Shown here piece after piece: positions 1 through 64,000 of a stretch of DNA of 64,000 nt. The notes beneath the pieces were generated by a model, which was not told the origin of the DNA, did no database searches, and saw nothing but the letters and a program-made list of their open reading frames with translations. Within the stretch, counting starts at the first letter, position 1; each line of letters begins with the position of its first letter. The stretch is from assembly GCA_964270895.1 (NCBI GenBank), contig OZ185450.1. One strand, given 5' to 3'. Position numbers and translations under genes: made by a program. Source of the DNA: Podarcis filfolensis (lineage: Eukaryota).

Positions 1-213
1 AACCTTCCAGCTCTGGGATTCACACCAGGTGAGAGTTTGCTCTCTGGAGAGAATCCGTTGGAAGGTGTGCATAGCCTGACTTTGGGATGCTCATTTGAGG
101 GCGAGGAGCAGTTGGAGAAAGAGCGAAAGGCACCCTCAAGAAGCAGGGGTGTGTTGGGGAGGCTCAGCTGTTTGCACACACAGCAGGGCCGGAACGGAGA
201 GCACATCACATAC

Positions 214-252
214 CTGCCCAACTGCGTACAAGCAGTCTGCGGGGCTCAGGAC
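214..252 (-). CDS. HMBS: HMBS exon 11 ([13 protein letters not shown])
   Basis: 39 bp, ccag|...cag|gtatgt. Confidence 0.93.
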
Positions 253-3200
253 CTGGAGGGAAGCAGAACGAGGGTTGGTGATGCTTCAGAACAAGGCAGA
301 GCAAAATATTTATTTATTTTAAATTTGTATACAGCCCTATACATCTCAGAGCGTTTCACAAATTCATTCAGTTTATATATCCCGAAGGAATGCAGACATC
401 AGTGAGCATCTCAAGAACTGAGGACACATGGAGGAGAAGCTCCCTGGGCACAATGGGGGGGGGGGGGGACAACATTCATCCCAATCTCTTCTGCCCCACT
501 TACTTGACCAATGCGGCTGTCCCAGCCCATCCGCCTGAGGCCAGCCGCTGCCAGGACAATGGCACTGAAATCCTCCTTCTCATCCAGCTTCTTCAAGCGA
601 GTGTTCAAATTTCCCCTCTACAAGAAGGATTAAGGGAAAACCACAGAGATCCCTGGTTGGGTGGCCCATGGCCTGCACTTCCAGAGCTGGCCACCAGGGA
701 GGGTGTTCTAACACCACAGTCCCTCTCTGCAGGGGAGAAGGCGGCTCAAGACCTTAGCTCCTCTGCCAGGCCTCCAGGCTGCATCTCAGCACAATGCCAG
801 GCTAGGCCCCGATTCAAAGCCAAGCCAGGGATGTGGGGCCTTGAAAAAGTTCATATTCAATATAACAGAAGCTGCATATTCAAAGGAATGGCCACATTCT
901 CCACTAGGAAATTCAACCTCCACAAGGTGTCCTTTTCGCACGTGGTGGCAAGATTTGAGTGCATGGCGAGACGGGGGAGGGGTACAGAGAGGGGGCATCA
1001 CTGTTTGGTTTTTCAAGGGCCAGTCTAAGTCAAGGGGTCATTTTCAAAGGATACAATATCCCTGAATTCCAGGTGAGGGAACTTTCTCTTCAGCTGAGCT
1101 GCCCGGCGAAGTGAGCTGGTCCCGATCACGCTGCCAGAGAGCCAAAAGGAAAATGGCGTCAAAGAAGAGTCTGGACTGGTCAGCCTCACCCGTCTGAGCA
1201 GAGTTAGGAACAGTCCCCCAGACACCTCGGCACAAACACTGTCTACACGGGACCGTGTGCAGCAAAGTGTCAACTCTGGGCAAGAGCGGCTGGCCAAGAC
1301 CTCAGGCAGGGAGGGACCCCTTTCAGCACTGCTACCCAAGAGGGGTTGAAGCTGGGACAAAATGTTAATTTCAGCCCTTCCTGCACACCAGATGGAACCC
1401 AAGGAAGGAACAAGTGGAACTCACCTCTTCTCAGGGAGGCTGTGGAGGCTCTTGCCTGCATGCTTAGGGTGGAAGACGACAGCATCATACGGACTCTCTC
1501 TCCTGCAAGGGACAGATGGGGTTGCCTTTTAGGGAGCAGGTCAGCTGGGCTGTAGCAGCAGCAGTAGCAGCAGCTGCCTCCAAGTTTCTTGCAAAGAGAC
1601 AGCTGGAGGCTCCATGACCTGGACTTTTGTCTGTTCACAGCAAAGGCCACCACTTGGCCTAAGGCAGCGGCCAGTTTAGATGGGTTAAAGAAGTCGTTAC
1701 CCATCTGATGCTCTGGAAGTTAGGTAGTTTGGTGGGCACGCCCACTTCCGCAGGGACCAACAGCTGACATGTGTTAAGGACACCAGCCAGGAATACCAGA
1801 GCAAAACAGCAGCCAGTAGGCTTGGTCTTTATTGAAGAATGTCGCAACAGGACTCCCACCTGCCACAAGGTGGAACAAGATGGAAGCCCTGAACAAAAGA
1901 GCCCCCAAACTTTTATTAGCTGCTAATTCCCATGTTACACCCACCCAAACTACATCACTAATGCATCATGAAAGGGGAGGTCTGATGGCAGTAATCTGAG
2001 CATCCTGGTCCCTGCCCCACGGTTCTCCTTGCCCTCCACCAAAGACCCATCCAGTGTAACAAAAAGATATTTACATTTCCCTGTTTCCCAGCCAAATTAA
2101 TCACACCCTTTTGTCTTCATCTGGGTTTGTTATTTCTGGAATGGCTACCTGTCTGGCACTCAGGTATCAGGATGCGAGGAATTATCACTCAGGCAGACGG
2201 GCTGCTGAGTAGCTGAGCTCACATGTCTACATGCATTTCTGAAGTTTTCCCAGTGAGCCAGTACATAGATACATTTATCAGTGAATTGTTACATTTGGTA
2301 TCATGCAGCAAAGGCCCTTTGAATAGATAGGAAGAAACTGTGATGAAGTGTTTTGTGGGGACAAAATCACAAAAGTGATTGTGCTGATTTTGGTAGTGGG
2401 CTGCATGTGCATGATATCTGCTGGAGGAGCACCCCCCCCCAACCTATACATAAATTCCTGCAACACATAGAAAAGGGAAGGCGGATGCCTGGCCAGGGCA
2501 AACTTTGATGGACCAAGAGCCAGAGCGCTGAGTCAGGCAGAAGGAAGCAGAGGAGCCCAAACTCACTTGCAAATTGCACCGATGGTGAAGCCAAGTGGGA
2601 GGGATGTGGGCAGGTCCTTCAGGGAGTGAACCACCAAGTCAACCCTGGAAGGGAAGAAATGAGCTGGTCAAGGGTTTGCCAACCTTATGGGCCCAGGATG
2701 GGCAGAGAGAGCAATTATGAAGCGTAAGACCTCAGCGCAGATCCCTGCTTGGCTATGAAGCTTTGCTGAGTGGGCCTGGGCATGTCAGCCTCAATGTGGC
2801 CTACTGCTCAGGATTGCTGTGACACAGTTTTAAACATCAGGCCCTGATGCTTCAGGAAAGAGCAGGAAAAACACCAATTTTTTTACAGGAAGCACCAGAG
2901 CTCGCTCTCCCCAGTTATGCGCCAGGACTGGGCTCCCCCTCCCCACAATTGCTGGACTCCCAACCTGCAACGCTGGGTTAGAGGAAACGCTTTCACTCAA
3001 GAGAAGACTTCCTGGCTCTGGAAGAATCCATGCCTACCAGGACGTGGACTCCTGCTCAGAGCTAAAGCACCAGCGCCAAGGGCACCACCAGGCATTGCCT
3101 GCCAAGGAGAGCTTTCTCCCGCACCTCCCAGCCAAAGAGAACTTACTCATTTCTTTCCAGTGCATTTTCCAGTTCCTTCGTAAATAGGCTTTTCTCACCA

Positions 3201-3888
3201 ATCTAAATGGGAAAAGAGCATGTTACAACTTGGGCTGCTTTTTCTATCCACCGCTGGTTGCGTCATGAGCCCAGGGAGCATACGGCTGCTTACCTTGGAC
3301 AGAGCTGTGTCCAGGATCTTGTCACCTGTGGTTGACATGGCAACTATTCAGAGAGAGAGGAAGGAAAGAAGGAAGAGGGAAGATCAGGAAGGATGACAAG
3401 CACCAGTAGGACATGAGCTACAAGAAGGATGAGCAATGTGTGGACTTCCTAGATGCTCACTGCTTTAGTAGGGTAGGATACAAACTGGCGCCAGGAAAAA
3501 ACACCCCTCTTATCCCAGGCCTTTGGCTACTTAAATAATCTATGGCCTTTTAAACTGTGTGGGTGGGGGATATTGTTTATGTTTGCTACTATTTAACGTG
3601 TGGCATAACTGATAATGTGTTGGGAGTAGGACCTGGGAGACCAGGGTTCGAATTCCCACTCAGCCATGAAGCTCACTGGGTATCTCTTAGTCTAACCTAC
3701 CTCACAGGGCTGTTGAGAGGATGAAATGGGGAGGATAACTATGTACAATGCCTTGAGCTCATTGGAAGGGAAAAAAGGCATATAAATGTATTAAATAAAT
3801 AAATAAATGTTATGTATTTTGGGGTTTTACAAGGTAAGCCACTCTGTGAGTCTTGAAGGAATGGTCATATAGAAATTAATTAATTAAT

Positions 3889-3931
<43 letters not shown>

Positions 3932-6900
3932 AAAGCTAGGTGCCACACAAGCCCATCCTCGCCATGCACCAGGTCAGAAAAGCTCAGCACTCTGTCTGTG
4001 CACCTGAGGCTGCTCTCACCCAGCACCTGGATGGAGCTCCTGTGTTGGCTTGCTTTCTCCCCATCCACTACTTGGTCAATACCCAATTCCCAGGCTTCCT
4101 GCCTCACACACTCACCAATCTCAAAGCAGAGGTGAGGGTGGCGCTCCTGCAGCATCTGAACCACGCTGTCCGTTTGGATCCGGGCGAGCTGCAATTTCAG
4201 AGAGAAGGAAGGCAAAGTCAATCAGTGTGCCCTACCTATGACCCAAGAGGCGCAGGCGGCAAGTGTGCCCAACGCACCTGCTGTCAGAGGAAGACATGTG
4301 CGCAGATTCTTGCTCCGATATGCTGTTCCCACAAAAGCCCAGAAGACATGAGACTTCAAGTCCCACTTCCTATGCACTTCACTCTCATCGGTTTTGGGTC
4401 CGGTTCATGTCTGTGATCTGCTCTGCCCCCCTCCCCCCAGCTTTGGGGGCCCACAGCGAAAAAGCCAGACATGAAGAGAGCCAACCTGGCTTGAGCCAGT
4501 CAGAGAATGAAAAGGAAGCAAAGGCAGCAGCGCAGCTGATGTGTGCTCAGCAAACATCCCAGAATGAAGCTCTGCAGAAATACCATTCACTGAAGCCAAG
4601 TGTTGCAGGATTCCAGACAGGCAAAGGGAAGGACTTCTTCACACAGAGCGTAATTAAATTGCAGGGTTTGCTCCCACAAGACATAGAGATGGTCATCAAT
4701 TTCAGGGGACATAAAAAGGGATGAAAGGCTATCAATGGAATATTAGCTACAATGGCTGCGTTCTGCATCCAGCATTGGAGGCTGTGTGCATTTGAATATC
4801 AGTTGCTGAGAATTGCAATAGTGAAAATATTGCTGCTGGACTCAGGTCCTTCTCGTGGGCTCCAAGAGTGGCTGGGGAAACTCAGCCATATGGGCAGGGA
4901 AGGAATGAAGGAATGATGATGATGATGATGATTATGTGGTTGGCCACTGTGAGAACCAGATGCTGGACTAGACGGGTCTTGGACGTGACCCGGCTGCAGG
5001 GCAATTCTTATGTTCTGAGAGAAGGAGTGGAGACCCACTTCTGGCGCCCAGGACAGAGCTTCTAGGGAAAAGGAGATGCCGCCCTGAGGTGCCGCCCCAT
5101 CCTAGGCCCCTGTTCCAAACAGGCTTTCTGGGTTTATTCCTGAACTGCCACCAGCCTCAACAACAGGAGGCAGATGGGAGATTAGCTCTCCACCGCAAGG
5201 GTGGAGCATTATCTTTCTTTACAAGTCTGCCCCTCCCAGTCTTGGCTCTTGGGCGTACTTCTTTGCTCCTGCTAGGGCGGCTCATGGGGAAATCCTTGCA
5301 TCCTCCTGGCAAAAGAAAGGTCAGGGGAATTGATGGTTGCTCAACACCACCAAAGCAATTCAGCTGGAGAAGTATGGATTAATTGCCAGGTGGATACAAA
5401 TGAAAACTTTTAAGATCGTTAAGATCAATGAGCAGCAGCGAAGTAGCACAGCTGACAAACACTTAAGGCAGTATAATGCAAATGACGTAACAGCCTTACA
5501 AACGAAACCCTGTGGCTGCTAGCAAATTACAGCAATAGTAGCAAAGGGACAAAGTATTGAGGAGCAGCACAGAGTGAAATATAATTCAGAAAGATGCACA
5601 TTTGGGAATACAGCTCCTGTGATACTTAGCCCAATATGAACTTGGAATTTGCTATTACTGAATAGTTCCCAGAATAGGTGAGTTCCTGCACAGCAGCCAT
5701 TAAGAGCTGTGGCAGCAGTGGGGGACTCTAAGTCTAAGCTCTGCTTGATACAGAAAACCCAGCAACATCTCTAAGAAAGGACTGTCCAGCCTCTGCCCCC
5801 AGTGAGGCAATACAGGAAACTGCATTATCCCAAGACAAACCATTGCTCCCTCTAGCTCAGTTCGGTCAGCACTGACAGGCAGCCATTCTTCCAGGGTTTC
5901 AGGCAGGGAGTCTTCTTTCACAGCCCTACCTGGAGATGCCGGGGATTGAACCACAAGGGCTCCACCACTGAGATCTGTCCCTTCCCAAGGGAGAGTCCAC
6001 CATGGTTTCGGTGTCAGGACTGCTCTCGCCTTTAAGAAGTCTCTCCAAATGCTCATCTGAGTTCTCCCCTCCTGGGATATAAGCCCCTAGGATCTAGTCC
6101 TATCCTCTGGCACAACAGAGGATAGTTCTTCGTCCTTTTCTTAAGGCATTTTTATATATTGCTATTATCCACCCCTATAACTCAGGCCTTTAAGAATACA
6201 CTTCGTTCTATGACTTGCTCTCTTCAGCACCAGCCGTCTTTCCCTGCCTTCCTCTGTTCCAACCTGGTTACTAGGAAAGCAACAGAAAATGCCCTGTTGT
6301 CCCAGTGCAAATCCATTCACTGGTCAATGCACAGTCCTGTTTGTACGAACACTTTGCAAGAAGCAGACCCAGGAAAAGCAGCAGGCAAGCAAGAGAACGG
6401 TAATGACAAGAACCTCACCTGGCTTTTCCTTGTTCCCACGCGGATAGTCTCTTTCTTCAAGCCATTCTTCTCCTGTGAAGAAATGTCTCCAATTACTCCA
6501 AAGAGGGAGGGTTATTATGGTGGCATTTCCACAATCTCCCCGCAAAACCCTACATCAAGAGGAAGCTTGCACCAGCCAAGCCTTTCCTTGCAAAGGGGCT
6601 GCCAAGCAGGGTGGGACAGTTAAGCCATGGAAGTGGACACAGAAGGCATCCCAGGAAGCCCCACACTGGAACTTACCTGGGCAGACACCTTCTGCAATGT
6701 TCGCTACATTAAAAGGAACAGCCCTAAAGGATAGCTGAGCAATGTGCAATTAGATACCCATCCCTCTTGCCTGCCTCCCTTGTGTCAGATCTAAAATTCT
6801 ACGCTTCTCTGGGCAGGGGCCCGCCTTTCCCTTTGTTGTGCTGTAAAGCACCATAACATCATTGGCACAACCACAAACAACTATTACTAATGTCGTTTTT

Positions 6901-9583
6901 ATTGCCTGACCTGACCAGCCCTAGCCCAGCAACCCTTGACAGGCTTCAGGGCAAAGAACACATGTGTCAAAGACCTGAAAGAAGCGGAGGTTATTCAGTA
7001 GCACAACTGGCCCCAAGGGGCAGTCATCTGCTTCCCAAGAGTCCCCCAAAGACCAGGCTGTGCAACGCAGGTAAGCAGCACATGGAACGAGCAAGGGCCC
7101 TGCAGGTAAAGGTGCCTGCAGAGCCATACAGGGCACAGGACAAGATAGCACTGAGACAAACATTATCAGTTAAGGGCCTATCGAGTCCTAATTGCAGATA
7201 GAAGTATTCCTCAGTAGGGTCTGTCTCTTGCGGTAAAGTTTCATCCCTAAATATGTCATAACACACACAGCTGAAAAGAGAGATTGTGTATGTATGAGTG
7301 TGGGTAAGAGAGGCAGGGAGAGAAGTATGAAGTCCTGGACAATAACCCAGGGCCAGAAAATCTTCAGACCTGTCAAAATGGCTCTTAAGATTTGGAAATA
7401 TTTCCCCAGACCTGCAAAGAGACCTGGAGAGACATACGCCTCTTACCTGACTGTCCTGCGGCACCACCTTTGCCATCTCAACAGAGGTTTGCAACCCAGG
7501 ACCCAGTGAAGAGAAGAAAGATGTCTTTGCTAGAGGGGAGAGGAAGACCTGCTGCCCTGCTCTGTCAGCGTCTAATCAAGGGAGTCTCTCCTTGCAAACT
7601 AGCCCCAACCTGGCAGCAGAGATAAGGCAGAGAAGGGGAAAGGGCGTTCAAGGGGGGTGGGGAGAAGGAAGGAACTGAGCCTGGAGGGAACTGCAGCTGC
7701 AGGGGCTGCTTTCAAGGAACTGTCCGGGTTTTGCACAGAAAGAAATTGTTCTGGGAAAGACAGGCAGCAGAAGACAATCTCCCAGAGCAAAGCAATTGAC
7801 AAAGGGGCCATTTGCACAAGTGAACAAGGGACATTTCAACCACTTATTTGCAATATAGGGCAGGGGGAGGGTGGCGGCGCAGATGGGGAGATACAATCAA
7901 ACTGCATGGCAAACAACTATAATCTCAATGGATCAGAATGCAGGAAGCGATCATCCTGAGAACCTCCTTGCTTCCACCCATGGTGGCCAGGGCTATCTGT
8001 GCCATCCACAAAGTTCTGCAGCAAGGAAGTGCACAAGCTGGGCTGATATTTGCTTTCTAGGACATCTCCCAAGAGAATGCGGCTCTTCTTAGGGTGGTGG
8101 CTGTGGAAAGGAGTACATAAAGACAAGAAATGGGATGCAGCGAGATAGGGCAAAACACAGGAAAGGGGCACAGGTGGGCAGTAGAGCTAAAAATGGGCAG
8201 TAGATATCAATAGTTCATAGGAGAGATTGGTAGTCACAAGGTACTGAAGCCCCATGTGTGACTTCTGGAAGTCAACCCCAAATCATCAGTTCCCTTCAGT
8301 CTTCATCAAACATAGCCATGAGCACTAGCTGCTTAGCTTTAGGGAAGAAAAAGAGAGATACCATCAGGGTGCTGAAAGCAGCAGTTTCTGTGTTTGTAGG
8401 GCAATTATGCAGCCAAGGGGAACAGAAAGAGGTGCTTAGTGTGAAGAGAGAAGAGAATTTGTTTGAATCTGGGACTGAAAACACAGAAATAGGCAAGCTG
8501 TGTAGGTGTCCACCATACAGTATCACCCAAAAGGCTCAGGCCCAACAGCCCAAAATCCAGGCAAAGTCTCAGGTTTGGAAGCTAATATAACAGTCTCCCC
8601 ATGGGAAGGCTATGGGATGTATTCCCAGCAGAACTTTGAAAGGGTAAGTGAAAGTGTGATTGTGCACGCAGAAACTAGAAAAACAGCTTGATGAAGCACC
8701 CTATAGCAGAGGGGAATGCAAGAGGGCACCTGAAAGCAGCAAACCCACACTTCTCTTCGCCGCCACCGCACTCTGGCTCACCTTGGCTGCCAGTAGAATG
8801 TGCCTGGAGGTATCTGTACAGTGTACTACCTAACAGGGCAAAGGTGTGTCCTACCAAGCCACCCTTCGGATTAGGCAAGAGTGCCTTGCCACACAGAGGC
8901 AGAGCTCAAGTTGCACAACGTTGTGCAAGAAACAAGAGGCATCTGATTTTGGCAGGAGCACATTCTAGAAATGCAACCTGCCTCCCTTGACCGGCAAAGG
9001 GCAAAATAGCCCTGGGAGAAACACCAGCCTCTCCCAATGTTTCTCTGCAGATATAAAGCGGATTACAGGGATACTAACATGAAACACTTTGGGCACTCGA
9101 ATGAGGCCAATGCCCTGTTGTTGTTCTTGCTACTGCTGTTATCATAAACAAAATTGTGTGTGTGTGTGTATATAAATCGAGTTTCATAAAAATCAAACTA
9201 GCACTACCATTTAACAACTATATTCCCCCTTCCTAAGGAAAGTAGCACTGGAGGACACACAGGTGTAGGAAAAGAGAGATACCACCCAAGTAAGTCGGGG
9301 GGTGGGGAGGAGTAGCAGATAGGCAGCCATGGTCGGAGACAACCCCCGTCCCCAAGCCCATCAGCGGGGGCTGAACTCATTTGCATCTCATTAAAGACCC
9401 CCGCCACGCACGTGAGGTCACCACCATGCACAGAGGTCACCTCGCGACGTCCTCCGCCATTGGCTGAGCCCCGGGAAGCCCCGCCCCTCCGACCCCTCTC
9501 TCCCTCCCCCTCCCCAAAGCGAGCGAAGAGCCGGTCAAGGCAGCGGCGGAGAGGCTCACCAAGGCGGGCGGCGAGCTGGTCAT
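214..9583 (-). CDS. HMBS: Hydroxymethylbilane synthase (porphobilinogen deaminase), 5'-part; downstream exons lie before the window start
   Basis: Exons (human numbering, minus): e1 9560-9583, e3 6419-6472, e4 4116-4188, e5 3294-3343, e6 3147-3202, e7 2567-2644, e8 1425-1502, e9 1055-1130, e10 504-617, e11 214-252. The 642 nt join in frame and encode [39 protein letters not shown] and RGNLNTRL. Confidence 0.97.
504..617 (-). CDS. HMBS: HMBS exon 10 ([13 protein letters not shown]...RIGQ)
   Basis: 114 bp, tgtag|...caa|gtaagt. Confidence 0.96.
618..1054 (-). other. U12-type (minor spliceosome) GT-AG intron of HMBS
   Basis: 5' splice site GTATCCTTT (1054-1046); branch-point-like TTCCCTTAAT (638-629) about 12 nt upstream of the AG. 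Confidence 0.85.
1055..1130 (-). CDS. HMBS: HMBS exon 9 ([25 protein letters not shown])
   Basis: 76 bp, cag|...att|gtatcc. Confidence 0.96.
1425..1502 (-). CDS. HMBS: HMBS exon 8 ([25 protein letters not shown])
   Basis: 78 bp, gcag|...ag|gtgagt. Confidence 0.95.
1772..2465 (-). mobile_element. Solo-LTR-like element in HMBS intron 7
   Basis: TGTT...AACA termini; flanks catg/cata (imperfect 4-bp TSD); minus-strand AATAAAAG (1917-1910) followed by AATAAA (1833-1828). Confidence 0.55.
2567..2644 (-). CDS. HMBS: HMBS exon 7 ([26 protein letters not shown])
   Basis: 78 bp, ccag|...aa|gtgagt. Confidence 0.96.
3147..3202 (-). CDS. HMBS: HMBS exon 6 ([18 protein letters not shown])
   Basis: 56 bp, ttag|...ga|gtaagt. 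Confidence 0.96.
3294..3343 (-). CDS. HMBS: HMBS exon 5 ([16 protein letters not shown])
   Basis: 50 bp, atag|...aag|gtaagc. Confidence 0.96.
3615..3810 (+). mobile_element. tRNA-derived squamate SINE (Squam3-like, L2-type tail)
   Basis: B-box GGTTCGAATTCC; body ctcagccatgaagctcactggg...acctacctcacagggctgttgagagg; ends in (taaa)n. Confidence 0.65.
3890..3930. repeat. (AAT)n microsatellite
   Basis: About 13 uninterrupted units; produces the poly-Tyr tail of ORF 3889..4221. Confidence 0.95.
4116..4188 (-). CDS. HMBS: HMBS exon 4 ([24 protein letters not shown])
   Basis: 73 bp, gcag|...g|gtgagt. Confidence 0.96.
4560..5020 (+). mobile_element. Degraded CR1 LINE 3' end
   Basis: Translates to [29 protein letters not shown] (CR1 ORF2 C-terminus-like); ttcttatgttct tail. 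Confidence 0.65.
5805..5972 (-). mobile_element. tRNA-derived SINE, same family as 48381-48573
   Basis: Reverse complement contains ggttcaatccccggcatctccaggtagggctg...cctgaaaccctggaagaatggctgcctgtcagtg. Confidence 0.65.
6419..6472 (-). CDS. HMBS: HMBS exon 3 ([18 protein letters not shown])
   Basis: 54 bp, acag|...cag|gtgagg; contains no Met codon. Confidence 0.95.
7447..7476 (-). CDS. HMBS: Candidate alternative (erythroid?) HMBS first coding exon, [10 protein letters not shown]
   Basis: gagATGG Kozak context, 10 codons, phase-0 donor CAG|GTAAGA, in frame with exon 3; AGATAA at 7620-7625 and CACCC box at 7652-7662 upstream. Confidence 0.45.
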
Positions 9584-9960
9584 GCCGCTGGTGGCGCCGA
9601 GCAGCGAAGGGGGCCGGCAGGCAGGCGGGGCGAGGGCTGGAGGGGGTCCCGCTCTGGGTCAACTAGGCGCTGCCGGTTCCATCGCCACTCCGCGGAGCCA
9701 CGCATGCGCCTCCCCGTCCCGGACGTCACTTCCGGCTTCCTGTTCCTCCCACAGGCGGCTTTCCATGAATGGGAGGTGGCTCCCGATGCCCTTTATACCG
9801 TAATTACCGTCGACGCGGCGCACGCCCTTTTCGGAAACGTGAAGCTGGGGGCGCCGCTGGATTGCCTCGCGTTCCGGTCCTTGCAGTGAGGCGCTGTGGA
9901 CGCAGCACGTGGCTCCGGCCGAATATTTTACGGGCAGTGGAGCGTCTTCTGCCCGAATAC
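9250..9960 (-). promoter_or_regulatory. HMBS housekeeping CpG-island promoter
   Basis: CpG-rich; CGCATGCGC (NRF1-like, 9701-9709), GACGTCA and CACTTCCGG (CRE-like/ETS, 9722-9735), CACGTG at 9409 and 9906. Confidence 0.8.
9560..9583 (-). CDS. HMBS: HMBS exon 1 coding part (MTSSPPAL)
   Basis: ATG in the CpG island, phase-0 donor ttg|gtgagc. Confidence 0.85.
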
Positions 9961-12006
9961 ACCAGTTAGGCGTTTGAAAGGGGCTGGCCTATAGTATTAT
10001 GCAAACTACCTGCAAATCGCCTTCAAAAGTGTCACGAGATTTATTCTAAAATTGAGGAAACGTTGCTTGAAAGGCCTGGGAGAGCCGCTACCAGCCAGCC
10101 AATGAGGCAGAAGGGCCAATGGTCTGGTTGGTGTAAAGCTGCTTCCTGTGTAAAACTCTGCTACAAGATGAGCTGACAACGAACGCTACCTTAAACGGAG
10201 AGGTCTCTCAGGCTTCTCATCCTGTAATATGGAGTCCCCAGGGGCACAAGAAGTAGATCACTGCATACTGAAAATGGGACCCACTGACTGGTGTTCATCC
10301 CTGATGGTGCAGCAAATGAGTTTATTGGAGGTGGCCTAATTAGCAAGTGCAGCTGGCAGGATAGTAGACGAGTGTGGTGCTCGACTGAATCCAGCAAGGA
10401 AATTTGCATGTGTTTTATTAAAAGGGGATTGGACCAACTGATGGAAGTGAAGAGGTTTAACGATGCATATTAGGAACCCCAGCTCCCAAAGAGCATAACT
10501 ATAAATAGTGTAAGAGCAGCTCTACTGTTGTAGCCCACACACCACCTAGTTCTGTATGCCAGTAACAGCCCAACCAAGTGAGAGCAACCAACCCCTTCAC
10601 CCCTTTTACCAAACTTTTCTCTAAACCAGTCATTCCATCCATCATTTTGGGTGCCCTTTTCTAACAATGTAATATTTTTTCCATAGATTGGTGTTGCAGC
10701 ATTATGATATCAACAGTTTTCTTTTCAGTTTCTTTCCCAATGATTCCTAGCATGGAAGTTGTCCTTTTTCACAGCTGCCACGTGCTACGTCAACACCTTC
10801 ATTGAGCTATCCACTGCCACCCACAAGGTCTCATTCCTGGCAGCTCACCATCAGATTCACAGACCACGAGGTATATGTAAAATTAAGGTATTTTGCCCCA
10901 ACATACATCAATTCATGGTTTAGAGTGAACTGCATTTTCCTCATTATCTCCAGAGAGAGAAAAGAGCAGGCAGCTGTGGGAGGAAGCTCAAACCTGCATC
11001 TAGCCTCAAAGACTATTCCTCCCTCTGTGGTAGAAGATGGTGCCCCAAGAAAGATGAAGGAGCAGGAAGGTAGCTCCCTGTGGCTTGGAGCACAGTTCCA
11101 ATGCTTAATTGCTCTTGCAAAGTCAAGAAACAAGGAGGTGAAGTGCCGGGGTGGTAGGAAGCTAATTGCAGCAGAGGAGATGGGAGGAACCAGCTCAGAT
11201 AACAGCCATCTGCCTGCAGGCCCAGCTTCTACTACCACCCACAAACTATACCAGAAATCTAATCCTGAGCAAGAATAGCCACAGAACTGGGCCTTTTCTA
11301 TGAAGCAGCTCCTCTTGGCTCTCACAGAAATACCAAAGAATTGGGAAGGTGGGAGGGGGAGAGAGGCAGTTGTTCAGAAAGGAAGAAAAGAGTATACATA
11401 CATATACAGGAAGACCCATAGTTCTCTTCACCCACATTCACACACTTTATAGCTCAAGCAAGTAAACCGCTATTAAGTGAAGGGTTACAGAGATATTAGT
11501 GCTGAACATTATTTACATCTTCAATCCATCTCCCCAGGAAAATAACTCTTCCAGTTCCAGAATCCAGTCAGTTTAGTTCCACGCTGTATATCTTTGATGA
11601 GGGCAGCACAGGCTTACTAGAGATCCTCCTCATACAGAGCTTGGAACACAAGAGGCACCAGGAGAAAGTTGGAGCAGAGAGCTCGTTTTCACCACACAGT
11701 CTTACAGGAGCCCACTGCTAATGCTGAAGCACCAGACTTTTAACCAGGAGACTTAACCAGCAGGCTGTAAGGCTTGGAGAAGCAGGCCTGGCTGTAGTCA
11801 GGCAAAATAATAATAATAACAATAATAAACAAGCCAGAGTTCCCTTGGTCTCTCTCTCCATTTCCTAAGCCAGTTACGCAGCCCTCCTGGTCTTCAGTCA
11901 AATCCTAGCCTCTTTTGGGTCACAGTGCACTAGAAAGAGAAGCTGATTGCATCACTCGTTCGGAGAGCCAAGGTCAGGGGACTGAAGGACACCCACCCAC
12001 CGCCAT

Positions 12007-12171
12007 CTAAGTGCTCCGTTTTGTGTGTATCAGCAGCTCACGCTGCAGGCCCGCATCGAGTACTGCAGCAGATTTGCCTGGAGGAAGGTCTGTGATGAGG
12101 GTGAGCTTGTTGAAAACGCCTCGGCCAAAATAATCCGCAACCACAGAAAAGCTGTCATTGGAGCATTTCAT
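12007..12171 (-). CDS. VPS11: VPS11 exon 16 (MKCSNDSFSVV...TKRST*)
   Basis: acag| acceptor, TAG stop. Confidence 0.94.
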   Translation of the reverse strand: MKCSNDSFSVVADYFGRGVFNKLTLITDLPPGKSAAVLDAGLQRELLIHTKRST

Positions 12172-15100
12172 CTGTAAGGTGGAACAAACAAAAGCTTCAC
12201 TATCGGGGGTGTTTGGGGTGGAAGATTCTATCATTTACTATACATTTTGGCAAATGGTTTGCCTCTATATGTTCGGCCACCTCTTGAGATATCATTGTCA
12301 AACTCAGCACAATGATTCCCGAGGTGGGGCAGTAGACTTTGTTGGTGTTTGGGCACAGGCGCCATTTTGAACCAAGATGGTGGACCGAAACATGACTTTG
12401 GCATGTCTCCACCCAACATCCAGAGTTATGGGTTCAAACACAAATTACACTACGCATTTAAAACAACACAGTATTCCCCCCCCTAAAAAATCCCAGGCAG
12501 GACTGGGCACTCCCCACCAGTTGGATATAAGGTGTCATAATAAACCAGACTGGAAATCCAGCTAGGCAGTCAGTGAGACCCACCTGGTGCTGGAACTGGT
12601 CGTGCAAGTCCCGCTTCTGCTCTTGAGCGCGGATCATGTCCATGACTTTGCGGTTCTCTGGCAAGCAGGTGGGACACTCCGACCCACTCTCCGAGTAGCT
12701 CTCAAAGCAGTGCTGGTGGAAGGAGTGGCCACACAGAAAGTGAACTGAGGGCAGCTCCAAGGCACTGGTGCAAATGCTGCACTTGGTCTTCTGGAAGATC
12801 TTGGGACTGAGAAAAGGAAACACATAAGGGAAGGGCAAGGAAGAGAGATGGTTTTCAGGGACACACAATGTGCAGAAGCAACAGCAACACATTCCTATGA
12901 TGCCCACACTGTATTTGGGCATCAAACTTCTCCCCTGCCCTGGATTCCAGGATTGCTACAGCAGCTGTAAGTAAATAGCAGCTGTACTCTTGATCCATCT
13001 CAATCCCTTCCAAGGAACCACCTGGACTTGTTCATCACACTGCACCACCAAACAGAGCACAATGGGCAGAAGGCAGGAAAGTGGCATGTAGTGATGTCTT
13101 GCTCCCTCTGGAGGCCGCGTCTTATGGAGGTCAGACAGGCCCAGCAACTTGGACTGCGTCTACCTGCTTTTGAGCTCCTCAATCTCCTTGCGGATCCGCT
13201 TAGTCTCCTCCCGGTACTTCTGAATCCTCTGCTCGTCCTGCTCAATCTGGCGGCTCTGCTTCTGCAGCTTGCTGACCAGGTAATCCTTGATGACAGACAG
13301 GGTGGCTGTGGAGTTGTGAGCCAGAGTCTGCACAACTGGACAGAGGGGGCAATCCATCAGCACAGGGAAGGAGAGGGAGTGGGGCAATTTATATTACACC
13401 TGGGTGAGCACAAATCTACCTTGTCCCTTCAAACCACAGGGGAGGGGCCCTTCAGCATTCTCTGTCCCATTCCATAACACTTCAGACCCTTTAACGGCCA
13501 AGATTCAGACAGCAAAGGACAATTTAAACTTGTTATCCATTGACAAAGGGTGGATCAGAAAAACAAATAAACCTTCAGCCAAAAGCATCACTGGTGTCAA
13601 GAGTAAGAGCAGGATTGTGACGTTAACATATGAGAGAGTGCTGGAGGTGAAATAGTTAAACAGGTTGCCCAGTCAGGACCTGGGGGGTGGAGTCAGTGGG
13701 ACTATAAAACCAGCTCTGGGAGAGGCAAAGGGGAGAGTTCATTGGGGAGTTAGTTGGGAGTTGGTTGGAGTGGGAGTGAATTGGGCTAGAGTTGTGGGTA
13801 GGGTGAGTTAGTGTAGCGAAATGGGCTGAGTCAGGAACAGTTAGGGGCTAGGCAGACAAGTATATATCTGAGAGGTGGTTTAGTGTGTGAGAGCAGGTAG
13901 CAAAAGTTATAGGTCTGGATAGGCACCCCATGAATGTAATTGACGGATACCGTTTATGAAACCACACGCTTGTTAAACTGCAATAAATAAACAAAAGTTT
14001 ATGTTTCAATTTAACCCCGACTGGACTCAGTATTGTCCCAGGTAGGGCCTGGGTGGTGGCAGCAAGAAATAAAGTGGTGGCACAGGGATCAATAGATGGT
14101 GAAACATCCAGGGACCCTGTGTGATCACCACAGAAAAAGAGGGCAATTTAAACTTGTTATCCATTGATAAAGGGTGGTTCAGAAAAACAAATAGACCTTC
14201 AGCCAAAAGCATCACTGGCGTCAAGAGTAGGAGCAGCATCTGGCCTCCATAGGGTCTTGGAAGGCATAAAGGGAGAGGCTGAAGGGAGTCCTGGATTTAA
14301 CTAGAAGCTCTTTTGCTTGAGAGACTGGTTTTAATTCCCAGCTGCATCCACCCCAGAAGCTTCCCAAAGCCAAGCCTCTCAAGGAGACAGCCTCAGCCAC
14401 CCCCACCCCCCGCCTGGAAGTGGAACCTCCCTCACCCAGCAGGGGCGGCATTAGATTCTTGGTCTCAATGTGCTTGAGCACAGCTGTGATGTACTCTTTG
14501 CAGTCCTCCTCCTTGTGGGCAAAGTAGCCGAGGGCTTGTTCCCAAAGGCAGGCCTCCTGGTCTCCGTACAGCTCACAGACTTCCACCACCTTCTTGTACT
14601 GCTCGTTCTGCATGTGGTAGTGCATGATCTGCTGGAAACTGGGGAAGGAAGGGAGAAGAGGGCTCTTTCCACCAGGAGGCCACATATAATGCCCTTGAGC
14701 CCACCTGCTGCTCTCCAAACCTTCCTTAGCTACATAGCCTGGGCACAGATCAACCAGGTTCAAACCCTGCACATAGGCTGCAAAGCCTGGTCTGCAATAT
14801 CCGGCACCCTCCTCATTGGGGAAGCTCCAGAAACCCTCTTCCAACCCCCAAAAAGAGTAGGAGGCTGCTGGCGCCTCTAGACTCACAGCTTGCCCTGTTC
14901 GTAGAGGTACAGGACACCATCCTTGAAGTTGTGCATCTGGCACAGGACCAAAGCCTTATCGAAGACGCTCCGAAACTTCCCACTCTTCAGCAAGGAAATG
15001 GCTTCGTTGTGCAGCCTCTCTTTGACCTACATGGAGCCCAAAGCCAAGAAAACATCAAGCTAATAAGCAGAGCTCTGCAGCAACCGGATCAGGCCAAAGG

Positions 15101-18100
15101 AGGCCCATCCAGTCCAGTATCCTGTTCTTACGGTGGCCAACCAGATGGCATAATGCAAGGAGAGCCAAATGCAACAGAAGCACTTTCCTGCTCTTGCCCA
15201 CCGATTCTGGAGAGAGCATGCAACCATCAGGAATAATAGCATTGCCCTCCGTGAATGTGTCTAATCCTTTTTTGAAGCCATTCAAGTTGGTGATCATCAC
15301 TAAATCATGTGGGAGTGGATTCCGTATTTTGTGTTCCATCTTCCCGTTTCTCTGCCCTGAATCTCCCACTGTTCAGCTTTGCCGGATAACCCCAGGATCA
15401 AGAATTAGGAGATGGCAAGGGACAGGGGTGGCTACGCTTCATTTCAAGAGTCTGATCCAGACACACACCTCCAAGCAACTGTTCTGGCACTGCCCCAATA
15501 ACCCTCCAACTTTGGCAGAAAATAATAATGAAACAGACATACTGCTGTGTGGTGGGTGGGCCCTAATTGGGTGTTTGTGTGGGTACAAACTGTCCTCTTC
15601 CTGGTCATCCAACTGGTCATTTGGTGTACAGAGAGGAAAAGATAATCTCCACTTCGCAGTTTTCTGCATAGATCAGCTGTGTTTGTGTGTGCAGTCAACA
15701 GTATGTGATAGTATCTGGTGAGCACTCACCCCTGGAATGCAGTTCCTTGCCCCCTGTGAAGGTTGACCAAGGTTCAATGTGGCACTCAGGCCAAAAGATG
15801 GGTTAGCCACCTGTGTCACAGGCACCTTGAACCAGAGCCCCATGAATTGAGCTTTTCTCTCTTGCCAGCCAGATTTTCACCAGGCAGGTCACCCAAGACC
15901 TTGCTGCCAATGGCTTCCACCAGTCAACCTCCCCTGGGCACAACTAGAAATTTGACCCCAAGCGGATGGAGGACTGACCTGTGGATCCTGCTCATGCGCC
16001 CAGTTCTGGAGGCGGAGCTCCAGCAGTGTGTCGTACACGCCCTGTGGAGAGTCTGGCTGCACTTCTGACATGTGCTCTAGGAAGGCCTTCAGCTCCCGGG
16101 AGTTGTTGGCAAAAATGGGAATGAACTCATCAGGATTTGCCTATATTACAAAGAGAGAAGAGAATGGGGAAAGGCAGGCAGTAGCCAGTCTAGATGGAAC
16201 ATTCTGTGTCTCAGTTCTCCTGGCAGAGCCTTCTGCAGCCCCAAATGTCCCAGAGCTCCCCCCACAACACATGTGGGGAACCTTTGGCTCTCCAGACGTG
16301 GCTGAACTACAACTCCCACCAGCCCCAGCAAGCAAATGGCCAGAGATGATGGGAGCTGTAGTTCAGCAACACCTGGAGGGTCAGTGACTCCCCACACCTG
16401 CCCTACAAGGAGCCTAGCAAATACTGGCTGGTGCTCAGGACACAGCAAGTATCAGCAAGTGCTATTGCAATAAACCCGGTATGAGGTATGTGTGTGTGTT
16501 TGTATGGGGACGAATGGCTTATCTGAACAGCAACCAGACAAGGAAAAACTCTGCAAGCCACACAGGTCTGAGCCCTTTGCTGCCTCCCAGAGGTTGTTCA
16601 ACATTCCTGCCTTCCAACCAGTTCAGTCGGTAGAGCATGAGGCTCTTAATCTCAGGGTTGCGGGTTTGAATCCCACATTCGGCAACAGGGGTTGGACAAG
16701 ATGACCCTAATGGTCCCTTCCAACTCTACAATTCTATGACTCTGCTTGTCCCCCACAATACCCTGCAAGCTATCACCACTGAGCCTGCTTGCCCAGACTG
16801 TATTTTACACTCAGCATTTTGTTCACTTAATGCCGATTACTCCTCATCCCCCTGCTCTCCTTGGTAAGCACCACCCTCAGCTGCACAAGCGAAGGGCAGC
16901 AATGCAACCCCCCTCCCCGCCCAGAATCCAGCCAATACCTTCCTCCCTTCCAGTGCTCCAGGACCCTCACGATCCCCCACCGGCTGGTAGTTCGTGCACA
17001 GGACCTTCAGGAGCTCAGTGGTCTCGTTCGGGACATGATGCATGAGGATCTTGCCGTACCGTTTCATGTTGCTCTCGGCCTGTTCAAAGGGCAGCTTCCC
17101 AATGTAACGCAGGGCTTCCTGGTAGTTCTGCACAGGAGAAAGGCAGGCAATAGGAGAGATTGCTTTGGAGCTAACGTGTTTGCCTTCTGCCTGCATGCAG
17201 AACAGCTTTCCCAAACCGGGTGCCCTCTGCATGTTTTGCAGGACAACTCTTCTTAGTCCTAGCCAGCACAACAGCTGTGTGATGATGGGGGCTGATGGTA
17301 ACTGTAGTCCAAAACACACATGGGGGGGTACCCACTTGAGGAAAACTGCTGCAGAACCATCACACATGGAAAGTTTATGAGACAAGTGTGCCAGCTCTGC
17401 CCCTCTCACTGCTGTTCCTGTGGGTCCTCCGCATGCCGCATGCTGGATGCCGCATGCTGGGTCCTCCGCATGCTGGATGCTGACCTTGCAAAGCAGGGAG
17501 CCTCCTGCACTCAAGGAAACTCTCCAATGCATTTTAGAACCCTGACTTCAGTGTTTAAAAGTGCACAGGGAGCCTCAACAAGTACAAGAAGCTCAGAGCT
17601 TCAGACAGTTGGCCTCCAACTTGGGGGAGGGCAACAGGAATGAAAATGAGGGGGGCAGAGCTAGCACTCCCATCCCCATGCCCCCCTCCCCCAGTAATTA
17701 TTCTACGTGCTGACAGAACACCTGAAGAGGGCTTCTGACACAAGCATGGATAATGCTCCCAGGACAAGACAGGCTGAGCAAACTTCAGAAGCAGACCCCA
17801 GTTCCCCTGTATCTTGGGGTTAGAACTAAGTATTTAAAGAACTACCTATAGTGAGATGAAAATGCAAGCAGGACTTGAAATATGAGCAACAGCGTTCATT
17901 ATTAAGATAAATAGGTTAAAATGGATGTACAGTCATACCTTGGTTGCTGAACGCCTTGGAACTCGTACATTTCAGCTCCCAAACGATCAAAAACCAGTAG
18001 TGAGTGTCCGGTTTCTGAACGATTTTCAGAAGCCGAACGTACAGCGTGGCTTCCGACTGACAGCAGGAACTTCCTGTAGCCAATCAGAGGCCACACTTTG

Positions 18101-21100
18101 GTTTCTGAATGCTTTGGAAGTTGAACGGACTTCAGGAATAGATTCCATTTGACTTCCAAGCTATGACTGTATTGGATAGTATATGTGAAATATGCAGCAT
18201 TCAAGGGTAAATGTGGAAACCATGGAAGGGAAGAATGAGAAGTAAATGAATAATATAATTTACGGTCTATGTTAAAGGTTTTTGTCTGCCTGTCTGTCTG
18301 TCTGTTTTTTTGTGAAAAATCAATAAACAGTAATAATAAGGAAAAAGTCCTGCCTTTTTTTCTCCACGGCAACAAGTCACACAGATCCTCTTGCAAAATG
18401 CAGCACAGGAGCAGCTGCCCCACTTAATGTAAAAATCATGGCAAGCCCTTTTAAACTCACTGCTGCAGCCTTGAGACCTCAAAATGTTTAACAACTAAGA
18501 AAGTGTTCGTAACAGGCTAAGTGAAAGACCCACGGGAGCAGGCAAGTTACCCACCCTTATGCTAATCTAACGCCTCTATGTCTGCCATGTGGGAAAACAG
18601 ATGTACACAGTGTCAAACTGTGGACACTACTATCCCCAATGCAAAAAAGGGAGAATGTAGAGAAACACGGTCGTCACACACACCCCTCCTGAGCCAAAGC
18701 GCCTGTCAGGTTTCTCCAGCATCTCCAGATGCACTCCAAGAAGTCAGCTTTAAAAGCTGGAAGTGAAGCTCAGCATCAGGCAGGCAGTTTGGCCTCACCT
18801 TGATATCCTCCAGCTGGATCTTGAGGTACCACTCGTGGTGCGCATGCTTCTCAGCTAGGTACACGGCATGGGAGTAGCAGCCTGCCTGACGCAGAACCTT
18901 GATGGCTGTCTCCACATCAAAGTGCACCTCGCTCTCACTGGTCTGTGTGGGGGAGACAAAGCAAAGAAGGCATTCAGAAGGGGCATGTCTACTGAGAAAG
19001 AGGAATGCCTCTGTATGTCTCCCATGAAACCGTAATATATTATGGCTGGAGCCAGAAGCAGCAGGTTGCCCCCGGGACAAAGAGAAAGCCTCTGCTTCTT
19101 CCTTCCTATGAGGTTAAAAAGAAATAAGCTTTTCTTCCTGCAAAGGGAAGACTTCTGATCCTTCTCAACTCCAGGACTGGAGGAAAGCACCCACCCAACC
19201 AACCTCAAGCAGCCAAATGAAGAGTCCTTCAGTTACCCAGAAGACTCTCTCAATCTCTGCACTGGGAATGTGGAGCAAGCAGGCACCAAAAGTTGGAGGA
19301 TGGCTGCTCAAGCACACAAGCCCACTGAGGCATAATGGGGAAGGAGGAAAAGCTACCCCTAGAGCCAAAGTGCCAGGGCATCCACACCCTTCCCTGTTGT
19401 ACCTTGATGAACTCCTCAAGCTTGGATATGTCTTTCAGCTTGGTGTAGCAATTCAGCAGCAGTGTCGTGTGGTCTGCGTTGGCCAATGACTGCAGGTGGA
19501 GCGTCTGCAAGTACGCAGTCAGGTTGTGTATCCTCTGAGCATCCAAGAACTTGCGGATGACGTAGGATGGCTCTAGTTTCCCAATGGTACTAGGGAGAAA
19601 GAGGACCCTATGAGGACCCTATTCCAGGTAGTCGAAAGAGAGAGGATGGGAAAGTGTGCACATAACCCCAACATCACATCTGGTTCTACAGAGGATCAGA
19701 AGGTGCAGCCACAATTTCCAACACAAGTAGGGCACGGGGAGAGGAGGTGGCTTGGAGTGCCGAATTAATTGGGGAGAGTGGAAATCAAGGGGGTGGAAAT
19801 CAAAAATTGCAATTCTCACAATTTGGGGCTGGAAACTTATCTTGGTCTGCCCCTCACATTGCCAAAGGTAGTGCAATCTGCTGATAAGCTCCTCACAATC
19901 TGAAAAGCCAGGAGCAATCACAGATAGATAGGCATTTCCTGTACACTAAGTAAAAAAATCCCAGTCCACTGGGATCTAGAGACCCAAACTCCATTTGGAC
20001 GCGTCAGAGCTCACCAGGGCTCTGTGTGTTTGCAAACCACATTTCGGTGGATTTAGTTCCCATCTCCTGATGGTTTCCCTGGTGAGGCAATTCAGAAAGG
20101 AAGCCAACAAGAAGGTGGGAGGTCGGCCAGATTAAAAATCCAGATTTGCGGCACCCAGATGCTTAGATAGCAAGGCCTCTGGTTTTTCTTCTCACCCCAA
20201 CATGGCTGTAATGGAAAGGGAGGGAGGGAAGGAGGGCCAAAACTCTCCTATCCCGCTTACCGAATATATTGCTGAATGGCGCCATCGTGGTTTCCCTTGT
20301 TATACAGATGGTCTCCATACTGGCGAAAGATCTCAGACAAGCCGTCACTATCCAGGTGGTGGCTCCTGGCCAGGTGAATGGCCATTTCAAAGAGGTTCTT
20401 CCTGAAGAGCATCTGTTGGAAGAGAAGTGCTTGCTTGCTTACAAACGTTGATGGGATCAACAGGGTTTTAAGGGTTATCTTGACTATTCATAACTATTGT
20501 TCCATGGGGAGCTGCTTATTTACTGGGGTCCTCAAGTATGGAATGCATACTGATGTATTGTTTTGCTAATGCATAACGACATGCATTTGCAGCTTTCGTA
20601 ACTGTAAGAGGAGAAACAAGGGGCTCTAGGCCACAGCTGCTCCCTCCCTCTGTGCCACATAGCACAGATGCTAGTTCAGAGTCACTTCCAGCCCCTTACT
20701 CAGGCTCCCTACGGAGCAACAACAGACCACACCAACCTCCCGCAAACTGGAGCCCTCCAAATGGTTGGGGCTACGGCTCCCCATCAGCCCCAGGCAGCAC
20801 AGGTGTATGATGCTGGGACTGATGGCATTTGCAGTCCAAACGGTCTGGTGTAGGGCAATGTCTGGGCTTTGAGCTGCAGGCATCTGTGAATACGCTTTGC
20901 ACTTCAGAACCCCACTAACCACAGAGGAGGAAGAAGCGACCCAGGTCCCTTGCCTCAAGCTTGGTTTGCGTGTCCTTCTCCTGCAGTGCATGGAGCTTCC
21001 CATCTCTGGTCAGCACATAGAGGCACCCCCACTCAGCCAGGACATCCACCACGTCGTCAAAGACAGAGCTGTATGCAATGAACTTGTTGCCCAAGTCATA

Positions 21101-24100
21101 AATATTCAGGATCTGCTTGTCGGAGTTTTGTGGCTCACTCCCAGCAAATTCCGATCTGGAGTACAGAGGAGCAAAGAGTGAGGGACAGCCTCAGAGATAG
21201 TCTTTTAACTTTCACTCACAGGTCAGGAGTTCCCTTTCGTGCATTGGATGAAAGAATCACACTCAAGCCTCAGAGAGTCTCAAACTGCTGGTCTTAACAT
21301 TTCCAGGCAAACGTTAAAGTCAGCTGGCAGAGCCCTCTGTGAGTACCTGATGAATCTAAAAAACTAATGGCCAAGCTTTTGAATTCCAATGCATAAGATG
21401 CATCTGCCTCCTATTTCTCCCCCACAATATGTATGTCAACCTAACTGTTTCTGAGCCTTGGATAGCACAACATATTGCCTTGCTGCAAAGTAGGGTTTCC
21501 CTACCCAACCCCTGCACTCAGCCATTTGGACCTTTCATGACAGTCATCACATTCTCAAGATTACTTGTACATATCCCACTCAGCATATTCAGAAAATCCA
21601 AGATCTGATAGGAAGCTGGAAAGGAAAGCTGGATTTAACACTGCCTGCAAATAGGGGTTGGAAGGCCAAAAAGAAATCCCATGCAACACACAATGGCTTT
21701 CTACTGCTCTCTCCTACAGAAGAGTACCTAACCAAAAGCAATAAATAATTTCACAGCAACCACCTTTATCCAGATCCCACACCCCGAGTTTTTAAGAGGT
21801 CAAAGGAAAACAATTCAACAAGTTATTCTGTCTTGCAGCTCTGTCTTACTTTGGAGAAGGCTTCCGTTCCTTGGAAACAATGACAAGGTAGCCCCGATAC
21901 CAGTGGGCTATCAGCTTCTGGCCTTCAAAGGCAAAGCAGGGCCCACGCTCATCTGGCTGGTACAGATATACACATTCATCTCCTGCCACAATGAACTGGA
22001 GGTCCTGGGAGGGATCGCTGAGAGTGGAGCAGCGCAGCCCACAGCCACGTGTGTCCAATTCTAGCTTTGGATAGTCCTTCACTGAAAGCGTGTAACACTG
22101 CAAAGTCCACAAGGAGGAGGACACAATGAAGCTTGGAAAACCACAAGAACAGCTCAGAAACTGGGGCGGGGCACGGCATGACACACACACACCCCTGGTG
22201 GTCAACCAAACATCTTACCTGGATGTTCTCTGTGGTGGCAACAAACAGATGTGTTGTTTTGCCAGACTGACGGAAGGCAAGGCCTGTAATTGGGTAACTG
22301 CCTTCATGAAGGATCTGACTTTTGCTGTGCCGATCTCTCGTGATGTCCCCTTTAGTGAGCACAACGCTCCCATCTGTAAAGCCTACAGCAGAAATGGGAA
22401 AGGGTGAATGCTGCATTCCAAGAGACACCTTGGGAAAAAGCAGGCATTCTCTGCCATCGGAATACATCAGGTAAGTCCACCAAATGGAAACCTGAATTAG
22501 ATTAATATTAAAAGAGGAAGGAGTACTCTCCCCAAAACAAAGTAGATCAATTTCTGCAAGATCAATTTCTCCTTTATGATTTTATGTCTGTAACTCACAG
22601 CAGCAATTTCATTTCCACTTACCAATGGCCATGAAGTTGAGATTCTCATGGACTGTGAGGCAGGACACAACTGTAGGCTTGTTGCCTGGTATTGCAGGGA
22701 AAATCCTGGTGCACAGAGGATTCCCACCATCACGCTTCTCTAGATTCCAGACTTTGACCTACAAGTTATTATAGGGGGCTTGTTGAGGAAAACCACCACA
22801 AATTGGACCGATTCCCTTCTTATCTAAAAGTAAGTGCTACTGTGCATATAAGATGCACATTTCCCCCTTTCTCCAGTCAAACTCTGGGACCAGGAGTGCA
22901 GACATAGCTGCTGTGGAAAGAAAGGAGCCACATTTACTCTCCTAGCAGGAAGTCACTGCAGGGCAAATAGGCAGAAGGAGCAAGACACCCTTCTCTTGAT
23001 CAGGCTTAAGCCAAATACAGTGGTACCTCTGGTTGCAAACGGGATCCGTTCTGGAGGCCCGTTCGCAACATGAAAAGAGCGTAACCCGCAGCGGCGCATC
23101 TGCTCACGGCAGCTTGCGATTTGCCGCTTCTGCGCATGACATCATTTTGCGCTTCTGTGCATGCGGCGAAACCCGGAAGTAACGCTTTCCGGTACTTCCG
23201 GGTTGCCGCAGGAAGTAACCTGAAAGAACGTAACATGAAACGGACGTAACATGAGGTATGACTGTATGCGCAAGTCAGAAAAATACAAAAAAGCCAAAAT
23301 TCCTGAACACCTGAGTTAAAGGCTTAGGTGACAAATAAATATTTAAAATTCCTAGATTCCAGCAGCAATGTTTTGAAGAACTGGTGGCCCACACTTATCT
23401 CAGCCTTGTCATCACAGAACTCCTCCTTCCCTACAGCTAATCTCGCAAAAGCTTGCCATCAAACAGAAAAACAAGTCCAGCTTCCCTCAAACCAACTTAC
23501 CAAAGGGTTAATACCTTCTTCATCCTCCCCAACTGAAGCCAAGATGCTGTGCTGCTTCAACTGGTAAAGATGTGTCACTCTCAGCTTATAAGCTTGGAAG
23601 CTGCTGAGCTCAAGGTTGCGCAGCAGGAACCATATCTGCCCTTCCATATGTAGGTCTGAGTTAAGGAGTCCTCCCCATAAGAGAGCAGAAGGCACAAAAG
23701 GCTCAGTGGTTTGCTTCTAAAATCTTTTATCGCATTATGTTTATATCCCATCTTTCTTCCATGATGGAACTCAAATTGTTTCCGTAGCTGCCTCCCACCC
23801 AGACACTGACAAGACCTGCATATCTGAGCTGGGTCAAAGGCTGGTGGTGAAGCACCTGCTTTGCATAAGAAGGATTCTAGATTCAATCCCTAGAACTTCC
23901 AAGTAGGTAAAGGCTTCTACTTTCTGTCTGTTGGTCATCATAGACTCTGAGTGCCTACCTAACCTGTGTTTGCCCAGATGTTGCTGGACTTTTAACTGCC
24001 GTCAGTTTGGGCAAAGGCCATGGTCCGCAGCAAGGATGACAACTCAGTCACCACGATGTAGGCAACACTGAACTGGCTGAGCCAATGCTTTCATCAGGCA

Positions 24101-24458
24101 TCGCCTTATGTTCTTAACTTGAATAAGCCCACGGGGTGGAGAGGAGGAATGCCTTCAGACTTTGGCAGAAGGCGAGCCATGGGTGCAGCTTACCCAAAAC
24201 TCATGTCCGCTTACCGAGACAAAAGGCCTGCCCAGGCAAGCTGGTTGAGGGGAAAAGAGCACTCCACACACGCTCAGAGGCACCCTGCCCGCCCCCCGCG
24301 ACACCACTAACAGCAAGGATATCCCCGAAAACGAGACTGCCCCGGCCCGAGTCGCAGACCGTGATGCCTGGCGGCAACAGCACGGGCTTCCCATCAGGCT
24401 CCGTCAGGACATCGCGGTCGAAGAAGGCGAAGCGGCGCCACTGCAGGTAGGCCGCCAT
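12007..24458 (-). CDS. VPS11: Vacuolar protein sorting 11 (HOPS/CORVET core subunit), 923 aa
   Basis: Exons (minus): 24323-24458, 23501-23649, 22623-22758, 22219-22382, 21850-22097, 20954-21155, 20261-20412, 19403-19589, 18799-18942, 16939-17127, 15979-16140, 14887-15026, 14436-14638, 13164-13335, 12584-12806, 12007-12171, total 2772 nt. Starts MAAYLQWRRFAFFD; C-terminal RING CSIC..CGHSFHQHC..CPTC. Confidence 0.97.
12584..12806 (-). CDS. VPS11: VPS11 exon 15 (RING finger)
   Basis: 223 bp, PKIFQKTKCSIC...DQFQHQ. Confidence 0.96.
13164..13335 (-). CDS. VPS11: VPS11 exon 14
   Basis: 172 bp, VQTLAHNSTATLSVIKDYL. Confidence 0.95.
13520..13612. repeat. 93-bp direct repeat, copy 1
   Basis: Matches 14144-14236 with 5 mismatches. 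Confidence 0.92.
13616..14132 (+). mobile_element. Solo-LTR-like insert (517 bp) in VPS11 intron 13
   Basis: TG...CA ends, TATAAAA near 13703, AATAAA near 13982, G-rich body; no short TSD. Confidence 0.55.
14144..14236. repeat. 93-bp direct repeat, copy 2
   Basis: Matches 13520-13612 with 5 mismatches. Confidence 0.92.
14436..14638 (-). CDS. VPS11: VPS11 exon 13
   Basis: 203 bp, FQQIMHYHMQNEQY...MPPLL. Confidence 0.95.
14887..15026 (-). CDS. VPS11: VPS11 exon 12
   Basis: 140 bp, VKERLHNEAISLLKSG...YEQGK. Confidence 0.95.
15060..15340 (-). mobile_element. CR1 LINE 3' end
   Basis: LPHDLVMITNLNGFKKGLDTF peptide; CR1-type 3'UTR ggatcaggccaaagg..cccatccagtccag on the plus strand. Confidence 0.75.
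15979..16140 (-). CDS. VPS11: VPS11 exon 11
   Basis: 162 bp, ANPDEFIPIFANNSREL...EQDPQ. Confidence 0.95.
16268..16400. mobile_element. hAT-type MITE
   Basis: Imperfect TIRs cacatgtggggaa / ctccccacacctg; 8-bp TSD ccccacaa/ccctacaa; inverted ACTACAACTCCCA cores. Confidence 0.7.
16611..16739 (+). mobile_element. tRNA-Lys(CUU)-derived SINE with CR1-like tail
   Basis: Head resembles tRNA-Lys (cagtcggtagagcatgaggctcttaatctcaggg); tail ggtcccttccaactctacaattctatga. Confidence 0.75.
16939..17127 (-). CDS. VPS11: VPS11 exon 10
   Basis: 189 bp, NYQEALRYIGKLPFEQAE...LEGRK. Confidence 0.95.
17419..17482. repeat. Short minisatellite of (ccgcatg/ctggatg/gggtcct) units
   Basis: gggtcctccgcatgc repeated, with internal gcatgc repeats. 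Confidence 0.7.
17930..18169. mobile_element. Tc1/mariner (pogo/Tigger-like) MITE
   Basis: TA|CAGTCATACCTTGG ... CCAAGCTATGACTG|TA. Confidence 0.8.
18799..18942 (-). CDS. VPS11: VPS11 exon 9
   Basis: 144 bp, TSESEVHFDVETAIKVL...LEDIK. Confidence 0.95.
19403..19589 (-). CDS. VPS11: VPS11 exon 8
   Basis: 187 bp, TIGKLEPSYVIRKFLDAQR...EEFIK. Confidence 0.95.
20261..20412 (-). CDS. VPS11: VPS11 exon 7
   Basis: 152 bp, MLFRKNLFEMAIHLA...QQYI. Confidence 0.95.
20954..21155 (-). CDS. VPS11: VPS11 exon 6 (ends at a GC donor)
   Basis: 202 bp, SEFAGSEPQNSDKQILNIYDL...TQTKLE|gcaagg. Confidence 0.9.
21850..22097 (-). CDS. VPS11: VPS11 exon 5
   Basis: 248 bp, CYTLSVKDYPK...GPCFAFEGQK. Confidence 0.95.
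22219..22382 (-). CDS. VPS11: VPS11 exon 4
   Basis: 164 bp, FTDGSVVLTKGDITRDRH...TENIQ. Confidence 0.95.
22623..22758 (-). CDS. VPS11: VPS11 exon 3
   Basis: 136 bp, VKVWNLEKRDGGNPLCTRIF...NFMAI. Confidence 0.95.
23018..23264. mobile_element. Tc1/mariner (pogo/Tigger-like) MITE
   Basis: TA|CAGTGGTACCTC ... GAGGTATGACTG|TA; CpG-rich, internal inverted CCGGAAGT motifs. Confidence 0.8.
23501..23649 (-). CDS. VPS11: VPS11 exon 2
   Basis: 149 bp, follows an AC acceptor; (D)MEGQIWFL...EGINPL. Confidence 0.94.
23650..24322 (-). other. U12-type AT-AC intron 1 of VPS11
   Basis: 5' ATATCCTT (24322-24315), branch point TCCTTAAC (23667-23660), terminal AC (23651-23650); removal gives G|AT = Asp in FGDMEGQ. 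Confidence 0.95.
24323..24458 (-). CDS. VPS11: VPS11 exon 1
   Basis: aagATGGCG start, 136 bp. Confidence 0.95.
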
Positions 24459-24856
24459 CTTGACAGGTAGGCCCAACTCCGGAGGAGAGTCATGTGACCA
24501 TGCCACTTCCGCGTTGCTGCTCCTCTTAGCGCTGAGGCTGCTGGGATTTGTAGTTCGCCGGGTCTCTAAACCCCCGCCCTAGTGCGCAAGCGCAGAGGAG
24601 ACCCGCAGCCCTTGCGCCGCTGCCCCCTTGTTTCCACGCGGCGGTATTGCAGGCATCCCCGCTGAGCCGGCAGGCGGGTGACTGTGACTGACTGGCGGGC
24701 CGGCACAGATCAAAGAGGTGCTGGGGGTGGCCAAAGGAGAGCGCGCAGTCTGCACGTGCTCAGGAGCTCTCCGGTCGGGCCCGTCGCTGCCACCGCCACG
24801 CTAGGAAGCCCCGCCCCTCGGCCAATGACCGCGGCCGCTGCGCCCGGCGCCGGAGA

Positions 24857-24867
24857 CGTGGCCCAAT
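24857..24867 (-). promoter_or_regulatory. ERSE-II element (ATTGG-N-CCACG)
   Basis: Plus strand CGTGGcCCAAT is an exact match to the consensus in reverse orientation. Confidence 0.75.
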
Positions 24868-24894
24868 GGGGAGCGCGCGAGGGGAGCAGCCGGG

Positions 24895-24913
24895 CCAATG
24901 AGCTCGCGCCGCG
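24895..24913 (+). promoter_or_regulatory. ERSE-like element CCAAT-N9-CCGCG
   Basis: One mismatch from CCAAT-N9-CCACG, GC-rich spacer. Confidence 0.65.
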
Positions 24914-24939
24914 TCCGGCTCCGGGGAGGGAAGGAGGGC

Positions 24940-25072
24940 GGAGCGCAGCTTTCGCAAGCAGGGAGTCCGGGAGACCGGCCGGCCGAGGGGAGAGAGAGAG
25001 GGGGGCAGCCGGAGCGGGAGGGAGAGAGTCCGCGGAGTCCGAGCCCAGAGCGAGCGAGCGAGCGACCGGGCA
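24940..25072 (+). other. Probable non-coding exon 1 of HYOU1 (5' boundary approximate)
   Basis: Donor ggca|gtgagt at 25073; acceptor tcag at 25296-25297 directly before the coding ATG. Confidence 0.55.
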
Positions 25073-25298
25073 GTGAGTCCCCGGAGGGAGCGGTTGGCGT
25101 GCCGGGCCGAAGACAGCGGCGTCCCCCTTGGAGGCGCCCGGGGGTCGGCCTCTTCCGCGTGGGGGTGGGGGAACCTCTGGGTCTCCAGGTGAACCTTGGC
25201 GCCGGGCCTCGCCGCCGTTCCGGGTCTGTCGGAGGAAAGTGCCCTCGCCGCCTCGCCTTTGTTTCCACATCGGGGTTTGGCGGCCCTCGATCGTCAGG

Positions 25299-25365
25299 AT
25301 GGCTCCAGCACGCGTGTGGCCGCTGCTGCCCCTCCTCCTGCTGGCTTCCCTGCCTGCGCACTTGG
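25299..25365 (+). CDS. HYOU1: HYOU1 coding exon 1 (signal peptide [22 protein letters not shown])
   Basis: Hydrophobic core, phase-1 donor g|gtaggt. Confidence 0.88.
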
Positions 25366-28300
25366 GTAGGTGCCTCTCCCGCCCCCATGGAAGGACCTGG
25401 GAAAGATCTTGGTGGTGGTTTTGCAAGTTGCCGAAGGATCAGGCTCGCTAAGCGGAGTTGGGTAGGAGACCTTTCATCGCATGGCTCGCCTCAGAATGTG
25501 GAGTTGGAAGGAAGCACTAGGATCATCTAGTCCAGGGTTTCCCAAACTTGGATCTCCAGCTGATCTTGGACTTCCAACTCCCATCATCCCTATCCTTTAG
25601 GACCAGTGGTCAGGGATGGTGGGAATTGTAGTCCAAAGACAGCTGGAGACCCAAATTTGGGGGACCCTGATCTAGCCCAACCCCCTGCAATGCAGGAATC
25701 TCTTGCCCAACATGGGGCTCGAACCCACAAGGACTGAGCTATTCACCTAGTGATGTCTGAAAAGCTAACGTGTATCTTGTAGGTGGGCGGGACGAAACTG
25801 ACCAGCAGGAAGGTCCGAGTGTTCCTTGGACGCTTCTGTGCACACCTTGAGGTAGCCCTTAGGGTGCTGGTGGTGACAGTCTGTCATGGCCCTGAGAGTG
25901 AAACGTTTCCATTTTAGCTGGTGTTGGACTCATTATGAACTACTGGAATGCGGAAACTGGCCATGGTCCATGTGGGACCTGATGGAGCCAACTTTTCTAA
26001 AGGATGCTGCTGATGCTGCACTACATTTACTTATTTATTTGGTGGTGGCATGTTTCATTTGCCACCTCCCGCAGAAAATGTGTGTCAACATTTAAGCCTT
26101 ACAAAATGTGTTGCATAAAGAAAGGAACCAGTTGTACATTCTTGCATATCTTTTTTTTTTTTTTACCAGTCCTTGAAAAGAGGCACTTTCAGTGATGTAA
26201 ATGATAGCCCATTTTAGGTTCAGAGACCATATTAGGAGAGGTGTTGATTATGGCAGCTATTGCTATAATTTGCAGGGAGCTTTTTGGGGCCCCTGGATAT
26301 TACATTTATTGGTATTGATATGGGGTCCATTGGCCAGAATAATAGCTCCTTGTTTTTGTAGGCATCCAGCAGAGGTTCAGTTTTTTTATTCAGACCTATG
26401 CCATAACTTGTGTTTACCAAAACTAACTTTAAAGTAAATAGTCATTTTTCAAAATAAAATTGAGAACGTTGTAACCCTTTTTCCCTGGATTTTGACTCCA
26501 GATATTTATCTGCCATTTGTAACCTCTAGGCTAGGCTACTAAGTATTTGGCATGGGGGACACTATCCTTGGAGATTTCATACGTATCAGCTGGTGCAGAA
26601 TGGGGCAGGCTGTTATCAGGAACATGTTAGCGACTTGTGTGCCATTGTCTGCACCTCCAGGTAGCCTTCTATTGCAGGATTAACAATTCAACCTGGATGG
26701 CATTTGATCCTGTGTTTGAGTGGTTTGGGCCCAATGTGTCTTAAAGGTCAGGTGCCCTTTAGACCAGTACAAGGCCTCCCTTGGCTATGCTGTCAGTGCC
26801 GCATGTCCATAAGGCACATATTGACTGCCTTGAAGTCTGTTTGGAAACCACCATTCATACTGCTAGATAACGTATGTTGGACTGGGCATTATTTATTGTA
26901 TTACGCCTCTGTGATACCAACCACAGTGGCTCTCAGTCCATTTTCAGGTCCAGTTCAAGTGCTGTTTTTCACCTTCAAAACCCTTCATGTCTTAAGGGCT
27001 GGCCTATTTAAAGGACTGAGTGCTTCCATAGTACTCATTAATTCCATAAATCTAGTTTATTTTTCTTTTAGTAGCAGGAAAGATGCCTCCTAATTTCCAT
27101 GTAGACATAGTTTTAATTATTCTGGTTGTTTTATTATGCTCTTACTACTTTGTAGCTTTTAGCTTCATAATTTTATTTACATCTTGATTGTGTGTTTGTT
27201 TTTTGTATTTACTTTCTATTAACCTCCCTGGGAATATGGTTGAAGGATGCTTTAAAAATACTTAGAGATAAAGAGATGTTTTGAGACGTTTCCCTACAAA
27301 TGAGATGCTCTGAATGATACAGTACTGTGAAACTTTCTTCTGGTGGAGTCCTCCGGGTGTGCTGTAACGCATCTGTGTTTAGACTGGCTTTTTGTTTCTT
27401 ATCAGTTCAGCTAAGCATTAGAAATTGGAAGGAGGCTAGAGGGGATTGTCTGAGGTTCTTACTGGAAAAAAGTACATTTGACACAATACTTTTGTTCCAC
27501 AGATTCATTGGCTGTGATGTCAGTGGACATGGGTAGTGAATCTATGAAGATTGCCATTGTGAAGCCTGGGGTGCCAATGGAAATTGTCTTAAACAAGTGA
27601 GTAGACTAAATACTGTATTTTTCGCTCCATAGGGCGCACCGGACCATAGGGCGCACCTAGTTTTTAGACGGGGAAATCAATAAAAAAAATCTTTCCCCCC
27701 CCCCCCCCCGCCCCAAAGAGCAGCATACAGACTGCGCACAACCTCTCCCTGCCGGAGGGGTTGTGCGCGGCTATGGCACAAGCCAAGGCAGCGAGAGGGA
27801 TCCATCCCGCTCGCTGCTTTGGCTTCCTCTTTAGCCCCGCGCAATCTCTCCCTGCCAGGAGAGGCTGCATGGAGCTAAAGAAGCCATAGCCCTGTGCAGC
27901 CTCTCCCTGCAGGAGGGGTTGCGTGGGGCTCTGGCACAAGCCAAGGCAGCGAGCGGGATCCATCCCGCTCACTGCTTTGGCTTCCTCTTTAGCCCTGCGC
28001 AATCTCTCCCTGCCAGGAGAGGCTGCGTGGAGCTAAAGAGGAAGCCAAAGCTCTCCCTGCCGGAGGGGTTGCGCGTGGCTATGGCACAAGCCTGCATTCG
28101 CTCCATAGGAGGCACACACATTTCCCCTCAATTTTTGGAGGGGAAAAACTGCATCCAATAGAGCGAAAAATATGGTATGTGCTGCAATGAATGTGACTGT
28201 GGCAACAACCGTTTTGGAGGGCTTGAAACATCATAGAATTGTAAAGGTGCCCCAAGGTTCATCCGGTCCAACTACTTACAGTGCAGGAATAAATCCACGT

Positions 28301-31300
28301 CTTAGTGGTGCAGTACAGAAAATATGGGGCAGCTTCCCATAGGTGTAACTTCCTTTTGCCCTTACTTATTGTTCCCTAATCTCAGATGTGGTTATTTAGA
28401 AGAGACTCCAATGTGTTTCTCTTCACTTGTTCCAGTGCTGAATCCTGCCATTGAAAACCAGTTCTGCATTTCTCCAAGGAACTCAGAAGTTAGACCCCAG
28501 GAATCTCTGGGGCAGGGCCATTGTGCAGTGCACCTGCTTTGCTTGTAGGAGGTCGCGTATTCAACCCAAGCATCTCCTGCTTAAATTTATTAGGTACCAG
28601 ATGATAGGAACAGTGTGCCTCTGTCTGAGGCCCTGGAGAACCACTGCAGACCTGAGTCAGAAATATTGCTTCAGCTAGATGAATAAATAGCCTAGCCTGG
28701 ACAACTTCCTATCTCACCAGGAAACAGTTCTAGTTTAATTTTTCTTGTTCTAGGGAATCTCGGAGAAAAACACCAGTGGCTGTAACTCTAAAGGAGAATG
28801 AGCGCCTCTTTGGTGACAATGCCGTGGGAATGGTAAGTCCCTTAGATGTCCACTCACACATCCCCTCTGCCTTTTCTATACTTTGTACCAAGAGTATTTA
28901 TTTGCATACACAGCTTGTTCTTCTGGGTCCTATCTCTGCTGCACCTTCCTCTTTACACTTTCAGCTTCAATAACATGTTCCTCCCCACTGAGATTTGTTG
29001 AAGAGACAAATCCAGGTCCTCTTTAGCAGGTTAGCCCATGTTCCAGAGAAGGACTTTTCTAGTGCTGGCATGCGGTGACTTTTTTGGTTTTGGAAACGGA
29101 GGATCCTAAATGCCACTTTGGGTATTTTCAGTAGTTCAGTTGTTGAGGGTTTCTGGCGTGTATGCCTTTTAAAAAGAAATTTATGGGGGATAGGTGAACA
29201 TTCCGGAGGAATCAGCATGGTTGTGTGTTTTTCCTGTTTTTTTAATAGGGCATCAAGAACCCAAAAGTGGCTTTCCGGTATTTCCAGGATCTCCTGGGCA
29301 AGCACATTGATAACCCACAAGTGACCATGTACCAGTCACGGTTCCCAGAACATGAGCTGGTGAAAGATGCAAGGAGGGAGACAGTCAGTTTCAAGCTGTC
29401 AGAGTACGTTTCCACTTTGAGGTTTGCCACGTGGCACTGCTGAACAAGAAAGGCTGTGGCATCTTTCTGCAAGCCACTTTGGGAGTACTGCTGCATAGAT
29501 TTGGTTGGCCAAATGCCATGGTCAGCTTGTATTTGGTATGTGCCCTGATAAGGGGCAAGTGGTTTGTGGAAGCGATGAGGCCCACTCATGCTCAAAAGAT
29601 GCATTTCACAGCCGGGATCAGGAATTTAGAATTTATCATTCTTGTTCTTCCTTGCAGCAAATTGCAGTATACTCCAGAAGAGATCCTGGGCATGGTGCTC
29701 AACTATTCTCGGGCACTGGCAGAGGAATTTGCAGGTTAGAAATGACTCTTGAGTGTTTGAGGCACAAGAGTTGTCTTTCCTTCTTTGGTCAGCGAGGATA
29801 TGAGTAAAAATATGCCTGAACCAGGAGCTCACACAATACCTTCTCCTTATCTTACAGAACAGCCTGTCAAGGATGCTGTGATCACTGTCCCTGCCTACTT
29901 CAACCAGGCGGAGAGGAGAGCGGTCCTGCATGCAGCAAAAATGGCAGATCTCAAGGTTTTGCAGCTCATCAATGATAATACAGCTGTGGCTTTGAACTAT
30001 GGGGTGTTCCGAAGGAAGGACATCAATGCTACAGCCCAGGTGCTTGTAATTGGAGGGTGTGTGTGGCTCGGGAGGGAGGAGGTTTTTACTCAGGGCTCAA
30101 GCTCATTGTGCCTCTGTAACCTTACCTAGAAAACACAGGGAATTTGGCAGGGCAGTCTTCTTGGTCAATGAGAACTGCCTGTTTGAATCCAAACTTTTAT
30201 GTACAGATGCCGCATTCCCCTAATTCCAGCTAGCCACATACACAAGCGAGCAGGGCCTACTCACCTGTCAGTCATCTGATATTACTATGAAATCTACTGA
30301 CCAACTTATCCTTTGTAGCAAGGCAAGCTGTGTTACCAAAGCCAAGCCAAGTTTCAAGTTAGTACCTACTGGCCAATAGGCAGTGACTCCAAACCTGCTT
30401 TCTGCAGGGATTGGCTCTGTGGCTTGAGTTTCCTCTGGAGAACTTGGTTGCACATCTGAACCACTGGGCTTGGAGTCACCAAGACCATAGGTCGAGACTT
30501 GAGGCCTGTTAAGAGTTCCACATGCCTGCTTTGTCTGTCAGTTGATTGCCGTGGACAGGAAGCCTCCCTTGCCAGTGCACAATCTGGAGCATTCTTCAGG
30601 ACTCCCAGTATAGCATCTTCTCAGCTGCATCTTTACCTGTCTCCCACCTGACATCACACATGACATCTGGTGTGGGGCTGGTGGGCATACTTGGCAGAAA
30701 ACAGCCTCATGGGCCAAATTTGGACCCATGTTAGGTCTAATTAGGCCTGCGGGCTGGAGGGCTGACCCAACTCTAGACCAGATGAACAAACAGTCTGACG
30801 GCTACTACTACTACTGCTACTTCTGATGATGATGATTATATATCCCACCCATCTAACTGAGTTGCCCCAGCTACTCTGGCAACTTCATACTCTTGTATAT
30901 ATTTTTAAGCTTAGAGACGGCTGATCTGACTTCCCACAGACATTCATGTACCATCCTTCAGACTGTGATACCTCCATGCCTGCTGTTGCCTGCTGTCTTT
31001 AGCATTGGTTCTTTATTGCTTTCCAGAATATTATGTTTTATGACATGGGAGCAGGCAGCACTGTCTGTACCATCGTGACTTACCAAGCAGTGAAAACCAA
31101 GGACTCGGGAACCCAGCCTCAGCTTCAGATTCGGGGTGTTGGGTAAGAGCTTGATTCTTGGAATTAAATTTGCTAGGGAGTCAAGAGAGAGCAGGATATC
31201 TGAAGTAGAAAGGTCCAAACTGGGAGGCGTATTGCACAAAGCAGAATCAAACAAATGCATAATGGATCATGCTGGCTAGGTCCTAGCTGGAGTCAACATG

Positions 31301-34300
31301 CCTCTTCCTCCCCACCCTTCTTTTTAAAGTGATTTCCTGGGAATTGCGAATGTGGAGAATGCTATTGCATTTGTTTCCTATTTGATGGTTGCCTATAAGC
31401 CACTGTAAGATTGGGATGCTGGATTTGGATGAACGTGTGGTCTGATCTGGCTGCAGGGCTCTTGTGGAAGGATGTTTAGAAAACCAAAATGCTGGTTTTG
31501 GGGTGGGAGGGAATAGAGAGATATCAAGCTTGTTGAGAGGAGTGGTAGCTGGAGAGGTAGTTGCAGGGCTTGTTTGCAAAGGGCTGCTGGCTTGAGTAGC
31601 TGCTTCCACTGCATACCTCGTCCTCCTCAGATTTGATCGCACACTGGGAGGGCTGGAGATGGAGCTGCGCCTCCGTGACCATCTGGCCAAACTCTTCAAT
31701 CAGCAAAATCCATCAAAGGATGTCCGGAAAAATCTCCGGGCCATGGCCAAGCTGCTAAAGGAAGCCAATCGCGTGAAAACAGTACTAAGTGCCAATGCTG
31801 ACCATGTGGCACAGGTAGGTTGTGTGTGTATCATTTGGTGTGGCCTGGGTGCATGGAAAATGCCTAACCTTCGTAGTCTGCTATAGTCAATTGTAAGCAG
31901 CTATCTGCTTACATGTAGATGAAAAGCTTCTACATTTCATTAAGGTCTTATCCTGTTTTGAAGGCACAGTAGAAGCAGTGTGCTGGCTTCAGAGAGGAAG
32001 TGCTGCATGTGTCTGTGAGATAAGATGCTCTTGGTTTCTCTCCCTAGATCGAGGGCTTGCTGGATGATATTGACTTCAAGGCCAAAGTTTCACGGCAGGA
32101 ATTGGAGGAGCTGTGCTCTGATTTGTTCCAGCGGGTTGCAGGACCTGTGCAGCAGGCGGTCAGCAGCGCTGAGATCGGTTTGGTAAGTGCGGATGGTTTT
32201 GTTACAAGGTCTCTAGTTTTCACCAAACAATGTGAATTCCACAGCACAGGCCATGGTGGGAAGCACTTACTGCTCCTTCCAGGCCACCTACATCTGTGCA
32301 AGCAGAACTCTTAGATTCAGAAAGTGTAACAGAGTTCAAGCTCAGAGAGTCAGACCTTGTTATCTTTCCCCAATTCCCAGAATGAAATTGACCAGGTGAT
32401 CCTTGTCGGTGGTGCCACTCGTGTCCCAAAGGTGCAGGAATTTCTGCTAAAGGCAGTTGGCAAGTAAGCATCAGCCCAGTTTTGGTGGTACTTTCTGCCT
32501 CCCACCCCTCAAAATATTCTCTGTCCAGAGCAGGGTAGCATCTAATCATTCTTCTGTTGACAACACAGGGATGAGCTGGGCAAGAACATCAATGCAGATG
32601 AAGCAGCTGCAATGGGCGCTGTCTACCAAGCAGCTGCCTTGAGCAAAGCCTTTAAGGTGAAGCCTTTCATTGTCCGTGATGCAGCTGTTTTCCCCATCCA
32701 GGTGAGCTGTGGTTCATTATCAAGTATCAGAGTGCTGTGGATTTCAGGGAGAGGGTTGGTAAAAAGCCTGTCTCGGCATTCTGTCTCAAGTGCTGATCTT
32801 TGTCCCTTAATGACAAGACGCCTGTTGGCATGCAATTGGCTCTCCCGTGTGGTAGAATCTGGAAGAGGTACAGTCTGTTCTTTATCCTCTCCTAACCTTA
32901 GGTTGAGTTCACCCGTGAGGTAGAAGAGGAGGATAAATCCAAAAGCCTTAAGCACAACCGGCGGATCCTGTTCCAGCGCATGGCTCCATATCCCCAACGG
33001 AAGGTCATCACCTTCAACCGATACACAGATGACTTTGAGTTCCATGTCAACTACGCGGATATGGGCTTCCTGGGTGACAGTGATTTGAAGTGAGTGCAGT
33101 TGTGGGTCAGCCACAAAAAACAGAGCATTCTGGCTCTTGCTTTCCTTTTCCCTTTTGTTATGGTAGTTACAGCTGCCCGGGAGTTTGGTCTAAGGAGCGA
33201 AGAATTGATGGGGTTTGCATAAGGAATAAAAACAAAACACGACAGAGGGAGGAATAGCTGGATATTACTCTTTATTGAACATTTGATTGTTTTGAGGAAC
33301 TCTTGTATGTGGTAGCTGGAAGTCCCTTCTACTTATTATTGTTATCTTTTTCTTTATTTTTCTATTCTGTTATTATTTCCCTAAATATTCTTTCCGTTTT
33401 ATTTTCTTTGTTTTGTTTCTGCTTTGGTCTGGTCTTCTATAGTATTTTGAAAAGTCCTAATAAAATCATTTTTTAAAAAAAGGCTTAACTTGACTCATGT
33501 CCTCAGAGTTTATGATTCTGCCTGAACTCAGCTTTATGTCAGTGGCTACGGCTTTGGGAACTCGAATTTGTTCTCGGCTGTTTGAACTTGTACCCTTGCA
33601 GCTGAGTATCCAGGAAATAAAATATCTACATTACTGCCCTTCGGTGTTTCTACAAAGTTTTGTGATTTCTGTGGTAGGGCTAGAGAATGGGAACAGAAAG
33701 GAGGGGTGGTCAGCCGCTGTGCTCACCCTTCCCAATGTGTGTCCTTGTGTGGTTTCTGCAGAGCTTTTGGGTCCTTGAACCTCACAAGGGTGAAGCTGCA
33801 AGGAGTGGGCGAGAGCTTCAAGAAACATTTGGATTACGAGTCCAAAGGCATCAAGGCTCATTTCAACATGGACGAGAGTGGTGTGCTGAGCCTCGATCGT
33901 GTAAGTACCGCTTCAATGCTCTTCATCTCCCGCTCACTTGCTGGGCCTTCCAATCTCATTCTGCTCCGTGTGTTGTCTCCCAGGTAGAATCTGTGTTTGA
34001 GACTCTGGTGGAGGACAAGCCAGAGGAGGAATCCACGCTAACAAGTGAGTTCGTTGGGTTGCAGCAACAGCTCTTCTTGTACCATGTAGGCAGTTTGACT
34101 TAATCTGCCCCTTCCCAGTTTTCAGCATCACTTTGAGTCGTCGGAAATGAGACCTTTCCAACTCTTTGCCCCTCAGCTTTCCAGCCAAGCAAGCTGCGGT
34201 TGCAGGGACTGGTTCCTTGGGGTGGCGCCTCTCTGTTCTTGGCTACTTTTAGTAATCCAGTACGTTGGAGAAACAAGACAGTGTACACACCAGGACACTG

Positions 34301-37300
34301 TTGGCACTCGGAGACATGGAGGTTTTACATTTGTTGAGGGTGGTGTAGTTTTTACAGCTGTAGGGGCAGAGGTGACCCATGCTATTTTGCCAGCCAACAC
34401 CCACCCCAAGAGGCTGCCACATAGATTATGAAGGCTTGCACTAAGCAGAGACAAAGATCTGTCCCTTAGGAGGGGATGGGTCAGGTGGCAGACAGGAGCT
34501 AGGTTTTCTGTGTGTAGAACCCAAACCTTTCTTATGTATGTTTCTTCTTTCGAGCAGAGCTTGGGAACACCATCTCTAGTCTCTTTGGAGGAGGGAGCCC
34601 TGTGCCAGAAGCATCTGAAAACTTGACTGAGACTGTTCAGGTGAGCTCTGTTCTGTGGAGAGCCTGCCAGCAAGATGCAGGATTTGAGCCTAATGCAAAT
34701 GTCAGCAGGGACTTGAAAAGGGGGTACAAATATGAAAAAAGAACAGGGGAGGATCCTGGTCTTAGTCTCAAGAGTTCTGTGAACCTGTTCAATGGCACTG
34801 TGTTCTTGGCTAAAACCATAATAAATACTTAAGAGTCAGAAGGAATCCATGACAAGTGACTGTCGCGGCAGAGCTTGTAGCTGGACCTGCTGGGTCCCTT
34901 CAGAGTCACGCCTGTCTTGGCTGAAGAAGCCTAGCTGCGCAAGGTTCTTATAACACCCTTGGGAATTTCCCCTCTGTTGCCCAGGAGGAAGAGGAGAGCC
35001 AAGCGGAAGCGGGTAAGGGGGACCAGAAGGATGACAATGGGGCTGCTAGTGAGGAGGAAGGAAAGCAGCCAACGCCATCCCCATCTCAGGAAAAAGCTGC
35101 TGAAGATGCTTCAGCTGAGGACCAACAAGAGGAAGGAAGAGAGAAATCAGACTCCCAGGTGAGCAAGCAGTGAGGAGGGTCACTGAAGAGCCTCCCCCCC
35201 CCCCTTTTTATCCAATAGGAGACAAATGAGAAGGCGTCTATAGGGGTGAAGTTATTGTGGGGAACAGTACTTTTTCACGCTTCAAATCCCCTGAGCCATG
35301 GTTGTCTACTTATTGGAGAGGGTGGGAAACTTCCTTTTAAGGTCTGATACCTATGGGGTTGTGTGAGAATTCTCCTGAAAACTTGGCATCTACATGGTTC
35401 GGAGCCTGTTTTTAGGTTGGCGGACTCTAGCTTCTGGAAGTGATGGCTGAATCCAGGGCCATTACAAGACCTTTTGCTACCTGAGGCAAATACGGTGGTT
35501 TCCACCAACAACAAATTGTACATACAAACTCTGACTGGACCAGCAGTTGAATTTTTTATTTCATCGTTGACAATGGAATAATGCCCTCCACCAACCCTGA
35601 GGGCAAGAGTAGTTATGCAGGTACAGATCTTACAACAGAAAGATATGGCCAGGGAACTCGGAAGGAATGGGGTTGGTAGGTGGCTGTTCCCAGAAGTTAG
35701 CACTTGAGGTAGTTGCCTCTCTACCTAATGGCAGGGCCGGCCCAACTTAAATTTAAAATTAAAGCAAGCCTGTCAAATGTTGGCTCTAGCTGGTGGCTGA
35801 AAACAGCCCCCTGTTAGTCCTGGAATTGCTCCCATCTAGGAAGCCCAAGAAAAGACGGATACTGGGAAGGATGAGGAGCCTACAAAGAGCCCCGAGGGCA
35901 ATGGTGCCAAAGCAGCTGAGGAGGAGGAGAAAAAGCTGAAGCCGCCAAAGAAACAAAAGCTGGTGGAAGAGATTGCAGTGGAGCTGGATGTGAATGATGT
36001 GCCAGAGTTGCTGCCAGAAGAATTGCAGGACTCCATTAAGAAGTAGGTGGATCTTCAGGGCTGCCTCTGCCCCCTAGCTGTGGGCTGGGATGAGACGGCT
36101 TGCAGTCAGTGCATGGGGATGCTTTTTGTCTTCTCACATTCAGGGAAGGTTGTGACCTTGGGTACCTTGTTCTTCCCGCCTTTTTCTAACACCAGGTTGC
36201 AAGAATTGACTGAAAGAGACATAGCAAAGCATGAGAGGGAAAAGTCAGCCAATGGCCTTGAGGCCTTCATCTTTGAGACTCAGGTAGGTCCCAGGAAAAA
36301 GGATCAGAGGGCATAGATGGCTTTAGCGGGTTCATCTTGTTGCCGATGATCCCACCCCCATAAAATTATTTCTCTGCTGCCGTTTAACTTATGTGTATCT
36401 TGTCTTTTGTGTAAAGTTGCAGCACTATTGCAACTTGAGCTGTAAGAAAATTTGGAATAGGTCAGGGAGGCTGCTGTGTCGCCTTTGGCTAAATTTCTGT
36501 CAGGAGGACGAGCGAACAAAGCCTAAGACTCCTGTTTGATGAATGTTCCCATAAGTGACAAGAACATCAGAGAGATTGATTTTGTGTGTGTGTGTCTTTT
36601 ACCAGGATAAGCTACAACAGGAGGAGTATAAGTTTGTTTCAACAGAAGATGAGCGAGAGGAAATTTCCAAGAAGCTGAGCGAAGCTTCCAACTGGATGGA
36701 AGAGGAAGGCTATACAGCCACAACTAAGGTTGGGGCAGCACTTTGAACTGCCAATATCTTTTCCAGGGGAAACTTCTCTGTATTGTTAGGCTAGAGTTTG
36801 AAGATTCTCAGAGTGTGTTTCGTGTGGGTTATCTGGACTACAGAAGTGTCTTTCCCTTGCCAAAAGCGTTTGGAAATTTTAGGCAGTACATTTTGTCAGA
36901 ATCGGAGAAGCGGAAGAAGGCGACTTGCTATGGTTGATGAGAACAACTTTAAACTTCCTTGATTGCACTGCCTTCTGGGCAATGCCAAAGTACTTTGTCA
37001 TTCATAGCTACAAACATTGTGTGGGATTCCCGTGGTCTGCATGTCTGACTAACCTGCAAGTGTCACACTTAGTGCGTCTCCAAGCAGGCTCCGTTTGTGG
37101 ATCTTTAACCCCTACTTCCTGAATTTCTAAACCATCAGTAATCTTTGCAAGATGATATATGTGTCTGAGGCAGAATTTTAGTTTTTTAACTTCTATTCCA
37201 ATCCACAGGAGCTGAAAGAGAGGCTCTCTGAACTGAAGAAGCTGTGTCGGAGCCTTTTCTTCCGTGTGGAGGAGAGAAGGAAGTGGCCAGACCGTCTAGC

Positions 37301-40300
37301 TACCCTAGAAAGCTTGCTCAATCACTCCAATATTTTCCTCAAGTACGAGCAACCAAGATGTCTTTAGTAGGAAAGGAGGGGACTTGGGTTGGGGCAGAGG
37401 GGCTTGCCTTACTCACACTAGCAGCTGAGATCACTCTCTGGACCCAAAGGGTGTGCATGGGGAGCTGTGCAATGCAGCTGTTTAAATCTCAGCAAGGCAA
37501 CCAGGAGACAAAGAAGCAGTTCACTTTCAGTGAAACCGTTTTTGGTTGTACCACACAACAGTTTTATTTTAATAAGCCTTGTTCTCAAGCTGATAGTGGC
37601 ACTCATGGAAGAATAGCTACAGGTTCCAGTGCTGTAGCTTCCTCTTGCTAAAAGTTATATATGAAAATGGTCCCCATTTATGAGAAGTTGAGATTCTTAG
37701 CATGAAACGCTAAACTCTTACCCATGAGAGTTGCTTTCCAAATCTCTGCTACCTTGAAAGGAAGTAAGGGTGCATATCAAGGACCAAGATAATTACACAT
37801 GTGCATGCTGCTATAAGGGTGTGGTGGAGTTTGCTTTTCTTATGGAGGGCTGGTATTTTGCCATAGTCATACATACTGGGTTTTTTTTCCTTTCCTTGAA
37901 CAATATTTTACATTTTTTTGTGTAGAACTTCAGTTACTGATTCCATATCTTTGTCACCAAATAGAAAGGAAAATTTTTTGAGGCAAAAGAAATTGGCACT
38001 CATGGTCACTGGAAAAAAAATCCCGCTTTGTAACCATCTCCCGAAGTTTCACCTGTTGTCCATCTCACTTGTTAACATGGTTGTCAAACTTAGCAGTTGA
38101 AATTAGCTAGAAATGTTATGGCCTAGATATTTCTGTGCTGCATCCTGTGTCCCAGTTGTCACTTTTCCTAGAATTGTAAAGCTGAAGGTGTTGTCTTTGG
38201 CAGTTGTTGTTGGCTGCACAGGAGCCAGTTACACCAACTGGTGAAAACTGCTTCAAGGCAAGAGGGAGACACATTTCTCATTCACTTTTTCAGGGGCGCT
38301 CGCATGATCCCGGAGGCTGATCAGTTATTCACAGAGGTGGAGCTAAGCACCTTGGAAAAAGTTATAAACGAGACAACGGTAAGAAGGGTCACAAGGAGTG
38401 CAGAAAATCTTTTCAGTATCCAAACTATGTGCGTTCATGCATGTGCATGTCTTGTCCCTTCTGCTCTAGGCTCCAAAAGATACCCCTTTTGGTCTTTTTA
38501 CTTAGAATGTTGTGATTCAGTTCACAGGTAAACCTAAGAATCCTGCCAAAATACAGTAAGCCCACAACTTGTGCTTGCTTTATGGAGTATGGGGTATGAA
38601 TGAATGAATGAATGAATGAATGAATGAATGAATGAATGGTTGTAGAAATGGGGCTCAGCAGAGGCCACGTGGAGCTTTCAAGCAGTGATTTTGCATAGAG
38701 TCTTGGTGTTGTGTCAGGTCAGAAGGCCATTGGCACTTGGTAAATGAGCAGCACCAAACAGGGCTGGTCTTATCAGGTGGAGCCTAAGGATAATATGTTT
38801 TCCTGGGTTTGTTTGTTTTAGTTGTGGAAGAATGAGACACTGGCAGAACAGACCAAGCTGTCGCCCGCCGAGAAGCCTATTCTGCTTTCCAAAGACATTG
38901 AGCTGAAGATTGCAGCTCTGGACAGGGAAGTGCAATACCTCCTCAACAAAGCCAAGTTTTCAAAGATCAGGCCCCCCAAGAAGAACACCACAAAAACAGA
39001 AGCGGGCAAGAACACCACTGTGCCTCCTGAGGGTGAAAAGGTCATTCCTCCCAAGGATGAGAATCAAAAAGGTAAGAAGGTCTCGCAGCAGCATCAGTAG
39101 TCTTCTAATTCCCCTGTTCATATTCCCTGGTGTTTGAAACTAGCCCTGTGGAAGACTGCTTGGTGTAAAAGAGGGTCCTCATTCTTTGCTGCCTCTTCTA
39201 GCCTTTAGTTGGTTGCTCCATGAGCTGTGTTGTAAATGGCTCAAATTTCTCTTGGGTGATGTGGTGTGCATCCAGTTTGGTCATTGCACATACCTCTGCA
39301 ACTGGATACCTTTTTTTCTCCTTCCAACCAGATAAACCAGAAGATGCTAGCCCAGTCAAAGAACCACCCATAGAAGAAAAAGCACCACTGGATGATGAAT
39401 TGGGACCAGACTCTGGTAAGGAATGAATCAATTTATTTTGATCACTGACCTGAACTCTGGTAAGGAAATATTGGGCTGAGAAAATTGGAGTTCCATAGGC
39501 TATGTAATTGCTTTTTCTTGGGTTCTCCACATCATAGTGGGAATTCAGGAACCTTTTATTCTGGAGCCATGCTATTGTGGGCCTCAAATTCACAATGTGA
39601 AACAATGTAAGAAAACAAGTTATCAAAATTACTATTTTAATAGCTGTAGTCAATTCATACAGTTGATGCTGGGAAACTCCATGCCACCCTGGGAATTGGC
39701 TGCAAGGCAGGGGGAGACGTGGCTGCTTTCAGAAAAGACATTGGGCACTGATTCTCAAGGGGCACAAAGAGCATTCCCAACATTCAGGGAGGGAGGAGAA
39801 AAGACGGTAATACAGAGGGATGAGCTATTCCCAGACAAGGCTTGCTCTCTTCTCCTTGCCCTGCCAACCCAGGGGGAGGGTACTCCTGGCAAAAGCTCCT
39901 CGCCAAGTGATCTCAACAGTCCTGATGGAAGAAGGGGCCTCAAGAGCACGTGTAGGGAATTTAAGTGGCACAAATGTGTGGGTTTAAAGTGCCACAAAAC
40001 TGATTGAATTTTTATGCAGCATGCATCTCAAGGATGGCAATGTATTTTTTTCCCAATTACCCTTTTCTTACTTCCTGTTTATCTCATCCCTGCACTGCAC
40101 GAGGGTTGGCACTGAGAATCTTGAAGAACCAAATCCCTTTGGAACCGTCCAGGGTTAGGGTTAGCAAATGTAGAGGTAGCAAGCCTTTACTTTTCAATTC
40201 CAAATACTCTTCCATCCGCTAATATGTTTGAGTCTCAAGCCATGGCTTTATCTGCCTGCTCTTGCTTTCTAACCCTGCTACCCTGTTTCTTACTCTTTTT

Positions 40301-40465
40301 AATATCTGAACATGTTTCCCTAGTACTATCTTGATTTGGAAAGTTGTTGTCCATGCTGCACAGTTTTGATTCATTACGCTTTTTCTGCTCTTGCTCTTTT
40401 CAGGGCCACAAACTGACAAGAGGTCGGAAACAAGGGAAGACACCAGAACCAATGATGAATTATAA
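25299..40465 (+). CDS. HYOU1: Hypoxia up-regulated 1 / ORP150 / GRP170 (ER Hsp70-family chaperone and nucleotide exchange factor), 992 aa
   Basis: Exons: 25299-25365, 27503-27596, 28754-28832, 29249-29403, 29658-29734, 29858-30039, 31027-31142, 31631-31814, 32048-32182, 32381-32463, 32569-32701, 32902-33089, 33762-33900, 33984-34044, 34558-34640, 34985-35158, 35840-36042, 36196-36283, 36606-36728, 37209-37342, 38294-38378, 38822-39071, 39332-39415, 40404-40465, total 2979 nt. Signal peptide, Hsp70 motifs ([28 protein letters not shown]), C-terminal NDEL. Confidence 0.97.
25492..25741 (-). mobile_element. tRNA-Lys-derived SINE (internally deleted head) interrupted by a MITE
   Basis: Reverse complement head tagctcagtcc..ttgtgggttcgagccccatgttgggc; CR1-like tail split at atctag. 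Confidence 0.65.
25533..25669. mobile_element. hAT-type MITE nested in the SINE
   Basis: TIR cagggtttcccaaacttgg / ccaaatttgggggaccctg; TSD atctagtc/atctagcc. Confidence 0.75.
26800..27270 (+). mobile_element. Degraded L2 LINE 3' end
   Basis: Remnant ...FQVQFKVL.FTFKTLH.LRAG... resembles the L2 ORF2 C-terminus; T-rich tail follows. Confidence 0.6.
27503..27596 (+). CDS. HYOU1: HYOU1 coding exon 2
   Basis: 94 bp, [30 protein letters not shown]. Confidence 0.96.
27613..28175. mobile_element. Non-autonomous Tc1/mariner (Tc2-like) element with internal tandem repeats
   Basis: TA|ctgtatttttcgctccatagggcgca ... tgcatccaatagagcgaaaaatatgg|TA; internal units start at 27743, 27901 and 28051. Confidence 0.8.
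28754..28832 (+). CDS. HYOU1: HYOU1 coding exon 3
   Basis: 79 bp, [26 protein letters not shown]. Confidence 0.96.
29249..29403 (+). CDS. HYOU1: HYOU1 coding exon 4
   Basis: 155 bp, [18 protein letters not shown]. Confidence 0.95.
29658..29734 (+). CDS. HYOU1: HYOU1 coding exon 5
   Basis: 77 bp, [25 protein letters not shown]. Confidence 0.95.
29858..30039 (+). CDS. HYOU1: HYOU1 coding exon 6
   Basis: 182 bp, [20 protein letters not shown]. Confidence 0.96.
31027..31142 (+). CDS. HYOU1: HYOU1 coding exon 7
   Basis: 116 bp, [20 protein letters not shown]. Confidence 0.96.
31631..31814 (+). CDS. HYOU1: HYOU1 coding exon 8
   Basis: 184 bp, [18 protein letters not shown]. Confidence 0.96.
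32048..32182 (+). CDS. HYOU1: HYOU1 coding exon 9
   Basis: 135 bp, [16 protein letters not shown]. Confidence 0.96.
32381..32463 (+). CDS. HYOU1: HYOU1 coding exon 10
   Basis: 83 bp, [19 protein letters not shown]. Confidence 0.96.
32569..32701 (+). CDS. HYOU1: HYOU1 coding exon 11
   Basis: 133 bp, [22 protein letters not shown]. Confidence 0.96.
32902..33089 (+). CDS. HYOU1: HYOU1 coding exon 12
   Basis: 188 bp, [10 protein letters not shown]...[13 protein letters not shown]. Confidence 0.96.
33762..33900 (+). CDS. HYOU1: HYOU1 coding exon 13
   Basis: 139 bp, [12 protein letters not shown]...GVLSLDR. Confidence 0.96.
33984..34044 (+). CDS. HYOU1: HYOU1 coding exon 14
   Basis: 61 bp, [20 protein letters not shown]. 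Confidence 0.95.
34558..34640 (+). CDS. HYOU1: HYOU1 coding exon 15
   Basis: 83 bp, [12 protein letters not shown]...TETVQ. Confidence 0.94.
34985..35158 (+). CDS. HYOU1: HYOU1 coding exon 16 (acidic loop)
   Basis: 174 bp, [16 protein letters not shown]...KSDSQ. Confidence 0.9.
35454..35745. mobile_element. Probable degraded hAT MITE
   Basis: Termini cagggccatt... and ...cctaatggcagggccggccc resemble hAT ends; no clean TSD. Confidence 0.4.
35840..36042 (+). CDS. HYOU1: HYOU1 coding exon 17
   Basis: 203 bp, EAQEKTD...[15 protein letters not shown]. Confidence 0.92.
36196..36283 (+). CDS. HYOU1: HYOU1 coding exon 18
   Basis: 88 bp, LQELTERD...LEAFIFETQ. Confidence 0.95.
36606..36728 (+). 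CDS. HYOU1: HYOU1 coding exon 19
   Basis: 123 bp, [21 protein letters not shown]. Confidence 0.95.
37209..37342 (+). CDS. HYOU1: HYOU1 coding exon 20
   Basis: 134 bp, [13 protein letters not shown]...RKWPDRL. Confidence 0.95.
38294..38378 (+). CDS. HYOU1: HYOU1 coding exon 21
   Basis: 85 bp, [16 protein letters not shown]. Confidence 0.95.
38596..38638. repeat. (GAAT)n microsatellite
   Basis: About 10 perfect units. Confidence 0.95.
38822..39071 (+). CDS. HYOU1: HYOU1 coding exon 22
   Basis: 250 bp, [10 protein letters not shown]...[13 protein letters not shown]. Confidence 0.94.
39332..39415 (+). CDS. HYOU1: HYOU1 coding exon 23
   Basis: 84 bp, symmetric phase 1, [15 protein letters not shown]. 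Confidence 0.8.
40404..40465 (+). CDS. HYOU1: HYOU1 last coding exon (…TRTNDEL*)
   Basis: 62 bp; NDEL ER-retention signal then TAA. Confidence 0.93.
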
Positions 40466-42021
40466 CAGTTCCTTAAACCCTTGCACCAACACCTATTTAT
40501 TTACAGTTAACTCCATTGTTTTTATGATGGACCTGGTTAGTGGAACATGGCACAGACTGACAACAAAATGCAATAGAGCTGTACATTTTTTTTCTTTCTG
40601 TTGGGGATTTATTTGTTGCTGATTTTGGTGTGTTGTCTCTTCCTTTCTTTAAAAATGACTTTGAGCTCACTGGGCACTCTTGCTGTGTTTTCCACAGCAC
40701 TGACCCCTGAATTGCACTTCTAACCAGTAGATTTAAATCTACATGAAACTGTTCTAGGAAATGACAGTTGGCATCAGCAGTTTTTTGGGCTATGCTTCAC
40801 CTTCTGGAAACATTATTTGTCTGCAACTGGAAATATCAAATTGGAACCTTCTGCTGCAGCCTCATCATGTTATGGTTCATCAACTAGGCTTGAATGAGCA
40901 AGTCCCTTTATATCCTTACTCTTGGGCTGTTGATGGACAGTTTTCTGTTTTGGGGGTGTCTGTGCAACTGAAATGGATGAAACAGGAGTGGAGAGTAAAA
41001 GAAGTTGATAATGCTTGGAAGGAAAACCAAAATGCTCAAACAGATATACGACTCTGCTTTCAGAAGTATTTATCAGACAGCTGTAGCATAGCAGGGGTGG
41101 CCACTGATGAGACACGCATCCCTGATTCTTATTATCAGTTACTGCCATTAGCAAAACTCCCTAATGCCAGTCATTTTCTAAGAGGCCCATGAAACTATGC
41201 TGTTGTAATAAAGCAGGAAGTCTGATCTATCCCAGAAAGGTACAGGTTTTCTTTACCTATTTTAATTGCTCCTCAAGTTTGTAGATTTGCTTTCTAATTG
41301 CCTTCCCAGCAACACTGGGCACTGTTCTTAGTCTTGCCATTTCCTAATACTGCTGATGTTATATGGTGATTTGGGAAGCTGGCTTACAAAGCTTGCTGTC
41401 TTGGGTGGTGAATGCACATCTTTGTGTGTGCAACTTTTATTTACTAGCTCAGTCACCCTACTGGCAGCTGAACTTTCCACTTTGGCCACCTAGTAGTGTA
41501 GTAGGGACAGCTTTGGCTATAGGACAAATAATTGTGATACTTCAGTTTTCAGAAGTACAAATCAGTCCAACTGCACATAAACTAGAATATGTAAAGATGT
41601 CACAAAGTAGAGGAAAAACTTCATCCAGCCCTTTTTACTTCAGTTTTCCCCTCTACACACAATGTCCAAACTGTTCAAAGGAATATCATATGTAGACCAT
41701 GCTGAGACCCTGTTTTCTTTAACATCATTGCTCAGCAACTCATTCCTAAGCACTGCCTCCTAGTCCCTAAAATCAATTTGGAAATGTGTTCTTCTCTTGA
41801 ATTAATTTCAAGACGTCTTTGTCTTAACTTGCAGCTTTGAGAAATTATTTCTCTAGTATTCAGACAGAAGTGGTATGCCAAATGCTACAGGCTCCTAGAA
41901 CAAGGCAAATGTGAGAAATTAATACTAAATTGTGTGCTGCCTATTGTAATGCCCCCTTTCCTCTTCATTTCAACAAGCTTTATACTTGTGCTTGGAAGTT
42001 AAGCTTGCCATCTTTCCCAGT

Positions 42022-42029
42022 TGTGTGTG

Positions 42030-42069
<40 letters not shown>
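42022..42069. repeat. Compound (TG)n(AT)8(AC)n microsatellite
   Basis: Alternating purine/pyrimidine; the core 42022-42055 is palindromic. Confidence 0.9.
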
Positions 42070-42686
42070 GGTGTTTTTGCCTCTGTTAAAATGTGCGTTG
42101 AATATTTGGATTTTGATGAAAATGGAGTTTAAAACCTTATTAAAAACAAAGCAACTGTTTCTGCATACCTCTGTTTTGAGCAGAATGTGCATTCTACTGT
42201 GAGCATTGATAAAGTAATTGGAATTTGAATGTAAATCTTGGTTTCCTGAAAAACATTTCCCTGAATTTGTCTTGTGCTGTGTCTGTCTTTTCTTAAAAAT
42301 TTCCCCCTTTTGAACAGGGCAGGCTTAGAAGTTTTAATTTCTCTGTCATGGGAATGTAATTTGGGAGTGAAGGAGGAATGTTCCCTCTTCCATTCCTCTG
42401 CTGCTGCCTAAAACCCAACTAAGCCTAATCCAGAAAGCCAGTAGGCAAGAGAGTACCTTGTGCTGCCACCTTTGTGTGCTCTGCAGAAATTGTGCAAGTT
42501 CCCTCTGCCATATTGGCACTTACTTAGCTGTGGAGTCTGGAGTTGTTTGTTTTACATCAATGTTCAGGTGCTCGTTGATCAGTTCTGTTAACTTTTTTTT
42601 CTGGAGGGAGGAAAGGAGAAAGCGGGTGGTGATCACATTTTAAGTCATTCAGTTGAAATGTATTTGCTCCTTTTGAAAATGGTTTC

Positions 42687-42692
42687 AATAAA
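42687..42692 (+). terminator. Probable HYOU1 polyadenylation signal
   Basis: AATAAA about 2.2 kb after the stop; second AATAAA at 42740. Confidence 0.6.
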
Positions 42693-43419
42693 ATAACTTG
42701 CTTTTCTAAAAAAAAAAAATCACTCTTTTTAAATGGAAGAATAAAAATTGGTGGAACCTACACCGGCTACCCTCTCAAACAGATGGATCCTAAAGTGCCA
42801 CCTACTACCTGCTGCAGTGATGGATTTCTAAAAGGTGAGGGGCTGCCTGTTTGGTAATCCCTAACCCATCCAGGCCTCCTGTGTGGGCAGTGAGAATTGG
42901 CCATGGTGCCTAAGTGCAGTTTTTCTTTCCTCTCGCTTCCTTCCCCTCCATATTGGTGGATGCATTCTAGAGCTTGGGTAGTCAAGTGTGGTGCCCTCCA
43001 GGTGTTAGGCCCCTATTCTTTTAAGCCTGAATGGGTTAAGCCCAAAGGCAGTCCAACAACATCTGATGACCACCATATTGGCTACCTTTACTTGTGTGAT
43101 TTTTTTTCTTGTCCCTGAACCTCTTTTTAGTTTGGAATCCTGTCTCATGTTAAGCCCCCACTATATAAAAGGGTGTTGGATTTTCCCCCTAAACTTTAAA
43201 TACTCCTAGCATGAAGCCAGGGCCTTGTTTGGTGTGGTGCTTGATGCCTTCAGTTGGGGTTTCATTTTTGACAGGAAGGACAGGGAGGCTGTTGCCTTGG
43301 TGACCATTCCTCTGTGGAGGTAGCTGGCCAAGGGGGGAAAGTCAGCATTTTATTTTATTTATGGCCTCCTTCAGCTTCTCCTCAAGGTGCTTCCTACTTA
43401 AAATGCTGTCAGCGCAGCC

Positions 43420-44340
43420 TTTGGCTGCCTCAAAAGGCGCAGCCCTTTCTCGTCGTTACTTTTTGGCGGGAAAAGTGATTCAAACTTGGAAGGCCGCAGG
43501 TCTTTCAGTAGTGGGAAGTGCGCGTGCGCTGCAGCTTGGCTTGGGACGTGAGGTCGACGGGAAAACAGGTAAAGGAGGCCAAACACGGATGGCGACCCTG
43601 CTTAGAAAGGGAAGCGTTGCCATAGGAAACCGCGCGAGAGGCAGGGATTGGCCGGAAGCTCTTACCTGTCGACACGGACAATATGGATTGGAGGAGCCCG
43701 GAGAGTGGCGTGCCCCTTGCCCAATAGCCGAGGAGAATGCTTTACGCAAGGCGGAGCTTCACACTGCGGGTCGCTGAGGAGCCACTATCAGGTTAGCCCA
43801 CTTTTCCTGCGGATGGTGCAGAGGAACCACCGCGGCCGGTTGGTGGGTTGGCGGTGGCGAATGGTCCACGTCCGGCTTGGGCAAGCGCCCTTGAATTGTA
43901 TGGGCCCAAGGTGCCCGGGCCGACGTTGATGGGCGCCCGGAGGCCTTTGGGAGCGGGAGGGAGCCGCTGCGGCGAGCGTGATAAAAGTTTCTTCCTGCGT
44001 CCTCGCGACCTTTGCTTCCCTTGTTGTGTGGATTTATACTAAAGGGTTACCGCTGCCGTGCCGCTATCCTCTCGGAGGGTGAAGGGATGGGGCCACGGCG
44101 CTCCCCTGGGGCAGGTGGGCACCTCGCACTGCCTGAACCCGTCCCCAGGCGGGAGGAGTGGAATGCGAATAGCCTCCGCCCGGGGTCGGGGGACCCGCCC
44201 GGTCTCTTGACTGCCTCTGCCAATTCAATTGCCTTTCCTGTCTGGCTCCGTATGGCGTACGTGCCAGGCACCCCCACAAACACCCGAGACTCAAGATCCT
44301 GCCGTTTCTCGATTTAGCCGCATCTCTGCCTAGACCTAGG
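43420..44340 (+). promoter_or_regulatory. CpG island, distal SLC37A4 promoter and non-coding exon(s)
   Basis: CpG-rich; X-box GTTGCCATAGGAAAC 43616-43630, ATTGG and CCGGAAG near 43645, CCAAT near 43720; candidate donors after 43568 and 43791. Confidence 0.7.
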
Positions 44341-44720
44341 AAATGGTCACATTCCTCTGCCTAGGAAATGAAGAATAAAGGCAGTGCAGCTCCTAATATA
44401 TAGCGCTGTTCTCCAATCCCAAACTTTTTAAATTCAAACATTCGCTTAAAGTATACAGAATTATCTCAGGCTAAAGTTGAACTGTTAACTCCACCGTAAC
44501 TATTGCCTCCCTCCCCTTATTATTTATTAAATTAAACTTACTAGTAGTCAGTTGTAACCCAAAGGGTCTTTCAGAATGTAGGTTGGAATATATATGTGTG
44601 TGTATGACAATGGCACACAGAAATACATAAATACATTACGTCATATACTACATTAATATTACATACAGAACAGCATATTAGGAAAACACACAAACCCCCA
44701 TTTTTTGGCATCCGTCTGTC

Positions 44721-44866
44721 CAGTGGCGTAGCGTGGGTTGACAGAGCCCGGGGCAAGGCAAGTAATTTGCACCCCTAACCCGTGGATTTGCGCCCCCTAA
44801 CCCTAACCCCCAGATGTTGCGCCCGGTGCGGCCGGCCCCCCCTGCACCCCCCACGCTACGCCACTG
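44721..44866. mobile_element. Young hAT MITE containing CCCTAA units
   Basis: Perfect 17-bp TIR CAGTGGCGTAGCGTGGG and perfect 8-bp TSD CGTCTGTC. Confidence 0.9.
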
Positions 44867-46799
44867 CGTCTGTCTAAAGAGACAATGAAAGAGTGCACCA
44901 TCAGAAGTAAAGTCAAACAGTTGGGGAGTTACAGCACCTGTTGTGGCTGTAGAAACCAATACGAGAGAGACATGTTTTATTGCAGGGGGGGGGTAAATGA
45001 AGGCATCTGGTTTTGCTGCTGCAGATGCATCACAGTGTTTCATGACCTGACACTCTCCAGGCACTGCAGTTGTCTGCAAGGGTTTCCATATGGCGAGGTT
45101 AATGTCAGCCTTCCTGTCACATTTGCAGACATCTTTGTAATGCCAGTGCCAACCTAGTGCCCGAAAGCAAGCTCCTCCTAAAGCACATCCTTGGGGATCC
45201 TGTTCTACTTAGGAAGAGACGCTAATAGGCAGTTGTTCACACAGAGTTGTCTTCGTTATAAAATGTAATGTAAAGTATCCTGTAACACAGTCTTAGTTTT
45301 AGATAGTGGTGTAACAAGTGACTAGATAAAAAATTTACTCTGAAAAAGTACATAATAGCATTTGCAACCATTTAATGTCCTTGGCCCAGTCCTCCAGCTT
45401 GGCTGACTGCCCATTGCCGGCAGTTACCCAATTGTAAAGTTATCTCTGTTAATTATTCTTTGGCCTAAATTCAGTAGAGGGAAAGCTCCGCTGACTTCAT
45501 CAGACTTGTATCAGAACCATTTTGATGGACTTTCCTTTATTGATTTTGCCTCCTGGTTTCCAAGCCCTTTTAGGCTCTAGAATGTCATACTGTTTAAGTA
45601 AGATATGGGATCTCCTTCAGAGGGCTGTGAAAAACTGGGATAAATGTGACCATACTCTTATCACACTTGCTCAGGACAAATGTCTGCAAGCTGCTTCACT
45701 GTGTCCCAGGAATAAACCCTTCTAAAAAGCAAGTAGCTGGGGGACCTCATAGGACTTTCAGCTGAATCTTGGATCTAAGATCATTTATAATCTAAAAAGA
45801 GTGGGATGATCCTAGCTAAAAGGAGGTGACATTTAAAGGACTTATTGTTAAGGACCCTTGAAATTGCAGGACTCTGTAGCCCATTTATAATTTTAGGTGG
45901 TCCCACATCTGTGCGGGGAGTCTGAGTACTGCCTTGTCCATTTCAACTTCATTCTACTTTGCTCTCTACTAGCTCACTTTTCCAGACAATTTATCCTTTT
46001 GTTCCAAAGTCCCTGTGAGAGGACACAAAAATGGCAGCAAACTACAGTAGTGCTGTCTAGCAACACTGCAGTGAAATTATCACATGTCAAAGCAGATTTT
46101 TAATCTCTGAATGAGATTTATTCTTGGAACTCCTTAAAAGAAGCAAGGAAACTTTTTTAAAAGTGGGGGGAGACATTTTTCAGCTCATGGACAATTGTTT
46201 TGCAGAGAGAACATATCAATGGTGCCCAGAGCAGGAGGCAAAAAGTGTGTAGAACAACAGCTGTAACTCTTAGGTCTGTACAAGAGGCTACATTCCAGCA
46301 GCCAGCCACAAGTTACCCATCCTTTCATCCATGCTAGCAAAAGGCATTATCACAGTTCAGGGACACATTCCAGCCACACAAAAGCACTTAAGAAGGGTAC
46401 AGAGCTGAACCAGTTAGGAGAGTGGCATGAGGGCTGGGTAGAAAGGCTTGGAGGGTTGCATTTGGCTCAGCTCAGATTCCCCATGCTGTCTTGGGGGACT
46501 TTTACTTTGCCCCATGGCATATGTGCTATGGAGTGCCACAAGAGTGTTTTGTTTCTTTCTGTTGCTTAAGAATAATTTGCAGAGCAGTTGCTAATATGCT
46601 GTTTACACTCAGCTCTATCCTTTTCATACAGGATTCATGTGAGACAGGATGTTCTGAGCAGGGAAATTGCGGTCTGCCATGGACCAGACAAATGCTAATA
46701 AACTTAACAGTAATAAGAAGAGGGCCAGTTCATCTAATCAACCGCATGGTGGGTGTTTCGTTTTCTCATCCATGCCTCCTACTGTAATAGTTTGCACCT

Positions 46800-47035
46800 T
46801 GGGGATGTCTCGGTTAGATGCAGCCTTATGCTGGAAGCCCAGATGGCATCTAGCACAAGCCTTTCAGCAACTTGGGCTGATGCACCTAGTGCACCTAGTA
46901 ACCATTGTCTTTGACATGGTAACATATAACTTGGATTACTGCAACACTTTTAGGAGCTGCCTTTGAAGACTACACATAAGCATAAACTGATGCAAAATAT
47001 GACAACTAGATTTATTGACTGGAACGCACTGCATG
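46800..47035 (+). mobile_element. Degraded L2 ORF2 fragment
   Basis: LDYCNT..LPLKT...QN.T.RLLTG, typical of the L2 reverse transcriptase C-terminal region. Confidence 0.65.
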
Positions 47036-47422
47036 GAATTGTGTCTGCGTGTCTGTCTAAAACTTACTTTTCTGTTTTCATGGAATAAGCTGTTTTGGAA
47101 TAATAATGGGTGAGATTACTCTAGTGCTTGGGGTACCTGTTTTTTGCAGCCCTGGTTCTGTTGTGGCAGAGGACAGGCTGCTGAGCAAGTAGAGCTGGCC
47201 TAGAAACTAGCATGTTTATCAAATCCACAGAAGCACAGTATGCATAACTTTAGGAACCTTAGTCTGGCAAGCAGAATGCCGTAAGGTACCTGAGAGGAAA
47301 TAACAGAGACAGAGCCTGAACTTTTCCAGAAAAAGGAAGCATTAATTATGATAAAAGGCAAATGGCAAGCAAACTTATGGAAGGTTTTCCTCTTATGGGC
47401 AGTCCCTTTAACATGGGATATA

Positions 47423-47648
47423 CACTGGTACCTCGGGTTAAGTACTTAATTCGTTCCGGAGGTCCGTTCTTAACCTGAAACTGTTCTTAACCTGAAGCAC
47501 CACTTTAGCTAATTGGGCCTCCTGCTGCTGCCGCGCCACCGCTGCATGATTTCTGTTCTCATCCTGAAGCAAAGTTCTTAACCCAAGGTACTATTTCTGG
47601 GTTAGCGGAGTCTGTAACCTGAAGTATATGTAACCTGAGGTACCACTG
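47423..47648. mobile_element. Tc1/mariner (pogo/Tigger-like) MITE
   Basis: TA|cactggtacctcgggtta ... taacctgaggtaccactg|TA. Confidence 0.85.
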
Positions 47649-48380
47649 TATTAAGATATGGCATGCCCCAACAATCTAATCTTCCAGATGTGTGCTTAAG
47701 ATCTTTCTATCTGCCCAAGCCTTTTCTGACTGAACTTTTCTGTTGTCATTCATATCATATTATTATTCTTGGCATACATTTTATACTTATCCTTGTTTTT
47801 TGTACACCACCCTGATATTTTATAATGTGAGTGCTTTATAAATAATTAAAAACGGGGAGAAAGCTTAAAGGGAGATGGAGGGCAAAGGTGGACACAGACA
47901 GAAAAATATGTTTCAGTGTTTCTGCCAAGCTATATGGGGCAGGTAAAACAGGGCTGAGTCGAAAGCGGGTTTGCAAGCACAGCTGATCAGTCCTGTGCAT
48001 ATGGGCTTTCAAATCCCAAGAGTAAGCTGATTGTCTGGTCTTATGAAGCACTGTTTATGGGACTGTGTTAGTACTTTTCTGGATGTGCCTTTGCCTGCAT
48101 GGTTTGATTTCAAACAGTGTGGGCAAAAGCAGTTCATCTAGTACTTTAAATTGATTTGTATTTTAATTTTATGCTGCCTTTCTGTATTTTATGCTTTTAT
48201 TTTTGTGCTTTTACATTTATACACCTTGATGTTTGTATTTTCGCTCTACATTTAGAAGCTTCCTTAGGAATTTTGATAAAATGAAAGGCAGAATAAAATT
48301 CTTCCAAATTAATAAGCTTGGTGGTCCACCCTGGAAATACAGTAGAGGGAAGTGTTTGGCTTTTAATTCACTTGCAGTAT

Positions 48381-48573
48381 CAGGGCCATCACTCAGTGGT
48401 AGAGCCTCTGCCTTGCATTCAAAAAGTCCCAGGTTCAACCCACAGCAGCCTGAGGTAGGGCTGGGAGATATCCCCCTGCCAAAACCTGGAGAGATTCTTG
48501 CTGCCTGTCCATGTTGACAATACTGAGCTAGGTGGACCCATGATCTGACTGTAAGGCAGCTGCCTATGTTCCT
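48381..48573 (+). mobile_element. tRNA-derived squamate SINE
   Basis: A-box ctcagtggtagagc, B-box ggttcaacc, body gtagggctgggag...ctgagctaggtggacc...gcagctgcctatgttcct. Confidence 0.75.
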
Positions 48574-48964
48574 GACGATACAAGAGACAGCCTTCTTGCC
48601 TTACTGATTTTGACAGAGCAATCCATCAGTTTCTGCGACTGCAGGATAATGTCTTTACAGCTTTGCACCTTCTTTCGGGAGCAAGACTCTTTTCCTAGGA
48701 AGGGTGGTGTTAGGTAGACTGCCCAGGCCATAGGCAGCTTGCTTCTGCAGCAGGACTTAGTTCCTATCAAAGATTATGTTGTAGACCTGATTGAGGAAGG
48801 CATTGATTCCCCCCCCCCTTTACTCCATCGTGCTATTTGAGTTCAGGGGTCAGAGTGTAGTGGGAGTGAGGAAACCCTTGTTAATCTTTCTACTCGGAAG
48901 ACAGCTCTGTTTATCCCAAGCTAGCGTCTCTTGTTTGTTTCACTGTAGGTGGATGGATTTATAC

Positions 48965-49006
48965 TGAACAGTGTGTCCAGCCATGTTCCCGGAGTTAATT
49001 ATTCTC
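48965..49006 (+). promoter_or_regulatory. GRE-like plus HNF1-like module, proximal SLC37A4 promoter
   Basis: TGAACAgtgTGTCCA (48965-48979) and GTTAATTATTCTC (48994-49006), about 250-290 bp upstream of the ATG. Confidence 0.55.
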
Positions 49007-49254
49007 CAGAAGGTGGCCGTGAGCAGAAAGAGAGCAACAGCGAACTCCAGCAAACCTCCGGGCTCAGCAGAAACCCTGGCAAGCGCCTGCCGCTCAAGTG
49101 CTCTGACAGCTGCTGGTTCCCTGCCTCTCTCTCTTCTTTCTAGCACATTGGTGCCGCCACCCCTCTTCTCACATTTACTGTAAACTGGGATCTAAAGGCA
49201 GAACTGCTACAGGCACCTTCTCTCCGTCCGTAGAGGCACAGCTCTGAAATCGCA

Positions 49255-56296
<7,042 letters not shown>

Positions 56297-57401
56297 AGCA
56301 GAGTGGTGGCTTGGCTGTTGGAGGAGCCTCCCACTGCAACCATGGGTTTTAAAAAAGTACTCCAACAACTATTAGATCAAGGCAGAACTAAGCTTTGACA
56401 GTGTATCCTGGACCAGGGTAAAGTTTTCTGTTTAAAAAAAAAAAATCACTTTGCTGCCACCTCTTTTTGTTCCTTAAAATGGGAACGGCCAGAATGGTTT
56501 GGACCTAATGGACCCAACCCTATTCTGCTTCTCCCTGGCAAAGGCAAGATTTGGCAGCTCCACCTGTATTAGCCTCCTGATGATCTCACTGGCAGCCTGC
56601 ACTTCTTCCAAATGTGTTGTAAGCAAGCAGCGTAAGGACTCATTTTCACTGCCTGGAGAGAGGGAGTCACTTTTCTACCTCCATCACCTACAGAACACTT
56701 CTCTTGTGTATTTGTGCTTAATTATTCCCTTGATTTCTTCACCTTCCAACATTCAGTTAATTCCGAGAACTCTCTTCTCAAACAGTCTGGTTCATTGGGG
56801 TGTAACTGGAGACATTCACAAGAGGGAAGGCTTCATTCCTTAATCTTAGTATTTGGGGCTGTAGCTAGGCAAGGATGGACAGGCATGTGTACCTTACTAA
56901 GCATATAGACATGCAAACCTCAGAACTGGGCCCAAATGTGACTACCCAAGACTCTTTCATCTGGTCCCCTGGATTCTTCCCCAGACCCCATCCCTACATC
57001 GTTTTCATTTTGCAGAATGTGTTCTTGAACTCTTGTAATGCTTCTTCCTTACATGGATGGAAGAGAGAAGGGGATGTGTGTGTGTAGAAACTAGTCTGCT
57101 GTACAAAAGTTAAATTTACATGAGTTATCCTCCTGCTTTTGCCTCTGGCCCTGTTTTCTACTGGCATGTTGCCAGCAAGGGAATGCAGCCCTCAGACTGA
57201 TGTAAATAGATACATGATAATGAGGAATGTAGCATTTTGCAGTTTGCACTGATTAGAACTTCCCTGGACACTTATGCAGACATTTTAGGGGCCTCTAACT
57301 ATAATTGCCATGAGGAGCTGATAATGCAGACTAAAATGGACAGTTTTATGTGAAATTGGATTCCAGATCTTGTTCATTGTTATGGAGTGTACACTGACGG
57401 C

Positions 57402-57416
57402 AATAAAGACAATAAA
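57402..57416 (+). terminator. Tandem AATAAA, probable SLC37A4 poly(A) signals
   Basis: AATAAA at 57402-57407 and 57411-57416. Confidence 0.65.
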
Positions 57417-57593
57417 GTAGAATTAACCTATGTTCCTGTGCAGAGGCCTCTTCCTAAATAGTATTACTCCACTAGGCAGAAGCCCATAGATATTTGCAAG
57501 TTGGTTCAGGCTCTTACCCTCCCTGGATGCTGAATGCCAGATAATTCATTCCCAGCTCAAGAATCAAGTCCTTCCTCTTCCTTTAAGGAATGC

Positions 57594-57599
57594 TTTATT
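57594..57599 (-). terminator. Probable TRAPPC4 poly(A) signal
   Basis: Minus-strand AATAAA about 310 nt after the stop. Confidence 0.6.
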
Positions 57600-57907
57600 T
57601 ACATTTGCAAACATACAGTGCTTCAGTTATAAATTAAAAGAATACATTGCAGCAGACATATATGTACATGCACCACTATTGAAGGAATGGTATAGCTCTA
57701 ATGTTTCCTTTCAGGCTGCCAGCCAGCTTCCTTTAGCATCAGCCAAGATTCAGCACCAACCACATCCGCTCAACAGCAATACTCCCTGTTCTGTGCTCTG
57801 GAATTGCAATCAAGGTGGCTACGAACAGATGGTTGGTCATTTGTCTGACTCACATTTTAGTTGTTATTGAAAAGTCCACTGGGTGACTGAAGTGGGATAA
57901 ATCCACC

Positions 57908-57986
57908 CTACAATCCTGGCCCAAAAGGCCCTGCTTTCTCTGCTACCTCCAGCGCAAGCTTCAAGTTCTGATCAAAGAGCTCACAT
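57908..57986 (-). CDS. TRAPPC4: TRAPPC4 exon 5
   Basis: 79 bp, [25 protein letters not shown]. Confidence 0.95.
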
Positions 57987-59437
57987 CTGAAATGGTGAAA
58001 CAAACACAAGAGAACTAGAACATAACCACACTGGAGCAGGTTTAGAACAGTAAGTCACCCATTTTCCATTTTACTCTCAGTCTGGGATGAATGTCTGAAA
58101 GAAGTGCAACTGTGTGATTCAGCATTAGCAACGTATGAAATACCATGTCAATGCAGCCTGAAGATCAACCATGGGGACCCTCTAGATGTTGTTAGACTAC
58201 TCCCATCAGTCCCAGCAAACATGACCCGTAGTCAGGGATGATGGGAGCTGGAAGGCCCTTACAGGCTTCCAGGTCCTGTTGTAGATGCTTCTGTTTGCTC
58301 TCCTTGATAAGCTTAACTTCTTGAATCAACACTGGCACTGTGGAAAATGCCCCCCAGGCATGAAGTGTTCAGTAACATGTCTCAGTGTGAGGGCCTATAA
58401 CAAACTGGAGGCATGCAGACTTACTAGCCCTCGTACACTATCTAATGTGACGCTACCTATCTATTGTGATCACACTCCACAGTTGTTCATGGGATTTGCC
58501 AGCATCCCAGGTAATAAACTGAGGGGTTCAGGAGCCAGGAGGGCTTTTCTCTCTTGTAATACTCATGTACATTGATTTCTAAACATATGGTGGGGGGAAT
58601 CAATTTTAGTAAAGGAAGGGTTTGTTTTAGTGTGAGAATGTGCATTTGATCTCTACCTGATTGGCATCTCCAAGGAGTAGAAAGGATTTTTCAGAGCAAA
58701 GTCTGAATAAATCTCATAAATCTTGCGCAGAAGGGAATCTATTCCAGACTGCCGTGGATCAGCAAGCACCACAAATTTTATCCCTGAGGATATGAAAAAC
58801 AGAGTTAGAGCATGCCACATCCAAAGCAACACATACAACTGGCTCGAGTGATTTTAAAAGGCACAAAAAGGTTCATTCCTTGTCATTCTTCCTCAATAAA
58901 GGCCCTGCAAGGCAAAGGCAGATATCAAATGCCAGGTACCAGGCAGATGGAACAGCAAAGGAAGAGAAAGTTACCTATTAGCTACCAAGGTTTTGTTGGT
59001 TTTAAAGCCCTACACAACTAGGGACCAGGCTAGCTAGCAAGCTCCCAGGGACACCCTGCAAGTCGTTCCACCATCACTGGATTGCCACTTGGTAATGCGG
59101 AAACAGGCCTCAGTGATGGTTCCCACCTTTTGCAATGCCTTACCTTGGGAAATTTATGGAGACAGTAACGATATTTAACTGCCTCTTAAAACATCTGTTT
59201 ACCCAAGCTTCGTTGGACTCCTGACTCTTACACTTTTAATTCTATTTTGTGATACATACTTTTGTTTTTAGGTAACTTAACTGATTGGGAGTTTTTTTGT
59301 TGCTTTTTATAAGCTACTACCACTACTACTACTTATTATTATTATTAATAATAATTACATTTGTATAATGCTCTTCACCTGAAAATGAACAGCAGTTCAC
59401 AACATAAAATTGCAAAATAAAATTATAAGAACACAAG

Positions 59438-59473
<36 letters not shown>

Positions 59474-61435
59474 CAACTCCCTGGGGAGAGACGATTATTA
59501 GATTAAGCGGTATAAACATTTTATTTTTTTATAAACCACTTGTGATTTTTATATAATGAAGTATACATAATAGTTATTAAACATTTGTCTTTTACCACTT
59601 CTACACAAAGAGTAGCACTTCTAGGAACATCCTCACTGAATGTTGCTGCAGAACTTTACTTGCTCAAGTGGGGACTGCTGTCCATACTAACTAAAGGTCA
59701 AGAAATGCAGATATTATAAAAGAAGCAATACCTGTTAGAGTCTGAAAACAGTGTAGCTTGAAAGTGTCGGTCTCTAGCATCTCAATTCCAGAACTCCCCT
59801 GCTCGGGAGACAGTTGGGACCCAATTGCAAACAACCTGCACATAAAACAGAGCCCCAAATTGTACCAATTGATAAAGTGCCTTGCCTATATCAAAACCAA
59901 TCAACCCCTCTCCCTTTTCTGGGTTCTGGCAAACATCTCAGCCACCCCTGACTCACGAGTGGAACATGGAGGCCAGCATGAGCTTCTCATTGGATGACAG
60001 TCTGGGGCGACCAAAGCGGATTGACACTGGGTAGTTGGCTGGGTTGCCCAGGAACTCCAGCACATCCCTGCCGTCACCAGTGTACCTTCCGTTGACATCA
60101 ATGCCATTGATGGCAAGCACAGCATGGCCCACTGCAAAGAAGGGAAGAGGCAGTCATCACTCAATACCCCCTTCTCACCCGGCACTGGCAAGCCTTCCTG
60201 CATCAGTAACCCCCCTGTTTCCCTCACCCTTGGGAGCTCTGCCAATCAGTGGAGTAAAGGAGCAAGAACAGCTCCAGTATACAATGTACACAGTGTCATT
60301 TCCTGGAGCAGAATTTGCCAGTGACATAACCTGAGATGGGTGGTGGATGTTAGGTCTGACCAGGTTCAGCTTGGGATCCCTGTCTTAGGCAGGCAAAGCT
60401 TAGCCAGTGAACATCTCTGAGCCACCCTGAGATCTTTGGATTTAAGGTGGTGTGCTAAATAAGTAAACAAGCAAATAGATAAAACCTTTGGGAGGTGGTC
60501 AAAACGTTTTACCATGAATGTCACACCTGAGGCTAAAAACCCTCATAAACGGAAGCATAAATGTATTGACAATAAATTATCAATGACCATCAAAACCAGC
60601 TGCTGGAGGCAGCCACCATACCCTGCCTAATGGTAAGGGGGTCGCAAAGAGTTGCTGGTGGGACCCAGTTGTTTCCCCTCCCCACCGCAAAAAAGCCCAA
60701 TTCCCTGATCCTTTGTGAGCCACCCTTTGCCAGAGGAGCCTAATAAAGTGGACATGGTTCAGGTGTGCGCTGCCACCGAAGCTTTTTCAGCTCAAGGGGC
60801 AGCTGTCATGGGTTCTGTCTCCCCTTCAATGTCCAAAGGCAGCGGAGGCACCAGAAAATATTAAAAATAAAATAATAATAACAATTTATTATTTATACCC
60901 CGCCCATCTGGCTGGGTTTCCCCAGCCACTCTGGGCGGCTTCCAACAAAGCACTAAAATACAATAACCTATTAGACATTCAAAGCTTCCCTAAACAGGGT
61001 TGCCCTCAGATGTCTTCTAAAAGTTTGGTAGTTATTTTTCTCTTTGACATCTGGTGGGAGGGCGTTCCACAGGGCGGGTGCCACTACCGAGAAATAGAAA
61101 ATTCGCGGGTAGGTGGGGGGAAGGCAGAGTGGGGAAAGTATACTTATGCGGGGCGGGGGGATACAGCGCGTGTTAACGAAATGGGGGGGGGGGCTCCGCC
61201 TGTGTCGAAAGGGCCCAGCCCCCGGGGCCGCTCCTTTGCCGGCTGCTTCCCGCCCCTCACCGCGGATGCCGTCGCGCTGCCCGAAGGAGACGAGGACATG
61301 CTCGTCGTGCGGGCGCAGCACCAGCTCGAGGGGGAAGCTGAAGGTCTTCTCGGTCTCGGCCCTCGGCGCGTAGTGGTCCAGCTGGTAGATGAGCCCTCCG
61401 GCCTTGTTCACCACATACACACTGAAGATGGCCAT
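57908..61435 (-). CDS. TRAPPC4: Trafficking protein particle complex subunit 4 (synbindin/TRS23), 219 aa
   Basis: Exons (minus): 61261-61435, 59957-60131, 59732-59835, 58657-58783, 57908-57986, total 660 nt. [33 protein letters not shown] and [27 protein letters not shown] motifs. Confidence 0.97.
58657..58783 (-). CDS. TRAPPC4: TRAPPC4 exon 4
   Basis: 127 bp, [20 protein letters not shown]. Confidence 0.96.
59440..59473. repeat. (AAT)n microsatellite within L2-tail debris
   Basis: About 11 units. Confidence 0.9.
59732..59835 (-). CDS. TRAPPC4: TRAPPC4 exon 3
   Basis: 104 bp, [34 protein letters not shown]. Confidence 0.96.
59957..60131 (-). CDS. TRAPPC4: TRAPPC4 exon 2
   Basis: 175 bp, [14 protein letters not shown]...LASMFH. 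Confidence 0.96.
60872..61095 (-). mobile_element. 5'-truncated L2 LINE 3' end in TRAPPC4 intron 1
   Basis: [38 protein letters not shown] followed by an L2-type 3'UTR and (aataa)n tail. Confidence 0.85.
61261..61435 (-). CDS. TRAPPC4: TRAPPC4 exon 1
   Basis: 175 bp, donor cg|gtgagg. Confidence 0.96.
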
Positions 61436-61617
61436 CGCGGCTTCCGTCTGACGTCACGCCGCTCCCGCCCAGCTCCCTTGCCTGAGCATCTCTTCCGGTG
61501 CCGCCCCGGAAGGGACCCTCGGCTACGGGGTTTCCCGGCCTGCCCACACAGGCGCCTTCCTTTCTGGCCGGAAATCGCTGAGGGAGAAGCAGCGACCGTA
61601 GCCGCTCCGACTACACC
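61436..61617. promoter_or_regulatory. Compact TRAPPC4/RPS25 bidirectional promoter with 5'TOP
   Basis: Only 182 bp between the two ATGs; TGACGTCA 61449-61456; CCGGAA/TTCCGG at 61492, 61506 and 61568; pyrimidine tract CCTTCCTTTCT 61555-61565. Confidence 0.85.
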
Positions 61618-63502
<1,885 letters not shown>

Positions 63503-63646
63503 AAGGTGAGCTGCTTCTCAGTGCCGGCGGTATGGCTTGGTGGAATTCTATCATGGCAGTTATTTAACAGGCAAATGGTTCTAATTAATTTATCTGTTTG
63601 TTTTGCAGGTTCTTGGGAGGTTTTTTAAGACTCTGTAAATGACTAA

Positions 63647-63652
63647 AATAAA
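63647..63652 (+). terminator. RPS25 poly(A) signal in non-coding exon 5
   Basis: AATAAA 38 nt after the acceptor at 63608, U/GU-rich sequence downstream. Confidence 0.75.
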
Positions 63653-64000
63653 ATAATTTCAACTCCTGAAGTTTTTTGTGGTTTTCTGCTCAGTGAAGTA
63701 CAGCTTTGTTTCTAATAGTCAGGGACCATAGACAATCAGTCATTGAAAAGCCTTTATTCACTTTCATACCAGGCTGACCGGCAAGTGCATGGCTATGTAC
63801 TTAAAAAATTATGCCCCGGGCCCATGACATAAAACATGCAGATAATATCACCCAGTCTTTGTTCTTACTGTGCCAATGAGGCTATCATGGGAGCTACTTA
63901 TAAACAGGCTTCTGGTCTCCTTATAACAGCATAGATTATTAGATCCTAGTGGAGGGATAAAGGACTCCCAGCTGTCCAGATTTAAAGGCCTTGATGCAGG

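What the first reader, a model, noticed from the sequence alone, without database searches (positions are those of the whole stretch)
7447..7662. Candidate erythroid first exon of HMBS that supplies its own start codon
Known: mammals make erythroid HMBS from a GATA1/KLF1/NF-E2 promoter in intron 1, with a non-coding exon 2 and initiation at a Met in exon 3. Seen: here exon 3 ([18 protein letters not shown]) has no Met, and the next in-frame Met lies past the conserved GTRKS motif, so the mammalian route is unavailable. Intron 1 instead carries gagATGG-CAAAGGTGGTGCCGCAGGACAGTCAG|GTAAGA (7476-7447). That is a strong Kozak start, 10 codons ([10 protein letters not shown]) and a strong phase-0 donor in frame with exon 3. 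Upstream lie AGATAAG (7620-7626), CTG-N7-AGATAA (TAL1/GATA-like spacing) and CCCCACCCCCC (7662-7652, KLF1-type). Inference: a reptile erythroid isoform with a distinct N-terminus, a different solution from mammals. An acceptor at 7531/7530 means it could instead be an 83-nt cassette that shifts the exon 1 frame.
Basis: partly seen in the sequence, partly recalled or inferred. Interest (0 to 1): 0.75.

Follow-up and report, generated by a model that had tools for sequence, protein, structure and literature searches.

The report
Second HMBS promoter and start exon
This lizard's haem-synthesis gene HMBS has a real second first exon inside intron 1 that carries its own start codon, but related lizards already have it annotated and zebrafish has the same layout, so it is confirmed and not new.

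Summary
On the minus strand, ATG 7476 opens ten codons ([10 protein letters not shown]). They end at 7447 before a strong GT donor, in phase with exon 3 (6472-6419), which has no Met.

RNA confirms the splice. The 7447|6472 junction appears in contigs of two related species and in raw stranded RNA-seq (7 reads, against 41 for exon 1|exon 3). No exon 1 to 7530 junction was seen, so the cassette reading fails.

The exon is old. The order housekeeping exon 1, then this exon, then exon 3 holds in seven squamate sequences (the window plus six species) and a turtle. Four things are invariant across them: the antisense GATA core CTTATCT (7626-7620), ATGG, the phase and CAG|GTAA. The peptide itself drifts.

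RefSeq already lists the isoform. Podarcis muralis, Lacerta agilis and Zootoca vivipara each have an isoform X1 starting MAKV(V/L)LQDSQ. Zebrafish hmbsb was published with two first exons, each with its own start codon.

So this is not a reptile invention. Mammals, with a non-coding exon 2 and a Met in exon 3, look like the derived state. Erythroid specificity rests on position and on the GATA/CACCC promoter. It was not shown, because the tissues of the runs are hidden.

Interest is modest.

The parts
9560..9583 (-). Housekeeping first coding exon of HMBS. It encodes MTSSPPAL, ends in phase 0 before donor GT at 9559-9558, and lies in a CpG island.
   Evidence: Sequence read. GC is 0.66 in 9501-10000. 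CpG observed/expected is 0.97. The exon 1|exon 3 junction has 41 raw reads in X41. It matches the MTSSPPAS N-terminus of the lacertid 358-aa isoforms.
7652..7662 (-). CACCC-type box (CCCCACCCCCC), 35 nt upstream of the GATA core.
   Evidence: It is identical in Podarcis and Zootoca. Varanus has CCCCCACC and Pogona a C-rich run. Anolis and Eublepharis have none. It is therefore only partly conserved.
7620..7626 (+). GATA motif AGATAAG. It reads CTTATCT on the gene's strand and is followed by N7-CAG, a half E-box/GATA composite.
   Evidence: CTTATCT is invariant in all 8 rows of alignment A3, which holds 7 squamate sequences and a turtle. The CAG half-site is kept in 6 of 8 rows.
7584..7619 (-). 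Conserved core just downstream of the GATA motif (CTGCTGCCAGGTTGGGGCTAGTTTGCAAGGAGAGAC). It probably holds the transcription start.
   Evidence: Invariant columns CCA 7613-7611 and TGGG 7607-7604. Contig depth drops from 20 to about 6 in X1 and from 75 to about 6 in X10 between 7600 and about 7640. Raw reads in X41 fall to zero above 7691. The exact start was not mapped.
7477..7600 (-). 5' untranslated part of the alternative first exon. Its upstream end is approximate.
   Evidence: X1 and X10 contigs reach 7600 and X41 raw reads cover it. It holds no ATG. There is no ATG between the GATA motif and the start codon in any of the 7 squamate sequences. A CT-rich tract at 7510-7514 carries 6-nt insertions in relatives.
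7447..7476 (-). Coding part of the alternative first exon: ATG plus 9 codons ([10 protein letters not shown]), ending in phase 0.
   Evidence: ATGG at 7476-7473 is invariant. The lacertid RefSeq isoform X1 starts MAKV(V/L)LQDSQEKNG.
7441..7446 (-). Splice donor GTAAGA of the alternative exon.
   Evidence: The 7447|6472 junction appears in X1, X2 and X41, with intron ends CT..AC on the + strand, which is GT..AG on the - strand. CAG|GTAA is invariant in 8 rows.
6419..6472 (-). First common exon (exon 3 in mammalian numbering). It encodes [18 protein letters not shown] and has no Met.
   Evidence: It aligns to human HMBS residues 12-29, with Lys opposite Met18. Both first exons splice to it, and it splices to 4188.
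4116..4188 (-). Next common exon ([24 protein letters not shown]).
   Evidence: The 6419|4188 junction appears in all four runs.

Best explanation
This is the lizard copy of the second, tissue-regulated promoter and first exon that vertebrate HMBS genes carry inside intron 1.

Transcription starts in a CpG-poor promoter, a few tens of bases downstream of an invariant antisense GATA motif (7620-7626) that has a CACCC box 35 nt further up. The exon runs to 7447 and splices directly to the first common exon at 6472, skipping the housekeeping exon 1. The common exon has no Met here, so the alternative exon provides the AUG at 7476. The enzyme made differs from the housekeeping form only in its first residues: [10 protein letters not shown] replaces MTSSPPAL, ahead of the conserved GTRKS motif.

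What is shown: the exon, the splice, the strand, the reading frame, and conservation of the GATA motif, ATG, phase and donor across squamates and a turtle.

What is inferred: that AUG 7476 is the start actually used, that GATA1-type factors drive the promoter, and that it is used mainly in red-cell precursors. The peptide itself probably has no special function. Selection keeps the start codon and the frame, not the residues.
For: RNA evidence:
- The 7447|6472 junction appears in X1 (organism A, contig depth 20).
- In X2 (organism B) it is the only assembled 5' end, in one contig with exons 3 and 4 at depth about 120.
- In raw stranded RNA-seq X41 it has 7 reads from 5 starts, against 41 reads from 30 starts for exon 1|exon 3.
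- All reads lie in the sense of the gene.

Sequence evidence in the window:
- It is the only phase-0 ATG-to-donor unit in intron 1.
- No ATG lies upstream of the start codon within the exon.

Comparative evidence:
- The order housekeeping exon, alternative exon, exon 3 holds in 7 other sauropsid loci.
- CTTATCT, ATGG and CAG|GTAA are invariant.
- No ATG lies between the GATA motif and the start codon in any of the 7 squamate sequences.
- CpG observed/expected is 0.09-0.23 at this promoter against 0.68-1.06 at the housekeeping one.
- Paired N-termini are annotated in Podarcis, Lacerta, Zootoca, Pogona, Varanus, Eublepharis, Sphaerodactylus, Anolis and snakes.

Links to known systems:
- Mouse intron 1 has CACCC boxes 30 and 47 nt upstream of an antisense CCTTATCA, about 310 nt before exon 3. 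This is the same order and spacing as here.
- In human, the erythroid mRNA is exons 2-15 with its start in exon 3 (PMC7464722).
- GATA1 and CACC motifs are reported for the Pbgd promoter (PMC3463598).
- Zebrafish hmbsb P2 has its own start codon, a ten-residue difference, and is induced together with gata1a and alas2 under hypoxia (PMC4432979).
Against: - The tissues of the runs are coded, so erythroid preference was not tested. In the one raw run the alternative junction is the minority form (about 15%).
- The transcription start is only bracketed, at roughly 7590-7640. That places the GATA motif much closer to the start than the -70 I recall for the human promoter.
- The X2 contig runs colinear up to 8183. 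If that is a real transcript, it carries eight upstream ATGs.
- X10 (organism D) shows the intron between this exon and exon 3 retained, and no junction.
- The CACCC box is absent in Anolis and the gecko.
- Lizard-to-mouse sequence similarity is not above shuffled controls, so orthology with the mammalian erythroid promoter rests on position and motif order only.
- Use of AUG 7476 was not observed at the protein level.
Confidence: 0.7

Rival explanations
1. The alternative promoter and coding first exon are real, but they are not erythroid-specific. On this reading it is a stress- or hypoxia-inducible, or broadly used, second promoter that happens to contain a GATA motif.
For: Zebrafish hmbsb P2 was described as hypoxia- and cold-inducible, not as erythroid-specific (PMC4432979). 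The junction is present in RNA runs of unknown tissue, including one where exon 1 dominates. GATA motifs are bound by non-erythroid GATA factors too. The CACCC box is not conserved in Anolis or the gecko.
Against: It occupies the same position in intron 1 as the mammalian erythroid promoter, with the same CACCC-then-antisense-GATA order and about 30-35 nt spacing. In zebrafish, induction came together with gata1a, alas2 and other erythroid genes (PMC4432979). In one run (X2) it is the only assembled 5' end at high depth, which points to strong tissue dependence.
Confidence: 0.24
2. It is an 83-nt cassette exon (acceptor at 7531/7530, donor at 7447) included between exon 1 and exon 3. That would shift the frame and give a non-productive transcript.
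For: An AG lies at 7532-7531, preceded by a pyrimidine-rich tract.
Against: No junction from 9560 to 7530 appears in any of four runs, while 41 exon 1|exon 3 reads and 7 reads of 7447|6472 were found in X41. Coverage runs continuously upstream of 7530 to at least 7600 in X1, X2 and X10. RefSeq models for lacertids give only the two N-termini. The invariant ATG and phase would have no reason to be kept in a frame-shifting cassette.
Confidence: 0.02
3. It is a chance match of motifs plus transcriptional noise or intronic pre-mRNA reads, with no function.
For: Single GATA and CACCC motifs are common (117 and 107 sites in the window). Background intronic coverage exists in X1 at about 6x.
Against: The junction is exact and canonical in three runs of two species. 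The GATA motif, ATG, phase and donor are invariant in squamates and a turtle while the surrounding sequence diverges. Gene models with this N-terminus exist in many species.
Confidence: 0.02

Closest known systems
RefSeq 'porphobilinogen deaminase isoform X1' of lacertid lizards (Podarcis muralis XP_028563799.1, Lacerta agilis XP_033027731.1, Zootoca vivipara XP_034994817.1; also Podarcis lilfordi CAI5795453.1)
   Same: It has the same exon in the same place. P. lilfordi DNA is 95% identical over 3.7 kb. The N-terminus MAKV(V/L)[23 protein letters not shown] differs by one or two residues. Each is paired with a 358-aa MTSSPPAS isoform from exon 1.
   Different: The window's species has Pro at residue 6 ([10 protein letters not shown]) and Leu at the end of exon 1 (MTSSPPAL). 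The database entries are automatic gene models. They say nothing about promoter, tissue or meaning.
Zebrafish hmbsb alternative promoters P1 and P2 (Long et al. 2015, BMC Genomics 16:385, PMC4432979)
   Same: Two alternative first exons are spliced to a common next exon, and each carries its own start codon. The proteins differ in the first ten residues. 5'RACE confirmed it.
   Different: P2 was described as induced by hypoxia and cold, not as erythroid. I did not inspect the fish promoter sequence. Orthology of the fish and lizard exons is inferred only from the shared ~10-residue length and the ME/MA start.
Mammalian erythroid HMBS (PBGD) promoter and exon 2 (Chretien 1988 and Mignotte 1989, as cited in PMC7464722 and PMC3463598)
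   Same: A second promoter lies in intron 1, upstream of the first common exon. It skips exon 1 and carries CACCC and antisense GATA motifs about 30-35 nt apart. This was checked in mouse.
   Different: In mammals exon 2 is non-coding (there is no ATG in the mouse exon 2 region). Translation starts at a Met in exon 3, which is Lys here. The mammalian erythroid enzyme is therefore shorter, not different, at its N-terminus. Lizard-mouse sequence similarity is not above chance.

Membership tests
HMBS / porphobilinogen deaminase gene | Encodes the conserved N-terminal GTRKSQLARIQT motif and the Porphobil_deam domains | tested here: met
   The spliced N-terminus aligns to human HMBS chains at E about 1e-9. 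Orthologues retrieved with the window's exons carry PF01379 and PF03900. Relatives show VPS11 upstream and an H2A histone gene downstream.
Vertebrate HMBS alternative intron-1 promoter / first exon | Lies in intron 1, between the housekeeping exon 1 and the first common exon | tested here: met
   It sits 2107 nt after the exon 1 ATG and 974 nt before exon 3. The same order holds in 7 other sauropsid loci.
Vertebrate HMBS alternative intron-1 promoter / first exon | Splices directly to the first common exon, and exon 1 is not included | tested here: met
   The 7447|6472 junction appears in X1, X2 and X41. No exon 1 junction into this exon was found.
Vertebrate HMBS alternative intron-1 promoter / first exon | Acts as a transcription start, not as an internal exon | tested here: inconclusive
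   Depth steps down between 7600 and about 7640 in X1 and X10. Raw reads stop below 7691 in X41. However, the X2 contig runs on to 8183, and no cap-based data were available.
Erythroid promoters of haem-pathway genes (GATA1/KLF1 type) | GATA and CACCC motifs in the proximal promoter | tested here: met
   AGATAAG lies at 7620-7626 and CCCCACCCCCC at 7652-7662. The GATA core is invariant in 8 rows. The CACCC box is only partly conserved. Factor binding cannot be tested with these tools.
Erythroid promoters of haem-pathway genes (GATA1/KLF1 type) | Preferential use in erythroid cells | not testable with these tools
   Run tissues are coded. Usage does differ strongly between runs: it is the sole 5' end in X2 and about 15% of junctions in X41. 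The cell type behind that difference is unknown.
Mammalian-type erythroid HMBS transcript | Non-coding exon 2 with initiation at a Met in exon 3 | tested here: not met
   Exon 3 has no Met, and Lys aligns with human Met18. The alternative exon carries the ATG. It works like the mammalian unit as a promoter switch but is not of the mammalian coding type.
Own-start-codon type (as in zebrafish hmbsb P1/P2) | Each alternative first exon has its own start codon, and the isoforms differ only in about ten N-terminal residues | tested here: met
   MTSSPPAL is replaced by [10 protein letters not shown] ahead of the same exon 3. The layout is as described in PMC4432979.

The most novel reading that the evidence does not exclude
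The alternative first exon with its own AUG, about ten codons long and driven by an antisense GATA core in intron 1, may be the ancestral erythroid HMBS unit of bony vertebrates. On this reading mammals are the exception: they lost the exon-2 AUG and gained a Met in exon 3, so their red-cell enzyme became N-terminally truncated. The gene models are consistent with this. Ten-residue alternative N-termini occur from gar, sturgeon and teleosts through newt, turtle and tuatara to squamates. Among the 120 best hits, only the two mammals have the exon-3 Met. The genomic position in fish and amphibians was not checked, and neither was erythroid use outside mammals.
Probability: 0.5. Interest if true: 0.45.

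Novelty: new member of a known kind. Interest (0 to 1): 0.3.

Why it matters
For annotation, this confirms that the window's HMBS gene has two promoters and two protein N-termini. It also fixes their coordinates.

For biology, it gives a compact and deeply conserved promoter: an invariant GATA core, a conserved block downstream of it, and a CpG-poor context. Nucleated lizard red cells would be an easy system for studying erythroid regulation on it.

For evolution, it suggests that the textbook mammalian arrangement (non-coding exon 2, shorter erythroid enzyme) is a lineage-specific change. Selection has kept the start codon and frame of the alternative exon for several hundred million years while its residues drifted. 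None of this overturns current understanding. The isoform is already in public gene models, and the layout is published for zebrafish.

Tried and rejected
**Cassette-exon reading.** Rejected, because no 9560|7530 junction was found.

**Repeat or TE origin.** blastn of 7400-7750 against the whole window found no second copy, and the repeat finder found nothing there. However, 7566-7634 also matches pieces of other contigs at about 92% in three runs. A second genomic copy of the promoter core may therefore exist. This is unresolved, and it would not refute function.

**The 150-codon reading frame.** The frame stays open from ATG 7476 into the intron (ORF 7024-7494). I treat it as a chance ORF. 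A word search with the 183-residue stop-free stretch gave no hit at E<=10. That search could not see proteins longer than 320 residues.

**Fragment alignments.** MAFFT misplaced the exon fragments aligned to a full-length bird protein in A2, and partly in A1. A1 was still usable as a search query.

**The big representative search.** I used it once, with a 38-residue exon. The only purpose was to get a full-length vertebrate HMBS id after the word search had left the question of relatives open.

**Failed look-ups.** Four look-ups of shorter isoforms failed because only the longest product of a gene is on record. I solved this through the cluster members.

**Lizard-to-mouse similarity.** Local alignment scores were not above shuffled controls. 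MAFFT did line up the mouse CCAGGCTGGGCT with the squamate CCAGGTTGGGGCT, and the end of mouse exon 2 with the lizard ATGGCAAAGGT. I do not rely on either.

**Papers not held.** The Mignotte 1989 and Chretien 1988 papers are not in the library. The -70/-100 positions in the human promoter are from my memory only.

**Scan notes and operator rules.** A findings search by words found nothing. The look-up by place returned only this same finding. The window has no N.
Full report
**1. What is in the sequence**

HMBS lies on the minus strand and runs off the low end of the window.

- The housekeeping first exon is ATG 9583 to 9560 (MTSSPPAL). Its donor GT is at 9559-9558, in phase 0. It sits in a CpG island with GC 0.66.
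- The first common exon, exon 3 in mammalian numbering, is 6472-6419. It encodes [18 protein letters not shown] and has no Met.
- When the spliced N-terminus is aligned to solved human HMBS chains, human Met18, the erythroid initiator, falls opposite a Lys.
- The candidate is exactly as described. The ATG is at 7476-7474 in the context GAGATGG. Ten codons ([10 protein letters not shown]) end at 7447, and the donor is CAG|GTAAGA.
- Scored with a simple 9-mer matrix of my own, the donor is the second strongest of 167 GT sites in intron 1. The unit is the only ATG-to-donor combination in phase 0 in the whole intron.
- No ATG lies between 7810 and 7477, and an in-frame stop lies 102 nt upstream of the ATG.
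- AGATAAG (7620-7626, + strand), CTG-N7-AGATAA (from 7610) and CCCCACCCCCC (7662-7652) are all present.
- A composite half-E-box/GATA site within 80 bp of a CACCC box occurs once in 64 kb, here, against 0.03 expected from shuffles. I chose this test after seeing the site.

**2. RNA evidence**

No run is on record as RNA for the source organism. Small runs of close relatives hold HMBS exon words at the share expected for spliced RNA. I laid four runs on 4100-9750.

- The junction 7447|6472 has GT..AG ends on the minus strand. It appears in a contig of X1 (organism A, depth 20).
- It also appears in a contig of X2 (organism B, depth about 120). That contig continues through exon 3, exon 4 and further exons, and shows no other 5' end.
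- In raw stranded RNA-seq X41 (organism B) it has 7 reads from 5 starts. The same run has 41 reads from 30 starts for exon 1|exon 3.
- All X41 reads over HMBS, including those on the alternative exon, have the first mate on the + strand. This fits an RNA on the minus strand.

The start site can only be bracketed.

- In X1 the exon contig (depth 20) gives way to genomic-path contigs at about 6x. In X10 the step is from 75x to about 6x. Both steps fall between 7600 and about 7640.
- In X41 the depth is zero above 7691.

Three oddities remain.

- The X2 contig runs colinear up to 8183. This may be a low-depth pre-mRNA tail joined to the contig.
- X10 (organism D) has the intron between this exon and exon 3 retained, and shows no junction.
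- The stretch 7566-7634 is also matched at about 92% by pieces of other contigs in three runs.

**3. Relatives**

A word search with the stop-free stretch around the exon found nothing. I therefore used the representative search once, with a 38-residue exon, to get a full-length vertebrate HMBS (P0008, Apus apus). I then used that protein plus the window's exons as a profile.

The result is clear.

- Lacertid RefSeq models come in pairs. A 360-aa isoform starts MAKV(V/L)[23 protein letters not shown] (Podarcis muralis XP_028563799.1, Lacerta agilis XP_033027731.1, Zootoca vivipara XP_034994817.1, P. lilfordi CAI5795453.1). A 358-aa isoform starts MTSSPPAS.
- The same pairing occurs across squamates:
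  - Pogona: MMAQVVFQQSQ / MTSGPPAG
  - Varanus: MANVVLLHNQ / MSGPAAPAAAEEP
  - Eublepharis: MADVVLWPTQ / MSAAPPA
  - Sphaerodactylus: MADVLLGPSQ / MSAPPAA
  - Anolis: MAKQGQ / MASGEAP
  - snakes: MAAEN or MAAES / MSGPPPP...
- Ten-residue alternative N-termini also appear in a turtle (MENKTRRNNQ), tuatara (...MENETLRSSQ), a newt (MEEQPLRNGQ), gar (MENGVPKSTR against MSREPGAQ), sturgeons (MENGLGKYIE) and teleosts (MEEGPYKYIR).
- Among the 120 best hits, only the two mammals (Cavia, Mus) have the KMRVIRVG Met in exon 3.

**4. Genomic comparison**

I fetched the loci of seven sauropsids: Podarcis lilfordi, Zootoca, Pogona, Varanus, Eublepharis, Anolis and the turtle Emydura.

- P. lilfordi is 95% identical to the window over 3.7 kb, so the window comes from a lacertid.
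- In every locus the order is housekeeping exon, alternative exon, exon 3.
- In an alignment of about 390 nt (about 300 nt for Anolis) upstream of and through the exon (A3), the following columns are invariant in all eight rows:
  - CTTATCT (window 7626-7620, the GATA motif)
  - CCA (7613-7611)
  - TGGG (7607-7604)
  - ATGG (7476-7473)
  - CAG|GTAA (7449-7443)
- The coding residues and much of the rest diverge.
- In all seven squamate sequences there is no ATG between the GATA motif and the start codon.
- The alternative promoter is CpG-poor (observed/expected 0.09-0.23). The housekeeping promoter is a CpG island (0.68-1.06).
- The CACCC box is kept in lacertids, recognisable in Varanus and Pogona, and absent in Anolis and the gecko.
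- The half E-box at N7 is kept in six of eight rows.

What selection has held is therefore a GATA-centred core, a first AUG, the phase and the donor. That is what one expects of a promoter-switch exon whose only coding job is to supply a start.

**5. Relation to mammals and fish**

- In human, the erythroid mRNA is exons 2-15 with the start codon in exon 3, giving a protein 17 residues shorter (PMC7464722). GATA1 and CACC motifs are reported for the Pbgd promoter (PMC3463598).
- In the mouse locus, intron 1 has CACCC boxes at L008 3613 and 3630 and an antisense CCTTATCA at 3661, about 310 nt before exon 3. No ATG lies in the exon 2 region.
- The order and spacing match the window. CACCC lies 30 and 47 nt upstream of the antisense GATA in mouse, and 35 nt upstream here.
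- Local lizard-mouse alignment scores are not above shuffled controls. Orthology therefore rests on position and motif order only.
- In zebrafish, Long et al. 2015 (PMC4432979) showed by RNA-seq and 5'RACE that hmbsb has two promoters. Their alternative first exons each hold the start codon and give peptides differing in the first ten residues. P2 was induced by hypoxia and cold, together with erythroid genes.
- The lizard unit is therefore of the fish type in its coding layout. It resembles the mammalian erythroid unit in its position and promoter motifs.

**6. Verdict**

The core of the interpretation, an alternative first exon that supplies its own start codon, is supported by RNA and by deep conservation.

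It is not a reptile novelty. It is already in RefSeq models of sister species, and the layout is published for zebrafish. The gene models suggest it is ancestral and that mammals changed.

Erythroid specificity remains an inference. It rests on position, on the motifs and on the strong run-to-run differences in usage. The tissues of the runs are hidden.

I put the probability that this is a real, translated alternative first exon at about 0.95. I put the probability that it is used mainly in erythroid cells at about 0.65-0.7. Interest is modest (0.3). The evolutionary reading is the only part that might be new.

Noticed in passing
window 7566-7634: This 69-nt stretch is the most conserved part of the promoter, including the GATA motif. 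In three RNA runs it is also matched at about 92% by pieces in the middle of other contigs (up to 2269 nt) whose flanks do not lie on the stretch. This suggests a second transcribed locus with a copy of the core. No second copy exists in the window.
   Followed up: partly
window 6419-7600 (run X10, organism D): One contig (1752 nt, depth 75) is spliced from exon 4 to exon 3 but stays colinear with the genome from exon 3 through the 974-nt intron up to 7600. That run shows no 7447|6472 junction. The cause could be intron retention or a changed donor in that species.
   Followed up: no
window 7447-8183 (run X2, organism B): The contig that carries the alternative junction stays colinear with the genome up to 8183, well beyond the estimated start. 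If that is a real transcript, it would contain eight upstream ATGs.
   Followed up: partly
window 9290-9330: A second GATA (CTATCT) plus CCCCACCCCCC pair lies about 260 nt downstream of the exon 1 ATG. It shares a 13-nt identical run with the CACCC box at 7652-7662. It is kept in Podarcis lilfordi but not in Zootoca, Pogona, Eublepharis or Anolis.
   Followed up: partly
window 7024-7494 (minus strand): The reading frame of ATG 7476 stays open for 150 codons into the intron. The sequence looks random in composition, and a word search found no relatives. I take it for a chance ORF, but it is what an intron-retaining transcript would encode.
   Followed up: yes
window 4856-5044 and 5801-5989: Two stretches inside the intron between exons 3 and 4 collect very high summed contig depth in all RNA runs (up to about 2900), with many loose ends. 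They behave as dispersed repeats that are expressed elsewhere. 4862-4906 has an inverted partner at 60891-60935.
   Followed up: no
window 7510-7514: The CT-rich tract in the 5' untranslated part carries 6-nt insertions in relatives: GAGGAG in organisms A and B, and AGAAAG in D. It is an indel hotspot upstream of the start codon.
   Followed up: no
L007 (Emydura macquarii), whole locus: The longest RefSeq product of the turtle gene (698 aa) is a VPS11-HMBS read-through fusion model. It joins VPS11 N-terminal domains to HMBS exon 3.
   Followed up: no
L004 (Varanus komodoensis) 4361-4464: In Varanus the intron between the alternative exon and exon 3 is only 73 nt. In the other squamates it is 809-1589 nt.
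   Followed up: no
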